Shown here in pieces: positions 1-64,000 of a DNA stretch of 64,000 nucleotides. Source of the DNA: Rhodomicrobium sp. Its GTDB lineage: Bacteria; Pseudomonadota; Alphaproteobacteria; Rhizobiales; Rhodomicrobiaceae. Each line of letters begins with the position of its first letter. The first letter of the stretch is position 1. The stretch spans positions 1,624-65,623 of the forward strand of contig JBKQQS010000019.1 in the NCBI GenBank assembly GCA_052144215.1. Direction: 5' to 3'. Under the pieces are notes generated by a model. That model was not told the DNA's origin, did not search any database, and saw only the letters and a list, made by a program, of their open reading frames with translations. A program made the translations under genes and the position numbers.

Positions 1-1641
1 CTCCACGTCCTGCGCGACCGCAACCGCGGCCTCACCGAGGAGATCGCGACCGAGCTTAAAGCCAAGCTTGAAGCGCAATCCATTCATGCGGAGGTCTCAA
101 GCCGCGAAAAAAAGCCGTATTCGATCTGGCTTAAAATGCAGAACAAGCAGATCGGCCTCGAGCAACTCTCCGACGTTTACGGCTTCCGGGTCATCGTGCC
201 CACCGTCGGGGACTGCTATGCGGCGCTTGGCGCGGTGCACACGACCTGGCGCGTCGTGCCGGGCCGCTTCAAGGATTACATCTCGACGCCGAAGCACAAC
301 GACTACCAATCCATCCACACCACCATCGTTGGCCCAAGGCACCAGCGAGTGGAGCTGCAAATCCGCACTGCAGACATGCATCAGATCGCGGAATACGGTG
401 TCGCCGCTCACTCTGGCTATAAGCTTGCAGCGCATGCGAAACTGAATGGCGACGCGCATGCAAACATAGCGGTTAGCGGCCCAGGCGAAAGCTCAGCCTA
501 TCAATGGCTTCGCAAGCTGGTCGATAATTTGCTCGAAGGAGACAACCCCGAGGAGTTTCTCGAACATACCAAACTTGAGCTGTTCCTCGATCAGGTTTTT
601 TGCTTCACGCCGAAGGGGCGCCTGATCGCTCTTCCGCGCGGCGCGAATGCTATCGACTTCGCATACGCAGTCCACACCGATGTCGGCAACCGCTGCGTCG
701 GCGCAAAGATCAACGGCCGGCATATGCCGCTCATGAACGAGCTTAAGAACGGCGATGAAGTGGAGATCATTCTCTCAGACGCTCAAACGCCGCCCGCAGC
801 CTGGGAAGGCGCAGTCATCACGGGCAAGGCGCGCTCGGCCATCCGGCGTGCGACGAAAGAGGCCGTTCGCAAACAATATCTTTCGCTTGGCCGCGACATT
901 ATGAAAGCGGCCATCGAGCGCACGGAGAAGCCTTACGCGGACAGCGTGTTAGCGCCCGCACTTCCACGGCTTGGCCAGAAGAGCGTTGAAGATCTGCTTA
1001 CCGCTGTGGGCCGGGGCGAGATTTCAGCCGACGAGGTCCTGGCGGTCACCGATCCGGATGCCGTCAAAAACGTGGCGCCGAAACGGCGCACGATCACGCG
1101 CAATGACGAGGGCTGGTTCAATTTGCGCCGGGTGAAAAGTTTCAAATTCCGCTTGCCGGCCTTGCTCAGCAGCTCCGTCCAAGAGGACGGGCCGGGGATT
1201 CCGATACGGGGCGTGAACGGCACCTCGGTCATCCATCTCGCCGATGGCGGCGCTGTGCCGGGCGAGCGCATTGTCGGTATCCTCGATCCTGGCGAAGGGA
1301 TCACGATCTACCCTATCCACTCGCCGCAGTTGCGGGCATTCGAGGATCAGCTCGACCGCTGGATCGATGTCACCTGGGACATCCGCGAAGGCGCGACGGA
1401 GCTTTTCCCTGCGCGCATCCGTGTGGTTGCGCTGAACGAGCCTGGCACGCTCGGCCGGATCGCGAGCATCATCGGCTCGGAGGGCGCGAACATCGACAAG
1501 CTGCAGATGGTCAGCCGGGCGCGCGATTACACGGAGATGCTCATCGATATCGAGGTGCTCGACCTGAAGCATTTGACGGACATCCTAAATGGAGTCAAAA
1601 ACCTGAATGTCGTGAGCGAAGCGAATCGCATTCTGGCGTGA
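1..1641 (+). CDS. spoT: RelA/SpoT (p)ppGpp synthetase/hydrolase, 5' end outside the window
   Basis: Frame is open from position 1. Synthetase motifs (GFRVIV, KDYISTPKHNDYQSIHT, ELQIRT), TGS domain (FTPKG...DFAYAVHT) and C-terminal ACT domain (NEPGTLGRIASIIG). Confidence 0.95.
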   Translation, partial: LHVLRDRNRGLTEEIATELKAKLEAQSIHAEVSSREKKPYSIWLKMQNKQIGLEQLSDVYGFRVIVPTVGDCYAALGAVHTTWRVVPGRFKDYISTPKHNDYQSIHTTIVGPRHQRVELQIRTADMHQIAEYGVAAHSGYKLAAHAKLNGDAHANIAVSGPGESSAYQWLRKLVDNLLEGDNPEEFLEHTKLELFLDQVFCFTPKGRLIALPRGANAIDFAYAVHTDVGNRCVGAKINGRHMPLMNELKNGDEVEIILSDAQTPPAAWEGAVITGKARSAIRRATKEAVRKQYLSLGRDIMKAAIERTEKPYADSVLAPALPRLGQKSVEDLLTAVGRGEISADEVLAVTDPDAVKNVAPKRRTITRNDEGWFNLRRVKSFKFRLPALLSSSVQEDGPGIPIRGVNGTSVIHLADGGAVPGERIVGILDPGEGITIYPIHSPQLRAFEDQLDRWIDVTWDIREGATELFPARIRVVALNEPGTLGRIASIIGSEGANIDKLQMVSRARDYTEMLIDIEVLDLKHLTDILNGVKNLNVVSEANRILA

Positions 1642-1675
1642 GCACCTGTGCACAATGCCAGCGTGACCCGTCCTC

Positions 1676-2149
1676 TCACCGGCGGCGCGGCCCAGGCTGC
1701 CAATCCGCAAGCTTAGACCGGCCCGTGGATGTCATTTTGACGGCTGCGGATGCGATCACGTCCTGCAACAACTTCTCGAGACGAAGATGTGCGGCCTCCG
1801 CCTCCGACATTGCCTCCCGCGTGGCCGCCTCGTTGTAAGGCTCAGCGCGCAACGCCAGCCGCACGCGATCTTGGGAGCGGTGGACGGTTGCGTGCGCTTC
1901 CCCAATTGCGCCGGACCTTTCACCGAATTCCATTCGAAGCACGCTTGCATCCTCGGGCGGAAGCCGGGCTGCAAGCATCTCAAATTGGTACGCGGGGCCT
2001 CCCTTCCCGTAGGGTGCCGGCTTCGGCGAAGAAGAGCTCACCAAAAACGCCCCAATGCCACAGATTAGAAAGAGGTTCAGGGCCAAGGACCATAGGGTTA
2101 TTCCATGCCAGGGGCGATTTTCTGCGAAAAGAGTCTCTTGCAGGCTCAT
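1676..2149 (-). CDS. Periplasmic heavy-metal sensor / Spy-CpxP-like helical protein
   Basis: ATG at 2149 overlaps the upstream stop (TGATG). One N-terminal TM segment (SLALNLFLICGIG), then a helical region ending MTSTGRSKLA, typical of the Metal_resist family. Third gene of the ECF operon. Confidence 0.65.
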   Translation of the reverse strand: MSLQETLFAENRPWHGITLWSLALNLFLICGIGAFLVSSSSPKPAPYGKGGPAYQFEMLAARLPPEDASVLRMEFGERSGAIGEAHATVHRSQDRVRLALRAEPYNEAATREAMSEAEAAHLRLEKLLQDVIASAAVKMTSTGRSKLADWQPGPRRR

Positions 2150-2625
2150 CAGAATGTTCCGATTGCGGTATCGGTTTCGAATAAAACGGCGGTCACATCC
2201 GTGCCGGCTCCCGAAGCTGCTGCCATCGCCTGCCGGTCTTCCAACATGGACCTTTCTGCCCAAAAGAGACCAAAAGCGATGCCAAGACCAGCGGCAAAGC
2301 TTAAAACCGCCACGCGCGGCCAGAGCGCGCCCGGCGCGGGCAAAAACGCGTGCAGCCTCGATACCTTTCGCATGGCTGCCGCTTGAGCCGGAAGCTTTTT
2401 TGGGAGTCCCGCAAGGATGTGGAAAGCGATCTGCTCGGGATCGCTTTCAACGCCGCTGAGGGTATGCTCGATCAAGCGGTCGAGATGGCGAGCTCCGTCA
2501 AAGGCCTTTGCAGCGCTTGAATTGCTGGCGATGAGCCGCTCAGCGGCGATCCGGTCGGCTTCGGGCCATTTCGCCAGATTGCTGCCGCGGCTGTCGAGAA
2601 GTTCTTGAAATCGGACGCGGTTCAT
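2149..2625 (-). CDS. Probable membrane anti-sigma factor
   Basis: Directly follows the ECF sigma gene. N-terminus RFQELLDSRGSNLAKWP and a single C-terminal TM helix. Confidence 0.6.
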   Translation of the reverse strand: MNRVRFQELLDSRGSNLAKWPEADRIAAERLIASNSSAAKAFDGARHLDRLIEHTLSGVESDPEQIAFHILAGLPKKLPAQAAAMRKVSRLHAFLPAPGALWPRVAVLSFAAGLGIAFGLFWAERSMLEDRQAMAAASGAGTDVTAVLFETDTAIGTF

Positions 2626-2637
2626 AGCCGGCTTTCC

Positions 2638-3186
2638 TTAACTTGCTGCATCGAGTATCGCGCCTAACTTGGCACGCAGCGTTCGCTTCGCGCGGACGAG
2701 CAAAGCCTCGACGCTTGAAATCGTCGTATCGAGCACCGATGCCGTCTCCGCGTTGCTCAATCCTTCGTAGTAGGTGAGCACAATGGCAGCCCGCTGCCTA
2801 TCCGGAAGCTGCGCGATCGTCGTTGCGATAAGGCGGTCCGTTTGACGGCTCGCAAGCCCATCGGCGGCGGATGGAGACGGATCGGGAGGATCGCAGGCTT
2901 CCTCAAGCGGGACGAAAGCCTTTTCGCGGCGCCGGTTGAGGCAAAGATTGAGCGTCACGCGATAAAGCCAGGTCCGGAAAGCAGCGGTGGCGTGCCAGCG
3001 TGGCGCATTGACCCAAACACGGATCATTGCCTCCTGAACGATCTCTTCAGCATCTGCATCGTTCATTAGCATGCGCCTCGTGAGCGCAAACGTCTTCGCG
3101 GCGTGACGGCCCATTAGGCATCGGAAGGCGCATTCGTCGCCTTGAGCTACGCGCAGCATCAGTTCCTCGTCGCTCGTTTTCTCCAA
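2638..3186 (-). CDS. ECF RNA polymerase sigma factor
   Basis: Region 2 (DAEEIVQEAMIRVW, FRTWLYRVTLN) and region 4 (LPDRQRAAIVLTYYEGLSNAETASVL, SLLVRAKRTLR). Confidence 0.9.
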   Translation of the reverse strand: MEKTSDEELMLRVAQGDECAFRCLMGRHAAKTFALTRRMLMNDADAEEIVQEAMIRVWVNAPRWHATAAFRTWLYRVTLNLCLNRRREKAFVPLEEACDPPDPSPSAADGLASRQTDRLIATTIAQLPDRQRAAIVLTYYEGLSNAETASVLDTTISSVEALLVRAKRTLRAKLGAILDAAS

Positions 3187-3605
3187 GCCGTCCGCTTCCT
3201 ACTCCCAATCATGCGCCCCGGGATAGGAGCGCTGCGCCACTTCTATTTTTGGGAGATAACACAACGCTTGGCCTAATCATTGTGTGTGCGTTTTTACACG
3301 CAAACGCCCCAATAGCCACGCGGATTGGCTTTCCCGCCTTATACACCCCGTACATCATGGGATCGATTGAGTCCCCGTTACCTCATGAACCCGCCCCGAA
3401 ACAAAATCCTGCGCGTGACGGACAGTTTTTTGGCGCTGGCGGCCTGTGACCGAGCATCGGGCGATCGAAGGTCCCAAGCATCAGCGCAGGAAATCGCCAA
3501 GGCCTGGGTTTAAGCCAATGAACCCCTTACTGCTGCTTGCAATGGAAATTCCCTAAGTCCCCGTAGCAGTTGGGATCCTCAAACAACCATGAAATGGAGA
3601 GATCC

Positions 3606-4190
3606 GTGGACCGTGATGATTACACTTCGGGGGCGAAGTCGCTGCATTGGCTGATCGCCCTGTTGATTTTTTTCCTATTTCCGCTCGCCTGGGTTATGGG
3701 CGATCTGCCTGGCGTACAAAAGGCGCAAGCCTACAACTTGCACAAGTCGCTCGGCATCACCGTCCTGGCCTTGATGGCGCTTCGCCTCCTATGGCGCGGT
3801 TTCTATGCCGCGCCCGCTCTGCCTTCCACAATGCCAAAGCTAGAGCGCACCGCCGCTAAGCTTGGACATGGTGGACTCTATGTGCTGCTTTTCGCGCTGC
3901 CGCTGAGCGGTTGGGCGATGATATCTACGTCAAAGAGACAATCGCTTCTGTTTGAATATTTCGACTTTCCGCTTCTACCTTGGCTCAGCGAACTCCCTGA
4001 CGGCGCAAAGAAAAGCTACCATGAAAGCTTTGAAAGTGCGCATGGCATACTTGCCTACCTGCTGCTTTTCCTCGTTGCGGTCCACGCCGGGGCGGCCCTC
4101 CGTCACGCCATTCTGCTCAAGGATGGAATCTTTTCCCGCATGTTGCTTCGCTTCGGACGCGGTTCCGGTCCGTCGGTCAGCGCACACTAA
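3606..4190 (+). CDS. Cytochrome b561 (CybB/YceJ family)
   Basis: Four TM helices with heme-ligand His motifs LHWLIA, LHKSLG, AHG and VHAGAALRH. GGAG RBS before the GTG at 3606. Confidence 0.85.
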   Translation: MDRDDYTSGAKSLHWLIALLIFFLFPLAWVMGDLPGVQKAQAYNLHKSLGITVLALMALRLLWRGFYAAPALPSTMPKLERTAAKLGHGGLYVLLFALPLSGWAMISTSKRQSLLFEYFDFPLLPWLSELPDGAKKSYHESFESAHGILAYLLLFLVAVHAGAALRHAILLKDGIFSRMLLRFGRGSGPSVSAH

Positions 4191-4274
4191 AGATCTCTCC
4201 TTTGCCTCAAGCCCGGCACGGACAAAAGCTTATCGCGAGCCGGGCTGCTCAACATCTCATAAAGGAGTGGCAGT

Positions 4275-4502
4275 TTGTTCTTGAAATCCGACGATCCCGT
4301 TTACTGGTTGAGCAAGGCCAGGGACGCGCAAGCGCGCGCTGAGGGTTTACAGAAAGACCTCGCGAGCCGGTCTCTCCTTCTGGAGATTGCCGAAGACTAC
4401 TTCTGGCTCGCCGATTACGTGCGGAGGCGCCAATTATTCCGGTCGCCTGCTGCGCCGTTTGCAACGAGGTCTAGTACCGTGGCAAGCGCAGCGTGCCGGT
4501 AG
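4275..4502 (+). CDS. Small hypothetical protein
   Basis: AAGGAG RBS 7 nt upstream of a TTG. YWLSKARDAQARAE...LLLEIAEDYFWLA resembles small helical proteins common in Rhizobiales. Confidence 0.5.
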   Translation: MFLKSDDPVYWLSKARDAQARAEGLQKDLASRSLLLEIAEDYFWLADYVRRRQLFRSPAAPFATRSSTVASAACR

Positions 4503-4804
4503 TCCGGCTCATTTCCGTGCTTCGGGGGAGCACGCTTTCAGGCGGCCTCATCGAATTCGGATTCGATTCGCCACGCGGACAACGGACGGCAGCAAGCGTA
4601 AATCCAGGCCTCGCCTATATCGGCGAGACTTGCCAGGTTTCGGCAGAAGCTCTGCTTCCTCTCAACCGGGACGGAGGGAGCGGGGCGGGAGCAAGGCTGC
4701 AAATCCTGTTCTTTATCGATGACATCGCGCCCTCGCTTTTCGGGAAGCCGCTGCTCTCGGAGCAGCGCGTAATCAGCCGCGTTGAAACGTTCGGCTCGCC
4801 CTGA
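4493..4804 (+). CDS. Hypothetical protein
   Basis: 103-aa ORF overlapping the stop of the previous ORF; no family recognised. Confidence 0.3.
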   Translation: MPVVRLISVLRGSTLSGGLIEFGFDSPRGQRTAASVNPGLAYIGETCQVSAEALLPLNRDGGSGAGARLQILFFIDDIAPSLFGKPLLSEQRVISRVETFGSP

Positions 4805-5104
4805 GACATGAGCATACTCGCGCAAACGCCTCGCTCAGTACATTGGAGTCGCGGTTACAGGCACCGTGGGCCATGAGGCCACTTTGATAGCTTTTGCAAC
4901 CAGCGGCCCATCCCGCCCCGTTTGCTGGTCTTTCAGAGTTTATACAAGCAGCTATATTGTATGAACCATGTTCGAAGCCTACTTCGGGTTAAAAAACGTT
5001 ATCAGCGTTAAAGTGAAGGCCGCTACGAACTGGAAGGAGAAGCGGGAGCGTTGACCGCCCGTGCAAGCTTGCTTTACAGAATTATCGAGGACGGTTGAGA
5101 ACCC

Positions 5105-5698
5105 ATGCTGACACAAGAAGCCGCACTCCAAGAATTCCGCGACGCGGGCGCTCTGCTCGAAGGCCATTTCGTCCTCACGTCCGGCTATCATTCGAGCGCC
5201 TATCTGCAGTGCGCGCGCGTTCTCATGGACCCGCGCCGGGCAGAGCGGCTTTGCGCCGCACTTGCGGCAAAACTGCGCAGTGCTGGCTTGGTCGAGGACC
5301 TGGACCTCATCGTTTCGCCTGCGATGGGCGGCGTGATCGTGGGCTATGAGATGGGCCGGCAGCTCGGTGTGCCGGCAATTTTTTTCGAGCGCGTGGACGG
5401 AGCCTTTAAGTTGCGCCGCGGTTTCGAGATCGCGCCTGGGCAACGCTGCCTTATGGTGGAAGACGTTGTGACGACTGGATTATCTTCCCGCGAATGCATC
5501 GAGGCAGCACAAGCTCTGGGCGCAAATGTCATAGCTGCGGCGGCGCTTGCCGACCGGTCGGCAGGGCGTGCCGCTCTGCCGGTTCCCTTCGCCGCACTCA
5601 TCTCGCTTGACATTCCTCACTTCCCGCCCGATCAACTGCCTGCTTCTTTGCAACGAATACCTGCCATCAAACCGGGAAGCCGGGGGTTGAAGGTTTAA
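5105..5698 (+). CDS. pyrE: Orotate phosphoribosyltransferase
   Basis: GHFVLTSGYHS motif and PRPP-binding motif LMVEDVVTTGLS. Confidence 0.93.
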   Translation: MLTQEAALQEFRDAGALLEGHFVLTSGYHSSAYLQCARVLMDPRRAERLCAALAAKLRSAGLVEDLDLIVSPAMGGVIVGYEMGRQLGVPAIFFERVDGAFKLRRGFEIAPGQRCLMVEDVVTTGLSSRECIEAAQALGANVIAAAALADRSAGRAALPVPFAALISLDIPHFPPDQLPASLQRIPAIKPGSRGLKV

Positions 5699-5775
5699 GC
5701 GCGTATGTATACTCTTAATGGAGCATTAGGGGATGACGCCCTCAGGGCGCGCCCCTCATAGGCGGGCTGGGTGAT

Positions 5776-6366
5776 ATGCTTTTTAGACGCAAAAAACAGC
5801 TTTCCCCAGCGATGCGCCTGCGGCAAGCGGTGTGGCCTACGCGCAGCTTTAAGCGCTCATTCCGCTATATGGAGCTTCGGCTCTGGCGGATTGAGGCGTC
5901 TCCCCATAGCATCGCTCTCGGCTGCGCCGTTGGCGTGTTTGCGATATTCACGCCGTTCCTCGGCTTTCAAATGATGCTCGCGGCCTTGCTCGCCTTGGTT
6001 TTCCGCGCCAGCGTCTTCGCCTCCGCAGTCGGCACTTTCGCCGGAAATCCGTTAACATATCCTGTCATCTGGATATCGACTTTTACAGTCGGCAACGTTT
6101 TTCTCGATAGCTCAGCCAATGCTGAGATTAGCCAGCTCTCGACCGGAGCCGAAGCGCTTAGCCGCAGCCTGCGGGATGCTTCTGCCGATGGCGTCGCCTC
6201 GGCAGTCGAGGGCCTTTGGCCGATCTTGAAGCCCATGGCCGTTGGCTCGCTTCCACTTGGCGGCCTAACCGCTATCCTCACTTACTTCCTCGTCCGCCAA
6301 GTTGCCGGTGCCCGCAAAGGCATACGCACCGTTAAGGCTGGGGCCCGCTTGCCCTCGCTCCGGTGA
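5776..6366 (+). CDS. DUF2062 family membrane protein
   Basis: [20 protein letters not shown] and [11 protein letters not shown] motifs; usual neighbour of pyrE/pdxJ in Rhizobiales. Confidence 0.8.
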
Positions 6367-6376
6367 GGATTGTTCG

Positions 6377-7165
6377 ATGGATGGACAGCGCCCCGTTCGC
6401 TTGGGGCTGAATATCGACCATGTTGCAACGCTACGTAACGCGCGAGGGGCTACGCGCCCCGATCCCATCCGCGCAGCGAAAATGGCAATCGAAGCCGGCG
6501 CCGATGGCATAACCGCCCATCTGCGCGAGGATCGCCGTCACATCCGCGACGAGGACATTGCCCGCCTGATGGCGGAGGTTCGCGCGCCGCTCAATCTTGA
6601 GATGGCCGCGACGGACGAGATGACCGCCATCGCGATACGCTCCGCGCCGCACGCCTGCTGCATCGTGCCGGAGCGCCGGGAGGAGATCACTACCGAAGGC
6701 GGCCTCGACGCGGCGGGAAGCTACGGCGCTCTGGCTCCCATGGTGCGCCGCTTATTGGAGAGCGGCATCCGGGTTTCCCTTTTCGTCGATCCTGAGCCAC
6801 GCCAGATCGATGGCGCCGCGCGGCTTCAGGCGCCGGTTGTCGAGCTTCACACCGGACAATATTGCGAAGCGTGGCTCGCGGGCGATGCCGCAGCTGCGGA
6901 GCGCGAGCTGCGGCGGCTCGCCGATGCTGCGCAGCTCGCAGAGCAGGCGGGGATCGAAGTCCACGCCGGTCACGGCCTCGACTTCGACACCGCCGTTCAC
7001 CTTGCCGCCTTGCCGCAAATCCGCGAGTTGAACATTGGGCATTTCATCATCGGCGAGGCGGTCTTCACCGGCTTGGGGCAAGCGATTTTGCGGATGCGCG
7101 AGGCCATTGCGCGAGGTGTCGCGGCGCGCCCTTTGCAGCAGCAAGCCGCGCAGCAGCAGCAATAG
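6377..7165 (+). CDS. pdxJ: Pyridoxine 5'-phosphate synthase
   Basis: [37 protein letters not shown] and ELNIGH motifs. ATG at 6377 follows GAGG. Confidence 0.96.
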
Positions 7166-7187
7166 CGCCGGCCCGCATGGAGATCGC

Positions 7188-7592
7188 ATGATCATCGGTA
7201 TCGGCAGCGACATGATCGACATCCGCCGCATCGAGCAGACGATCGGCCGCTATGGCGACCGCTTCCTCGACAGGATTTTCACCGGGACTGAGCGCGCCAA
7301 ATCCGACGCCCGCACGGCCCGCGCCGCGTCCTACGCTAAGCGCTTTGCCGCCAAGGAGGCTTGCTCGAAGGCTCTCGGCACCGGGTTGAAGCACGGCGTA
7401 TTCTGGCGCGACATGGGTGTGGTGAATCTGGCTAGCGGCCAGCCCACGATCGAACTCACCGGCGGCGCTGCGCAGCGCCTGCGGCAGCTCATCCCCGCGA
7501 ATCACGAGGCGCATATACACATCACCATCACGGACGATTATCCGCTCGCGCATGCCTTCGTGATTATCTCGGCCGACCCGTCCGGCAGCTGA
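7188..7592 (+). CDS. acpS: Holo-ACP synthase
   Basis: [15 protein letters not shown] and [17 protein letters not shown] motifs. Confidence 0.96.
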
Positions 7593-7611
7593 GCCGCGCA
7601 CCGCTCCGCTT

Positions 7612-8028
7612 TTATTGCAGCCGCAAAGCACTTAGCGCGGCCGCCCAGCCGGGAGAGTGGCTTTTCTGGGCCTCACGGGGGGCCGTTACCGTATTAGCGC
7701 ATGCCCCCGCTTCATCGAGAACGACAAGACGCTGAGGCTTGAGCACTGTCTTAAAGCCAACTTTGAGGGTGTTACGATTAATGCGCCACGCATTGTAATA
7801 AGTGCCGAATGCTTGGTTGAATGTTATGTATCGCGTCCCGACCACAACAGATTTAGGGTCGAGATTCGTCACAGGCCGGCCGCCTTTAAGTACATTTTTG
7901 TCTTTTATTTCCAGAGCGAGCTTGTTCCCCACGCGAAGCGTACAGTTTAGCTGTATGCCGGCTGCCTCAACCTGTTCCATGTAAGCGCAAGATATGATTG
8001 CAATGGCTGATAAAATCGCCTTCTTCAT
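7612..8028 (-). CDS. Hypothetical secreted protein
   Basis: Signal-peptide-like N-terminus (MKKAILSAIAIISCAY...EAA) and a beta-rich mature region with two Cys. Confidence 0.6.
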   Translation of the reverse strand: MKKAILSAIAIISCAYMEQVEAAGIQLNCTLRVGNKLALEIKDKNVLKGGRPVTNLDPKSVVVGTRYITFNQAFGTYYNAWRINRNTLKVGFKTVLKPQRLVVLDEAGACANTVTAPREAQKSHSPGWAAALSALRLQ

Positions 8029-8631
8029 CGCTGTCCCGCCTCAAAACGTGGAAATTTCAGTAACCTGACAACGCTGGAGAAAACCCTGCCCGTTTCCGAT
8101 CCACGTCTTTGAAAACGATTGGAGCCCGCCCATTATTCCGTGTTGAGTACAAACCTCGCCTGGCTCGCGCCTTGTTGAACAGCGCTAACGTACCGCCGGC
8201 GGCCGTCCCGGCCGGCCGGTAAGCAACCCGATTGAATGCTTCCCCGGCCGTCACGCTCGACCGGTGCCATTTTCCGCCGCCGCGCTGTTTACGATTGCCC
8301 CACATCGCCCAACCGCTCGAAGGCGCTTCTTTGAGCCGCCATCATAGAGAAAGCGCCTTGCCAAAGCTTTAACTAGCCACAATGATTTGGCCAACGCATT
8401 GATAATGCATCACAAAACCTAGACGTCGCCGCGCGCTTCCAGAAAGCCGCCTGTGGCCCTTTTTGGTTAATTCAAAACTAGCAATATATTTAACGGACTT
8501 TTTGAATCGCACATTCCGGGGTAAAAACGCGAAAAATCGCGAGTTTTGCGGTAGGAAATTATAAAAACCCACCCCCGTTTACCATTCCGGTATTAACTAT
8601 GGTTTAGAGCGGCATGCGGCGCACGCAGCCC

Positions 8632-8731
8632 TCATCGCGAAGCGCCTTGGCGCCGTGGCGATCCATAACAGCATCGGTGAACTTTGCCGTGGATTGCTTC
8701 CGGCTTCGCTTCGCTCGCCGTCGCAATGACG
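8632..8731. repeat. Intergenic palindromic element (RPE/RIME-like), copy 1
   Basis: Arms tcatcgcgaagcgccttggcgccgtggcgatcca ... tggattgcttccggcttcgcttcgctcgccgtcgcaatgacg; a diverged reverse-complement of 14034-14123. Confidence 0.75.
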
Positions 8732-8929
8732 CGATCCTCGTTTCGCGCACACCGCTCTGGAGCTACATAGATAATACCCGGTTCAATAGTTCATGGACGC
8801 CGTCGTCCCGGATTAGCCGGATTCGATGGGCCAGGGCATCGCGTTTGCAACAAAATGTGGATCTGGACGCCTGCTGCCACCGTAGCGGTTGACAGTGCGG
8901 CCTCCGGGGGCGACTTATCATGTGCTGAT

Positions 8930-9108
8930 CGATGCATGCGGGAGAGACCAGCCGACGCTGGCGCCGAAGGAGCAACCGCCCCGGAAACTCTCAGGCAGAA
9001 GGACCGCGTGCAGACAGCACTCTGGAAAGCAGCCGCCGCGCTGGCGGCTCACCGATGGGGTAGGCCCGGATTCCGGGCGAAATCTCTCAGGTTCCGTGAC
9101 AGAGGGGG
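8930..9108 (+). ncRNA. Tandem glycine riboswitch
   Basis: Two aptamers with the conserved motifs GGAGAGA...CGCCGAAGGAGCAA...ACTCTCAGGC and TCTGGAAAG...CACCGATGGGG...ATCTCTCAGGT...GACAGAGG, directly upstream of gcvT. Confidence 0.92.
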
Positions 9109-9141
9109 CGCAGAGCCGCGAAAGCGGGACGCCTTTTTGTC

Positions 9142-10311
9142 ATGGATGAACCGATGAGCGAGCCTCGATCCACACCCCCTTCCCCCAACGGCGCAGCCAA
9201 ACTCCGTTTGACGCCCTTGAACGCGCTGCACCGCGAGCTTGGCGCTAAGCTCGTGCCTTTTGCAGGCTATGAGATGCCGCTTCAATACGCGGCGGGCATT
9301 GTCAAAGAGCACAATCATGTGAGGAGCGCCGCCGGACTTTTCGATGTCTCGCATATGGGGCAAGCCCGGCTCGCCGGCCCGGATTTCGAGACAGCCGCAG
9401 CGGCGCTCGAAACGCTCGCTCCAGCGGATATTCTCGGCCTCAAGCCGGGCCGCATCCGCTACACGCAGCTCTTGAATGGCCGCGGCGGCATAATCGACGA
9501 TCTGATGGTGACGCGCGATAGCGAGGGGCACGGTCTTTCGGTTGTTGTCAACGCTTCGCGCAAAGTGATCGATTTTGCCTATATCGCGGCACACCTGCCG
9601 GTGAACGTACAGCTTGCTCCGGAAGAGGACCGGGCGCTGCTCGCACTGCAAGGCCCGAAAGCCGAAAGTGTGCTTTCGCGTTCGATTCCGGGCGTGGGGG
9701 CGTTGGGCTTTATGACAGCTGCAATATTCCACGTGAATTCGGATCCGGTCTTTGTCTCACGCTCGGGCTACACGGGCGAGGACGGCTTCGAAATCTCGGT
9801 GAGCGCAGCATCGGCCGTAAATCTCGCCCGCCAGTTGCTTGCCGAGCCCGAAGTCTTGCCCATCGGGCTTGGCGCGCGCGATACGCTGCGGCTTGAGGCC
9901 GGCCTGCCTCTCTACGGTCAGGATATGGACGAAGCGGCCTCGCCGGTCGAGGCTGGGCTTTCCTTCTCGATCGGCAAGCGCCGGCGGGCTGAAGGCGGCT
10001 TTCCTGGCGCGGAACGCGTTCTTCGCGAGCTTGCCGGGGGGCCGGCCCGCCTGCGCGTTGGCCTCAAGCTCGAAGGCCGGGCCGCCGCGCGAACCGGCAT
10101 GAAGGTTGCCGATGCGGCCGGCAACGCCATCGGCGAAGTGACGAGCGGAGCCTTTACGCCAACGGCAGCCGCCTCCATCGCGATGGCCTATGTTCCGCCG
10201 GCGATGAGCAAGCCCGGTACGCAACTCGCTGTCGAAATCCGCGGCGCGCTACTTCCCGCCCGCATCGTTCCTATGCCCTTCGTTCCCCATCGTTACGCCC
10301 GCCAGGCTTAA
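9142..10311 (+). CDS. gcvT: Glycine cleavage T protein (aminomethyltransferase)
   Basis: [22 protein letters not shown] and [18 protein letters not shown] motifs. Confidence 0.96.
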
Positions 10312-10327
10312 GCAGAGGTCAGACACC

Positions 10328-10705
10328 ATGAGCCAAGTCAAATATACCAAGGATCACGAATACATCGCCGTGGAGGACGGCATCGGCACCGTTGGCATTA
10401 CGAACCACGCGCAGGAGAAGCTCGGGGACATAACTTTCGTCGAAACGCCGTCCGCGGGCAAGGAGCTGAAGCAAGGCGATACAGCGGGAGTTGTCGAGTC
10501 GGTAAAGGCGGCGAGCGACGTTTACACGCCGGTTAGCGGCACCGTCATCGAAGTCAACGAAGGTCTGAACGATAAGCCGGAGCTTGTGAACCAGGACGCG
10601 GAGGGCGCTGGGTGGTTCTTCAAAATTAAGCTATCGGCCCCGTCCGAACTCGGCGCGCTGATGGACCGGGACGCCTATCTCAGCTATGCGCAGGAGGACG
10701 CCTGA
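10328..10705 (+). CDS. gcvH: Glycine cleavage H protein
   Basis: KYTKDHEYI and lipoyl-lysine motif [16 protein letters not shown]. Confidence 0.96.
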
Positions 10706-12048
10706 TGCGCTACCTTCCCCATAAAGATAGCGATAGGCGCGAGATGCTGGACGCCATCGGCGTAACGGGCATCGATGCGCTTTTCGCGGAGGTGCCGCCC
10801 TCCAAGCTTTTGCGCGAGCTGCCGGACTTGCCGCTGAAGCGGAGCGAGATGGCCGTAGAGCGCGCACTCGAAAGCCTTGCCGCGCGGAACGTTCCGGCGG
10901 GGTCCGTGCCGTTCTTTGCCGGCTGCGGGGCCTACAAGCATCACGTGCCGGCGACCGTCGATGCCATCATTCAGCGGTCCGAGTTCATGACCGCTTACAC
11001 GCCCTATCAGCCGGAGATTGCGCAGGGCACGCTGCAATATCTCTTCGAGTTTCAAAGCCAGGTTGCCGCGCTGACCGGCATGGAGGTTGCCAATGCCTCC
11101 ATGTATGACGGCTCGACCGCCGCTGCCGAAGCGGTTCTGATGGCGCACCGGCTCACAAAGCGGAGCAAAGCTGTCCTCGCGGGCGGGCTGCATCCGCACT
11201 ACCGCGCGGTGATCGAGACGATCTCGCATTATTCGGGGCACCAGGTTGAGGGCGCCGCGGCCGGCCCCGCTCAGAGTTTCGAAGCGGAATGCGATAGCGA
11301 AACCTCCTGCGTTGTGGTGCAGATGCCGGATGTCTTTGGGCGCGTGAGCGACCTGACGGCCTTGGCTGCCAAGACTCACGCAGCAGGCGCACTGCTCGTC
11401 GTGGTTGTAACGGAGGCCGTCTCCTTCGGCGCCTTGAAATCGCCCGGTGCGATGGGCGCCGATATCGTCGCTGCAGAGGGCCAATCGATCGGGAACGGAC
11501 TCAATTTCGGCGGGCCCTATTTGGGGCTGTTTGCGACGCGGCAGAAGTTTCTGCGGCAAATGCCGGGGCGGCTGTGCGGCCAAACGGCCGATCGCGAGGG
11601 GCGGCGCGGCTTCGTTCTGACGCTTTCCACGCGCGAGCAGCATATCCGCCGCGAGAAGGCGACCAGCAATATTTGCACGAACTCCGGTCTCTGCGCGCTG
11701 GCGTTTACGGCGCATTTGACGCTTCTCGGCGAGGCCGGACTGCGCAAGCTTGGCAGCTTGAACCATGCGAGCGCGGTGGTGCTGGCGGATGCGCTGGCGC
11801 AGGTTTCCGGCGTCGAAATTATCACGCCGCATTTCTTCAACGAGTTTGCGATCGAGACGCCGAAGCCCGGCGCCGAAGTCATCGATAGACTGGCGGACCG
11901 CGGCGTCATCGGCGGCGTTCCTGCGAGCCGGCTTTGGCCGAACGACGCATCGCTCGCGAACCTTATCATCGTTGCCGCGACCGAAGTGACAACCGAAAAC
12001 GATATCGCCGCCTATCGGGGCGCGCTGAGCGAGGTTCTCCATGGTTGA
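10705..12048 (+). CDS. gcvPA: Glycine dehydrogenase subunit 1
   Basis: [23 protein letters not shown] and [17 protein letters not shown] motifs. Confidence 0.95.
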
Positions 12049-13603
12049 GATGCCGAAGGAATTTGTGCCAGTTAAAGTGGAAACCATGGGCGAACCGCAG
12101 ACATTCACCGGCAACCGGGGCCTCGCAATCGAGGAGCCGCTCATTTTCGAGATCGGCTCGCCTGAGACGTCGGGAGTGGATTTCGAAAGCGTGCCGGCCG
12201 TGGAATCGCGGCTTGGCGGTCTCGAGCGCAGCGAGCCCATCGGCCTGCCCGGCCTCTCGGAACCGGAGACGGTCCGCCATTATGTCCGTTTGAGCCAGAA
12301 AAACTACTCCATCGACACGGGTATCTTTCCGCTCGGCTCCTGCACCATGAAACACAACCCGCGTCTCAACGAGAAGATGGCGCGGCTGGCAGGTTTCGCC
12401 GATATCCATCCCTTACAGCCGGAGAAAACCGTGCAAGGAGCGCTCGCGCTCATGCAGGAGCTAAGCCGCTGGCTGCTGGAACTCACCGGAATGCACGCGG
12501 TTGCGCTTTCGCCGAAAGCTGGCGCCCATGGCGAGCTTTGCGGCATGGCCGCGATCCGCGCCGCGCTTGAGGCGCGGGGGGAAGCGGACGTGCGGCGTAC
12601 CGTTCTTGTTCCCGATTCCGCCCATGGAACGAACCCGGCAACGGCCGCCCTCCTTGGTTTCAACGTCCGCGCTGTTGCGGCGCGCGCGGACGGCACGGTC
12701 AGCGCCGAAGCGGTGCGCGGGAAGCTCGGCCCGGACGTCGCCGCTATGATGCTGACGAACCCGAACACCTGCGGGATGTTCGAGCCGGAGGTCGTGGAGA
12801 TTGCCGCGGCACTTCACGAAGCTGGCGCCTATCTCTATTGCGACGGCGCAAATTTTAACGCCATTGCGGGCAAGGTGAGGCCCGGCGATCTCGGCGTCGA
12901 TGCCATGCACATCAATCTTCACAAGACGTTCTCCACCCCCCATGGCGGCGGCGGTCCCGGCTCGGGCCCTGTGGTGCTGAGCCAAGCGCTGGCGCCCTTC
13001 GCGCCCGTTCCCTTCGTCGCTAAAGAGGGCGAGGGCCTGACGCTCGCCGAGCACGCCGGCGCAGCAGGCGAAACGGCGCGCCCCTTTGGCAGACTCGCTG
13101 CCTTCCATGGGCAGATGGGCATGTTCGTGCGCGCACTGGCCTATATGATGAGCCACGGCGCGGACGGCATACGTCAAGCCTCCGAGGACGCGGTTTTGAA
13201 CGCGAACTATGTCCGCGCGCGCTTGGCCGGCGCACTCTCGCAGCCCTTCGGAGACCGGCCTTGCATGCACGAAGTGCTTTTCGACGACCGGTTTTTGAAA
13301 GGAACGGGCGTCTCGACGCTCGACTTTGCCAAAGCGCTCATCGATGAGGGCTTCCATCCGATGACGGTCTATTTCCCGCTGGTCGTATCGGGCGCCATGC
13401 TTGTGGAGCCGACGGAGTCGGAGTCCAAACAAAGCCTCGATCTGTTTATCGATGCGATCCGCAAGCTGGCCGGAGCGGCAATATCGGGCGATACCGGCCG
13501 CTTTTCTGCCGCGCCGCGTTTTGCGCCCCGTGAGCGTTTGGACGAGACCCGCGCCGCCCGCGAGCCAATCCTTACGTATAAGCCGCCTCTTCCGGCGGCC
13601 TGA
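12041..13603 (+). CDS. gcvPB: Glycine dehydrogenase subunit 2
   Basis: [22 protein letters not shown] and PLP-lysine motif [21 protein letters not shown]. Confidence 0.95.
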
Positions 13604-13669
13604 GGACGGCGGGGAAGCCAGGTTACTCCGGCGGGCCGCCGGCCGGCCTCTTCTATGCGGGGGCTGGCT

Positions 13670-13873
13670 TTACTGCGAAGCCGGTTTTTGAGAAGCGCAG
13701 CCCCACACCGCAAGAAGCGAGGACTTGTTCATACAGTCGATAGCGTTCTCTTTTGCAGGAGGGGCGGGGGCGTTCAACTGCTCCTGCGGGCCAGCCGGAT
13801 CCTGTGCCTGCCCGCCAGCGCAAGCCGATAGCAATATCAAGGGCAACAGCATTGAAAAAGAAACACGGACCAT
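13670..13873 (-). CDS. Small predicted lipoprotein
   Basis: Hydrophobic signal ending in lipobox LSAC; mature part has two further Cys. Confidence 0.5.
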   Translation of the reverse strand: MVRVSFSMLLPLILLSACAGGQAQDPAGPQEQLNAPAPPAKENAIDCMNKSSLLAVWGCASQKPASQ

Positions 13874-14033
13874 GGCACCGCCTCCGTGCGAGAATTGCGA
13901 ATCGGCAGGAATTTACTAGCAGCTAAGCTATGTTTCGCTCAATCGCGTAATTGTATCTGAAATGGGAATCCCTACCGGTGCACCTGCCGCGCAACGCTGC
14001 ACATCCGCTCTGGAGCGGCGTGCGTCAACACCA

Positions 14034-14123
14034 TCATTGCGAGCGCAGCGAAGAGCAATCCAGAACTAACGCTATGAAACGTCTGTGGATCGCCGCGGCG
14101 GCTAAAGCCGCCTCGCGATGACG
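14034..14123. repeat. Intergenic palindromic element (RPE/RIME-like), copy 2
   Basis: tcattgcgagcgcagcgaagagcaatcca ... tggatcgccgcggcggctaaagccgcctcgcgatgacg. Confidence 0.75.
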
Positions 14124-14150
14124 CCCCCGTCCGATTAAAGGCGCGAGGCT

Positions 14151-14966
14151 CTAAATCCCAGCTTCCTCCAACGATACCGGCGCTTGCCTTGGCTCACCCG
14201 AGAACAGCGCCTTCACTCCGGGCTTCAGGAACTTGGCGAAAACGGTGTAGGGAACCGTGACGTGGAAATCCCTGCCCGCATAAGGGCCGGATGCCGGTGG
14301 CGGGAAATGGATCGTGAGCCCTGCGGCGTTTCCTAGCTTGGTTGAGGGACACAAGGTGAAGCGCTCGTAAACGCTGAGGTCCGGCCTTGTGAAGTCGACA
14401 AGAGCTTCGCTTTCCTCTTCGCCTTCCTCGCCGGTCCGGTCCCTCAGATCGGCGCGCGCATAAGCCGCCAGCGCTTCCAAGGCCTTCGACCTATCGGCTG
14501 CACCTTCGAGTATATCGCTGAGTCCCAGCTCGCGGTTTGCCTCCTTGTCGAAGTTTACCGTTCTGAATTCTATCGCGGGCTGTGCGCCGGCTTGAACCAC
14601 GCTAGCCACCTCAAGATAGCTTACAAACTTAAGCGTCCTGAATTGCTCGATAAATCCGGCAGACTGCAGGTAGGGCGTCCAAGGGACCGATTCTTCGTCC
14701 TGAGGCCTTGCTGCTGCGTCTTGCTCCGCGCCTTTGAGGAACTCGGCCATTTCGGCCTTGGCGCGGGCAGTAAGAAGATTGAAAAGCGCCTCATCGCGGC
14801 GTTTCATATGGATCGGAAACGACGATTTCGCATAGCCGAATTTTGTTTCTTGGCGGAAGGTCACGGTGCGGCTGGCATCGGAGCCTGCAATCGAGAAGCC
14901 GATGCAAGCGCAGATAGCCCAGATGCAGAGGGCCGCCGGAGAAACGAGCGGTTTGAGCGTCTTCAT
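14151..14966 (-). CDS. Exported DUF3298/RsiV-like protein
   Basis: N-terminal signal/TM segment from the ATG at 14966. C-terminal GLTIHFPPPASGPYAGRDFHVTVPY resembles the DUF3298 pattern. Confidence 0.55.
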   Translation of the reverse strand: MKTLKPLVSPAALCIWAICACIGFSIAGSDASRTVTFRQETKFGYAKSSFPIHMKRRDEALFNLLTARAKAEMAEFLKGAEQDAAARPQDEESVPWTPYLQSAGFIEQFRTLKFVSYLEVASVVQAGAQPAIEFRTVNFDKEANRELGLSDILEGAADRSKALEALAAYARADLRDRTGEEGEEESEALVDFTRPDLSVYERFTLCPSTKLGNAAGLTIHFPPPASGPYAGRDFHVTVPYTVFAKFLKPGVKALFSGEPRQAPVSLEEAGI

Positions 14967-14973
14967 TTTCTTA

Positions 14974-15597
14974 TCATAGCGGCTTTTGCACGACGGCGCG
15001 AACGACAGCAGCGCGGCCCTTATGCCGGTGCCCCTCGTCGAGCTCCACCTCCGCTTCTTCGAGAAGCAGAATCGAAGCATTGGCGAAATCGGCTTCGAGC
15101 TTGGCCTTCGAGGAGAGCATATCGGCGGTTCTGGGTCCGCCCGAATGATGGAGCTTCTGGTATTCCATCTGCTCGATGCGGAAAGCCTCGAAGATGATGA
15201 TCCCGCCGGGCTTCAGCGCGTCCAGCATCGCGCGGTGCATGCGCGGCCGGACGGCGTCGAAAAAATGAATGTAGAGGGCGGCGACGAGGTCGTAGCGCTC
15301 GCGCGGCCAGTCCCAATCGAGAAGGTCTGCGATTTCAGCGTTGATCTCGACGCCGCGCGCTCTTGCCAGCTCGCGCGCTTTGGCAACGCCGACGGGCGAG
15401 ACATCGACCGTATCGGCGATCAGACCCCGCTGCGCCAGCCAAACGCCGTTCCGTCCCTCGCCATCGCCCGGCACGAGCACGCGCAGGCCCGGCTTGAGAT
15501 GGTGAGCTTGCGACGCGAGGAACGCATTGGGTTCCGTGCCGAAGGAGAAGCCCTCGCCGCGATAGCGCTCGTCCCAAAATTCCGCCTGGCTGGTCAT
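14974..15597 (-). CDS. Class I SAM-dependent methyltransferase (TehB-like)
   Basis: FWDERY...FGTEPNAFL, SAM motif VLVPGDGEGRNGVWLA, DVS. Confidence 0.88.
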   Translation of the reverse strand: MTSQAEFWDERYRGEGFSFGTEPNAFLASQAHHLKPGLRVLVPGDGEGRNGVWLAQRGLIADTVDVSPVGVAKARELARARGVEINAEIADLLDWDWPRERYDLVAALYIHFFDAVRPRMHRAMLDALKPGGIIIFEAFRIEQMEYQKLHHSGGPRTADMLSSKAKLEADFANASILLLEEAEVELDEGHRHKGRAAVVRAVVQKPL

Positions 15598-15649
15598 TTT
15601 TGCTCTCTGAGTACCTGATCGCCTCGCGCTCGTTATATAGCCGTTAATC

Positions 15650-15787
15650 TCATTTTTTCGATGTCTGGCGGCGGAGTCTGGCGGCGTATCTTCTGGCCTG
15701 TGCTTCGCCCTATTGCTTGCGGGTATGGCGGACGATCTCGCGTAATTCGGCTTCGGCGGCAGGGTGAAAAACGAAGGCGGCGTTCAA
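15650..15787 (-). pseudogene. ParE/RelE-type toxin remnant with in-frame stop, truncated
   Basis: TTG overlaps the antitoxin stop (TTGA). Reads MNAAFVFHPAAEAELREIVRHTRKQ*GEAQARRYAARL, with TAG at 15712-15710 where ParE has Trp (WG.AQA.RY). Ends after 45 codons. Confidence 0.75.
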
Positions 15788-16038
15788 GCCGCGCCGCCTG
15801 CGCGAAGCTCTTCGTCAACGATCTCGTCGAAGGTTTTGCTGGAAACGGCACCGGCAGAGCTTTCCGCGATCCTCTGTTCAACGAGGGTTTGCAAATCCGC
15901 CCAAGCTTGTTCTTCGTCCGATGCGGGCGGGAATAATTTCTCAAGCGCATATTGCTTGATGGTTTTGCCCTGAAGCGCGGCCGTGGCTTTGAGGGTCTGG
16001 TGCTGTTGTTCGGTGATATCGATGGTCAGACGGCTCAT
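15784..16038 (-). CDS. Type II antitoxin (ParD/DUF1778-like, RHH)
   Basis: MSRLTIDITEQQHQTLKATAALQGKTIKQYALEKL matches the antitoxin family paired with ParE toxins; GAGG RBS. Confidence 0.82.
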   Translation of the reverse strand: MSRLTIDITEQQHQTLKATAALQGKTIKQYALEKLFPPASDEEQAWADLQTLVEQRIAESSAGAVSSKTFDEIVDEELRAGGAA

Positions 16039-16060
16039 AGCGATCCTCTTCTGGAAGCCC

Positions 16061-16080
16061 CCACATTATTACAAATGTGG
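16061..16080. promoter_or_regulatory. Palindromic operator upstream of the antitoxin
   Basis: Perfect inverted repeat CCACATT-N6-AATGTGG about 22 nt upstream of the start, overlapping a TAATAAT -10-like element. Confidence 0.55.
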
Positions 16081-16444
16081 ATTTGCGTCCATCCGTTAGC
16101 GGGCGGGGCCGGAGGACTGCGCGCCTCGTGCCGCTCCGTGAGACTGTGCGCAAAAACTTCGAGCACGTGAAGCCGTTTCCCGGAGGCCAGCCGTCCGAGC
16201 TTGAGCCCCAACGCTTCGACTACTCTTTTCGGTTCATCGCGGACGCGTGGCCAATGGCCCGCGGTGAGTTTTGACTCCAAGGCGACTTTCGAACCCTGCT
16301 TGTGCTCAGATTAGGTAGCTTCGCACCGTTGGGCCAGAGTGCAGGTGCATATTTCATCACTGCGGCTCGCTTAGCGGAACCAAACGGCTATAACTGTCGA
16401 TGCGGACCGCATAGCCTATCCCCCAAGAAGCAGGAGCTAGAACC

Positions 16445-17707
16445 ATGGCCGGCATGACCATAACGCAAGCGGCAATTTGGGGGATCGCTGCTATTGCGAC
16501 TGGCGGTGTCATCGTCCGGCCGCGGGGGTGGCCGGAGGCCATCTGGGCGGTTCTCGGGGCAGCGGCGCTCGTCCTTCTTGCGCTTTTACCCTGGCATGAC
16601 GCGCTCGCGGCCGTCGTCAAAGGCACGGACGTTTATCTGTTCCTGACAGGGATGATGCTGCTCGCGGAACTCGCCCGGCGCGAGGGACTTTTCGATTGGC
16701 TGGCCGCGCACGCGGCGGAGGCTGCGAAAGGCTCGGCGTCCAGGCTTTTCGGCCTCGTTTACATCGTCGGCATTGTTGTCACGGCGTTTCTCTCCAACGA
16801 TGCGACGGCGGTTGTGCTGACCCCGGCAGTCTACGCTGTAGCCAAAGCGGCAAATGCCAAGCCGCTGCCTTACCTCCTGATCTGCGCCTTTATCGCCAAC
16901 GCCGCGAGTTTCGTGCTGCCGATCTCCAATCCGGCAAATCTTGTGCTTTACAATAACAATATGCCTTCGCTACTGCCGTGGCTGAAGCAGTTTCTCCTGC
17001 CATCCGTGATGTCGATCCTTGCGACCTATGTCGCGCTCCGATGGCTCTACCGCCGGGAGCTTCGAGGTGAGATCGCAAGGAACGTCGAGGTCCCCTGTCT
17101 CACGCGCGGGGGCCGTTACACGGCCTATGGACTTGGTGCGACGGCGACCGCGCTGCTCCTCGCGTCCGCCTTCGATATCCCGCTCGGCGCGCCGACTTTT
17201 GCCGCAGGTGCCGCGACCGCGCTCTTCGTTTTGGTGCTGAATCGCGAGGCACCATGGCCTTTGCTTGGCGGCGTATCCTGGGGCGTATTGCCGCTGGTAG
17301 CTGGCCTTTTCGTGCTTGTGGCAGGCATAAACAACACAGGCGCCATCGCGCAATTGTCTGGGCTTTTCCAATGGGGCTTGGAGCGGTCCGCGACAGAAAC
17401 CGCCTGGATCGCTGGAACCGTTTGGGCGCTCGCGACGAACCTTATGAATAATCTGCCGGCCGGTCTCGTCGCGGAGTCGGCAATCGCTCCTGTCCATGTC
17501 CCGCCGGTTGTGACGGGTGCGCTCCTCGTAGGCGTCGATCTCGGGCCGAACCTGTCGGTCACCGGATCGCTTGCCACCATTCTGTGGCTTCTGGCGTTGC
17601 GGAGAGAGGGCGAGAGCATCGGCGCCGGCGACTTTCTGCGCATCGGCGCGCTGGTCATGCCGCCTGCGCTCATTCTAGCCCTTGGCGCTCTTATTCTTGC
17701 AAGCTGA
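16445..17707 (+). CDS. ArsB/NhaD-family ion (arsenite-type) transporter
   Basis: About 11-12 TM segments; LSNDATAVVLTP, ASFVLPISNPANL and GPNLSVTGSLATILW motifs. Confidence 0.82.
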   Translation: MAGMTITQAAIWGIAAIATGGVIVRPRGWPEAIWAVLGAAALVLLALLPWHDALAAVVKGTDVYLFLTGMMLLAELARREGLFDWLAAHAAEAAKGSASRLFGLVYIVGIVVTAFLSNDATAVVLTPAVYAVAKAANAKPLPYLLICAFIANAASFVLPISNPANLVLYNNNMPSLLPWLKQFLLPSVMSILATYVALRWLYRRELRGEIARNVEVPCLTRGGRYTAYGLGATATALLLASAFDIPLGAPTFAAGAATALFVLVLNREAPWPLLGGVSWGVLPLVAGLFVLVAGINNTGAIAQLSGLFQWGLERSATETAWIAGTVWALATNLMNNLPAGLVAESAIAPVHVPPVVTGALLVGVDLGPNLSVTGSLATILWLLALRREGESIGAGDFLRIGALVMPPALILALGALILAS

Positions 17708-17804
17708 CATTCTTCTATCGCCTGAGATGATGCGGACCCAATTCAACCCGGGCGGCTTCCTTATCGCAGGCGCTGCAGTCCACCGATCGAAGAGAGGATA
17801 ATTA

Positions 17805-19145
17805 ATGGAACAGACGGCCAGCGGCGGTACGTCCATGGACACAGCCGCGACGCTCTCGGCGAAACCACAGTTGGAATCTCTGGCCGTGGTGAGGGCCGGC
17901 GCGCCGGATGCTCGTGCCAGCAGGAACGGCTTCCGCCCTATCTCCCTCGATGCGGTCAATTTCCTTGCGGCCGACGTGCGCGGCGCGGTCGGGCCTTATC
18001 TCAATGTCTTCCTGGTCACCCAGCAGCATTGGAGTCAGTCCCAAGTTGGGCTGGTGACCATGATCGGCGGCCTGTGCGGGCTTGCTGTTCAGACCCCAAT
18101 CGGCGCCGCAATCGACGAAACTCGCTCCAAGAGGGGAGTTATCGTCCTCGCGCTTGCCGTGCTGGCGATCGCGGCCGTAGTCATCTTCGCTTGGCCCGTC
18201 TTCTGGCCGGTGCTGATCGCTAATAGCCTCATGGCCGTCGCCGGCGATGTCTTCGGTCCGGCGATTGCGGCCCTGACCTTGGGCCTTTACGCGCGAAAAC
18301 AACTAGCGCGGCGGATGGGCCGGAACTCGGCCTTCGACCATGCTGGCAACGTCGGGATCGCCTTGGTGGCGGGCGCGGCCGGCTATGCCTTCTCGCAGCG
18401 CGCCGTTTTCCTTTTGGTGCCGGTCTTCGCCCTTTTGACTGCGATTGCGGTACTGTCGATTCCCGCAAAGGCCATCGATTATAACCGGGCAAGAGACCTC
18501 GAGCCCGAACCAGGCGCTGTGGAGGGTCAGCCCAAGGTCGCCGGTTACAACATCCTGTTGGAATCCCGGCCGCTGGTTATCTTCGGCCTTTGCGTCATGC
18601 TTTTCCATCTCGCTAATGCGCCGCTGCTGCCGCTGGTGGGGCAGAAGCTCGCAGCCGCGTATCCAAAAGAGGCGACGGCCATGATGTCGGCCTGCATCGT
18701 CGCCGCACAGTTGGTCATGCTGCCAATCGCTCTCCTGGTGGGGTACAAGGCCGACATTTGGGGACGGAAGCCTCTGTTTCTCGCCGGGTTCGCCATCCTG
18801 CCCCTCCGCGCGGTGCTCTACACGCTCTCGGACAACAGCTTCTGGCTGGTCGGCGTCCAGCTGCTTGACGGCGTCGGCGCCGGAATTTTCGGCGCGCTCA
18901 CGCCCCTCGTGGTCGCCGACATCATGCGAGGCACGGGGCGCTACAATCTGGCCCTCGGGGCCGTCGCCACGGTCCAGGGGATCGGCGCGTCGGTGAGCGG
19001 GCTGGCCGCCGGTGAGATCGTCGATCATTTTGGATACTCAGCGACGTTCCTGTCGTTGGGTGCGGCGGCCGCAGTCGCGTTCGCCGTCTTCTTCCTGTTC
19101 ATGCCGGAAACTGCCGAGCAGGAGACGGTATCGCCGCAGTCTTGA
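17805..19145 (+). CDS. MFS transporter
   Basis: 12 TM segments; GAAIDETRSKR and GYKADIWGRK motif-A-like loops. Confidence 0.85.
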   Translation: MEQTASGGTSMDTAATLSAKPQLESLAVVRAGAPDARASRNGFRPISLDAVNFLAADVRGAVGPYLNVFLVTQQHWSQSQVGLVTMIGGLCGLAVQTPIGAAIDETRSKRGVIVLALAVLAIAAVVIFAWPVFWPVLIANSLMAVAGDVFGPAIAALTLGLYARKQLARRMGRNSAFDHAGNVGIALVAGAAGYAFSQRAVFLLVPVFALLTAIAVLSIPAKAIDYNRARDLEPEPGAVEGQPKVAGYNILLESRPLVIFGLCVMLFHLANAPLLPLVGQKLAAAYPKEATAMMSACIVAAQLVMLPIALLVGYKADIWGRKPLFLAGFAILPLRAVLYTLSDNSFWLVGVQLLDGVGAGIFGALTPLVVADIMRGTGRYNLALGAVATVQGIGASVSGLAAGEIVDHFGYSATFLSLGAAAAVAFAVFFLFMPETAEQETVSPQS

Positions 19146-19271
19146 GTCCGCAGTTGGCCCGAGGCGGAATCGGGTGCTTTGGCCGCTGCTGGAGAGAAGC
19201 GGCCGCAACACCACCCGGCAGTCGTTGGCAAAGCTGCGGAAGCCTGCCTGGCGACGGCGAACTGCTTGAGT

Positions 19272-21434
19272 TTACTCCGCCGCCTCTCGCTGCGCGTAGC
19301 CGAGATGGGCATTGAGCTTGGCGAGAAGATCGGCCGCTGCCTCCGCGATATTGGTGCCTGGGCCGAAGATTGCGACCGCACCCGCCTTTTGGAGCGAGTC
19401 GTAATCGTCCGGCGGAATGACCCCGCCAACGACGATCAGAATATCCGGCCGCCCTTGCTGCGCCAGTTCCTGCTTCAGCTCGGGCACGAGCGTGAGATGG
19501 CCCGCAGCCAGCGAGGATACGCCGATAATATGCACGTCGTTCTCGACAGCCTGCCGCGCCACCTCGGCCGGCGTTGCGAACAGCGCGCCGATGTCGACAT
19601 CGAAGCCAAGATCGGCGAAAGCCGAGGCGATCACCTTCTGCCCGCGGTCGTGACCGTCCTGGCCGACCTTCGCGACGAGGATACGCGGGCGGCGGCCCTC
19701 GTCTTTCTCGAACGCTTCGCACATCGCGATGACGCGGCGCACTTTTTCGTCCATTTGCCCGATCTCCTGGCGATAAACGCCTGAAATGGCGCGTGTTTCC
19801 GCGCGATGGCGGCCGAAGACCTTCTCAAGGGCCTCCGAAATCTCGCCGACCGTCGCTTTCGCGCGGGCAGCATTCACCGAAAGCTCCAAGAGATTGCCGC
19901 TGCCGCTTGCCGCCGCGGTGAGCGCGCAAAGCGCCGCCTCTACCGCCGCCGGGTCGCGCTCCGCCTTCAGCCGCTCCAGCTTCTCGATCTGGCGCGCGCG
20001 CACCGCGGAATTGTCGACCTTCAGCACCTCGACCGGCGCTTCGTCCTTCACCTGATATTTATTGATGCCGACGATCACCTGCTTGCCGCTATCGATCCGC
20101 GCCTGCGTGCGCGCGGCGGCTTCCTCGATGCGCAGCTTCGGCAGCCCTTGGCCGATGGCCTTTGCCATGCCGCCGAGCTTCTCGACCTCCTGGATGTGCC
20201 CCCAAGCTTTCTTGGCCAGCTCATAGGTCAGCCGCTCGACATAATAGCTTCCGCCCCAAGGATCGATGACGCGCGTTGTGCCGGTCTCGTATTCGATGAA
20301 AAGCTGCGTGTTGCGCGCGATGCGGGCGGAAAAGTCCGTGGGCAGGGCCAGCGCCTCGTCGAGCGCATTGGTATGCAGCGACTGCGTGCCGCCATGAGTC
20401 GCGGCAAACGCCTCCACACAGGTGCGCATGACATTGTTGAACACGTCCTGCGCGGTAAGCGACCAGCCGCTCGTCTGGCAATGGGCGCGCAGGCTCATGG
20501 ATTTGGTGCTTTTCGCGCCGAGGTCCCTCATGAGCCGCGCCCAAAGCGCGCGCGCCGCCCGCATTTTGGCGACTTCCATGAAGTAGTTCATGCCAATGGC
20601 CCAGAAGAACGACAGCCGCGGCGCAAACTTATCGATGTCGAGGCCCGCAGCCATGCCGGAGCGCACATATTCGACGCCATCGGCGAGCGTATAGGCTAGC
20701 TCAAGATCCGCCGTCGCGCCGGCTTCCTGCATGTGATAGCCGGAGATCGAGATTGAGTTGAACTTCGGCATCTTCGTGCTCGTATAGGCGAAGATGTCTG
20801 AGATGATGCGCATCGAGGGCAGGGGCGGATAGATATAGGTGTTCCGCACCATGAACTCTTTCAGGATGTCGTTCTGGATCGTGCCCGAAAGCTGTTCGGG
20901 CGGCACGCCCTGTTCCTCGCCCGCCACGATAAAGAGCGCCAGCACCGGCAGCACGGCGCCGTTCATGGTCATCGACACGCTCATGTCGGATAGCGGGATG
21001 CTATCGAATAAGGTGCGCATATCGTAGATCGAGTCGATGGCCACGCCCGCCATGCCGACGTCGCCCCGGACGCGGGGGTGGTCGCTATCGTAGCCGCGAT
21101 GCGTGGCGAGATCGAAGGCGACCGAAAGCCCCTTCTGGCCGGCGGCGAGATTGCGCCGGTAAAACGCGTTCGAGTCTTCCGCGGTGGAGAAGCCCGCATA
21201 TTGCCGGACCGTCCAGGGCTGCTGGACGTACATGGTCGGATAAGGGCCGCGCAGGAAGGGCGGCAAGCCCGGATAGGTGTTCAGAAAATCGAGGCCTTCG
21301 GCATCGGCTGGCCCGTATGCCGGTTTCAAAACGATGCCCTCGGGCGTTTCGAGCGGAAAGCCGCCTGCCTCTGCGTTCAGCCGCGGCGCCTGCCACTCGA
21401 CTTTGGAAAAATCCGGCACCGGAGATTGAGTCAT
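19272..21434 (-). CDS. scpA: Methylmalonyl-CoA mutase, large (catalytic) subunit
   Basis: [37 protein letters not shown] and B12-binding GQDGHDRG. Confidence 0.96.
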
Positions 21435-21488
21435 TCTCTATATTCCATCGTCTACGAGTCCCCAGGCTCATTCAACTATAGATGGGCG

Positions 21489-21589
21489 TTACCCCTCACC
21501 CCAGCCCTCTCCCGCAGGGAGAGGGGCAGGCTGCGGCCTCAGCAACATCGTTCCCTCTCCCGGCGGGAGAGGGACAGGGTGAGGGGTAA
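21489..21589. repeat. REP-like palindromic element (CCCTCTCCC type)
   Basis: Terminal inverted repeat ttacccctcaccc...gggtgaggggtaa with two internal ccctctccc-nnn-gggagaggg hairpins. Confidence 0.8.
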
Positions 21590-21623
21590 TGCCGTTTTAG
21601 GCATAGGATCGATCCTTCGAGTG

Positions 21624-23636
21624 CTAGCAGCATCCACAATCGTGGTCATGAATTTCAGCATGAACCTCGAAGCCTGCTTCGGCGGCCTCTTCCTCGGCGG
21701 CGGCCGAAAGCTCCTCGACGCGCAACGCTCCTTGCGCCTCTTGCAGAAGCGCGAGCGCGTTGCAGCCCTCATGGATGAGCCGGTCGATTGCCACGGCGTC
21801 TTGCGGATCGATGGTATTCAAGATGGACGCGGGGCCGGCCAAATAGACGGCAACCGCTCCCGCCTTTTTCAACGCCGCCGCCGCGCCGGACATGGAGGTA
21901 TAGACCGCGTTGGACGAGCACAGGCACGCGACCGGTGCCGGGCTTTCCCGGAATGCCGCCGCGAGCGATTCGACGCTTTCGAAACCCTGTTCCGGTACGA
22001 TCGTCTCGATGCCGCCGGCAGCGAAAAAGCTTTGAACCCAGCTGGCGCGCGCCCGGTAATTTTCGGGCTTCCCGAGGAGCGCGAGGAATACCGGCGGCCG
22101 CGATCCGATCATGCTCAGCGCGATATCCGCGCGCCGGCGCAGCGCCTCGAAGGGCTCAGCGTCGCGCTGCAGGGGCGCAAGCGGCCGCGCCACAACGCTG
22201 GCGACCCGTCGCGAAGCGATGCGCAATTGCGGCAGCGCCGTGCCTTCGCGCGCCGCGGCCAGAAGAGCGGCAAAGCGCTCGCCTTTGGCCGGAGCTGGGA
22301 GTACCGGGAGGATGCCGGCAAAAGGATGATGGGTATCGCCGGCCGGTTTTGCTGCGGGATTCGAAGGCGGGGCGGCCTCCGCGAGGTTTGGAAACACCGA
22401 GACGCCGGTTATTTTGTCTTTACGGTGTGCCACGGCGCGTTCCCGCTCGCCGGCCTTGCGGTGCAGCTCGTCCTGGACGAATCCGCTTTCAAGAGCCGCG
22501 GCGAGACCGCCCTTGGCTTCTACTTCGCGGAAAAGCGCCCACGCAGCCGCCGCGATTTCATCGGTAAGCGTTTCGATATAAGCGGAGCCGGCGGCGGCAT
22601 CGGCGACCGCAGAAAGATAGCTCTCCTGCTGCAGGATGAGGCTCGTGTTGCGCGCCATCCGCCTCGACAAGTCCGTTGCACCGCTGCCGGCGCTGTCGAA
22701 CGGCAGCACCTCGATGCCGGTTGCGCCGCCAATCGCCGCACCGAAGGCGGCCGCGGTTCCGCGCAGCATATTCACATGCGGGTCGTAGGCGCTCAAAATT
22801 CGCCGCGACATCCGGCCAAGCACGAGCACGTCCGCTTGCGGCTTTTCTCCCGCCGCCTCAACCGCGCGGGCCCAAAGCAGCCGCAGTGCACGGAATTTCG
22901 CGATGGTGAGGAAAATGTCCGCCGAAGCGCCGAGCGAGAAGCCAATGCAACGCGCGGCATCGGCGAGCGGCATGCCGGCCTCGGCCAGCGCGCGCCAATA
23001 GCTGACGCCCGCGGCCAGCGCAAAGGCCAATTCCTGCACAGCCGAGCCGCCCGAATCATCATAAGCGTTGCCGCTTGCAAGGAACGGAACGAACCAGGGG
23101 AAATGCTCGCGGATATAAAACGCGGCGTCCACGTAATCGGCGAGGAGCGCGGACTCTTCGGCCGGGCGCTCGCCGCTGACCGCGAAGGCCGTGAGCGGAT
23201 CGAAACCGGCGGAGCAGGCGGCGCCCGGCTTGTGATTGGCCGAAATCGCAGCGAGCAAGAGGGCGGCGTCCGCGGGCACCGATCCCGGCGCGATGAAATA
23301 GGGGATGTCCGAGCCCACGAGATGTTTCAGCTCGCCGGCGGTCTGGACATCGAGGCACGCATCGAAATCGATGGCGTGGGCGCATTCGCCACCTTGAAGA
23401 TCGCCCGCAAGCTGCGCTTCGTCCGCGGTCAGCGGCTGCACAATCGACCAGCCCCGCGAACCGGAGAGCGGCGGCCTTTGCGGAGCCCGCGTATAAAGCG
23501 GCTCGGTCTTAAGCCCCTCGTGAAGCTCAGTCCGCAACGCATCGAACGGCGCGTTGCCCAGGGCCTTGCCGGCAAGGGCAAGCCATTCAGCCTCCGACGC
23601 GGGAGGAAAGCCGGCAGCAAGTGATAATCTATCCAT
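21624..23636 (-). CDS. mutA: Methylmalonyl-CoA mutase, small (beta, non-catalytic) subunit
   Basis: Degenerate MCM fold (DPHVNMLRGTAAAFGAAIGGA, RRMARNTSLILQQES, GSAYIETLT, ITGVSVFPN) without the DxHxxG motif; directly upstream of the large subunit. Confidence 0.85.
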   Translation of the reverse strand: MDRLSLAAGFPPASEAEWLALAGKALGNAPFDALRTELHEGLKTEPLYTRAPQRPPLSGSRGWSIVQPLTADEAQLAGDLQGGECAHAIDFDACLDVQTAGELKHLVGSDIPYFIAPGSVPADAALLLAAISANHKPGAACSAGFDPLTAFAVSGERPAEESALLADYVDAAFYIREHFPWFVPFLASGNAYDDSGGSAVQELAFALAAGVSYWRALAEAGMPLADAARCIGFSLGASADIFLTIAKFRALRLLWARAVEAAGEKPQADVLVLGRMSRRILSAYDPHVNMLRGTAAAFGAAIGGATGIEVLPFDSAGSGATDLSRRMARNTSLILQQESYLSAVADAAAGSAYIETLTDEIAAAAWALFREVEAKGGLAAALESGFVQDELHRKAGERERAVAHRKDKITGVSVFPNLAEAAPPSNPAAKPAGDTHHPFAGILPVLPAPAKGERFAALLAAAREGTALPQLRIASRRVASVVARPLAPLQRDAEPFEALRRRADIALSMIGSRPPVFLALLGKPENYRARASWVQSFFAAGGIETIVPEQGFESVESLAAAFRESPAPVACLCSSNAVYTSMSGAAAALKKAGAVAVYLAGPASILNTIDPQDAVAIDRLIHEGCNALALLQEAQGALRVEELSAAAEEEAAEAGFEVHAEIHDHDCGCC

Positions 23637-23823
23637 GGGGCTTATGATAGTTGATGCGGGTGGGGCGCGTCCACCGCCGGGTGGATTTTAGACGTATCTT
23701 CGGGAGTTATTCTTAGCGCGCCCGCCAAGCCCGCGCCAGAGTTTTCGCCGCAACGCGCTTCAGGGTGTCGACGGCGCCGCAAAAATTGGATAGCCTCGCC
23801 GCACGCCAACTGGGAGCTACATT

Positions 23824-25635
23824 ATGGCGCGCCTGCCCGCAATCGCTTTGCTGATTTTGAGCCTCTTTCTGCCCGCCGGCGCTTTCGCCGAAAACCGGCT
23901 CGCGCTCGTCATCACGAACAAGGACTATCCGGCATCAATCGGCGCGCTTTCAAACACCCATTCGGATGGCGAACGCATCGCGCGAACGCTCACCCGCCTC
24001 GGCTTCTCCGTCGTCCACAAGCGCGATTTGACCAAGGACCAGATGCTCGCCGAGTTTTCGGCTTACGCCGCGCGCCTGACCGGGGCGGGACCGGATGCGG
24101 TAGGATTTTTCTACTATTCAGGCCACGGCGCGGCCAATAGCGCTTATGGCGAGAACTATCTAATCCCCGTAGCAGCGCCGCTGACGCTCGACTCGCAGCT
24201 TGTGCTGTTCGGCGTGAAGGCCGGCGATGTGATCGACGCACTCTCCGCGACCCCGGCGAAGGCTAACTTCGTAGTGCTGGATTCCTGCCGCGACGTTCCG
24301 CTGGAATTTGCCCTGCGCGGCGAGCGACGCGGTTTGCGATCGGTGAAGGAGCGGCGGGGCATGCTTGTGGCGTTCGCTACCGATCCAGGCAAGACGGCGA
24401 CGGACTCCGGTGTTTATGCCGAGGCGCTGGCCGCCGAGCTTGAGCGGCCCGGAGAGGAAGCGTCGCATGTTTTCAGAGCCGTGCGCCGCCGGGTGCTGGA
24501 AGCGACGGCAGGCAAGCAGTTCCCCTGGCACGCGGATGGGCTGCTGGACGATTTTTACTTCGTGCCGCAACAAGTTGCGGCGGCCAAGCCGGTTGAGATA
24601 CCGAAGCCTGAAAAGCCAGAAGATCGGGCAATCGCGGCGTCTAGTCCCGCCGAGCTGCCGGCCGCCATAAAACCGGTGGAGCCTGCACGGCCGGCGCCCG
24701 CGATCCGGTATGAGGATGCAACGCAACGGCTGGTGCGCACATTCACCGGGCACACGCAATGGGTTCTTTCTGTAGCGCTTTCGCCCGATAACCGCTTCGC
24801 CCTCTCAGGTAGCTTAGATAGTACTCTTAGATTGTGGGAAGTCGCTACCGGGAAGGAGCTGCGCAGCTTTGGCAGGCCTACCGGGGGCGGTGTCCCGTCG
24901 GTAGCGTTCTCCCCAGACGGTCGTTTTGCCCTCTCCGCCGGAGACACCATGAACCTGTGGGAGGTTACCACGGGCAACCAGTTGCGCGGCTTCCTCGGGG
25001 GTGCAAGTGCGGTGACGTTTTCGCCCGATGGCCGCTTCGCACTCTCAGGCAGCTCGGACCATACCCTGGAACTTCGGGAGGTAGCCACGGGCAAGAAGCT
25101 GCGCAGCTTCACCGGGCATACCTACGGCGTGTTTTCGGTAGCGTTTTCGCCAGATGGCCGTTTCGCTCTTTCCGGCGGGGGAGGATATCTGCCTCATGGC
25201 GACTATGCCGAGATGAAGCTTTGGGAGGTCGCTACGGGCAAAGAGCTGCGCAGTTTCGGCGGCCATTCACATCCAGTTTTTACGGTGGTGTGGTCGCCCG
25301 ATGGACATTTCATTCTCTCTGGCGCCTTTGGTACCCTGAAACTGTGGGAGCCGGCCACGGGCAAAGAGCTGCGCAGCTTCAACGGAGGTGAGAGACCAGC
25401 CGCTTTTTCGCCAGATAGCCGTCTCGTCCTCTCCGGCAGCGGCGACGCACTGAAACTGTGGGAGCTAGCCACTGGCAAGGAACTGCGCAGTTTTGCCGGA
25501 CATACCGACATGATCAGGTCGATTGCGTTTTCGTCAGATGGCCGGTTCGCGCTCTCCGGCAGCGATGACAAAACCCTAAAGCTGTGGGACGTGTCGGAGT
25601 GGACGCAGGCCCCAGGCGTATCTGCCGCGAAATAA
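23824..25635 (+). CDS. Secreted caspase-family (peptidase C14) protein with seven WD40 repeats
   Basis: Signal peptide; RLALVITNKDY; catalytic His (YYSGHG) and Cys (VLDSCRD); Pro/Ala linker; seven repeats of the type GH...SVAFSPDGRFALSGS.D.TLKLWEVATGKELR. Confidence 0.9.
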   Translation: MARLPAIALLILSLFLPAGAFAENRLALVITNKDYPASIGALSNTHSDGERIARTLTRLGFSVVHKRDLTKDQMLAEFSAYAARLTGAGPDAVGFFYYSGHGAANSAYGENYLIPVAAPLTLDSQLVLFGVKAGDVIDALSATPAKANFVVLDSCRDVPLEFALRGERRGLRSVKERRGMLVAFATDPGKTATDSGVYAEALAAELERPGEEASHVFRAVRRRVLEATAGKQFPWHADGLLDDFYFVPQQVAAAKPVEIPKPEKPEDRAIAASSPAELPAAIKPVEPARPAPAIRYEDATQRLVRTFTGHTQWVLSVALSPDNRFALSGSLDSTLRLWEVATGKELRSFGRPTGGGVPSVAFSPDGRFALSAGDTMNLWEVTTGNQLRGFLGGASAVTFSPDGRFALSGSSDHTLELREVATGKKLRSFTGHTYGVFSVAFSPDGRFALSGGGGYLPHGDYAEMKLWEVATGKELRSFGGHSHPVFTVVWSPDGHFILSGAFGTLKLWEPATGKELRSFNGGERPAAFSPDSRLVLSGSGDALKLWELATGKELRSFAGHTDMIRSIAFSSDGRFALSGSDDKTLKLWDVSEWTQAPGVSAAK

Positions 25636-25683
25636 GCCGCTTGCGCCAGTTGCTTTTGCGCGCACCATGCCGGATCGAGTGGA

Positions 25684-26100
25684 TCACGATTTCAAATCGC
25701 ATCGCGGCTTATTGTCTTCACCGCCGCCCAAAACCTGAGGAACAGCGTACCGGCCGCCCAGACGAAGGGCTTTCAAAATATATCCGGCTGCCTCCTGCGA
25801 GTCGATATATCCTTGAAATAGCGCCTCGTTATATTGGTCATGGAAGCTAAAATCGGCTGGCTTCTCCACTCCCTCAAGCCTCGTTTCGGCGAATACGGGA
25901 TCGATTAGCCCGAACCAAATAGTTATAAAATCGCCGTCCTTGCTGAGATACACGTTGAGGCGCAAAAAATCGGGCGCGCCATCCACGGTGGGATGATTGC
26001 TGTATTCATACACCAATGGACCGCCGGGATATTCAAAATCCCGGAGTCTAACGAAATTCCACAGAGATGGATCGAGCGCCCCGGAGTTTTTTCCGTTCAT
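25684..26100 (-). CDS. Hypothetical protein
   Basis: 138-aa ORF from the ATG at 26100 with protein-like composition; the longer annotated N-terminus derives from a repeat element. Confidence 0.5.
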   Translation of the reverse strand: MNGKNSGALDPSLWNFVRLRDFEYPGGPLVYEYSNHPTVDGAPDFLRLNVYLSKDGDFITIWFGLIDPVFAETRLEGVEKPADFSFHDQYNEALFQGYIDSQEAAGYILKALRLGGRYAVPQVLGGGEDNKPRCDLKS

Positions 26101-26165
26101 GGCAACGAAGTTCCGAATCCCGTTAATGCTTCCACCAAGCGCCGAAAGTCCTGACCGGTCCGCGG

Positions 26166-26271
26166 CGTCGTCCCCGCGAAGGCGGGGACCCAGTAAGCGC
26201 CGCCCCATGTCATTGCTTTCGCACCTCTTTAGCGTTCCAATTACTGGATTCCCGCCTGCGCGGGAATGACG
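26166..26271. repeat. Palindromic element (ATTCCC-N8-GGGAAT / RPE-like)
   Basis: cgtcgtccccgcgaaggcggggacccag ... ctggattcccgcctgcgcgggaatgacg. Confidence 0.8.
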
Positions 26272-26470
26272 ATCCAGCGGTCAACGCTAATCTGCGCCGG
26301 CATTACGCCCGGCTATTGGCGCGCCAGGATCTCCTGAATGCCGCAGCGTCAAAGCCCCGCCACACTTTCCGTGCCTATGGCCTTTTGCCGCTTGGCGGCG
26401 GCGTTCTCTCAAGCTGTTGTTGAAACGCTGGCCGCTTCCTTTATAACGCCTCGAAACCCGAGCGCCAAAA

Positions 26471-29797
<3,327 letters not shown>

Positions 29798-29908
29798 AAT
29801 GTGCGAGCCGGTGCCAGATTTTGGCCCCAGGCGCGTGTTGCTATGTGCCTTCCGCTCAAGAACGCATTGACAAGTTCCAGGTTTGTGAACTGGACAGGGG
29901 AGACTGGT

Positions 29909-30388
29909 ATGACCGAAAAAGTGCCGATGACCGCTCAGGGGCATGCCGCGCTTGAGGCCGAGCTTAAATATCTAAGATCGGTTGAGCGCCAGCGCATCAT
30001 CAAGGCGATCGCGGAGGCCCGGTCCCATGGCGATCTCTCCGAGAATGCCGAGTATCATGCCGCAAAGGAAGCGCAAGGCATGAACGAGGCAAAGGTCGCC
30101 GATCTGGAGGACAAGCTCTCCCGCGCGGACATCATCGATATTTCGAAGCTTTCCGGCGAGACGGTCAAGTTCGGCGCCACCGTCACTCTCGTCGATGAGG
30201 ATACCGAAGAAGAGGTGAAGTATCAGATCGTCGGCGATTTCGAGGCCGATGTGCGCCAGGGAAGGGTATCCATCGGCTCACCGATAGCGCGCGCGCTGAT
30301 CGGCAAAAAGGCGGGCGATTCCGTCGAGGTCAATACGCCGCGCGGCGCGAAATCGTACGAAATTTTGAAAGTCGCTTTCAAGGGCTAG
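29909..30388 (+). CDS. greA: Transcription elongation factor GreA
   Basis: [18 protein letters not shown] and [13 protein letters not shown] motifs. Confidence 0.97.
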
Positions 30389-30580
30389 CCGGAGCGCTGC
30401 CCCTCGCCGAGCTCCTCATGTGCTGCCTCATGGCCAGCACCCGATCGCGAAGCATGTCCGCAATGTCCGGTTCGGAGCGGTTGGGGCTTTGCGCGTTGCA
30501 GCTTGCCGGCGGAAATCGCCCAAAACAGCCCTCCGGTGTTGCCGTCTGACGGGTGTTCCGATCTTCCGGAGCGGCCCCGC

Positions 30581-31081
30581 TTAGTCCAGCGCTGCGCCGG
30601 GTTCGTTCTTCGCGGTTTTGATCGTAAAGGCCGTTTTGACGGAGCTGACATTGGGGGCTGCAGTCAGCTCGCGGATGACGAAGTTCTGAAACGTCACGAC
30701 ATCCGGCGCCACGCATTTTAACAGGTAATCGGTGTCGCCAGAGAGCATGTAAGCTTCCCGGACGATATCCCACTGGCGCGTTCTGGCCTCGAATGCCGAA
30801 AGATCGGACTCGGCCTGACTTTCGAGCTTCACATAAGCGAATGCGGTCAAATGATATCCAAGACGGGGCAAATTGAACGCTGCGTGATATCCGGCGATGA
30901 CGCCGCTGCGTTCCAATTCGCGCACGCGCCGCAGGCAGGGGGGCGCCGAAAGACCTACGCGCATCGCGAGTTCAACATTGGTCATCCGGCCGTCCTTCTG
31001 CAGCTCGGCTAGAATACGCCAATCGGTGGCGTCGAGTTTCGCGGGCTTGTTCACGTCGTCCAACGTTCGGGCCGATGCCAT
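30581..31081 (-). CDS. Lrp/AsnC transcriptional regulator
   Basis: LDATDWRILAELQKDGRMTNVELA...CLRRVRELE and SGDTDYLLK motifs. Confidence 0.92.
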   Translation of the reverse strand: MASARTLDDVNKPAKLDATDWRILAELQKDGRMTNVELAMRVGLSAPPCLRRVRELERSGVIAGYHAAFNLPRLGYHLTAFAYVKLESQAESDLSAFEARTRQWDIVREAYMLSGDTDYLLKCVAPDVVTFQNFVIRELTAAPNVSSVKTAFTIKTAKNEPGAALD

Positions 31082-31300
31082 GCTTATTCCTTCGTCAGCT
31101 ATATAGTGGCAAATATGGGGCAACAGCCAGGCTGGCGGAATGATACAGATCAAAAAATGCAAATTAAGAAGGATTCTTGCTGCGTCAAAATATCTCTGTG
31201 CGCGCGCCGAGCCGGGGCTTAACCATATCTTCTTGTGAAACGCGGCCCGCAAACCCATTTGTGCGGTGCAACGAAAAAAGGTGAGGGAGTGGACTCCACA

Positions 31301-32263
31301 ATGACGAGGCGTCATAGCAGGCTCGCGATCATAGGGTCGGGGCCCGCGGGCTACACCGCGGCGATCTATGCAGCGCGCGCTATGCTGCAGCCGGTATTGA
31401 TCGAGGGAATTCAACCCGGCGGCCAGCTCACGATCACCACCGATGTCGAAAATTATCCCGGCTTTGCCGAGGCTATCCAGGGGCCGTGGCTCATGGAGCA
31501 GATGCGCGCGCAAGCGCTGCATGTCGGCGCCGGTATCGTACAAGATCACATTACCTCGGTGGATTTCGCCCAGCGCCCGTTCACGTTACGCGGCGATTCC
31601 GGCACAACCTATAGCGCCGAGTCGGTCATTATCTGCACCGGCGCTCAAGCCCGCTGGCTTGGCCTTCCATCCGAGCAGAATTTCCAGGGGTATGGCGTTT
31701 CGGCCTGCGCAACATGCGACGGCTTCTTTTACAAGGGCAAGGACGTGGCTGTGATCGGCGGCGGCAATTCAGCCGTCGAGGAAGCGCTCTTTTTAACCAA
31801 TTTCGCGCGTTCCGTTACAGTTGTGCATCGCCGCGATTCGTTCCGCGCAGAGAAGATTTTGCAGAACCGGCTGTTCGCGAATCCGAAGATCAAGGTCATC
31901 TGGAACGCTGTGCTGGAAGAGGTCGTGGGTTCCGAGACTCCTAAAGTTGTGCAGGGGATAAAACTGCGCGACGCGGGCACCGGCGCCATTACCGCGCTTA
32001 CAGTCGACGGTGTCTTCATCGCCATCGGTCACGCGCCCGCAACCGCAATCTTCAAGGGACAGGTGGAAATGACGCCGGCCGGGTACATCGTGACCGCGGC
32101 GAAATCGACGGCGACAAACGTGGCGGGTGTTTTCGCTGCAGGGGACGTGACGGACGACATTTACCGCCAAGCTGTTACTGCCGCCGGAATGGGCTGCATG
32201 GCCGCGCTCGACGCCGAGCGCTATTTGGCAAGTTTGGAAACGCTAGAGCAGGCGGCCGAATAG
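31301..32263 (+). CDS. trxB: Thioredoxin-disulfide reductase
   Basis: IIGSGPAGYTAA, redox-active CATC, GGGNSAVEEA and GVFAAGDV. Confidence 0.97.
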   Translation: MTRRHSRLAIIGSGPAGYTAAIYAARAMLQPVLIEGIQPGGQLTITTDVENYPGFAEAIQGPWLMEQMRAQALHVGAGIVQDHITSVDFAQRPFTLRGDSGTTYSAESVIICTGAQARWLGLPSEQNFQGYGVSACATCDGFFYKGKDVAVIGGGNSAVEEALFLTNFARSVTVVHRRDSFRAEKILQNRLFANPKIKVIWNAVLEEVVGSETPKVVQGIKLRDAGTGAITALTVDGVFIAIGHAPATAIFKGQVEMTPAGYIVTAAKSTATNVAGVFAAGDVTDDIYRQAVTAAGMGCMAALDAERYLASLETLEQAAE

Positions 32264-32288
32264 GCGCCTGCGAACGCCGGAGGCAAAG

Positions 32289-33185
32289 GTGCCCTTAGAT
32301 TGGGACAAGCTACGCATATTTCACGCTGCGGCCGAGGCGGGAAGTTTCACCCACGCAGGCGAAACGCTCAGCATTAGTCAATCGGCGGTTAGCCGCCACA
32401 TTAGCGCTCTCGAACGCGATTTGAATGTTCCGCTGTTTCACCGGCACGCGCGCGGGCTCGTTCTCACCGAACAGGGCGAGCTGCTCTACCGGACCGCGCA
32501 GGACGTATTCAGCAAGCTTGCGACGACCCAAATCCTTTTGGCCGATTCGCGCGGCAAGCCCAGCGGCGAATTGAAAGTCACCACGACGATGGCGCTCGGC
32601 ACGGGCTGGCTTACACCCCGCCTCAACGAGTTTATGAACCTCTACCCCGATATCCGGCTTCGCCTTCTGCTCGACGACGAGTCCTTGAACCTCACCATGC
32701 GCGAGGCGGACGTAGCGATTTGGTTTGGGGCCCCGACGCAGCAAGACTTGGTGCGCCGGAAACTTTTCACCGCCCATTACCATGTCTACGCTTCAACCGA
32801 TTACGTGAAACGGCACGGGAAGCCCAAAAGCCTCGAAGATCTGGATAAGCACCGCATTCTGACTTATGGCGGCCCCATGCCGAGCCCGTTCAAGGAGATG
32901 AATATGCTCGAGATGGCTGGACGGAACGGTCTTGGGCCACGCGAACCCGCGCTTCGTATTAATAGCCTCCTCGCGCTCCGCGAGGCGGTAATGCAGGGCA
33001 CCGGCCTAGCCGTGCTTCCGGATTATCTGGCGAGAGATTATCCGCGGCTGATTCATGTCTTGGAAGATACCGGCATGCCGGAGTTCGATACATTTTTTGT
33101 TTATCCGGAAGATCTCAAGGACACAAAGCGGGTAAACGCGTTTCGCGACTTTCTAATCGCAAAATCTAGGGAGTGGTTATTTTAG
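32289..33185 (+). CDS. LysR regulator, probable VtlR/LsrB ortholog
   Basis: MPLDWDKLRIFHAAAEAGSFTHA N-terminus and the lrp-trxB-lysR synteny known for VtlR/LsrB in Rhizobiales. Confidence 0.85.
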   Translation: MPLDWDKLRIFHAAAEAGSFTHAGETLSISQSAVSRHISALERDLNVPLFHRHARGLVLTEQGELLYRTAQDVFSKLATTQILLADSRGKPSGELKVTTTMALGTGWLTPRLNEFMNLYPDIRLRLLLDDESLNLTMREADVAIWFGAPTQQDLVRRKLFTAHYHVYASTDYVKRHGKPKSLEDLDKHRILTYGGPMPSPFKEMNMLEMAGRNGLGPREPALRINSLLALREAVMQGTGLAVLPDYLARDYPRLIHVLEDTGMPEFDTFFVYPEDLKDTKRVNAFRDFLIAKSREWLF

Positions 33186-33558
33186 TTTTGCTTGTTCGCG
33201 CCCCGATCGAAAGAAGGGTGGCACGCGATGGCAGAAAATGCGCGGGAAACAAGCTCATGCGCACCGCCGGGCGTATCCGCCGCCGGCCAAGTAAGATGTC
33301 CCGCGCGTTCCCCAAGGTGTGCCCTGATGCTACTTTGTCACAGGCCGGATAGATTGAGCCCAAAGTGCGGCCCATCGTGGCGTCCTGAGTTCCCTTTCAG
33401 GGCAAACTCTATTTACAATTTGTCAGTGCTTAGTGATTCGGCCGGGATTGGAAAGGCCGAGAAGGATGGAGTCGGTGTGTAAAGCGAGTGTCCAAGGGGG
33501 ACAGGCTTAAGAGGCGCATCTCGCCTCGAAGCCAATTGGGCTGAACGAGGCGAGCCAC

Positions 33559-34209
33559 ATGAAGCTCTTTCAAATTATAGCGAGCGCGCAGGGCAGCCGC
33601 GCGTTTTTCAATATGGGACAGGCCTTCGGCTTTGGCGATGAGCTAATGGCACAGACCGTCCGGTATTTTATCCCGCCCATGGCGAAAGCCATCGAGAAAC
33701 GGGCGCAAACGCCTGAGGGATTACTGTCGGTTTTGGAGTTCTTGGGATCGCGCCGCTACGACAGGTTTCTGGACGATCCGCGCATTTTCGGGCACGCTCA
33801 GGTTTTGAAGGAAGGCGAGCGTGTGCTCGACTATCTTTTCGTGCGCGAAGCCCGCATCAATAAGATTATTGAAAACCGGGCCAAGGTTCTGCCGATCGAG
33901 GCAACTGCCCTGGAGAAGATGCTGCCTTATATCGCGGTCATGGTGATCGGCGCCATCGAGGTCAGGACCAGGCGGCCTCTCGGTGTTATCTGGCACCGCA
34001 TTACTAAGGGTGCCTCGGACGACCGGGCTCTTGCCAACCCTTATCTGGCTCTCGTTCAATTTCTTAAGAAGCAAGAGCGCGAGCAGAAGGATCATCGGCG
34101 CAGGCGGCTCTTCGCGTTCCTGGGCGTTGGCTCGTCCGCTGCGCCTGCACCGGCCCCCGCGTTACCCGAGGCTGCTCTGGAAGCGCCAGCGCTATTCCAA
34201 TCCGCGTAA
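33559..34209 (+). CDS. DUF937-like protein
   Basis: LFQIIASAQG...MGQAFG and GERVLDYLF...LEKMLPYIAVMVIG pattern typical of DUF937. Confidence 0.6.
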   Translation: MKLFQIIASAQGSRAFFNMGQAFGFGDELMAQTVRYFIPPMAKAIEKRAQTPEGLLSVLEFLGSRRYDRFLDDPRIFGHAQVLKEGERVLDYLFVREARINKIIENRAKVLPIEATALEKMLPYIAVMVIGAIEVRTRRPLGVIWHRITKGASDDRALANPYLALVQFLKKQEREQKDHRRRRLFAFLGVGSSAAPAPAPALPEAALEAPALFQSA

Positions 34210-34244
34210 GGGCGGCCATCTCCAGCCGCAACCCTGCAGCCAGA

Positions 34245-34286
34245 TGCGGCCAAAAACAAACGGGTGTCCGATTGTTTTTGGCCGCA
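34245..34286. terminator. Perfect 15-bp inverted repeat between convergent genes
   Basis: tgcggccaaaaacaa-N12-ttgtttttggccgca. Confidence 0.55.
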
Positions 34287-34367
34287 AACACGCCGCTCCA
34301 GCTCAATGGGCCCAACCGCGTCCCGGCCACGGTGGTGTCTTCGGCGGATGCACGCGAAGACCTGCAT

Positions 34368-36065
34368 CTATACCAATTCTTGACGCCTTCCTCGAAGGAA
34401 GATGGCACCGATAATGCAGGTGCTGCCGGCGACAGCGATGGGATACCAAAGCCCCGCATAGACATTCCCGCTCGCCGCAACAATGGCCGTTGCAAGCAGC
34501 GGAAGCATTCCGCCAAAAATGCCGTTTCCAATATGATAGGGGAGGGACAGCGAAGTATAGCGCACTTTGGCAGGGAAGAGCTCCACGAGGAACGCCGCAA
34601 TCGGCCCATAGACCATGGTTGCGTATAGCATCAAGATGAACAAGATCAGGAATGCGGCCGGGTAGTTGACGCCGCCGGGGCTCGCGCCATGAAGCTCGAG
34701 CACGGGATTTCCGCGCGCGTCAACCTGAGGCTCGCCATCGGTATACTTCCAAGTCAGTCCAGGGTAGCCAGCTTTGAATAGAGCGATCTGCAAGCGGTGG
34801 TCGACCTCTGCCTTGCTATTGCTGGCGATCTCATCGGTTTGCATGCCGATGGACAAGCCGGCAGTTTCTAAGCCCGGCTCATTCACTTTGGTGAACGACA
34901 GCCCAGACTTGGTGAGAAAGTCCGTAACTTGATCGCAGACGGAGAAATTCGACCATGGGCCGATAAAAATGTGGAAGTTGCAGGTCTTGGTGTCGACGCG
35001 CAATGAAATGCGATTTGCGGCTTGAAACTCGACCAGCGCAGGGTTGATCGCGAGCGAAAGCCCCTGAAAAAGCGGAATATAGGTCAAGGCGCCCAAGAGG
35101 CATCCCGCAAGAATGATCTTCAACCGGCCTACACGGTCGGACAGCCAGCCGAAAAACACGAAAAAGGGCATACCTGCTGCCAGAGCCACTCCGGTTAGGA
35201 TGTAAGCGGCCAAATAATCGAGGTGCAACGTTATCGTTAGGAAAAAGAGCGTGTAAAATTGCCCAGTATACCACACGACTCCTTGGCCTGCTGTTGCGCC
35301 GAAAAGCGACAGTAAGACGTATTTGTTGTTTGGGGAATGGAAGAAGCTTTCCCAGACAGGGATTTTCGAGGAGCGTCCTTCTGCTTTCAGTTGTAAGAAT
35401 ACAGGCGTCTCGCGCAAAGTCACGCGGATATACACAGATAACACGAGCAGAATAATTGACGCGACGAACGGAATCCGCCAGCCCCAGCGCTCGAAATCTT
35501 CGCTCGGAAAAAGCAGCCGGCAGGCACCGATCACGATAAGCGCAAGTAAGAGCCCGGACGTCGCCGTTGTCTGAATCCAGCCCGTCATATATCCGCGCCG
35601 GCTCGCTTCGGTATATTCGGCAACATAAGTTGCGGCGCCGCCATATTCCCCGCCCAAGGCCAATCCCTGAATAAGCCTTAGGCTAACGAGCAAAACCGGT
35701 GCGATCCAGCCCAGCTGCTCGAAAGTGGGCAGCAGGCCAACAGTGAAGGTCGAGAGACCCATGAAAACGATGGAAATGAGAAAAGTATACTTGCGTCCGG
35801 TCAAATCGCCGAGCCGGCCCAAAACAACCGCTCCGAAGGGGCGAACGACAAAGCCGGCCGCATAGGTGGCGAAAGCGGCGAGCAGAGCGGCAGTTTCGTT
35901 TCCGGAAGGGAAGAAGAGCTTAGCAAAAAAAGGTGCGAGAACCGCATAAAGATAGAAATCGTACCACTCGAACACAGTTCCGGCCGACGATGCGATAATC
36001 ACTCTCCGCCTCTCGGCCTGGGAGACAAGCAAAGGCTGTATCACTCTGAACGCGGCGCCCGGCAT
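34368..36065 (-). CDS. MHS-family MFS transporter with inserted periplasmic domain
   Basis: ASSAGTVFEWYDFYLY, RPFGAVVLGRLGDLTGRK, GGEYGGAATYVAE and ELFPAKVRYTSLS motifs. Confidence 0.9.
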   Translation of the reverse strand: MPGAAFRVIQPLLVSQAERRRVIIASSAGTVFEWYDFYLYAVLAPFFAKLFFPSGNETAALLAAFATYAAGFVVRPFGAVVLGRLGDLTGRKYTFLISIVFMGLSTFTVGLLPTFEQLGWIAPVLLVSLRLIQGLALGGEYGGAATYVAEYTEASRRGYMTGWIQTTATSGLLLALIVIGACRLLFPSEDFERWGWRIPFVASIILLVLSVYIRVTLRETPVFLQLKAEGRSSKIPVWESFFHSPNNKYVLLSLFGATAGQGVVWYTGQFYTLFFLTITLHLDYLAAYILTGVALAAGMPFFVFFGWLSDRVGRLKIILAGCLLGALTYIPLFQGLSLAINPALVEFQAANRISLRVDTKTCNFHIFIGPWSNFSVCDQVTDFLTKSGLSFTKVNEPGLETAGLSIGMQTDEIASNSKAEVDHRLQIALFKAGYPGLTWKYTDGEPQVDARGNPVLELHGASPGGVNYPAAFLILFILMLYATMVYGPIAAFLVELFPAKVRYTSLSLPYHIGNGIFGGMLPLLATAIVAASGNVYAGLWYPIAVAGSTCIIGAIFLRGRRQELV

Positions 36066-36377
36066 CCTTGTCTCTCCTCAGTTTTTTGTACGCTGCTATC
36101 CGCCCGGCGAGGCCTGCCCGTGGCGTGAGATTAGCATGCACGCGCAGCCGCAAACAGATCGGCGATTGGGATATTTTGGCGTTCCATGCATCGCCGTTGC
36201 GGCCAATTCCGGGCGGACGCCAAGATTTTCTCTTAATGCGAAAGTAGTAGCTCGAATGTCTTAGCCTGCGGCACCAGGCGCCTGTGGTAAAGTTTTCCGC
36301 TTTCCGGACAAGGCACCTTCGTATCCGGCGCCCAATCTGTGTTATGGGAAACGTCGACTCGAGCCGAGGAGGATTCG

Positions 36378-38111
36378 ATGGCAGTCACAATAGATAGTCC
36401 GTTCAGCCCAGCGAGAGAGATCACTGCGGCCGAGCAGCGCAAAGTGGTCGTTGCATCTTCGCTCGGTACTGTCTTCGAATGGTATGACTTCTACCTCTAC
36501 GGTTCGCTCGCTGCCATCATCGGCTCTCACTTTTTCTCGGGCTTAACTGAGTCAGGTCAGTTCATCTTCGCACTGCTTGCTTTCGCTGCGGGCTTTTTTG
36601 TCCGCCCCTTCGGTGCCATTTTTTTCGGGCGCTTGGGCGATCTGATCGGCCGCAAATACACCTTCCTCATAACGATCGTGATCATGGGCTTGTCCACTTT
36701 CTTGGTCGGCGTGCTCCCAAGCTACAACACGATCGGCGTCGCGGCCCCGGTCATACTCATTGGCCTTCGTCTGATGCAAGGCCTCGCTCTTGGAGGTGAA
36801 TATGGCGGAGCGGCGATCTATGTAGCCGAGCATGCCGAACCGAGCCGCCGCGGTTACCGCACCAGCTGGATTCAGACCACGGCCACGCTCGGCCTTTTCC
36901 TTTCGCTGATCGTCATTCTGCTTTGCCGGCAGCTCGCACCTGGCAGTACCGCCGAAGAAAAGGCAGCGTCATTCAACGGCGAGTACGGTTTGTGGCGGGT
37001 TCCTTTCCTGCTTTCGATTTTCCTCCTCGCGATCTCCGTCTGGATCCGGTTGACCCTAAACGAATCGCCCCTCTTTAGGAGGATGAAGGAGGAGGGCCGC
37101 GCATCCAAAGCTCCGCTCTCCGAAGCATTCACCAACTGGAGGCATTTGAGGCTCGTTATTCTTGCGCTGCTTGGGCTCACGGCTGGGCAGGCCGTGGTTT
37201 GGTACACGGGGCAATTCTATGCCCTGTTCTTCCTAACCCAGACGCTCAAGGTCGATCCTTATTGGGCACAGATCATGATCGCGCTCTCTTTGGTGATCGG
37301 CACGCCCTTCTTTATCGTCTTCGGCTGGCTGTCGGACAAAATCGGCCGCAAGCCCATCATCATGCTGGGCTGCCTGCTCCCGGTGTTAACCTATTATCCG
37401 GAGGGTATCCTCCGGTACATCCCGGGCGCAGAGGCATATAAGTACCCTGGCATTTTCGAGAGGCTGACGCGCGCCGCCAATCCAGGCCTCGCAGCCGCGA
37501 TCGACCGGACTCCCGTCTCCGTCATTGCCGATCCCAATGAGTGCCGGCTGCAGTTCGACCCAGTGGGTAAATCGAAGTTCACCGCACCTTGCGATGTGGC
37601 TAAAGCCGCTCTGGTGAAAGCCGGGGTGCCCTACAGCAACGAGGCGAGCCCGGCAGGCTCAGCACAGATCAAGATCGGAAGCCAGGTCATCCAATCCTAC
37701 GACGCAGCAGGTGCGGATGCGAAAGCGCAAGGTGCGCGCTTCTCTAAGGAATTGGCGGACGCATTGAAGGCCGATGGATACCCAGCCAAATCCCCGCTGA
37801 ACGGTGTCGATTGGACGGTTGTCGGCCTTCTGGTAGTTTTGGTCATCTATGTGACGATGGTGTACGGTCCCATCGCTGCAATGCTTGTCGAGCTTTTCCC
37901 GACCCGTATCCGGTACACGGCTATGTCGCTGCCTTATCACATCGGCAATGGCTGGTTTGGGGGCTTTCTGCCAATCACGGCCTTCGCCATCGTAGCTGCG
38001 ACCGGAAATCTATATGCCGGGCTTATGTATCCGGTCATTGTCGCAGCGATGACCTTCGTACTGGGCACATTTTTCATAAGGGAGACGAGCGGCCGCGACA
38101 TCGTCAACTAA
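36378..38111 (+). CDS. MHS-family MFS transporter with inserted periplasmic domain (divergent paralog)
   Basis: Same motifs (ASSLGTVFEWYDFYLY, GGEYGGAAIYVAE, ELFPTRIRYTAMS); GAGGAGG RBS. Confidence 0.92.
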   Translation: MAVTIDSPFSPAREITAAEQRKVVVASSLGTVFEWYDFYLYGSLAAIIGSHFFSGLTESGQFIFALLAFAAGFFVRPFGAIFFGRLGDLIGRKYTFLITIVIMGLSTFLVGVLPSYNTIGVAAPVILIGLRLMQGLALGGEYGGAAIYVAEHAEPSRRGYRTSWIQTTATLGLFLSLIVILLCRQLAPGSTAEEKAASFNGEYGLWRVPFLLSIFLLAISVWIRLTLNESPLFRRMKEEGRASKAPLSEAFTNWRHLRLVILALLGLTAGQAVVWYTGQFYALFFLTQTLKVDPYWAQIMIALSLVIGTPFFIVFGWLSDKIGRKPIIMLGCLLPVLTYYPEGILRYIPGAEAYKYPGIFERLTRAANPGLAAAIDRTPVSVIADPNECRLQFDPVGKSKFTAPCDVAKAALVKAGVPYSNEASPAGSAQIKIGSQVIQSYDAAGADAKAQGARFSKELADALKADGYPAKSPLNGVDWTVVGLLVVLVIYVTMVYGPIAAMLVELFPTRIRYTAMSLPYHIGNGWFGGFLPITAFAIVAATGNLYAGLMYPVIVAAMTFVLGTFFIRETSGRDIVN

Positions 38112-38134
38112 CGGGTCTTTGGCCGGTTCAAATC

Positions 38135-38162
38135 AAGGCCGGGACCTCCCGGCCTTCTTTTG
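38135..38162 (+). terminator. Rho-independent terminator
   Basis: aaggccggga-cc-tcccggcctt followed by a T-rich tail, about 24 nt after the stop. Confidence 0.7.
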
Positions 38163-38281
38163 TGGCCTCGTTCGATCGCGCTTTCGCTTCCGATGGATTT
38201 GCGTGCCGTGAAAAAGCTGTTACTCTTTCCGATAAAATAAGCGATGATCCTGAAGAGAAAGATTGTAACGGAGGGGCGGCG

Positions 38282-39586
38282 GTGAATACCGGAGAGACGG
38301 GAATTGCTGCAGTCGAAGGCGGCAATTCCTACCACGCACCTCCCGACGGCCAGACCGCCGGGGACACGCCCGCGTGCGCGCCACAGTCTACAATCTCCGC
38401 CAAGCCTGCGATTCCCCCGATCGCTCGCATGGCACCTGCCACGCCAGTTCGCGCTTCGCAAAAACCGGGCGCCGGTGCCGGCGGGTCTGGGCCGATCTAT
38501 GGCGCGCTCGATCTTGGTACAAATAACTGCCGCCTTCTTGTTGCGCGTCCGTCCCGGCGCGGCTTTTTCGTCATCGATGCCTTCTCGCGAATCATCAAGC
38601 TCGGCGAAGGGGTTAGCCATTCCGGTTTGCTGTCGGAGGAGGCGATGGTGCGAACCATCGCTGCTTTGAAGGTGTGCTCCGCAAAAATGGGCCGCAGAGG
38701 CGTCACCCGGTCGAGGCTCGTTGCCACCGAGGCGTGCCGCGTTGCGCGCAACGGGCCTGAATTCGTTGCACGCGTCAAACGCGAGACCGGGCTTTCGCTG
38801 GAAATTATCGCGCGCGAGACCGAAGCCCGGCTTGCGGTGTCCGGCTGTGCCTCGCTTATCGATAAGCAAAGCGACTATGCGCTTATCTTCGACATCGGCG
38901 GCGGTTCGTCCGAATTCGTTTGGCTCAACCTTACGCAGGGGCGGCGCAGCAAACGCATCTCAATCGAAGACCGCCTGCGAATTCAGGAAAGCATCGAGGC
39001 TTGGACCTCATTGCCTTTCGGGGTCGTCACGCTCGCCGAGCGGTTCGGCAATTCATTCGTGGAGGGCCACCAATTCGAGGACATGGTGAGCTTCGTTCAG
39101 GAGAGGCTTCTGCCATTCAGCGATCTCAATGGCATCGCTGCAAAGATGTCCGGGAGCGGTGCGCATCTCCTCGGCACGTCGGGAACCGTCACCACGATCG
39201 CGGGCGTCTATCTTGGCCTCTCGGAATATCACCGGGCAAAGGTCGATGGCTGCTGGCTCTCGACGGAGAGCATCCGGCAAGTCTCGAAACGCATCGCCGC
39301 CATGAGCTATCAGGAGCGTGCCGCAGAACCTTGTATCGGCATGGAAAGAGCCGATCTCATCCTCGCGGGATGCGCCATTATGGAAGCCATGCTCAGGATT
39401 TGGCCCGCGAGATCTCTACGGGTCGCAGACAGAGGGTTGCGCGAAGGCATCCTCGCTACTCTCATCGCCGAGGATGTCATCCATGAGCGAAACCGGAATG
39501 CAAAAAATGGCGGTGTCAGCGAAGGGCTCGATGCTATATCTTTGATCTATGACCACTCGCGAGCCAAATCAAACCCGATCTCTTAA
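38282..39586 (+). CDS. Ppx/GppA family exopolyphosphatase
   Basis: ALDLGTNNCRLL, VATEACRVARNG, IFDIGGGSSE and LRVADRGLREG motifs; start codon uncertain. Confidence 0.9.
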   Translation: MNTGETGIAAVEGGNSYHAPPDGQTAGDTPACAPQSTISAKPAIPPIARMAPATPVRASQKPGAGAGGSGPIYGALDLGTNNCRLLVARPSRRGFFVIDAFSRIIKLGEGVSHSGLLSEEAMVRTIAALKVCSAKMGRRGVTRSRLVATEACRVARNGPEFVARVKRETGLSLEIIARETEARLAVSGCASLIDKQSDYALIFDIGGGSSEFVWLNLTQGRRSKRISIEDRLRIQESIEAWTSLPFGVVTLAERFGNSFVEGHQFEDMVSFVQERLLPFSDLNGIAAKMSGSGAHLLGTSGTVTTIAGVYLGLSEYHRAKVDGCWLSTESIRQVSKRIAAMSYQERAAEPCIGMERADLILAGCAIMEAMLRIWPARSLRVADRGLREGILATLIAEDVIHERNRNAKNGGVSEGLDAISLIYDHSRAKSNPIS

Positions 39587-40238
39587 AGTCAAGCTTCGAA
39601 AGACGAGGGGCCGCACGGTATCGTCCAAGCACTGGCTTGAGCGTCAGCTCAACGACCCATACGTTGCGGCCGCAAAACGCGAAGGCTATCGCAGCCGCGC
39701 GGCCTACAAGTTGGATGAAATCGCTGACAAATACGGGTTTCTTAAGCCCGGCGGCGTGGTTGTCGACCTCGGCGCGGCGCCAGGGGGCTGGAGCCAGGTT
39801 GCGGCGAAGCGCGTCAAGCCGGGGGAGGGGCGCGGTGCCGTCGTGGCACTCGATATTCTCGCCTTCGACGCAATTCCCGGCGTCATCGTCCTTCAGCAAG
39901 ATTTCAGCGAGCCGGAAGCGGACAGCCGCCTACTCGAAGCCTTGGCTGGGCGCAAGGCCGACGCGGTGCTATCCGACATGGCAGCGCCCACGACCGGGCA
40001 TAGGCAAACCGATCACATCCGGATCATGGGCCTTGCAGAGGAAGCGCTCGCCTTCGCAATCAAGGTCTTGGCCCCGGGCGGCGCGTTTCTCGCGAAGGTT
40101 TTTCAAGGCGGCAGCGAGAAAAGCCTGCTCGATATTCTCAAACGCGATTTTGCAACCGTTAGGCACATCAAGCCGAAAGCCAGCCGCGCAGAGTCGCCTG
40201 AGCTGTACGTGTTAGCGACCGGCTTTCGCGGCGTATAA
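39549..40238 (+). CDS. rlmE: 23S rRNA Um2552 methyltransferase
   Basis: WLERQLNDPYV, YRSRAAYKL, DLGAAPGGWSQ, SDMAAP and KPKASRAESPELY motifs. Confidence 0.96.
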   Translation: MTTREPNQTRSLKVKLRKTRGRTVSSKHWLERQLNDPYVAAAKREGYRSRAAYKLDEIADKYGFLKPGGVVVDLGAAPGGWSQVAAKRVKPGEGRGAVVALDILAFDAIPGVIVLQQDFSEPEADSRLLEALAGRKADAVLSDMAAPTTGHRQTDHIRIMGLAEEALAFAIKVLAPGGAFLAKVFQGGSEKSLLDILKRDFATVRHIKPKASRAESPELYVLATGFRGV

Positions 40239-40357
40239 TGCGGCACAGGTCAAGATCCTGGTTTGTGAAATCGTGACCGGCGCCTCCCAGAGTCTGTCCG
40301 ATATAAGCGGAAACAGCAGACCCCCGGCGATGCCGATAGACCAGGACAGGTGCCAAT

Positions 40358-43105
40358 TTACCCGGCGTTGAGAACGGCGAGCAGCCGTTCGCGGATGAGG
40401 CGTTTGGCCTCATCGCCCGACACCTTATTTTTATCGCCGTCCGTTACGTAAAAAACGTCGACGGCCTTCTCGCCGAACGTTGCGATGTGTGCCGATGCGA
40501 TGTCGAGCCCCAGATCGCTCAGGCTGCGGGCCAAATCGAATAAAAGGCCCGGACGGTCGAGTGCCTGTACCTCGATCACTGTGTGCTCCTGCGAGGCGGT
40601 GTTATCGAGAATAACGTCCGGCGCCACGGTGAAAGCGTCGAGCTTCGGCTTCTGACGTTTGCGGAGCGTTTCCAGCGTATCGATGGAGCGCTTACCGGAG
40701 AGAATGTCACCGATGTTGCGCACGATCCTCTGCGCCCGCTCGATCTCCTCTTCGTCGGTGAGGATGCGCTGGAGTAAGAGGGTATCGAGGACGAGGCCGT
40801 CGCGGGTGGTCGAGATCTGTGCCGAGGCAATGTTTGCGCCGGCGGCCGCGCATGCGCCAGCGAAGAGCGCGAGCAGCCTTGGATGGTCCTCGGTCACAAG
40901 CGTCAGTTCCGTCAGCGACCGGAAAGCATCGCTCTTAACGTCGAACGCAACTGGGGGATGGCTGGCCTCGAAGGAGCGGATCAGGTTGGCATGCTGCACC
41001 TGCCGCTCGATATCGGTCCTGAGCCAATAATCGGGCTCGTGACGCTCGATGAAACGCTCGACCTCCTCGTCCGGCCAGCCGGCGAGGGCTTCGCGCAGGC
41101 GGGACTGGGCCTGGACGATCCGGGCCTGCCGCGGCTGGCGGGTGTGGCCGCCGGCGACCAGGGGCTCGCTGTCGTAATAGAGCGAGCGCAAGAGCTGGCC
41201 CTTCCAGCCGTTCCAGATGCCCGGCCCAACGGCGCGGATATCGGCGACCGTGAGCAGAAGCAAAAGCTTGAGCCGCTCGGGGCTTTGCACGATATCCGAA
41301 AAACTCCGCACGGTTTGCGGGTCCGAGATATCGCGGTGCTGCGCCGTTTGGCTCATGACGAGGTGGTGCGCGACAAGCCAGGCGGCGGTCTCCGCCTCCC
41401 CCGGTTCGAAGCCGAAGCGGATCGCGAGCTTGCGGGTCATTTTCGCACCCTCGATGCTGTGATCGCCTTCCACCGCCTTCGCCACATCGTGCATCAAAAG
41501 CGCGAGATAAAGCGCGCGCCGGTTTTGAATATCGGTGATGACCTCGGTCGCGAGCGGAAGCTCTTTCGTATACACGCCCTTCTCGATTTGCGAAAGCATG
41601 CCCACCGCCCGGATGGTGTGCTCATCGACCGTATAGTGATGGTACATGTTGAACTGCGCCATGGCGACGATGCGGCCGAAATCGGGGATAAACCGGCCGA
41701 GCACGCCGGCCTCGTTCATGGAGCGGAGCGATGTTTCGGGAGCGTTGTGCGAGGTTAGCAGCTCTAGAAAAAGCCGGTTGGCTTCGGGGTTGGCTCTGAA
41801 GCTGTCGTCGATCAGCTTGAGCGAGGAGCGGATGAGCCGGATGGCTTGCGGATGGAGAAGCAAATTATTCCGCTCGGCTTCTACAAAGAAGCGAATGAGA
41901 TTGAGCGGATCCTTAGTGAAGGCGTCCGCCTGCTTGACGTTCAGCCGGCTGTTATCGACCCTGAAATCGGTTGTGGCCGCGAGCTTAGCCCGATTGCTCC
42001 AGGGCAGCGTGCCCACGAAGTCGCTCAATGTCGGAACGGTCTTCAACTGTCTGAGTTCAAGACAGTTGCAGATGATCCGGGTCAAATCGCCCACATCTTT
42101 CGCGATTAGGAAATAGTGCTTCATGAACCGCTCGACGCCGAGCAAACCTTTGCGGTCGTGGTAGTGCAAGAGGCGCGCCATCTCCGGCTGCAAATCGAAC
42201 GAAAGGCGCTCCTCAGGCTTGTTCGCTAGAAAATGAAGGTAGCAGCGAACGGTCCAAAGAAAGGCTTCGCAGCGGTTGAAGGTTGCCGTCTCGCCGGGCG
42301 AGAAAACACCCGTCTCGGCCTGTCCGTTCTCGCCTGGATTCAAGTAAACCGCGAACCAATGCACCATATTGAGGTCGCGTAAGCCGCCTTTGCCCTCCTT
42401 AACGTTGGGCTCGACCCGATAGCGCGAAATACCCGCGCGCTTCAGGCGGAACTCGCGCTCTGTGAGTTTTGCCGCGATGAACTCGCGCTGAGTGCCCTGA
42501 ACCACGTTCGCGATGAAGCGCGCCCGCATCTCGTTGAACAGGGTGGTTTCCCCGTGAATGAGACGCGCGTCCAAGAGCGCGGTCCGGACGGTCATGTCGT
42601 CCCTGGCCGCCTTCACAGTCTGATCGACGTTGCGCGTCGCGTGCCCGACTTTGTAGCCAAGATCCCAGAGAAAATAGAGAATGGATTCCACTATGCTCTC
42701 GCCCCAGGCCGTTTGCTTGTAAGGGAGAAGAAAGAGCAAATCGATATCCGACCCGGGCGCCAACAGGCCACGCCCATACCCGCCGGTCGCCACCAGCGCC
42801 ATACGCTCGGCAGCGGTGGGATTTCCAGCGCGATAAATATGCGCGGCGGAGAAATCGTAGATGAGCTTGACGAGCTCGTCCTGAAACTTGGCAAGTGCGG
42901 CGGCACAGGCGCGCCCGTCTCCCGTTCGCTCAAGCAGGGCCTGCGCTTCTCTGCGGGATTGGGCTTTCAGCTCCTTAAGCCGCCGCAGCACACGCATGCG
43001 CACCTGCGCCGTATTCTCGGGGCTCTCGCGCCAGTAGGATCTGAGTTCCTCGCGAAGGCCGGCAGGATCGAAATAGGGCGGCGCAGAGATATTGAGCTGT
43101 TCCAT
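40358..43105 (-). CDS. glnD: [Protein-PII] uridylyltransferase
   Basis: ATGGYGRGLLAPGSDIDLL, EPNVKEGKGGLRD, HD domain (HHYTVDEH, LMHDVAK) and two ACT domains. Confidence 0.97.
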   Translation of the reverse strand: MEQLNISAPPYFDPAGLREELRSYWRESPENTAQVRMRVLRRLKELKAQSRREAQALLERTGDGRACAAALAKFQDELVKLIYDFSAAHIYRAGNPTAAERMALVATGGYGRGLLAPGSDIDLLFLLPYKQTAWGESIVESILYFLWDLGYKVGHATRNVDQTVKAARDDMTVRTALLDARLIHGETTLFNEMRARFIANVVQGTQREFIAAKLTEREFRLKRAGISRYRVEPNVKEGKGGLRDLNMVHWFAVYLNPGENGQAETGVFSPGETATFNRCEAFLWTVRCYLHFLANKPEERLSFDLQPEMARLLHYHDRKGLLGVERFMKHYFLIAKDVGDLTRIICNCLELRQLKTVPTLSDFVGTLPWSNRAKLAATTDFRVDNSRLNVKQADAFTKDPLNLIRFFVEAERNNLLLHPQAIRLIRSSLKLIDDSFRANPEANRLFLELLTSHNAPETSLRSMNEAGVLGRFIPDFGRIVAMAQFNMYHHYTVDEHTIRAVGMLSQIEKGVYTKELPLATEVITDIQNRRALYLALLMHDVAKAVEGDHSIEGAKMTRKLAIRFGFEPGEAETAAWLVAHHLVMSQTAQHRDISDPQTVRSFSDIVQSPERLKLLLLLTVADIRAVGPGIWNGWKGQLLRSLYYDSEPLVAGGHTRQPRQARIVQAQSRLREALAGWPDEEVERFIERHEPDYWLRTDIERQVQHANLIRSFEASHPPVAFDVKSDAFRSLTELTLVTEDHPRLLALFAGACAAAGANIASAQISTTRDGLVLDTLLLQRILTDEEEIERAQRIVRNIGDILSGKRSIDTLETLRKRQKPKLDAFTVAPDVILDNTASQEHTVIEVQALDRPGLLFDLARSLSDLGLDIASAHIATFGEKAVDVFYVTDGDKNKVSGDEAKRLIRERLLAVLNAG

Positions 43106-43300
43106 AGCAATATGTTTTAGCGGTTGCGCGGCAAGCTTACAATAACGGCCTGCTGCCGCCTATACCGGTTTCGTTCGCCTTCGCGCTACGGCTTCGCTGC
43201 GGTTTTGCGTTACCTCCCTATCTAGGGCAGGTCAGCTCGATACGCGGCAAGCTGCGAGCGGCTCCGCAACGTAAGGCCTGGCTTAGTAAAAACACGGGGC

Positions 43301-44854
43301 TCAGAACGCCGAAAGTGAAGGCAGGTGCTGAAACACCCAGGTTTCGCTCAATGCCTCGCCACCCTTGTGCAGGTAAAGGCGGATGTCGGCGGGGCTCTCC
43401 GATGCGGCCGTGAAGTCGAAGATGGCGCGCCATTTGTCTGTGCCGACAACCGGATAGATGGCTTGCCGCTCGATGAAGCCCGAGGGAGCGCTCACCGACA
43501 GCTCGATATCGCCGCGCTGCGAGAATTGGCTGAGTTTGCCGCCCCTGAAATCGGCCACGTATTTGACCGTGCCTTTCGGCCGCGGCTGACCCGGTATGCC
43601 GCCCGCCCCCATCCGCGTGGCAACCACGCACGCGAGCGGCGCCGGATACGGCTCATCCAGGCGCCAGTGAAGCTTGTAACGCACCTCGCGTTGGCTTCCG
43701 CCCTTGAACGGCTCCTTAGGCACCCAATAGGCGACGACGTTATCGTGGATCTCGTCGCGCGTAGGGATCTCTACAAGTTGCACGGCACCTTCGCCCCAAT
43801 CGCCGGCCGGCTCGACCCATACGCTTGGACGCTTGTCGTAAAACGCGCCGTCGTCCTGGTACTCGCTAAATCGGCGCTCGCGCTGGATAAGGCCGAAGCC
43901 CTTCGGATGCGCATCGAAAAACGTGCTCGTCTGCACGCCAAGGGGATCGTTGAGCGGCCGCCAAATCCTCTCGCCGGTGCCTGTCCAAATGCTGAGCCCA
44001 TCGCTATCGTGGATCTCCGGCCGCCAATCGGTTGCAATCCGGCCATTGTGCTTTGAGTACCAAAACATGCTGGTTAGCGGCGCTATCCCCACGCGCGCGA
44101 TATCGGTGCGCGGGAAGAGCCGCGCCTGAACGTCCATCAGCGTACCGCCTTCGCGCGTGGCTTCGATACGAAAGGCGCCGGCGATGCGCGGCGAGTCGAG
44201 GAGCGCATTGACCGCGATGCCGCGCTTGCTGGTCAAGGGTTCGAGCCAAAAACTCGTAAAGCGTGGAAACTCCTCCGGCGCTGGCATAGCGACATCGATT
44301 GCGAGTCCGCGCGACGAGAGGCCGTATTGGCCCGTCTCGGCTGGCGAGCGGAAATAGGACGCGCCGAGAAATGCGAGCCAATCCGGCTCTCCTGGTGCCG
44401 TTAAGACTCTGAAGCCCGCAAAGCCGGCGTCCGCAGGCAGCGCTTCGGCGAAACTGCTTTTGCCGAAGCGGAAGAGATCGGGGCTATAGCGCACCTCGCG
44501 CGCGAGGCCCCCGGCGGAAACCACGAAGATGCGGACCGGCTCCTTGAAATAGCGGCCGAGGTGAAACAGTTCGACCGGATAGGGGCCGTCGCCATGGGCC
44601 CAGATCGCCAAATCGGGGCGGAATTTAATTTGCTGGTAAGCGTCGAAATCCAGGCGCTCCAAAAGCTCGGCATTGCGCACAATAGGCTTCTGAAATGGCC
44701 GCTGGCTTAGATCTTTGGCCCAGCCGGTGAGCAGATCGAAGGAGAACGAGCTTTCCGGTCCGAACGCCATGGCCCGCTCCGGTGCTTCCGATGCTTGGGC
44801 GGCAGCGAGCCCCATGGCGGCCGATCCGATGAGCAGCGTGCGGCGATCGATCAT
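43301..44854 (-). CDS. Periplasmic glucan biosynthesis protein OpgD/OpgG (Tat-exported)
   Basis: Twin-Arg signal DRRTLL; FLGASYFR, YGLSSRGLAI, APLTSMF and WRPEIHDSDGL motifs. Confidence 0.92.
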   Translation of the reverse strand: MIDRRTLLIGSAAMGLAAAQASEAPERAMAFGPESSFSFDLLTGWAKDLSQRPFQKPIVRNAELLERLDFDAYQQIKFRPDLAIWAHGDGPYPVELFHLGRYFKEPVRIFVVSAGGLAREVRYSPDLFRFGKSSFAEALPADAGFAGFRVLTAPGEPDWLAFLGASYFRSPAETGQYGLSSRGLAIDVAMPAPEEFPRFTSFWLEPLTSKRGIAVNALLDSPRIAGAFRIEATREGGTLMDVQARLFPRTDIARVGIAPLTSMFWYSKHNGRIATDWRPEIHDSDGLSIWTGTGERIWRPLNDPLGVQTSTFFDAHPKGFGLIQRERRFSEYQDDGAFYDKRPSVWVEPAGDWGEGAVQLVEIPTRDEIHDNVVAYWVPKEPFKGGSQREVRYKLHWRLDEPYPAPLACVVATRMGAGGIPGQPRPKGTVKYVADFRGGKLSQFSQRGDIELSVSAPSGFIERQAIYPVVGTDKWRAIFDFTAASESPADIRLYLHKGGEALSETWVFQHLPSLSAF

Positions 44855-45101
44855 GGCAGCTCCAATAGCTAGGTCCGCGGCGTCTTTAACTCAACTTGCG
44901 TTATGCCTATAAGCATAATCGGCCGGAAGCTAGTAAATTAACCGCATCGTTCACAACGCGCTTCGGAACGGCAACCGCACGTTGACCAGCATCAACGCTC
45001 GCCGTTGCTGTTAGGCTAGCATGTTCTCTGGACTTTGCAGGCGGCTTGGCGGGCCGGGGTACCGTTTCACCTGCCCAATGCGCGCTGAATGATTGGTATC
45101 G

Positions 45102-47048
45102 ATGCTTAGAAGACTTTCTGCACTGAGACTCTCCCGCACCGCGCATAGCGGAAGGACCGGGCTGACCGCCGGCGCGATTGGCGTTGTTTTTGGCGACATT
45201 GGCACGTCGCCCCTCTACGCCCTCGATCAGATTTTCTACGGCCCAGCGCACATAGCCCCGGAATCGAACAACGTTCTCGGCTGCATCTCGCTCGTAATTT
45301 GGGCGCTGACGCTCATCGTAAGCTGCAAATACGCGATCTTTGTGCTTCGCGCCGACAGCGACGGCGAGGGCGGCGTGTTCGCGCTTTACAGCCTTCTGCA
45401 CAATTACAAGAACGAGAACCCGCGCCTCGCCATCCTGCTCGGCGCTCTCATGCTCGGCGCAGGGTTCTTGTTTGGAGATGGCATCATCACGCCAGCGATC
45501 AGCGTGCTGTCTGCAGTGGAAGGCCTGAAAGCGGCGACACCGATGTTCGCCGGGGCCATCGTTCCCATTACCTTCGTCATTCTCGCAGCTCTATTTGCCG
45601 CTCAGCGCCAGGGGACGGCAGGCGTGGGGCGGTTGTTCGGCCCAATCCTCATCGTCTGGTTCGTGGTCATAGCCGCGCTCGGTATCCGCCAGATTCTGCT
45701 GCATCCGGAAATTTTGTATGCCTTCAACCCCGCTTACGCCTTCGCGTTCCTGCACAAAGCCGGAGCGCTCAGCGCGCTGTTGACCCTGAGCGCTTTGATG
45801 CTGGTGGTGACGGGCGGCGAGGCGATGTATGCAGACCTCGGTCATTTCGGCGCGCGGCCCATTCGAACGGGGTGGTTCTCGCTGGTGTTTCCGGCGCTTA
45901 TTCTGAACTATCTCGGCCAGGGCGCGCTGCTGCTCGGCCGCGCGCCGGACGGAGGCGGACAGCTGTTTTACAGCATGGTCCCGCAAATGCTTCTCTACCC
46001 GATGGTCGGGCTGGCCACGCTCGCGACCGTCATAGCGTCGCAAGCCTTGATTTCGGGCGCGTTCTCGCTGGCCTCGCAGGCCATAGCGCTCGGCCTTTTC
46101 CCCCGGCTTCATGTCGTGCATACCCACCATGCGCATGAGGGGCAAGTCTATATACCCTTCGTCAATTGGGCGCTGTTCGCAGGCTGCATTGCGCTGGTGC
46201 TCGCTTTCGGCACAAGCGGATCGCTGGCGTCGGCCTATGGTCTTGCTGTGTCTGGCGTGATGGTGGTCACATCGATCGCCATGATACCGGTCGGCACGCG
46301 TTACTGGAATTGGAGTTTGCCCGGCAGCGGCGCCCTGTTCGGCTTCTTCACGCTCGTCAATCTTCTGTTCTTCGCTGCATGCTCGTTAAAGTTTCTAGAG
46401 GGCGGATATATCCCGCTTGGCTTCGGGCTTGCGGTTTTTGTCGTCATGCGCACGTGGCGATGGGGCCGCAAAGCGACCTTCGCAGCCTACACAGCCAAGC
46501 ACACCATGACGATGCACAAACTCGTTGAGTTCCATCGGAACGAACAGACCTATATGGAGCGCATCGCTCTCCTGATGACGCCTAAGCATCTTACATCTTT
46601 GAACGACTATGCTCCTGCATTGCTGCAGCTCTTGCATGACCGTTACGGCATACTGCCGCGCCATCTCGTCTTTGTGGAGGTTGCACACCGCAAGGTGCCC
46701 TATATCTACGACGGCCGCTACGACATCAAAGTCTTCCACAAGGACCAGAACAGCAGCATCATCGCCGTCACTTTGCAATTCGGCTTCATGGAGGAGCCGA
46801 ACGTGGAAGCTGTGCTTGAAGATATGGCGAAGCACCACGAAATCGGCCTGCCGATCAAAGAGAACCGGTGGATCGTGCATGTCACGGTCGAAAACTTGCT
46901 GCCCGCCCGCAATATGAGCACGCTGGGCCGGATGCGGCTCAGGCTGTTCTCAATATTGCGCCAAGTATCGCAGCCGGCCCACTATTTCTATGGGCTGGGC
47001 GACAACGTGCAGCTGTCGGCCGAAATCATGCCGGTGCGGCTGAAGTAA
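45102..47048 (+). CDS. kup: KUP/HAK/KT potassium transporter
   Basis: GVVFGDIGTSPLYA, DGEGGVFAL, GDGIITPAISVLSAVEG and TGGEAMYADLGHFG motifs. Confidence 0.96.
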   Translation: MLRRLSALRLSRTAHSGRTGLTAGAIGVVFGDIGTSPLYALDQIFYGPAHIAPESNNVLGCISLVIWALTLIVSCKYAIFVLRADSDGEGGVFALYSLLHNYKNENPRLAILLGALMLGAGFLFGDGIITPAISVLSAVEGLKAATPMFAGAIVPITFVILAALFAAQRQGTAGVGRLFGPILIVWFVVIAALGIRQILLHPEILYAFNPAYAFAFLHKAGALSALLTLSALMLVVTGGEAMYADLGHFGARPIRTGWFSLVFPALILNYLGQGALLLGRAPDGGGQLFYSMVPQMLLYPMVGLATLATVIASQALISGAFSLASQAIALGLFPRLHVVHTHHAHEGQVYIPFVNWALFAGCIALVLAFGTSGSLASAYGLAVSGVMVVTSIAMIPVGTRYWNWSLPGSGALFGFFTLVNLLFFAACSLKFLEGGYIPLGFGLAVFVVMRTWRWGRKATFAAYTAKHTMTMHKLVEFHRNEQTYMERIALLMTPKHLTSLNDYAPALLQLLHDRYGILPRHLVFVEVAHRKVPYIYDGRYDIKVFHKDQNSSIIAVTLQFGFMEEPNVEAVLEDMAKHHEIGLPIKENRWIVHVTVENLLPARNMSTLGRMRLRLFSILRQVSQPAHYFYGLGDNVQLSAEIMPVRLK

Positions 47049-47146
47049 CGGTAACGCCGGGCTTCCGCCGCCGGAAACACGGCTGCGCCGCGAAGGCGCG
47101 GCTGACCGCAGGCCAGCCGGCCTCGAGCCCTCCGATGGATCCAAAA

Positions 47147-47422
47147 TTACCGGCGCCCTCTGGCGCTGCACGCGTACATCGAGGGAAGATAATCGAGATT
47201 GAAGCAGGAATTATCCCATCCGGTCGCGTTCGACCTAAGCCGCCAGCCCTGGCAGTCCACGAGCTCGCCTTCGGCCGTCCGATGCAGTGGGCAAGCCGCC
47301 CGTTTCTTAACATAGTGCCGGTGATGGGTCTTGGCCCCATCCTCTGCCGCCGCCCCGGCCAGCGGAGCCGCGAGCAGTGCAAGACAAGCTGCGAAGGCAG
47401 TGAACCTGTTACGTATGCACAT
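47147..47422 (-). CDS. Small secreted Cys-containing protein
   Basis: Signal peptide ending LAGAAA-E; four Cys in the mature part; G-rich RBS before the ATG at 47422. Confidence 0.6.
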   Translation of the reverse strand: MCIRNRFTAFAACLALLAAPLAGAAAEDGAKTHHRHYVKKRAACPLHRTAEGELVDCQGWRLRSNATGWDNSCFNLDYLPSMYACSARGRR

Positions 47423-47708
47423 GGGGGACCCCCTTGGCTCGAAATTGTTCGCCCCTATGAATACCCCTGAGAGAAGCCTCAAGCCAGTAGAGTTTCGGCG
47501 AAGTGCGCGCTGGGCATGGCGCATGGAGGCAAGCGGCCCGGCCGAATCTCCGGCGCCAACACTTGTAAACCGGGGGCTGCCGGCGCATGGATTGCTCTTC
47601 GCGGAGTTGACCCGGCCCGCGAACCGGGGCTCGCAATGGCGCTGAGCGCAGTGTAAGCTGCGCGATTTGCAACTTGCGTCCTCCGCCCACGCCAGGAATA
47701 CAAAAATC

Positions 47709-49505
47709 ATGCAGGATCGCGATCGAGAAGCCGCCGCCCGCCTGAGCGCATTGCGAACCGTCCTGCGGTCTGCCGGCCTTGACGGCTTCATCGTTCCGAA
47801 AGCCGACGAGTTTCAAAACGAATATGTGCCGGCTTATGCCGACCGGCTGGCCTGGCTTACAGGCTTCACCGGCTCGGCAGGGGCCGCCGCGATCCTTGAA
47901 GATAAGGCGGTACTTCTTGCCGACAGCCGTTACACGCTGCAGGCTAGGGCGCAAGTGAGCGAAGCGCTCTACGCTGTCGAGCTTGTTCCGAAGACGAGCT
48001 TGTCCTCCTGGGTCGCCGCCAATGCGCGGCAAGGCGCGGTTATCGGCTACGATCCTGCGCTGCACACGCTCGCGGGCTTCAAGGCTCTTCGCGAGGAAGC
48101 CGCCAAAAAGGGGTTCAAACTGAAGGCGTGCAGCCGCAATCCGGTGGATCGCATTTGGAAGACCCGGCCCGCCGAAGAGCATGCGCCGGTCTTCGTTCAT
48201 GACGAAAGCTTCGCGGGCGAAAGCGCCAAGGCCAAATTGGATCGCGTGAAGAAAGCTATTGAGGAGAAAGGTGCCGCAGGCCTGCTCGTCTGTGCGCCGG
48301 ACGCCGTGGCCTGGCTCTTCAACATTCGCGGGCACGACGTGATCCACACGCCCTTGCCGCTGGTGCGGGCGTTCGTGCCGGCAATTGGCGATCCGGTTAT
48401 TTTCACCTCGCCGGGCCATGTCACATCCGCAAACAAGGAAGCCATCGAGCAATTGGCGCAAATTGCCGATTTGGCTTCTCTCTCCAAGATTTTTCCGGGC
48501 TTGGCCGGACCGGGCGCAAAAATCATGATCGACCCCGCTCTAGCAACGCTCAAGCTCGCGGCTGCCGTCAAGCGAAGCAAGGCGAAGCTCATCGAGGCGC
48601 CCGATCCGTGCATGCTGTTCAAGGCCAAGAAGAACAAGACCGAACTGCAAGGCGCGCGCAACGCGCACGTGCGCGACGGTGCCGCTTTGTGCCGGTTTCT
48701 TGCCTGGCTCTACGCCGGGGCGCCGTCCGGAACGCTCGATGAGCTGACAGCTTCGGACAAGCTCGAAGAATTCCGGCGCGAAACGAACCAGCTCGAAGAT
48801 TTAAGCTTCGATACCATCTCGGGCGCGGGCTCGAACGGCGCCATCGTGCATTACCGCGCAACCCCGGAGACGAACAAGAAGCTTCTGCCCGGCACGCTCT
48901 ACCTCATCGATTCCGGAGGCCAGTACCGGGACGGAACCACCGATGTCACGCGCACTGTCGCGATTGGCGAGCCCACGGACGAGATGCGCCGGCATTATAC
49001 GCTTGTCCTGAAGGGGCATATCGGCATCGCCACTGCGCGCTTCCCGGCCGGCACGCGCGGGGTGGATATCGACGGCTTTGCCAGGCGCGCGCTCTGGGCG
49101 GCCGGCCTCGATTACGGCCACGGCACCGGCCACGGCATCGGCAGCTTTCTATCCGTCCATGAAGGCCCGCAATCGATCTCGCGCAACGGCATGGCAGCGC
49201 TGGAGCCGGGCATGATCGTCTCGAACGAGCCGGGCTTCTACCGGGAAGGCCATTACGGCATCCGGCTGGAGAACCTCTGCGCGGTGACGGAGCCGGAAGC
49301 CATCGAGGGCGGCGAAACGGCCATGATGGGCTTCGAAACGCTCACGCTCGCGCCGTTCGACCGCCGGCTCATCGTGCCGGAGTTGCTCACGGGTGAGGAG
49401 CTTCAATGGCTCAATACCTATCACGCGCGGGTTCGAAGCGAAGTTGCGCCCGCCCTAAAAGGCAGCGAGCGCAAGTGGCTCAAATCGGCCGCGGCCGTTC
49501 TCTAA
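47709..49505 (+). CDS. Xaa-Pro aminopeptidase (M24B)
   Basis: LTGFTGSAG, IDSGGQYRDGTTDVTRT, GHGTGHGIGSFLSVHEGP and SNEPGFY...GIRLEN motifs. Confidence 0.95.
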   Translation: MQDRDREAAARLSALRTVLRSAGLDGFIVPKADEFQNEYVPAYADRLAWLTGFTGSAGAAAILEDKAVLLADSRYTLQARAQVSEALYAVELVPKTSLSSWVAANARQGAVIGYDPALHTLAGFKALREEAAKKGFKLKACSRNPVDRIWKTRPAEEHAPVFVHDESFAGESAKAKLDRVKKAIEEKGAAGLLVCAPDAVAWLFNIRGHDVIHTPLPLVRAFVPAIGDPVIFTSPGHVTSANKEAIEQLAQIADLASLSKIFPGLAGPGAKIMIDPALATLKLAAAVKRSKAKLIEAPDPCMLFKAKKNKTELQGARNAHVRDGAALCRFLAWLYAGAPSGTLDELTASDKLEEFRRETNQLEDLSFDTISGAGSNGAIVHYRATPETNKKLLPGTLYLIDSGGQYRDGTTDVTRTVAIGEPTDEMRRHYTLVLKGHIGIATARFPAGTRGVDIDGFARRALWAAGLDYGHGTGHGIGSFLSVHEGPQSISRNGMAALEPGMIVSNEPGFYREGHYGIRLENLCAVTEPEAIEGGETAMMGFETLTLAPFDRRLIVPELLTGEELQWLNTYHARVRSEVAPALKGSERKWLKSAAAVL

Positions 49506-49508
49506 GCG

Positions 49509-50930
49509 TCAAGCGGCCGGTCTCACATTCTGATTCATGCGGAAAAAATTCCCTGGATCGTAGCGCCGCTTCACCTCGGCAAGCCGCTTATAGTTACCGC
49601 CATAAGCAGCTTCCACGCGATCCGGCTCGTCGCCGGGCATGAAGTTGATATAAGCGGTTCCAACGGCATGAGGCTTCGCCGCTTCAAATATGCCGCGTGC
49701 CCATGCGATACATTTCTGGTCCTGATCCGGCTCGCGCCAGCGTGCGTGAACATTCATGACGTAATGCGAGCTTCGTTGCGGAAATGCGGTAGCGTCAGTT
49801 GCAACGCGGCCGGCAGCCCCGCCCACATGGCCGATGAAGATCTCGCATTCGGGGCCTGGAAGATTGCGCACGGCTTCGGTTAGGATATCGATCGCCGGGT
49901 CTGAAAGCTCCACAAAATCGTGGCTCTTCCAATAATTGCGGGCGCCGGGGGCGAGCAACGGGTCAAAGGCCTGCTGCCAGCTCACGAACGGGGTTGGGGC
50001 CACAACATCGGCGATAGGCCTTCCAATCGATCGCAGGCCGGCAGCCGCCCGCTCCCCTGACTCGATATCGCCGCAGTAGCACATAGCAAGAACCAGCACC
50101 TCCTTGCCGTGCCACTCCGCCGGCAGGAACGGCAGCGGCGGTGCCTTCCGCATAACCACCCAGCAGGTGAGTTCGTCAGGCGCTGTTTCGAGCGCTTGCC
50201 GGTATCCTTTGAGAACTGTCAGCGCGTCGCCGAACGGGTGGACTACGAGTCCGGATAGCACCTGCGGGCCGGCCTCGTGAAGCTGGAATTCGAAAGAGGT
50301 GACCACGCCGAAATTTCCGCCGCCGCCGCGCAGGGCCCAAAACAGATCCGTGTTTTCTGACGGGCTGGCGCGCAGTTGCTCACCGCCGGCCGTGAGCACA
50401 TCAGCAGACAGTAGATTGTCCGAGGTCAGGCCAAACTTGCGGGTGAGCCAGCCAAATCCGCCGCCTAGCGCTAGGCCGGCAATTCCGGTGGTTGAGTTTA
50501 TTCCCCTGGGCAAGGCGAGGCCGAAGGCCTGGGTCGCTTTGTCGACATCTGCAAGCGTCGCTCCGGGCTCGACCCTTGCACGCTTCGTTGCCGCGTCCAC
50601 CTGCACCGCCTTCATTTGCGATAGATCGATAACAAGGCCGCCGTCGCAGACTGCGCTGCCTGCAATATTGTGCCCTCCGCCACGAACCGCCACTGCTAGC
50701 TCGTTTTCCCGCGCAAAACGGATCGCTGCGGCAACATCGGCGGCACCCGCGCAGCGCACGATGAGGCAGGGCCGACGGTCGATCATTGCGTTCCAAATTT
50801 TTCGCGCTTCGTCATAGGAAGGGTCGCGCTCGTTGAGCAAGGTCCCGCGCAACTGCGCGGCAAATGCTTTGGCCGCCCCTGCGCTTACCGATGATCCCAC
50901 CGCATCTGTTGCGAAGCCCAAGATGTTCAT
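49509..50930 (-). CDS. FAD-linked oxidoreductase (BBE / 6-HDNO-like)
   Basis: RGGGHNIAG (His for covalent FAD), ALRGGGGNFGVVT and C-terminal YINF...KRRYDPGNFF. Confidence 0.92.
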   Translation of the reverse strand: MNILGFATDAVGSSVSAGAAKAFAAQLRGTLLNERDPSYDEARKIWNAMIDRRPCLIVRCAGAADVAAAIRFARENELAVAVRGGGHNIAGSAVCDGGLVIDLSQMKAVQVDAATKRARVEPGATLADVDKATQAFGLALPRGINSTTGIAGLALGGGFGWLTRKFGLTSDNLLSADVLTAGGEQLRASPSENTDLFWALRGGGGNFGVVTSFEFQLHEAGPQVLSGLVVHPFGDALTVLKGYRQALETAPDELTCWVVMRKAPPLPFLPAEWHGKEVLVLAMCYCGDIESGERAAAGLRSIGRPIADVVAPTPFVSWQQAFDPLLAPGARNYWKSHDFVELSDPAIDILTEAVRNLPGPECEIFIGHVGGAAGRVATDATAFPQRSSHYVMNVHARWREPDQDQKCIAWARGIFEAAKPHAVGTAYINFMPGDEPDRVEAAYGGNYKRLAEVKRRYDPGNFFRMNQNVRPAA

Positions 50931-51137
50931 GATTTGTTCCTCCGGTTAAACCTTTGTCTCGCCGGAAGCCGCATTGTGCGCCTGTTTCCCCTGTATCACA
51001 AGTTCAGCGATATAATTGTGAGTTGCTGGTTACAGTCGCGGTCAGGAGCGCTTGAAGTTGCAGCGTTCGGCCGCGGCGTGCGCAAGGGCCAAGCCATTGT
51101 ACTTGTCTCGCGGGCTTCCCTCTTTTAATCCTTACTC

Positions 51138-52154
51138 ATGGGAATCGAGAACTCCGTTCAAGGACCGGACGCGGCGCGAGACATGATGGGGCTGGCCGGG
51201 CAGCTCCGCACCGGCAGCCGCGTTGCGCTCGCGCGTGCCATCACGCTGATCGAAAGCCGCAAGCCGGAGCACCGGGCGCAAGCGCGGCAGCTGTTGACGC
51301 TGCTCAATGCGGCCGCCGGGCGCTCGCACCGCATCGGCATTACGGGCGTTCCAGGCGTCGGCAAGTCGACGCTGATCGATAGCCTGGGAAGCTTTCTTAC
51401 AGGCCAAGGCCATCGCGTCGCGGTGCTTGCGGTCGACCCGTCGTCGAGCCGCTCCGGCGGGGCCATTCTCGGCGACAAGACGCGCATGGCAAGCCTCGCC
51501 GCGGACCCGAACGCGTTCATCCGCCCATCGCCCTCCTCCGGCACACTTGGCGGGGTTGCGCGAACGACGCGCGAAACCATTCTTCTCTGCGAAGCGGCGG
51601 GCTTCGACATCGTGCTCGTCGAGACCGTCGGTGTCGGGCAATCGGAGGTCACCGTTGCCGGGATGGTGGATTTCTTCCTTCTTCTCATGCTGGCGGGCGG
51701 CGGCGATGAGCTTCAGGGGATCAAAAAAGGCGTAATGGAGCTCGCCGATATGATCGCCATTACCAAGGCCGATAGCGGCAACGAGGGCCCGGCCCGGGCC
51801 GCCGCCGGCGACTACAAAGCCGCGCTCCACATCCTCACGCCGCCAAGCGCCTCGTGGAAGCCGCCGGTGATCACGATATCGTCGCGCGAAGGCCGCGGAC
51901 TCGATGAGCTTTGGGCTAATATAGTCCGCCATCGCGCCGCACTCGAAGCAACCGGCGAGTTCGAAGCCAAGCGCCGCGATCAGGATGTGCGCTGGATGCA
52001 CGCCATGATCGAGGACCGGATGCGCCAGGTGTTTCTATCCAACGAGGCGGCCGCCGCCAAAATCGCAGAGCTGGAGCGCAATGTGCGCGCCGGGCTCATG
52101 CCGCCATCTGTCGCCGCCGACGAAGCGGCCTCGCTAATTTCAGGATGCACATGA
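51138..52154 (+). CDS. meaB: Methylmalonyl-CoA mutase GTPase chaperone
   Basis: GITGVPGVGKST, AVDPSS...GGAILGDKTRM, ETVGVGQSE and GDELQGIKKG motifs. Confidence 0.95.
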   Translation: MGIENSVQGPDAARDMMGLAGQLRTGSRVALARAITLIESRKPEHRAQARQLLTLLNAAAGRSHRIGITGVPGVGKSTLIDSLGSFLTGQGHRVAVLAVDPSSSRSGGAILGDKTRMASLAADPNAFIRPSPSSGTLGGVARTTRETILLCEAAGFDIVLVETVGVGQSEVTVAGMVDFFLLLMLAGGGDELQGIKKGVMELADMIAITKADSGNEGPARAAAGDYKAALHILTPPSASWKPPVITISSREGRGLDELWANIVRHRAALEATGEFEAKRRDQDVRWMHAMIEDRMRQVFLSNEAAAAKIAELERNVRAGLMPPSVAADEAASLISGCT

Positions 52155-52885
52155 ACCGCAAAGCAGTCCCGGCGATGCGTATTCTTGTGACGGGCTTCGG
52201 ACCGTTCCCGGGCATGCCGCAAAACGCCTCCGCAGCCATGGTGGAAGCGCTCGCGCGATCCCCTGCCGATCCCGGCATCGAGCATTTTACCGGGATCGTT
52301 CCGGTCGTCTGGGCCGATGCGAGGCGGATCGCGCGCGAGGCGGCCGCCAAGGTAAGGCCGCACGCAATTTTGCATTTCGGCGTCTCGAAGCGGGCGGCCG
52401 GCTTCGAAATCGAGACGTGCGCCGTCAATATGAGCGGCCCAAGGCAAGATCATGCTGGCTTTGTCCGGCCCGGAAAGCCTCTGGACCTTTCGGGACAGCG
52501 CATATTGCAAGCAACGATGCCGCCTTGCCCGCTTCTGAGGGCGCTCAGGCAAAGCGGGTTTCCGGCGCAGCTTTCGAGGAACGCCGGACGCTATCTCTGC
52601 AATGCGCTGTTCTATTGGAGCCTGGCGGATGCCGGCACGGACGGCCCGCTCGTGAGCTTCATTCATATGCCCGCGCTCGGCACAGACGTGAGCGTCCGGC
52701 CGCGCATGACGCTGGAAGGCGCGGCGGCGGGGGCGCAGGTTCTCATTCGCGCTAGCGCTCAGGCTGTGCTACTCGCGAAGCGGAACGTCGGCGGCAATCG
52801 CGGAGGATACAGCAACCATGGATCGCAGGCACTTCATGGGACTGGGCGGAATGACCGCCGCTCTCTTTGGCGTAAGCGCCGCTGA
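52151..52885 (+). CDS. pcp: Pyroglutamyl-peptidase I (C15)
   Basis: ILVTGFGPFPG...NAS; catalytic residues in FEIE, YLCNALFY and FIHMP. Confidence 0.85.
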   Translation: MNRKAVPAMRILVTGFGPFPGMPQNASAAMVEALARSPADPGIEHFTGIVPVVWADARRIAREAAAKVRPHAILHFGVSKRAAGFEIETCAVNMSGPRQDHAGFVRPGKPLDLSGQRILQATMPPCPLLRALRQSGFPAQLSRNAGRYLCNALFYWSLADAGTDGPLVSFIHMPALGTDVSVRPRMTLEGAAAGAQVLIRASAQAVLLAKRNVGGNRGGYSNHGSQALHGTGRNDRRSLWRKRR

Positions 52886-53639
52886 GGCTGCGCCTGGTAT
52901 TTTGAGCGGCTACGGCAAGGCCCTCGCCGAATGGGGGATCGAGCCGGGCATCTGGGGCGACCAGTCGCCTGCTATGCAAAAGGCCATCGGCGAGCTGGCG
53001 GCGGCCGGCCAGCCTATTGTCATTCCTGCGGGCCGCTATCGTTTTTCAAAGCTTCAGCTTCCTTCGGGGGCTGCCGTGTTCGGCGTTCCGGGCCTCACCG
53101 TTCTAACCGCACCGCCTGGATTGCATGTGTTCGAGAGTTCAAACGCTCAGGATGTTAGCCTGAGGGGCGTAAGCTTCTCAGGGACGGCCCTCTTGGCGCG
53201 CGAGTGCCGCAACCTCACCGTTTCCGATTGCCAGGTCCTATCGAGCGGCGGCGATGGCTTCGTTTGCTCAGGCACCGGCCTGTTCGTGGCCGGCAACAGG
53301 GCCCAAGCTTGCGCCAAAGCTGCGATCTGGGTCGAGGGTGACGGAGTGGTTACGAACAATCTCGTGAGCGGCCCAGGCCAATTCGGCCTGCGGCTCGGTG
53401 GCCCGGCCCGGCTCGGAATGCTGACGGTCATGAACAACAAGATCGAAGGCACAGCCGCCGGTATCGGGGTTTCGAATTCCGACGTTGGCTACGCGTTCAT
53501 CGCGATGAACATGATCTCGGGCGCAAAGAAGGGCGGCATCCGCGCGCTCATGGGCGATGAAATTACCGGCCACGACCTCACCCAAGGCGGGTCGGAAGCA
53601 TTCCGCAATATCGGCGTCGCGGCCAACGTTTCGCTTTGA
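52818..53639 (+). CDS. Tat-exported parallel beta-helix protein (TIGR03808-like)
   Basis: MDRRHF twin-Arg signal; DQSPAMQKAI...IPAGRY (pectate_lyase_3-like start); repeated V.NN/GN beta-helix turns. Confidence 0.7.
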   Translation: MDRRHFMGLGGMTAALFGVSAAEAAPGILSGYGKALAEWGIEPGIWGDQSPAMQKAIGELAAAGQPIVIPAGRYRFSKLQLPSGAAVFGVPGLTVLTAPPGLHVFESSNAQDVSLRGVSFSGTALLARECRNLTVSDCQVLSSGGDGFVCSGTGLFVAGNRAQACAKAAIWVEGDGVVTNNLVSGPGQFGLRLGGPARLGMLTVMNNKIEGTAAGIGVSNSDVGYAFIAMNMISGAKKGGIRALMGDEITGHDLTQGGSEAFRNIGVAANVSL

Positions 53640-53679
53640 GTGGCGAACCCGGGCCGCCGCGCAAACAGCGCGTCGCGCC

Positions 53680-53874
53680 TTAGCTCTGCTCGCCGGCTTT
53701 CGAGTCACTGGGTTTCGAGGCGTGGTCGACCGCGGAGCTTGCGGCTTTTTCGACCCCCTCCTTGGCAAGTTTGTGCCCAAGCGAATGATGCGCGGCGTGA
53801 TGGACGGCCGCTTTTTTAAATGCCAGCTTCCCCACGACTTTAGCCAGTAGAAGGGGTAGAAAATGAATAGCCAT
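53680..53874 (-). CDS. Small His/Lys-rich hypothetical protein
   Basis: 64-aa ORF with GAGG RBS, co-oriented with the upstream ABM gene. Confidence 0.55.
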   Translation of the reverse strand: MAIHFLPLLLAKVVGKLAFKKAAVHHAAHHSLGHKLAKEGVEKAASSAVDHASKPSDSKAGEQS

Positions 53875-53921
53875 GACGCCCTCGCAGTAACGCTAAGTGA
53901 ATGAGAATATCCTAAATTGAC

Positions 53922-54221
53922 TCAAAAGCCAGAGAGCACCGTGTGCGTGTGCCCAACCACGGGCGCCGAAGCAAAGTGCGGCCCCACCAGCTTCCGCCAT
54001 TCTTGAAAGTCTTCAGAACCGCGGAAATGTACCATATGGTCCTCAATCGTCTCCCACTTGACGACAAGCCGGTATTTCGATGGCGTCTCGACCGAGCGCT
54101 GCAGCTCCATCCCCCGGCATCCCTTGGCACGCTGGAATAACGGAACGGCCTTGGCAACGCCAGCCTCGAACGCGGCCTCCCCGCCAGCCTTCACCTCTAT
54201 CTCCGCAATCTCGAAAATCAC
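53922..54221 (-). CDS. ABM-domain (antibiotic biosynthesis monooxygenase) protein
   Basis: MIFEIAEIEVKAG.EAAFE...RSVETPSKYRLVVKWETIEDH...FRGS pattern. Confidence 0.88.
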   Translation of the reverse strand: MIFEIAEIEVKAGGEAAFEAGVAKAVPLFQRAKGCRGMELQRSVETPSKYRLVVKWETIEDHMVHFRGSEDFQEWRKLVGPHFASAPVVGHTHTVLSGF

Positions 54222-54811
54222 GGCGTTTCCTTTCTCATTCGGTAGCGCTGCCTTTGCAGCCCTTCGCAGGAAAGCTATCCTTGCGGAGGCCGGCCGTCCA
54301 CCGGGTTAATCCGAAGGTATATTCAATATGGAGATCCTTATGGCAGAGAACCGCCCGCACAGGCTGTCGTACAATAGCACTAGACTCCCTTACCTCCGGC
54401 AACCTGAGCACCGCGCTGAAAGCGCCCCCGCCTAAAACAAAAGGATCGCCAGCTACCGGCCTGGCGGCTGCCGGCCATGGCGCGGGGAAATCGACCAGCC
54501 CGGTCCAAGGCAAGTAGGGCCATGATCCCTCATACATGGCTGGAAGCCGCTCAAATCGTGAGTAGCGCTCTTGCCGCGATAAAGCTGATCTTTACCGGTT
54601 TTTATATGAGTTGAATGCGACGCATCACTGGCGTACAGGCGTTGCAAAAATTCCCGGATGACGCCAACGCACGCGAAGCCGGCGCAAATCGTTAGAAAAA
54701 TCCAGCTTAATCGCTGATCTAATAAGTTGCTTTTGGAAGCCAAAGAGGGTTGGATGCCAGCATAGATCCAAAAAAGTGCGTTTTGGCGGGCCAAACGCCA
54801 GGAAACCGATC

Positions 54812-55102
54812 ATGCCGATAGATCTCTCAACGGTCGTGAAGCAGGCAGCCGATCAAGTCTCGTGCAACTTGAACGGCGAGTATGCCATCCTCAATCTAAA
54901 GAGCACTCTTTATTTCGGCCTCAATCAGACCGGCGCGCATATTTGGGAAGCGATGAAAGAGCCGATCGCCGTTACCGATATCTGCGAGACTGTATGTAGC
55001 AGGTTTGACGTTGGCGAGGAGCAATGCCGGTCAGATACTCTGGCACTCGTAGGGGCACTTGAAAAAGCCGGCCTCATTGAGATTGTCGAGCGTGCGAAGT
55101 AA
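54812..55102 (+). CDS. PqqD/RRE lasso leader-binding protein (B1)
   Basis: GEYAILNLKSTLYFGLNQTGAHIWEAM...VCSRFDVGEEQCRSD...LEKAGLI, the PqqD/RRE signature. Confidence 0.92.
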   Translation: MPIDLSTVVKQAADQVSCNLNGEYAILNLKSTLYFGLNQTGAHIWEAMKEPIAVTDICETVCSRFDVGEEQCRSDTLALVGALEKAGLIEIVERAK

Positions 55103-55409
55103 GTATTTAAAAGCCACCGATAATGTTTGGGAATGCGGCGCAACTGGAAATGAGCTTGCAAGTTTTGAAAGTTTATTTTCGGGCGTTCTTGCACGTTCCA
55201 TCGGTGTTTCCCTCCCCGCAAATTATAATGTTCCGGGGCCGGCCGTCATTTGGGGACGTGGTACGAAACCACGGGAGCGGCGCGAAACCGGCTAGAAGGA
55301 CTTGCTCAAGGCCAAGCTGGATTGGATCGCCGATTTCAGGCATCCGAGCAAAGGCTTCGAAGCATGAGCCGGATGGACAAGTTTAACGTGTGTCGCCGCG
55401 GTTCGCATA

Positions 55410-55435
55410 AGGCTTCCGAAGATCTTCGGAAACCT
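55410..55435 (-). terminator. Stem-loop 3' of the lasso precursor gene
   Basis: Minus-strand RNA AGGUUUCCGAA-GAUC-UUCGGAAGCCU pairs fully with one G-U, 21 nt past the stop; no U-tail. Confidence 0.55.
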
Positions 55436-55456
55436 ACGGTAGCGGTTTGGTCAAGC

Positions 55457-55639
55457 TCACAAAAGATGTGTTCTCTCAAGGGGATAGATAAGGCCGCCGT
55501 CCGAGATTCCCCCGAGGCCAATAACCAAGGTGATGTCCTTCAACGTGCCATATTCAATTAGCTTCGGCGCCGCGTAAGCCTCTTTCCCACCGTTTTTCGC
55601 GGAGTCAGTCTGAGACGCTGTATTCTGTGAATTCGCCAT
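55457..55639 (-). CDS. Lasso peptide precursor (A), 60 aa
   Basis: AAAGGGGG RBS. Leader YAAPKLIEYGTLKDITL places Tyr at -17, Gly at -8 and Thr at -2. Core VIGLGGISDGGLIYPLERTHLL has Asp9. Confidence 0.9.
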   Translation of the reverse strand: MANSQNTASQTDSAKNGGKEAYAAPKLIEYGTLKDITLVIGLGGISDGGLIYPLERTHLL

Positions 55640-56075
55640 AGCCGTAACCCCCTTTATGCTGACATGCTCAACCTTTGCGAGCATAGTGTTTAAGACTTAG
55701 AACAGCTAGGTCAAGCGAAATCGGCGGGTTGCGGCATAGCGTCTCTAACATCGCTCTGGCGGTGGCGCGCCGCGATTAAGGCCGTCTCTATTCGGAGAAG
55801 CTCGCTGAGCTACCGATCTGGCCTCTCCTCCCGGTTGCATCATTGCTGACCATGCGATCGCCACCGGCCGGCAGAGCAAAGGAAGGTCCTGCGCGCACCG
55901 GGCTTCATCGTGCGCTAGCGCCACAACCATCGCGAGTATCCTTGACGGGCTTGTCACGTTAGGCGATACAAGCTGGAACGTGGCTTTGAAAAATGCAAGG
56001 TATCATCGGAAAAGCTCGAAGCTTAAGGGGGGCCTGGCATGGGCGAAGCGCTCTTTTCTCTCGTTGGCCGGCCAA

Positions 56076-57029
56076 ATGTTTAACTACGATGTCTACGGCG
56101 TAACCCTTAAAAGCGAGATTAAGCTAGCGCTTCCTGAGGGGCCTCGGGAGACTTGGAACGAGGCGGTCTCTTCTCCTTCCAACGCGGTTGTGAGGATCGT
56201 CGCCGCGGAAGCGGACGATTTTGCGATGGCCCCGGAACATCTTGCGTCCCCATCCGAGGATTGGATTCATCATAGCGTCCTTGAGAGCGGCGCTCTGTAT
56301 TTGCGCTGGCGGGATTGGTTCGAATTTGTTGTGGCCGCGGATGGCAGCAGTGTCGCGTGCCGCAACCTGAGCTGCACGCCGCTCGAATCTTTCGAGGCCT
56401 ATTTGGTCAATTTCGCGGTCACCGCGGCATTGATCCAACAAGGCGAAGAACCGTTACACGCGACCGTCGTCGAGATCGGCGGACGCGGCATCGGTTTACT
56501 TGGGTCGAGTGGCGCCGGCAAGTCGACGCTCGCTGCGTTTCTGACCGGCAAAGGCGCCGATGTCGTTACAGACGACATGCTGCGCATCACATTCCGGGGG
56601 CAAACCGCTATCGCACACCCAGGACCCTATCGTCTCAAGCTGTTTCCAGATCCAGCTTCGCGGTTCCTACCGGACGCCCAGAGCCGCGGCCGTTGGAGCC
56701 CGCTCGGCAAGAAACTGATCTACGATTTGGGAGAGGTCCGAAGACACCGGGCCCCGTGCCGCCTCTCCGCGCTCTACCATCTTTGCTTGCCGGCCGGGCC
56801 GCGGAACGATGAGATCAAGCTCGAGAAACTTGCCGGCACCGATTCGTTCAGAACGATCTTGGCTTCAACAATGAATGCTCGCTTGCATACGCCGTCGCGG
56901 CTCGAACGTCAGTTCCGTTTCGCCGAGCGCGTGGCCAGCGTGCTGCCCGTTTGCCGTCTGTCTTATCCGAGGCGGTTCGACGCCTTCGCGGAGGTCGCGG
57001 ACATGATCGATGGGTCGGCTCCAAAGTGA
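56076..57029 (+). CDS. HPr-kinase-like kinase of the lasso cluster
   Basis: LHATVV, Walker A GSSGAGKST and TDD motifs; stop overlaps the B2 start (GTGA). An upstream in-frame start at 55980 is possible. Confidence 0.85.
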   Translation: MFNYDVYGVTLKSEIKLALPEGPRETWNEAVSSPSNAVVRIVAAEADDFAMAPEHLASPSEDWIHHSVLESGALYLRWRDWFEFVVAADGSSVACRNLSCTPLESFEAYLVNFAVTAALIQQGEEPLHATVVEIGGRGIGLLGSSGAGKSTLAAFLTGKGADVVTDDMLRITFRGQTAIAHPGPYRLKLFPDPASRFLPDAQSRGRWSPLGKKLIYDLGEVRRHRAPCRLSALYHLCLPAGPRNDEIKLEKLAGTDSFRTILASTMNARLHTPSRLERQFRFAERVASVLPVCRLSYPRRFDAFAEVADMIDGSAPK

Positions 57030-57469
57030 CAAATTGGATGGCGCCCAAAGGATTGACGTTCCGGCATTATTCCTGGTTCGTGAGGGCCTGGTTCACCTTG
57101 GCGGAGTGCCGGCTTCGATTGGCGTGTCAGACATTCGGAGCCGTGCGCGGCTGGGCAGCGCGGCAAGGCCGCGGTACGGCGCGTGCGAAGACGCTGGCGT
57201 GGTCTGTCGAAGCGGCTGCAAAGCGGCAGAGAGGAGCAACATGTCTTGTTAAGGCGCTCGCATTGCAGCGATTGCTTTCGAGAAACGGGCATCAATCGGA
57301 ATTGCGAATAGGCGTCGGCAAGGCGGATGGGACGTTCAGGGCCCATGCATGGCTCGTCTCTGACCGCGTAACCTTGATAGGGGGACGAGAAGAAGACGAT
57401 TTCAAGCTCCTTGCCGCCTGGCCCACCTCCAGCGAACGTAGTGCCGATAAAGGAACAAGGTCTCCATGA
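57026..57469 (+). CDS. Lasso leader peptidase (B2, transglutaminase-like)
   Basis: Catalytic Cys (ATCLVKALAL), LRIGV and His (FRAHAWL). Confidence 0.92.
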   Translation: MTNWMAPKGLTFRHYSWFVRAWFTLAECRLRLACQTFGAVRGWAARQGRGTARAKTLAWSVEAAAKRQRGATCLVKALALQRLLSRNGHQSELRIGVGKADGTFRAHAWLVSDRVTLIGGREEDDFKLLAAWPTSSERSADKGTRSP

Positions 57470-59226
57470 GCTTCAAAGTCGTTTTCAACCGCGACGGTGC
57501 GCCCATCGGCACCGGCGGGTGCGAGGCGGAATACGGAAGGGGTCAAAAAGTCCTCGGGGCCTCGAAACAGGTATTGTTCACCTGGTCCAGCGCGAAGGAC
57601 GGCCCGCCCATCCAACAGGCAAGCTCTCCCGGCGGCCAGGTCTTCATCGTGGGCCGGATTCGCCTCGATGCCCGCGGAGATTTGGCGGCCCGATTAGGCG
57701 CCAGCGATAAAGTGAGCGACGCGCAATTGTGCCTTCTGGCCTATGCGAAGTGGGATGAGCGCTTTAGCGATCGCATATCGGGGGATTTTTGTTTCGCGAT
57801 CTGGGACGAGGCCCGGCAGACCTTGTTGTGCATGCGCGATCACCTGGGCGTGAGGCCACTTTTTTATGCGAAGGCGGGTTCTCAATGGCTGATCGGTGAC
57901 GATCTCGCCAGCGTCGTCCCGGAGCCCCAAATGGGCTGCGAACTCGACGCGTTCTGGATTGCTGACTTTCTAACCATTGGTTTTTCTATCGACTTTGAGC
58001 GCACCGTCTACCGCCACATTCAGCGGCTACCGCCTGCGCATGTCCTTGTGTTGTCTGCCACAAGCGAAGCGGTGCAAAAATACTGGTCGCTCGATATTCC
58101 ACAGCCGGTCTACTTTCGCGAGCCAAGAGAATATCTGGAGCAATTTCGCGAGCTCGTATCGCGGGCCATCGTGGACCGCATGCCCAGCGGCCGCGTAGGG
58201 ATTTCGCTCAGCGGCGGTCTCGATTCTTCCACGCTCGCTGCACTGGCAGTGAAGGCTGCCGGCGATCCGGCCCGGGTGGTCGCCCAAACCCGCTATTTAT
58301 CCCGCCTCATTCCGGACACCGAAGCTTATTTCAGCGCTCTTGTCGCAAACAAGCTTGGCATCGAGCATGCTCTATTGGAAAGAGATCAAGACTTTCTCGA
58401 TTGGTCCTGCCTTGAGCACACCGGCCAGACGCCAGAGCCGTCGCTCTCGGTTGGAAACACGGAGAGAGGAAAATGCATCGAAAACGAAATGCTGGGTTCC
58501 GCAAAGGTATGGTTCTACGGTGAGGGGCCCGACAATGCTCTCACATTCGAGTGGCGGTCTTATCTGCGCTGGCTCAAAAACAGCCGCAAATGGCCGGAGC
58601 TTGGACATGCTGCTGTACAATATTTTCGTTCTAAGAAAACGCGCGAATGGCTTCAATCCTTACGCTCTCTCCTGGCAATCGCGAACCCAAAGCAAAGCCA
58701 ATTCCGTATCGCGGTGCCATCCTGGCTGGACGGCGATTTAATTAAAAAGGTTGACCTCCACCGGAGAGTTGGCCGGTCATCCGGCGTTAGCACACACCCG
58801 TGGCGGCCTAGAGCCATGGCCTCATTCAATAGCCCGATCTGGCAGTACTTTTTCGAGCGATTAGACCCGGTCCTAGCTGGAACCCGCCTCGATTGGCGGC
58901 ATCCGTACTTAGATCTGCGAGTTCTGAAGTTTTTGCTCGCGGTTCCGCCAATTCCATGGGGGCGCAGAAAGCTGCTCATGCGTCAATCTATGCGCGGTTA
59001 TCTTCCGGCGGAAATTCTGACCAGAGACAAAACGCCGCTGCAGGGAGAGCCGTTCGCGGCGGCGTTTGAAGAGACGGCACGCCCATCGCTGACACCAGGA
59101 CAAACGATCTTGGACTTTGTGGATCTTGCAAGAATTCCGGTCAACCCGGCAACGCCATTCGAGAAGGAGGCGCTGCTCAGGGTTTACGCACTCAATCGGT
59201 GGCTGGGATCGCATGGATATCGCTGA
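57466..59226 (+). CDS. Lasso cyclase (C, asparagine-synthetase-like)
   Basis: GDFCFAIWD...RDHLGVRPLFY, ATP motif SLSGGLDSS, HPYLDLRV and RDKTP; ATGA overlap with B2. Confidence 0.93.
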   Translation: MSFKVVFNRDGAPIGTGGCEAEYGRGQKVLGASKQVLFTWSSAKDGPPIQQASSPGGQVFIVGRIRLDARGDLAARLGASDKVSDAQLCLLAYAKWDERFSDRISGDFCFAIWDEARQTLLCMRDHLGVRPLFYAKAGSQWLIGDDLASVVPEPQMGCELDAFWIADFLTIGFSIDFERTVYRHIQRLPPAHVLVLSATSEAVQKYWSLDIPQPVYFREPREYLEQFRELVSRAIVDRMPSGRVGISLSGGLDSSTLAALAVKAAGDPARVVAQTRYLSRLIPDTEAYFSALVANKLGIEHALLERDQDFLDWSCLEHTGQTPEPSLSVGNTERGKCIENEMLGSAKVWFYGEGPDNALTFEWRSYLRWLKNSRKWPELGHAAVQYFRSKKTREWLQSLRSLLAIANPKQSQFRIAVPSWLDGDLIKKVDLHRRVGRSSGVSTHPWRPRAMASFNSPIWQYFFERLDPVLAGTRLDWRHPYLDLRVLKFLLAVPPIPWGRRKLLMRQSMRGYLPAEILTRDKTPLQGEPFAAAFEETARPSLTPGQTILDFVDLARIPVNPATPFEKEALLRVYALNRWLGSHGYR

Positions 59227-60370
59227 CATGCCTCCTGAAATCGAGTTACTTTGCTGCCTGACGCGTCCGGATGCAGACTATAAACGGGTATTGGAACTAA
59301 CAGCGCCTGGGTTCGATTGGACGCGGGTCTTTAGTTTAGCGGCAATGCATGGGGTAAGACCACACCTGCTACACGCTCTCCGGAGTCCGCAATGCAGCGT
59401 TGAGGCAAGTGAAATCAAAGAAAAACTTGAACGATTTGAATGGGCGCAAGCTGCACGAAACCTCACCTTCACAAGGGAATTACTGAGGATCGCCGATAAG
59501 CTCGACTCGCGTGGAATACCTTTTGCGACTTTCAAGGGAGCTACACTTGCCCTGACGCTCTACGGCGGCCTCGCCCGGCGCGAATTCAACGATATCGATC
59601 TCATCGTGCGTCATGCCGATATGCCGGCTGCCGAAGAAGCTCTGCAATCTTGCGGCTATAGAGCAATGTTTGGCGCTGCGCACTATCGCAGTGCCTTCCT
59701 CGCCTATCAACAACAGCATATGTTTGTAAACGATGACTCAAGCATTGGGATCGACCTCCATTGGGGTTTCGCCCCAAAAGGCATACCGTTTCCAATCCAC
59801 GCGGGCACGATATGGGGAAACCTTGAAACTGTGCAGATTGGTGGACGTCAAATTCCAACCCTCGGGCGAGACGATCTTGCAATCTTACTCGCCGGACATG
59901 GAACAAAGGAAAGGTGGCGGTCTCTTGACTGGATATGTGACTTTGCCTTCTTTTACGATAGCCACACTGAAATCGATTGGAGCGCACTCATTGCGCGTGC
60001 AAGGCGGATCCGGTGTGAGAGGCCAATTTTGTTGGGGTGCACGTTGATTTCCGAACTCATGGGAATTAGCGTAAATCCGAAAATCCTTCAAAGCGCAAGG
60101 AGCGAGCCATCTATCCAAGCTCTGGTCCGTTCGATTGTTACGGGACTCAGCGCTTCAAGCATCGAGGCAGACGCGGTTGCGGCTGGCAATCGTGTTGACT
60201 TCGTCCTTTGCGAGACCTCGATCCAGAAGTTGAACGTTCTTCTCCGTCTTTGCTTCATTCCAACCGTTGGCGATTACGAGACTATGCCTATTCCGCGTTC
60301 CTTGTGGCCGCTTTACCATGTCACGAGACCCTTCCGCCTTGCACGCAAGCTTTTATCGGGAAGTATTTGA
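59213..60370 (+). CDS. Nucleotidyltransferase (NTP_transf_5-like)
   Basis: TFKGATLALTLYG...REFNDIDLIV (G...D-x-D) and IDLHW motifs; overlaps the cyclase stop. Confidence 0.88.
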   Translation: MDIADMPPEIELLCCLTRPDADYKRVLELTAPGFDWTRVFSLAAMHGVRPHLLHALRSPQCSVEASEIKEKLERFEWAQAARNLTFTRELLRIADKLDSRGIPFATFKGATLALTLYGGLARREFNDIDLIVRHADMPAAEEALQSCGYRAMFGAAHYRSAFLAYQQQHMFVNDDSSIGIDLHWGFAPKGIPFPIHAGTIWGNLETVQIGGRQIPTLGRDDLAILLAGHGTKERWRSLDWICDFAFFYDSHTEIDWSALIARARRIRCERPILLGCTLISELMGISVNPKILQSARSEPSIQALVRSIVTGLSASSIEADAVAAGNRVDFVLCETSIQKLNVLLRLCFIPTVGDYETMPIPRSLWPLYHVTRPFRLARKLLSGSI

Positions 60371-60423
60371 GAGCGCCTCTTTGAGGCATTTGCAACCGAT
60401 AAACCGTTGGCCGGTTCTGGCCG

Positions 60424-62268
60424 TTAGTTGCCCGGTTCCCGATGCCTGTCGAACAGCTCGCCCGGCATGGCATCGGCGTTTTGCTGTCCGCTTAGCAGAT
60501 TGCCTTTCCCGCCAATGGCACTGCGGGGCGGCCCAATGTTTACGGCATATCCGCCTTCCAGCAAGATGAGTTGGTCCATCCATGCGATGGACGGCGCGCG
60601 GTGCGCGATCATGACAATCGTTACCTGGCCCAAGAGATCGCGCAAGGCGGCGATGATCTCGCGTTCGTCGACAGGGTTCAAGGCATTTGTGGCCTCGTCG
60701 AGAATGAGCAGTGAGGGTTTGCGAAGCAGGGCGCTCGCAATTCGCAGCCTTTGCCGCTCACCGCCCGACAGGCGCACGCCGCGGTCGCCAGCCATGGTCT
60801 CGAGGCCCAAGGGTAGCCCCCGCACGAGCGGCACTGCATGCGCGAGATCGAGACAACGCCATATGTCGGCTTCGCTGGCTCCGCGGGCCCCGATGAGCAG
60901 GTTGGCCCGGATCGTATCGTGAAAAAGCGGTGCGTCCTGCGGCACATAGGTGACGCTGGCACGCCAGTGAGGCCGCGAATGCTCATCGATAGGCGCTCCG
61001 TCGATCAGCAGCGCACCACTGGTGGGTGCCAGCAGCCCAGCGATCAGATCGGCGAGCGTCGATTTGCCGGCGCCGGACAACCCAACAATCCCGATCGCCT
61101 TTCCGGCAGGCAGCTCCAACGAGACACGGTGAAGTGTCCACTCGCCGGACTGCTCCGGATATCTGAAGCTCACGTCACGCAACTCAATCCCGCGGCGCAG
61201 CGCGATTGGCACGATTGTCTCGGGCAACGCTTCCTCGGCAGCGCGTGCTCTCGCCTCTATGGTGCGCAGCGCATCGTACTCGGCCAAGGCGCTCCCCAGC
61301 CCCTGCAATCCAGACAAAAAATTGATGGCTAGCGGTAGCAAGCGGGAGAAGATCGCGATGAGGAGGATCAACTCAAGGCTCGATGCCCGGAAGATCCTAA
61401 GGCTCGCATAGACGAACAGGACAAGGATTAAAGCGGCGGCGGTTTCCTGCACCAGCGTGGCGCGCGCGCCGTTCTCGCGTGCGGCAACCACCGCACCTTG
61501 AAAGGAACCCGAGATCACGGAGAAGTCTCGCTCGAGTTCCCGTTCTATCGCGAAAGCCTTGGCGAGCTTCAGCCCGTCCATGCGCGCGGCAAGCACGTCG
61601 TAAAGGCCTCTCATGGCACGCACAGTTTCTGTACCCCGCTGATACGCCCGTCTTTGAAAGATGAGCAGCGGAGCAGCCAGTACCAGCATCGCGGCCAGCA
61701 CGGCTATGACCAGTGGCGGCGAGGCGGCGAACGCGACACCGAGCCCGGCCAAGATTGTCAGCACGGACGCGGTTAGCCCGAAAATGGCAAAGGCTGCGCT
61801 TTCGACGCTGTTTACTTGCATCGTTAGCGCGTAGGTGTCATGCGCCTTTCTGGAGCCCAGGAAATGCAGCCAGCTCGCCCGCGAAAACGTCGTGTAGATC
61901 CTCCGCCGGACATGGTCGACGTAGCCCGCCATGAACTGCGCGGCGAGAACGGTGCTCGCGTAACCAACTGCCGAACGTAGCAGGATGATTACAAAGAAGA
62001 CTGCGAGCACCAGCTCCAGCGTTGGCGTTAGCCCAGTAATCGTCTGAAATTTGATTAGGCTCGCGCGCGCCCAGCCTCCAGTCTCAGAGGATGGTGCGAG
62101 GCCGGCGAATGCCAGCAAAGGGATGAGCAGCACGAAAGTTAGGCCTTCGGTAAAGCTGCGTACCAGCATCAGCAGCACCACCCCGCCCAGCATCCGGGGG
62201 CGGAACCTAACGAGGTCTGAAAGGAAGACCGAGGCCGATGAAAGGACTTGGTGCCGGGTTGCGCTCAC
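60424..62268 (-). CDS. ABC exporter (fused TMD-NBD; lasso D-like)
   Basis: Six-TM N-terminal domain, Walker A GLSGAGKST, signature LSGGERQR, Walker B LILDEAT and H-loop IAHR. Confidence 0.93.
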   Translation of the reverse strand: MSATRHQVLSSASVFLSDLVRFRPRMLGGVVLLMLVRSFTEGLTFVLLIPLLAFAGLAPSSETGGWARASLIKFQTITGLTPTLELVLAVFFVIILLRSAVGYASTVLAAQFMAGYVDHVRRRIYTTFSRASWLHFLGSRKAHDTYALTMQVNSVESAAFAIFGLTASVLTILAGLGVAFAASPPLVIAVLAAMLVLAAPLLIFQRRAYQRGTETVRAMRGLYDVLAARMDGLKLAKAFAIERELERDFSVISGSFQGAVVAARENGARATLVQETAAALILVLFVYASLRIFRASSLELILLIAIFSRLLPLAINFLSGLQGLGSALAEYDALRTIEARARAAEEALPETIVPIALRRGIELRDVSFRYPEQSGEWTLHRVSLELPAGKAIGIVGLSGAGKSTLADLIAGLLAPTSGALLIDGAPIDEHSRPHWRASVTYVPQDAPLFHDTIRANLLIGARGASEADIWRCLDLAHAVPLVRGLPLGLETMAGDRGVRLSGGERQRLRIASALLRKPSLLILDEATNALNPVDEREIIAALRDLLGQVTIVMIAHRAPSIAWMDQLILLEGGYAVNIGPPRSAIGGKGNLLSGQQNADAMPGELFDRHREPGN

Positions 62269-62761
62269 GCCAGATCAGTCTCCGTTTGCTGCAGCTTCGG
62301 TGCTCCGTCAAAGAATGCCCGGCGAAGCCATTAAGCATCCGGCATCGAGCTTCAGGACAGATATAGCCGGAACATCATCAGCCTAACTATGTAGCGGCAT
62401 AAAATGCAATTAGATCTTCCGTTGATCCGCAAGGAGCATAAACAGGACCATTCGGCCAGTAGCCCATGGTTCCGAAAACCATCCTACTGTTGGAAATCAG
62501 GGCCCTGCATTATAACTGCCTGCTCCAAGATATTTTCGAGTGCACGGCATTGGCGCCTCTCCGGAAAGGATCGCTGCCTATCCGCCCTGAGCTTTCGCGA
62601 AGGCTATCACCGGCATAGTTCCGCTTGGCGGCGGAAGCAAGCGGGTAGAGGAGGCCAGCCCCCACCCCATGATCGCGGTAGCAAGCTGACCCGCTAACAC
62701 CCCAGAAAGTCTAGCCAATCTTAGACATAAGCGATTGAAACAGGATGATTTTTGAGGCAGC

Positions 62762-62846
62762 TGGTGGAGGGGGTTGGATTCGAACCAACGTAGGCTTAGC
62801 CAACGGATTTACAGTCCGTCCCCTTTAGCCACTCGGGCACCCCTCC
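62762..62846 (-). tRNA. tRNA-Tyr (GTA)
   Basis: 85 nt: GGAGGGG acceptor, anticodon arm GACGGACTGTAAATCCGTT, long variable arm, GGTTCGAATCC T-loop and encoded CCA. Confidence 0.97.
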
Positions 62847-62934
62847 AGGCAGGAAAGCGCGAAAAATCGCGAGCGAGATATTTAGCCGCTAACGGCCGCC
62901 GTGTCACTCCAAAATCCGCGGTGCGGCATTCCTA

Positions 62935-64000
62935 TCAAGAGACGGAGCGCGTTGCAATAGTTTGAGCATCGAGCGAGCGGGCGGCGGCGATCAAGGCTTG
63001 GCCCAGCGAAATGCCGCCGTCGTTTGCCGGGAAAGAGGCCGGCGCCAGCACCTTCAGGTTCAGCCCCGCAAGCCGTTCGCTTACCCCTTCGAGCAGAATC
63101 TTGTTCTGGAAGACGCCTCCCGTGAGGACGGCCGCCTCGCAGCCATGGGCCTCAGCGAGGCCGTGAGCGGTCGCAGCCACAATTTCGATGAGGCCCCGAT
63201 GAAAGCGCGCGGCGATGATGGCGCGATCGATACCGGCGGCGAGGTCTTTCAGAATCCCCGTCCAAAGCGGCGTCCAATCGAGCCGCACTGGGTCGCCAGG
63301 CACCAAGGCCGCGCCATAGCCCTCGCGGGTTTCTGCCATCGCGTCTTGCGCGAGCGCCTCCAGCTCAATCGCCGCCTGCCCTTCGTAGGACGCGGCGTCG
63401 AAGCAAAGCCCCAGTGCCGCCGCGACCGCATCGAAAAGCCTGCCCGCCGAGGACGAGAGCGGCGAATTGATGCTGCGCTCCATCATGCGAAGGCAGGTTT
63501 CGAAAGGCTTTTCTTTCAGGCGCCGTACTGCCTCAAGGCTAGCGTAGCCCTCGCGGACGGCCTCCCATCCCAAAAAAGTGTGAAGATGGCCAAGCGTATT
63601 GCGCCAGGGCTCGCGCATGGCTTTGGCGCCCCCGATCAAGGGGACCGGCGCGAAATGAGCGAGCCGGCGATAGCTCCCGTAGTCCGCGAGCAGAAACTCG
63701 CCGCCCCACAGCTCGCCATCCTCGCTGAGGCCGAGGCCGTCGAGCGCAATGCCGATGACGGGCGGGGCCGGAACCGGCACGCCGTGCTCGCCAAGTGCCG
63801 CGGCAATATGGGCATGATGATGCTGCACTGTGACCGGGGAAATGCCGGCATCCTCCGCGAGGGCTAGGCCCCATTTCGTGGAGATGTAATCGGGATGGGC
63901 ATCCACCGCGACAACCTGCGGCTCGAAGCGGAAGAGGTTCTTATAAAGCTCTAAGTTCCGCCGGTAATCGGAATGCGTTGCCACTTCCTCCAGGTCGCCC
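62935..64000 (-). CDS. hypF: Hydrogenase maturation carbamoyltransferase HypF, C-terminal part (start outside the window)
   Basis: DAHPDY, VQHHHAH, ALDGLG, SSAGRLFDAVA, TGGVFQN and PANDGGISLGQA motifs. Confidence 0.95.
   Translation of the reverse strand, partial: GDLEEVATHSDYRRNLELYKNLFRFEPQVVAVDAHPDYISTKWGLALAEDAGISPVTVQHHHAHIAAALGEHGVPVPAPPVIGIALDGLGLSEDGELWGGEFLLADYGSYRRLAHFAPVPLIGGAKAMREPWRNTLGHLHTFLGWEAVREGYASLEAVRRLKEKPFETCLRMMERSINSPLSSSAGRLFDAVAAALGLCFDAASYEGQAAIELEALAQDAMAETREGYGAALVPGDPVRLDWTPLWTGILKDLAAGIDRAIIAARFHRGLIEIVAATAHGLAEAHGCEAAVLTGGVFQNKILLEGVSERLAGLNLKVLAPASFPANDGGISLGQALIAAARSLDAQTIATRSVS

Follow-up and report, generated by a model that had tools for sequence, protein, structure and literature searches.

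A probably intact and horizontally acquired Rhodomicrobium island for a lasso peptide of the kinase-plus-nucleotidyltransferase type

According to our analysis, the 64,000-nt stretch of Rhodomicrobium DNA studied here (hereafter the window) probably carries an intact island, acquired by horizontal transfer, for a lasso peptide of the kinase-plus-nucleotidyltransferase type. HMM searches revealed seven genes within positions 54812–62268: a RiPP recognition element (B1), a precursor (A), an HprK-like kinase (K), a B2 protease, a cyclase (C), an NTP_transf_5 nucleotidyltransferase (N) and an ABC exporter (D) (Table 1). This inventory agrees with the original prediction, which had left the strands unsaid: both the precursor and the exporter are encoded on the minus strand, opposite to the operon. 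The translational coupling proposed for the kinase, B2, cyclase and nucleotidyltransferase genes is real, with a GTGA overlap between K and B2 (57026–57029), an ATGA overlap between B2 and C (57466–57469) and a 14-nt overlap between C and N. B1 and B2 are two separate genes with 1.9 kb between them, and the layout B1> <A K> B2> C> N> <D was seen again in approximately 30 related loci. Judged from its genes, an uncharacterised, exported and probably tailored lasso peptide, as originally proposed, is still the best reading of the cluster.

Table 1. Features of the lasso-peptide island and its right border in the window
Feature	Positions	Strand	Basis or remark
Genomic island, 8,444 bp; no recognisable content besides the complete cluster	54318–62761		G033 alignment, GC
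B1, PqqD-like RiPP recognition element, 96 aa	54812–55102	+	PqqD PF05402, E 2.3e-17
Stable hairpin	55411–55434	-	GGUUUCCGAAGAUCUUCGGAAGCC; 23 nt past the stop codon of the precursor
Precursor A, 60 aa plus stop	55457–55639	-	leader motif, NF033521
Predicted core, residues 39–60, VIGLGGISDGGLIYPLERTHLL	55460–55525	-	part of precursor A
Predicted leader, residues 1–38	55526–55639	-	part of precursor A
K, HprK-like peptide kinase, 317 aa	56076–57029	+	Hpr_kinase_C PF07475, E 2.1e-7
B2, transglutaminase-like leader peptidase	57026–57469	+	Transglut_core3 PF13471, E 4.4e-17
C, lasso cyclase, 586 aa	57466–59226	+	Asn_synthase E 1.5e-20, plus GATase_7
N, tailoring enzyme with a nucleotidyltransferase fold (NTP_transf_5), 385 aa	59213–60370	+	PF14907, E 2.4e-55
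D, ABC exporter with permease and ATPase fused, 614 aa	60424–62268	-	ABC_tran E 1.2e-31, ABC_membrane
tRNA-Tyr(GTA)	62762–62846	-	ARAGORN; Rfam RF00005, 61 bits

The borders of the island emerge from comparison with the closest genome of the same genus (G033, contig C99), which is approximately 91% identical to positions 52279–54317 and approximately 90% identical to positions 62762–64000, and has about 92 bp where the window carries the island. The GC content of the island is 0.571, versus 0.60–0.635 in the flanks. Its right border coincides with the 3' end of the tRNA-Tyr gene, the only match of the Rfam search, and homology to the sister genome restarts exactly at this position. The search of the island revealed no integrase, no direct or inverted repeats of at least 11 nt were found at its borders, and no mobility genes account for its arrival. 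No lasso isopeptidase was found among the seven genes of the island. Small ORFs in its non-coding ends and in the spacer between A and K have no counterpart in related loci and were therefore rejected as cluster genes.

No kinase orthologue was found in 38 other Rhodomicrobium genomes. Samples of 401 genomes from the order and 401 from the class each contained two carriers of the kinase clade, one of them always the genome of the window; the second carriers were G219 and a Reyranella MAG. A scan of genome contigs with the kinase yielded one close relative, its results being swamped by the P-loop pattern, and the P-loop was therefore removed from the kinase query for the metagenome scan.

The proteins for leader recognition, leader removal and ring closure resemble those of lasso systems. 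B1 matched NF033536 (lasso_PqqD_Bac, the lasso PqqD chaperone) at E 1.9e-18, under the cut-off of that model, and its orthologues (49–64% identical) are found at the corresponding place in type I loci. B2, which is 147 aa long if it starts at GTG 57026 and 143 aa if it starts at ATG 57038, scored 67.3 bits against NF033537 (cut-off 33) and has both the Cys and the His (...GATCLVKAL... and ...AHAWL...); its GTGA overlap with the kinase stop resembles the 4-nt K/B2 overlaps of L073, L087, L088 and L090. The possibility that the cyclase is a true asparagine synthetase is not favoured, as its top NCBIfam model is that of the lasso cyclase (NF033535, 231.5 bits), which outscores the AsnB models (asn_synth_AEB, 147.6 bits), both scores being under the cut-offs. 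The protein starts with MSFKVV and hence has no Cys2 nucleophile, and the PP-loop motif SGGLDS is present at residue 249.

The precursor has the canonical leader and the 22-residue core originally attributed to it. It gives the sole exact match to YxxPxLx3Gx5Tx in the six frames of the 64-kb window and scores 21 bits against the lasso leader model NF033521 (cut-off 19), and a Shine-Dalgarno-like AAGGGGG lies 8 nt upstream of its ATG. The leader carries Thr at -2 and the core carries the ring-forming Asp at position 9. Related precursors were collected from loci fetched through the kinase, with a leader regex scan and later a profile search; in an unsupervised MAFFT alignment of 33 of these, Y22, P25, G31, T37 (leader -2) and D47 (core Asp9) were invariant and T57 (core Thr19) was conserved in at least 90%. 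The predicted product is VIGLGGISDGGLIYPLERTHLL with a Val1–Asp9 lactam and a lasso mass of 2274.27 Da. An N-terminal Val is unusual among characterised lasso peptides; a non-Gly first residue is the rule in the kinase clade of the window. No characterised cluster with the same precursor was found: a search of 5.8 billion proteins with the precursor as a single query revealed nothing beyond the window's own protein, the closest core found (L091) is identical at 13 of 22 positions, and the literature search found no paper joining Rhodomicrobium with lasso peptides. The 91-nt stretch with the hairpin downstream of the precursor has a folding energy of -27.2 kcal/mol (z = -3.2 vs. shuffles); since the hairpin has no U-tract, its role as a terminator or stabiliser is only presumed.

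The core ends in ...ERTHLL followed by TGA. In the case of PsmA, a frameshift or sequencing error had reportedly hidden a C-terminal Ser; this explanation was rejected here, as none of the neighbouring frames yields a Ser end and the clade as a whole is without it. A C-terminal Ser, as in the characterised systems, is therefore excluded as the site of modification.

Phylogenetic analysis placed the kinase, whose start we correct to the ATG at 56076, within a 62-member clade (SH-aLRT 99). His128, Lys149, Asp166 and Asp167 are invariant among 29 aligned homologues, and the family profile matches the HprK structures 1jb1, 2qmh and 1ko7 at about 3e-6. The Firmicutes kinases of the paeninodin/pseudomycoidin type (approximately 23–30% identical) and the sampled sphingomonad and Acidovorax kinases (28–31% identical) form separate branches of the tree. 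The precursors beside ten of these distant kinases, namely seven from six Firmicutes loci, that of Acidovorax and those of two sphingomonad MAGs (Sphingomonas and Sphingomicrobium), all end in Ser.

The well-supported and mostly metagenomic clade of the window differs in this respect. It comprises 69 unique cores, gathered by a leader regex that misses atypical precursors and belonging to related sequences, so that the following counts are not independent events: Gly is the first residue in none, a 9-residue ring closed on Asp is present in 56, a C-terminal Ser in eight and a tail Thr in 68, usually after Lys or Arg and 1–4 residues from the end, with Ser in its stead in the remaining core (HSRP). 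Thr occurs at -2 to -5 from the C-terminus in 37 of 42 cores, vs. 16.2 ± 3.0 in shuffled tails, and [KRH]T in 35 of the same 42, vs. 16.9 ± 3.0. The [KR]T pair is retained in loci without N, and the tails of 18 of the 29 type I cores have no aromatic residue. Based on this conservation, Thr19 is our tentative candidate for the modification site, and the chance that it is phosphorylated appears to fall just short of even; we infer that the transferase may then decorate the phosphorylated residue. Ser8 and position 3 were judged less likely kinase sites, because neither is conserved: the clade shows S, P, V, Q, R, N, K or other residues at position 8, and position 3 is Gly in the window core and in 35 of the 54 scored precursor candidates.

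The putative tailoring transferase retains D127 and D129 of the DxD motif, both invariant across 25 orthologues. Searching the PDB by sequence with N gave no match, whereas the fold search with its AlphaFold model (pLDDT 89.8) pointed to ANT(2'')-Ia as the nearest solved structures (5kqj, 5cfu, 5cfs and 4xje; target TM 0.65–0.71). ANT(2'')-type structural neighbours have also been reported for PsmN (PMC6993621). The exporter is convergent with the operon, its top NCBIfam models are of the HepA/MsbA type, and a convergent orthologue lies at the same position in L088, L090, L094, L108, L109 and L110. That it might confer self-protection, as originally suggested, is reasonable to suppose.

In the pathway that we propose, with the order of steps drawn by analogy with PadeK, ThcoK, SyanK, BsfK and PsmN, the 60-aa precursor would be transcribed divergently from the K-B2-C-N operon, its YxxPxL leader would be bound by B1, and the linear precursor would be phosphorylated by the HprK-like kinase. 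B2 would then cleave after Thr(-2)-Leu(-1), and the cyclase would close the ring around the tail by linking the amine of Val1 with the side chain of Asp9, to give VIGLGGISDGGLIYPLERTHLL. The phosphate may be decorated by the nucleotidyltransferase-fold enzyme and the product exported by the convergent ABC transporter; threading, export and immunity are likewise presumed.

The conservation of Thr19 and the preceding Lys/Arg could also be structural (plug, ring contact) or related to target binding. It is possible, though unlikely, that a lasso peptide is made while the kinase and transferase act elsewhere, on Ser8, the leader or another cellular substrate, or not on the peptide, with [K/R]-Thr as a structural element that, for instance, plugs the ring sterically, forms a hydrogen bond between ring and tail or contacts the target. 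In 9-residue rings Arg is known to act as a plug (capistruin), Ser8 lies beside the ring Asp both in the window core and in its closest relative, and BsfK provides a precedent for lasso kinases that pick a ring-proximal site (Ser3). However, position 8 is not conserved, most cores have Gly at position 3, no hydroxyl residue other than the tail Thr is conserved clade-wide, with Ser replacing this Thr in the one exception, and K is coupled to B2-C in every locus. More speculative than modification at Thr19 itself, and well on the improbable side in our estimate, is the proposal that the kinase of this clade has moved from the C-terminal Ser to a sub-terminal [K/R]-Thr and that the nucleotidyltransferase-decorated phospho-Thr acts as a steric lock on the tail threaded through the 9-residue ring.

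Recent insertion and foreign GC content would also suit a silent or decaying passenger, imported recently and not expressed or productive in its host; many lasso clusters, bsf among them, are silent in the laboratory (PMC10368454), and the search for sigma-70 promoters found no strong excess. We regard this as very unlikely, considering that the reading frames of all seven genes are intact, the catalytic motifs and conserved overlaps are present, and plausible ribosome-binding sites precede B1 and A. It is extremely improbable that the genes represent an HprK-related/PqqD/nucleotidyltransferase cassette of other peptide or polysaccharide pathways (HprK_rel_A/B, SynChlorMet ScmC/ScmD). The kinase does match TIGR04352, TIGR04355 and ScmC, B1 weakly matches ScmD and PqqD_rel_X, and several related loci adjoin polysaccharide genes, but these kinase and B1 matches are all far under their cut-offs, whereas NF033537 (B2) and NF033521 (leader) are over theirs, B2 is coupled to an asparagine synthetase-like cyclase, and a ring-forming Asp9 is present in the core. 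An intact island for a tailored lasso peptide thus remains our preferred reading.

The original prediction presented the cluster as an architecture characterised in Firmicutes but present here in an alphaproteobacterium. The argument for novelty drawn from this is not supported, since SyanK and BsfK have already been characterised in Proteobacteria. According to PMC9266682, PMC8498205 and PMC10368454, kinase-type lasso clusters were previously mined in this phylum, and the first two cite Zhu et al. (2016) for SyanK of the alphaproteobacterium Sphingobium yanoikuyae; the type is therefore not confined to Firmicutes. SyanK resembles the window kinase in its alphaproteobacterial host and in acting on a lasso precursor, as is predicted here, but SyanA, as described there, keeps a C-terminal Ser and is polyphosphorylated there, whereas the window core has none.

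With pseudomycoidin (psmA-K-B1-B2-C-N-D, Bacillus pseudomycoides) and paeninodin (Paenibacillus dendritiformis), the window shares the split B1/B2, the HprK-like His-Lys-Asp-Asp kinase, the ABC exporter and, with PsmN compared by its reported fold, an uncharacterised nucleotidyltransferase-fold N gene that has its closest structural matches among ANT(2'') enzymes. The analogy breaks down at the defining substrate feature: their precursors end in Ser, the phosphorylation site, while that of the window ends in Leu-Leu (...THLL), and phosphorylation of a C-terminal Ser, as in those systems, is consequently excluded. The layout differs as well: in the Firmicutes loci the precursor directly precedes the kinase and shares its strand, and in the window it is divergent.

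The bsf cluster of Bradymonas sediminis (BsfA/K/B1/B2/C/N/D; PMC10368454) is likewise a proteobacterial K+N lasso cluster whose precursor has no C-terminal Ser. BsfK phosphorylates core Ser3, and B1 accelerates this reaction (PMC10368454), which is a precedent for an internal, non-C-terminal site; however, the bsf leader has Ile at -2, whereas the window precursor has Thr(-2), Gly3 and a conserved hydroxyl near the C-terminus. Astexin and caulosegnin are also proteobacterial class II lasso peptides with a 9-residue ring closed on Asp, but their clusters have a fused B and an isopeptidase, in contrast to the split B, the K and N genes, the ABC exporter and the isopeptidase-free island found here. 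The cluster type is not new; what is new is a clade with a near-terminal Thr replacing the C-terminal Ser.

In conclusion, few kinase- or transferase-tailored lasso peptides have been characterised, and the early C-terminal Ser substrate rule is still widely quoted. The clade of the window is sizeable, proteobacterial and almost entirely uncultured, and its consistent break with this rule leads to a testable prediction of a new phosphorylation site and possibly of a modification-dependent lock. The Rhodomicrobium genome is among the very few assemblies that carry the clade and thereby supplies a template for heterologous expression that is complete and, at 8.4 kb, compact, while the clean empty site in the sister genome documents the recent transfer of a whole RiPP cluster beside a tRNA gene without a mobility gene. 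If the proposed lock is true, lasso topology would rely on post-translational modification in peptides that otherwise have no bulky plug residues.

Every gene named in the original prediction, a complete lasso-peptide cluster with kinase and nucleotidyltransferase (NTase) genes, was present according to the ORF list and HMM scans (see the table), and the host assumed for it, an alphaproteobacterium, was correct, the organism belonging to the Hyphomicrobiales; two proteins that flank the cluster have cluster mates at ≥90% identity annotated as Rhodomicrobium sp. One part of the interpretation that did not hold is the novelty of a Firmicutes architecture in such a host, since the cluster type is already known, including in Proteobacteria, from the kinases SyanK (Sphingobium yanoikuyae) and BsfK (Bradymonas).

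Genes of the lasso-peptide cluster and neighboring features (positions within the window)
Feature	Position	Strand	Evidence
Island (insertion)	54318-62761		8,444 bp; GC 0.571
B1 (RRE)	54812-55102	+	PqqD, E 2.3e-17; lasso PqqD chaperone model, E 1.9e-18 (NCBIfam score below curated cut-off)
Hairpin	55411-55434	-	perfect, 24 nt; z = -3.2
A (precursor)	55457-55639	-	NCBIfam lasso leader, 21 bits (cut-off 19)
K (kinase)	56076-57029	+	Hpr_kinase_C, E 2.1e-7; start codon ATG 56076
B2 (protease)	57026/57038-57469	+	Transglut_core3, E 4.4e-17; NF033537, 67 bits (cut-off 33)
C (cyclase)	57466-59226	+	Asn_synthase and GATase_7; top NCBIfam model NF033535 (lasso cyclase), 231 bits, below its curated cut-off; AsnB, 148 bits
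N (NTase)	59213-60370	+	NTP_transf_5, E 2.4e-55
D (ABC exporter)	60424-62268	-	ABC_tran, E 1.2e-31
tRNA-Tyr(GTA)	62762-62846		3' end is the right border of the island

The precursor, with the leader MANSQNTASQTDSAKNGGKEAYAAPKLIEYGTLKDITL and the core VIGLGGISDGGLIYPLERTHLL, contains the sole exact match to YxxPxLx3Gx5Tx when the window is read in six frames. The hairpin lies 23 nt past its stop codon, has no U-tract, and may stabilize the 3' end of the precursor transcript or terminate it. The genes of the operon are closely spaced, with overlaps of K and B2 (GTGA, 57026-57029; a 4-nt overlap that recurs in homologous loci), B2 and C (ATGA), and C and N (14 nt), and the exporter gene is convergent with it. 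For the cyclase, the lasso cyclase model outscores AsnB; the protein begins with MSFKVV and thus lacks the Cys2 nucleophile of the glutamine-dependent enzymes, and the PP-loop SGGLDS is present.

These seven genes, and no others, occupy an island. The closest same-genus genome, G033, aligns to the window at 52279-54317 (90.8% identity) and 62762-64000 (90.1%) and has just ~92 bp between the two segments, a clean empty site with the tRNA 3' end on one side and the ABM monooxygenase gene on the other, so the intervening sequence in the window is an insertion. Its GC content is lower than that of the surroundings (0.60-0.635); no integrase or border repeats were found for the island. The remaining 38 Rhodomicrobium genomes yielded no orthologue of the kinase. 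In samples of 401 genomes from the order and 401 from the class, close orthologues were present in only 2 genomes per sample, one of the two being in each case that of the window. Another Rhodomicrobium genome, G019, has only a distant kinase relative (27–30% identity); it carries a kinase-type lasso-like locus (L004, contig C43) with matches to D, K, B2, B1, and C at 27–41% identity, which indicates that the genus has acquired such clusters more than once. Only one further genome of the order (L084, G219:C4) encodes a close kinase orthologue; it has three precursor genes but lacks an NTase, and [K/R]-Thr is kept near the end of all three cores. A further genome of the order, G056, encodes six HprK-like paralogues (L003, L013, L015-L018), at least three with an adjoining PqqD-like gene, which may represent an expansion of kinase-type RiPP loci.

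Kinase homologues number in the hundreds at 45–59% identity, and nearly all are metagenomic. Their neighborhoods were obtained by exact look-up, from two genome matches, and by scanning metagenomes with a kinase alignment that excluded the P-loop (80 loci), and the layouts were read by tblastn with the window's six proteins. About 30 loci share the window's own layout (type I, B1> <A K> B2> C> N> <D), with the precursor divergent from the kinase in every case, and ~18 have the order K> B2> C> B1> A> N> <D (type II). In the kinase tree, these loci form a single clade of 62 sequences (SH-aLRT 99), divided into the two types and apart from both the Firmicutes (paeninodin-like) and the Acidovorax/sphingomonad branches; the window kinase falls within a supported type I subclade of 13 members. 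Several related clusters (L072, L073, L075, L087-L090) often adjoin polysaccharide genes (glycosyltransferases, epimerases, Bac_transf), some with candidate tailoring genes for a NodU-type carbamoyltransferase, methyltransferases, or radical SAM proteins; the window island has none of these genes.

A leader-only regular expression, with the core unconstrained, yielded 53 unique precursors, and a profile search raised the total to 69 unique cores, a set that depends on the canonical leader. Gly is never residue 1 (0/69; mostly Ala, Thr, or Ser), Asp stands at position 9 in 56 of the 69, and Gly occurs at positions 3 and 6 in 35 and 40 of 54 scored candidates, respectively. In an unsupervised MAFFT alignment, the leader Tyr, Pro, Gly, and Thr(-2) and core Asp9 were invariant, and Thr19 was at least 90% conserved. 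The closest core found, AIGTRGNSDGGILPPLNRTSLL from soil metagenomes, is identical to that of the window at 13 of 22 residues. Type I cores of five loci (L072, L073, L075, L087, L096) contain exactly two Cys, e.g., AVGFSGRPDGQDCEISDRHCKTSI, which suggests a putative disulfide besides the lactam; the window core has no Cys. A type II subgroup (11 cores; L121, L122, L138, L143, L146, L148, L155, L159, L168, and L019/L086 from a Reyranella MAG) is distinguished by long tails in which a conserved TGRGG follows the ring; the Thr of this motif seems to be equivalent to the tail Thr in short-tail cores.

A tail Thr is found in 68 of the 69 cores, the single exception having Ser there. With the TGRGG subgroup left out, it lies 1–4 residues before the C-terminus in 37 of 42 cores, against 16.2 ± 3.0 (maximum 27) in 5000 shuffles of the tails, and Lys, Arg, or His directly precedes it in 35 cores, where 16.9 ± 3.0 would be expected; as the sequences are related, the cores counted cannot be treated as independent. 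Since [K/R]-Thr is kept in loci without an NTase, the motif goes with the kinase. HPr Ser46, the substrate of HprK, likewise has Lys just before it.

According to published work, PadeK, ThcoK, PsmK, and the alphaproteobacterial SyanK phosphorylate the linear precursor at its C-terminal Ser, a site termed extremely conserved (PMC9266682, PMC8498205). Ser is the last residue of all the precursors that we found beside distant-clade kinases, of which seven belong to six Firmicutes loci, one to Acidovorax, and two to sphingomonads; by contrast, it is the last residue in 8 of the 69 cores of the clade. A site elsewhere in the core has precedent, as BsfK, from a cluster with both kinase and NTase, phosphorylates Ser3 with the assistance of B1 (PMC10368454). 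We tentatively regard Thr19 as the best candidate for the phosphorylation site; modification of Ser8 or another residue is less likely, and the window peptide may carry no modification at all. Our literature search, incomplete in its coverage, returned no report that deals with this clade, with phosphorylation of a tail Thr, or with lasso peptides of Rhodomicrobium.

Residues His128, Lys149, Asp166, and Asp167 of the kinase are invariant among 29 aligned homologues, and the importance of this set in lasso kinases has been shown by mutagenesis (PMC9266682, PMC10368454); the kinase-family profile matched HprK crystal structures. The DxD motif of the NTase (D127/D129) is invariant, and its AlphaFold model (pLDDT 89.8) has as its nearest fold the aminoglycoside nucleotidyltransferase ANT(2'')-Ia (5kqj, 5cfu, 5cfs, 4xje; target TM 0.65–0.71). 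The structural neighbors reported for PsmN are the same (PMC6993621), and PsmN adds one or two hexoses onto the C-terminal phosphate of pseudomycoidin; both K and N were set beside the characterized proteins through published descriptions.

In the pathway that we propose, B1 would bind the leader, K would phosphorylate the linear precursor, B2 would cut after Thr(-2)-Leu(-1), C would close a Val1-Asp9 lactam, N would decorate the phosphate, and D would export the product. Both the exact leader register and the clade-wide xxGxxGxxD ring support the predicted lactam. The calculated monoisotopic masses (Da) are 2292.284 for the linear core, 2274.274 for the lasso ([M+2H]2+ 1138.144), 2354.240 and 2434.206 for the lasso with one and two HPO3, and 2516.293 and 2678.346 for the lasso with HPO3 plus one and two hexoses, respectively. 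As aromatic residues are absent from 18 of 29 type I tails, we speculate that the 9-residue ring may be plugged by the Thr in its modified form or by the basic residue that precedes it, which echoes a suggestion made for pseudomycoidin (PMC6993621). The cluster is a good target for expression, with a specific, testable prediction.

Follow-up and report, generated by a model that had tools for sequence, protein, structure and literature searches.

A Rhodomicrobium lasso peptide cluster with a kinase, a nucleotidyltransferase and no C-terminal serine in its precursor: a conserved tail threonine as the predicted acceptor

Paeninodin-type lasso peptide kinases (PadeK, ThcoK, SyanK; Zhu et al. 2016) use the C-terminal Ser of the precursor as acceptor, this residue being also their main specificity determinant (PMC9266682, PMC8498205). 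A lasso cluster of Rhodomicrobium sp., contained in the 64,000-nucleotide stretch of DNA analysed here (the window), likewise encodes an HprK-like P-loop kinase (K), together with a nucleotidyltransferase-fold enzyme (N), but the core of its precursor (A) ends in Leu (...ERTHLL-stop, as read directly), a combination correctly pointed out in the initial annotation. The question raised is what the two enzymes modify. The initial annotation started from the premise that such kinases act on a C-terminal Ser, which holds for the paeninodin type but is outdated as a general rule, since BsfK and LppK use Ser3; with these non-terminal acceptors published, a target other than the terminal Ser is no surprise by itself. 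Of its interpretations, that of an internal target is supported, and that of vestigial enzymes is not.

The lasso cluster and its precursor

The window holds one complete lasso cluster, made up of B1, A (on the minus strand), K, B2, C, N and D (Table 1). A PqqD-like RiPP recognition element (RRE), a transglutaminase-like B2 protease and an asparagine-synthetase-like cyclase are all present, and the locus is best read as a functional split-B lasso cluster belonging to a large uncharacterised K+N family, whose sources are mainly soil and freshwater metagenomes. Against the NCBIfam lasso models, B2 scored over the cut-off (NF033537, E 2e-18), and B1 (PqqD chaperone, NF033536, E 2e-18) and C (cyclase, NF033535, E 2e-68) under it. 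The start of B2 is either a GTG at 57026, overlapping the K stop codon, or an ATG at 57038, and a homologue of D occupies the same place in several related loci.

Table 1. Features of the lasso cluster, with positions in the window
Feature	Position	Strand	Basis or remark
B1, PqqD-type RiPP recognition element (leader-binding chaperone)	54812-55102	+	PF05402 E 3e-17
Perfect 11-bp hairpin, ~20 nt downstream of A stop codon, without T-run	55410-55438	-	
A, lasso precursor, 60 aa	55457-55639	-	NF033521 lasso leader domain, over cut-off
A stop codon	55457-55459	-	
A core	55460-55525	-	VIGLGGISDGGLIYPLERTHLL
Thr19 codon (ACA), predicted acceptor of K/N-dependent modification	55469-55471	-	family conservation
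Ser8-Asp9 codons of A	55499-55504	-	Asp9 predicted ring-closing; Ser8 non-conserved candidate acceptor
A leader	55526-55639	-	MANSQNTASQTDSAKNGGKEAYAAPKLIEYGTLKDITL
K, HprK-like precursor kinase, 317 aa	56076-57029	+	Hpr_kinase_C E 2e-7, below gathering score
K H128	56457-56459	+	
K P-loop G143-T151	56502-56528	+	
K D166-D167	56571-56576	+	
B2, transglutaminase-like leader peptidase	57026 or 57038 to 57469	+	PF13471 E 4e-17
C, asparagine-synthetase-like lasso cyclase, 586 aa	57466-59226	+	PF00733 E 2e-20
N, NTP_transf_5 nucleotidyltransferase-fold enzyme, 385 aa	59213-60370	+	PF14907 E 2e-55
N K108-G109	59534-59539	+	
N D127-x-D129	59591-59599	+	
N D181-x-H183	59753-59761	+	
D, ABC exporter (transmembrane domain + ATPase)	60424-62268	-	ABC_tran E 1e-31, ABC_membrane

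The leader of A carries Tyr-17, Pro-14, Leu-12 and Thr-2 (YxxPxL...T) at exactly the canonical spacing of split-B leaders, so that cleavage is predicted after Leu-1; this in turn sets the core numbering, with Val1, Ser8, Asp9, Tyr14, Thr19 and His20. The last five of these except Asp9 had been listed initially as candidate acceptors, and the list is complete for the hydroxyl and imidazole residues of the core. Asp9 lies within core positions 7-9, the place of a ring-forming Asp or Glu, and no family core is without the Asp aligned with it, which 114 of 154 cores have at position 9 and the other cores at 8 or 10. The hairpin downstream of A (fold of 55330-55470, minus strand: -41.6 kcal/mol, z = -2.1) may serve to stabilise or attenuate the transcript; around A, scans for sigma-70 promoters and for terminators stayed at chance level.

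The real substrate could also be another precursor that ends in Ser and lies at some other place of the genome, a case envisaged in the initial annotation. The assembly consists of 135 contigs, so that a small gene at a gap could escape, and several related clusters do carry two or three precursor genes; all of these, however, are without a terminal Ser and keep the tail Thr described below. Moreover, a six-frame motif scan and a profile search of the whole 99.25%-complete genome found no second precursor, A being the only precursor-like ORF (E 8e-19; next best E 3.6) beside a single B1/K/B2/C/N set. The trans-encoded precursor was rejected on this result, and we regard it as extremely improbable.

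Conservation of a threonine in the core tail

A contig scan with the single kinase matched one locus only (L001), and metagenome contigs were then scanned by profile. The lasso K+N family gave 3149 profile matches at E<1e-3, with at least about 280 distinct cores. The set compared comprises 277 distinct related cores, obtained from 80 metagenome loci and two protein searches, and divides into 104 cores of a long type and 173 of a short type, the latter including A.

A Thr stands at the place equivalent to Thr19 in every long-type core (104/104), within T-[GKA]-R-G-G, and 164 of the 173 short-type cores have a Thr within the last six residues, usually 1-4 residues from the C-terminus; in A it is found four residues from the C-terminus, in the context R-T-H. 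The remaining short cores have either Ser at the Thr place (5 cores) or a K/R-Thr slightly further upstream (4 cores), and this exchange of Thr for Ser, with nothing else tolerated, matches what is predicted for a hydroxyl acceptor. Lys or Arg precedes the tail Thr at -1 or -2 in 155 of the 164 short cores, and the distance between the Thr and the ring Asp is near-fixed, with a mode of +10. Outside the Thr, the tail ranges from hydrophobic (LIYPLE) to polycationic (KGKQPRR), and such variability around a constant Thr points to the shared enzymes, more than to a common target, as the likelier origin of the constraint. Core residue 1 is unusually free (Thr, Ala, Ser, His, Lys, Val and others).

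Ten short cores, such as HVGHEGHLDGGKKLFFRRTR and ALGLGGMPDGGIIKLAQRTRLL, contain neither Ser nor Tyr, nor any Thr but the tail one. Ser8, Tyr14 and His20 were rejected as conserved acceptors, being without conservation in the family cores. The internal residue proposed in the initial annotation is thus supported and can be narrowed to Thr19, which, as the sole family-conserved candidate, is favoured as acceptor. Nevertheless, there is a case against it. Ser at the C-terminal end is about as frequent as background in short cores (11/173), and far over background in long-type cores (52/104); the kinases of the long type may use this terminal Ser, the Thr being kept for some other reason. In addition, LppK, from the linear polyphosphorylated peptides (LppK/LppN, 2026), phosphorylates Ser3 and rejects Thr in its place (PMC13381572), which by analogy may count against a Thr acceptor. 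As a pattern in aligned sequences, the Thr conservation would fit a K site, an N site, or a structural or cyclase-recognition role alike.

The two enzymes, their proposed action and the alternatives

K has the His, the P-loop (GxxGxGKS) and the Asp-Asp pair of HprK-like kinases, namely H128, G143-xx-G146-x-G148-K149-S150-T151 and D166-D167, which are invariant in 41 homologues and spaced identically to the mutagenised H/G/G/G/K/S/D/D motif of BsfK. The K family profile matches HprK/P structures (E 3e-6), and the predicted structure (pLDDT 91) matches the fold of HprK/P and PEP carboxykinase. N is a PsmN-like NTP_transf_5 protein with the catalytic DxD, its K108-G109, D127-x-D129 and D181-x-H183 being invariant in 13-32 homologues. 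By sequence, N found no match in the PDB, and the fold search alone was informative: the predicted structure (pLDDT 86) is closest to ANT(2'')-Ia, MenT, LnuA, TglT and FKRP. The initial statement that both enzymes retain their catalytic motifs is therefore confirmed.

Of 39 informative loci, 38 have both K and N; L053, a long locus that has K but lacks N and in which the precursor search found none, was excluded. The gene order K-B2-C-N is conserved in relatives, with genes that overlap or abut, and in relatives whose precursors are without a terminal Ser both K and N are under purifying selection, with dN/dS of 0.13-0.37, like the cyclase. The option of vestigial enzymes was rejected on these values and on the invariant catalytic residues.

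Judging from the sequences, we give somewhat better than an even chance to a route in which Thr19 of the linear precursor receives a phosphate from K, to be elaborated in turn by N. B1 would bind the YxxPxL leader, and K would act on Thr19 of the still-linear chain, the same order as for the paeninodin-type kinases, which phosphorylate the linear precursor before cleavage and cyclisation. N, with its ANT(2'')-like fold and its homology to PsmN, would then attach to this phosphate either a hexose or a group derived from a nucleotide, after which B2 would cleave behind Leu-1, C would link Val1 to Asp9, and D would export the product. A bulky anionic group just under the ring may help to lock the short tail. 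More tentatively, and at rather less than an even chance, the invariant tail Thr in [K/R]-T would represent a third acceptor class of HprK-like RiPP kinases, with the phospho-Thr elaborated by N as a steric lock; with the same reserve, such a lock would keep threaded those peptides with very short or plug-poor tails and a free residue 1.

Other readings of the same genes have to be weighed against this route. N could modify Thr19 directly by O-nucleotidylylation, with the adduct, some other residue or a co-substrate left to K. The solved folds to which the N model is closest, ANT(2'')-Ia and LnuA, are O-nucleotidylyltransferases acting on hydroxyl groups, and N is linked to Thr-bearing precursors as tightly as K is, but PsmN, the one characterised homologue, works only on a peptide that already carries phosphate, to which it adds 162 Da and no nucleotide, and a cluster with N but without K was not seen in the examined family loci; we consider this reading unlikely. 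It is quite unlikely, too, that K phosphorylates the ring residue Ser8, beside the ring-closing Asp9, with Thr19 kept for folding, cyclase recognition or target binding. Although an analogy is offered by BsfK, whose target is a ring Ser and whose K+N cluster also has a precursor without a terminal Ser, and although Ser8 is shared by A and its closest relative (L003), only 58 of the 173 short cores have Ser or Thr before the ring Asp, the others having Pro, Phe, Asn, Ala, Leu, Lys or Gln, and Pro8 is found in members of the window's own kinase clade (L006, L008). Core position 3, moreover, is Gly in 45 of 53 family cores, hence no Bsf-like Ser3, and the ten cores mentioned above have no hydroxyl residue besides the tail Thr.

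A last alternative is that the two enzymes have their task away from this peptide, on a small molecule, on another protein or in self-immunity, or that they are no more than inactive passengers here. As an accessory island that 36 congeneric genomes do not have, the cluster may have decayed in this copy; however, the K and N ORFs are full length and hold every family-invariant residue, the conserved gene order and the dN/dS values of the relatives argue against it, and the characterised homologues all act on their cognate precursor, which leaves this explanation very unlikely.

Relation to characterised systems and significance of a predicted tail-Thr site

The bsf cluster of Bradymonas sediminis FA350 (BsfA/BsfK/BsfB1/BsfN; Duan et al. 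2023) resembles the Rhodomicrobium cluster in being split-B, with an HprK-like kinase, an N gene, identical K motif spacing and a precursor ending in Asp, not Ser (PMC10368454). BsfK, reported as <21% identical to other lasso kinases, phosphorylates ring Ser3, accepts S3T, is stimulated by the RRE, and acts on the precursor and not on the core (PMC10368454). The parallel is one of functional analogy only: Bsf-type precursors have Ser or Thr at core position 3 and Ile or Val at -2, and BsfA itself has Ile(-2) and Gly1-Asp8, whereas A has Gly3, Thr(-2) and Val1-Asp9, and its family has the conserved tail Thr. The Lpp system shares the RRE, the HprK-like kinase, an NTP transferase on a leader-bearing peptide and a non-terminal acceptor, but is without cyclase or B2, and its products are linear.

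For pseudomycoidin (PsmK/PsmN; Zyubko et al. 2019), the phosphate installed by the kinase is extended with a hexose by PsmN (PMC6993621). The K+N pair is common to both systems, as is an N with a DxD metal site and an ANT(2'')-like fold; in fact, the fold search with N returned 5cfs and 4xje, the same PDB entries as Phyre2 gave for PsmN (PMC6993621). The pseudomycoidin cluster, however, is from Bacillota and its hexose is carried by a C-terminal phospho-Ser, a residue that A does not have, as against a predicted Thr four residues from the end. SyanA/SyanK is the only characterised proteobacterial pair, but SyanA (GTSYGESLDATFPDGTPRGELTFS, taken from the supplement of PMC10368454) is of a different core type, and the pair cannot calibrate the Rhodomicrobium family.

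Since internal-site phosphorylation by HprK-like RiPP kinases has already been published, the surprise is limited, and the new part is the predicted tail-Thr site. If the acceptor is indeed Thr19, three kinds of site would be open to lasso kinases, namely C-terminal Ser, ring Ser3 and tail Thr, which would widen the use of these enzymes as peptide-engineering tools, and a very large family of environmental lasso clusters would gain a rule for its substrates, with [K/R]-T close to the C-terminus. Furthermore, the Rhodomicrobium cluster offers a tractable system for the function of the widespread NTP_transf_5 N enzymes (PsmN, BsfN, LppN).

Organization of the lasso cluster and its precursor

In the 3' part of the window, gene and family calls place one complete lasso-peptide cluster of the split-B type, composed of the genes B1, A (the precursor), K, B2, C, N and D. 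The GC content dips to 52-55% over positions 54000-60500, versus 62-65% in the flanks, and K was not found in 36 genomes of the same genus; among 24 other families of the order it was missing from all but one. Both facts mark the cluster as an accessory island, which was probably acquired horizontally.

Features of the lasso-peptide cluster and its surroundings (window positions)
Feature	Positions	Strand	Remarks
Secreted right-handed beta-helix protein	52818-53639	+	upstream of the cluster
ABM-family monooxygenase	53922-54221	-	upstream of the cluster
B1	54812-55102	+	PqqD RRE
Hairpin	55410-55438	-	11 bp
A, precursor	55457-55639	-	opposite strand
K	56076-57029	+	HprK-like kinase
B2	about 57026/57038-57469	+	two possible starts
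C, cyclase	57466-59226	+	
N	59213-60370	+	PF14907 NTP_transf_5, E 2e-55
D, ABC exporter	60424-62268	-	convergent

Precursor A consists of the leader MANSQNTASQTDSAKNGGKEAYAAPKLIEYGTLKDITL followed by the core VIGLGGISDGGLIYPLERTHLL. Tyr-17, Pro-14, Leu-12 and Thr-2 of the leader are spaced precisely as in canonical leaders, which makes the core the same 22-mer as in the initial annotation, with Val1, Ser8, Asp9, Tyr14, Thr19 and His20; its end was read directly as Leu-Leu-stop, confirming that it has no C-terminal Ser. About 20 nt 3' of the stop codon of A lies a perfect hairpin, GGUUUCCGAAG...CUUCGGAAGCC, without a T-run, which may serve in transcript stabilisation or attenuation. The first core residue is Val (codon 55523-55525, minus strand), at a position which is unusually free in related cores, being occupied by Thr (74), Ala (31), Ser (18), His (14) and, more rarely, Lys, Gln, Phe, Leu, Val, Met or Tyr. 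Gly, the usual residue 1 of lasso cores, is almost missing from them, Gly3 and Gly6 being conserved instead.

Condition of the kinase and the nucleotidyltransferase

In an alignment of 41 homologues, residues H128, G143, G146, G148, K149, S150, D166 and D167 of K were invariant, with a spacing identical to that of the H148...D187 motif of BsfK, a published lasso kinase in which these residues have been shown by mutagenesis to matter (PMC10368454). HprK/P structures were matched by the K family profile, and the structure model of K (pLDDT 91) resembles HprK/P and PEP carboxykinase, which have that fold in common. N retains K108-G109, D127-x-D129 and D181-x-H183, and the folds nearest to its model (pLDDT 86) are ANT(2'')-Ia, MenT, LnuA, TglT and FKRP, the ANT(2'') entries being the same as those for PsmN of the pseudomycoidin system (Zyubko et al.). 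Both window copies are full-length ORFs with every invariant residue present, so that the earlier statement that their catalytic motifs are retained holds, and, judged from sequence, both look active. Moreover, comparison of related clusters in ten pairs of moderate divergence, some of them with precursors that end without Ser, gave dN/dS of 0.13-0.37 (K) and 0.17-0.26 (N), values like those of the cyclase (0.18-0.35). Such low ratios give no support, at the level of the family, to the suggestion that the enzymes are vestigial.

Threonine in the tails of related cores

With a cut-off of E<1e-5, the kinase family comprises 731 proteins. Scanning metagenome contigs with a profile yielded 80 loci, where same-leader precursors adjoin K, and a profile search of a 90%-clustered protein collection provided 120 further precursors; HMMER over 50%-identity representatives returned 3149 matches at E<1e-3, the best 150 of which were used. 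The merged set contained 277 distinct cores, 104 of a long type and 173 of a short type, to which the window core belongs. Apart from L053, every locus with sufficient contig reach, 38 in total, contained an N-like ORF. In the kinase tree, the window falls in a well-supported clade with loci L003-5 (AIGTRGNSDGGILPPLNRTSLL), L006 and L008/9, where A is likewise divergent and upstream of K; all members have short-type cores, none of them with a terminal Ser.

Some loci showed further peculiarities. In one subclade (L010:3197-4387 and L012:1008-2237), N has diverged strongly, scoring 38-41 bits with the family profile, and has been relocated between B1 and A, not after the cyclase. Two or three tandem precursors with different cores, each keeping the tail Thr, occur in L054, L055, L061, L070, L076 and L079; L076 combines a hydrophobic, window-like core (...QRTRLL) with a cationic one (...RRTRW). 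The protein-search matches P0241 (382 aa) and P0253 (199 aa) carry four or five lasso-leader-like motif repeats, and may be either genuine multi-leader proteins or gene calls that run through tandem precursors.

The family cores share x-x-G-x-x-G-x-x-D-G-G and one Thr, and little else. In the long type this Thr stands within T-[G/K/A]-R-G-G in 104/104 cores. In the short type it is among the last six residues in 164 of 173, with Lys or Arg at -1 or -2 in 155 of these 164; Ser takes its place in 5, and a K/R-Thr occurs slightly further upstream in the remaining 4. The Asp9 register most often puts the Thr at position 19 (D+10), and the window core does likewise; in ten short cores with a sole hydroxyl residue this is, without exception, the tail Thr. 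A terminal Ser is found in only 11 of the 173 short cores, about the background Ser frequency, and in half of the long ones (52/104). The tails range from hydrophobic to polycationic, yet the Thr is kept or exchanged only for Ser, always together with K and N, which is best explained if it is the hydroxyl modified by these enzymes. In the long type, exemplified by L027:10701, L031:10844 and L044:10691, half of the tails thus combine T-G-R-G-G with a terminal Ser and offer two acceptor candidates each; close relatives (L040, L043) have lost this Ser, whereas the Thr is never lost.

Proposed modification route and its alternatives

The premise that paeninodin-type kinases act on a C-terminal Ser proved incomplete. 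In a cluster which also has an N gene, the substrate of BsfK is BsfA, a precursor whose last residue is Asp and which is phosphorylated at ring Ser3 (Duan et al. 2023, PMC10368454). LppK polyphosphorylates Ser3 of linear peptides, LppN being inactive in the host used (Popov et al. 2026, PMC13381572); a kinase-plus-N cluster without terminal Ser thus has precedent. BsfK takes the precursor, not the core, as substrate, accepts S3T and is sped up by the RRE (PMC10368454), while PsmN puts one or two hexoses on the pseudomycoidin phosphate (PMC6993621). By analogy with PadeK and BsfK, K would phosphorylate Thr19 on the B1-bound linear precursor and N, as PsmN does, would elaborate the phosphate, after which B2 would cleave the peptide, C would close the Val1-Asp9 ring and D would export the product. 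We consider this route moderately probable.

Modification at an internal residue, one of the options raised initially, is supported for Thr19, conserved in the family, and weakened for Ser8, Tyr14 and His20. The latter two sit in variable columns, and the position ahead of the ring Asp, held by Ser8 in the window core, carries Ser or Thr in no more than 58 of the 173 short cores, which leaves ring Ser8 an improbable kinase site despite the ring Ser3 of BsfA. Direct nucleotidylylation of Thr19 by N would also account for the conserved Thr, and is unlikely beside the hexose transfer by PsmN. That K and N act on another substrate or are inactive appears quite improbable given their constraint. 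As for a trans-encoded, Ser-terminated precursor, which the initial annotation had named as refuting evidence, the genome (4.57 Mb, 135 contigs, 99.25% complete) was searched: a six-frame motif scan gave no credible lasso precursor besides A, and a profile from 27 family precursors matched A at E 8e-19 and nothing else below E 3.6, with the same outcome for a leader-only profile. The genome has a single B1/K/B2/C/N set by tblastn and a single PF14907 gene, and a precursor encoded elsewhere is most improbable as the true substrate.

The chief reservation about this route comes from the long type, whose strong enrichment in cores ending with Ser suggests that there K may use this last residue; the Thr would then serve N or have a structural function. 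The sole proteobacterial pair characterised so far, SyanA/SyanK, has a different core type and cannot decide this question. The searchable literature yielded no account of a lasso kinase that uses a tail Thr as acceptor, nor of a family of tail-Thr lasso clusters with K and N. The Thr19 modification proposed here is predicted to add a variant to an already known type of modification system, and would not amount to a system of a new kind.
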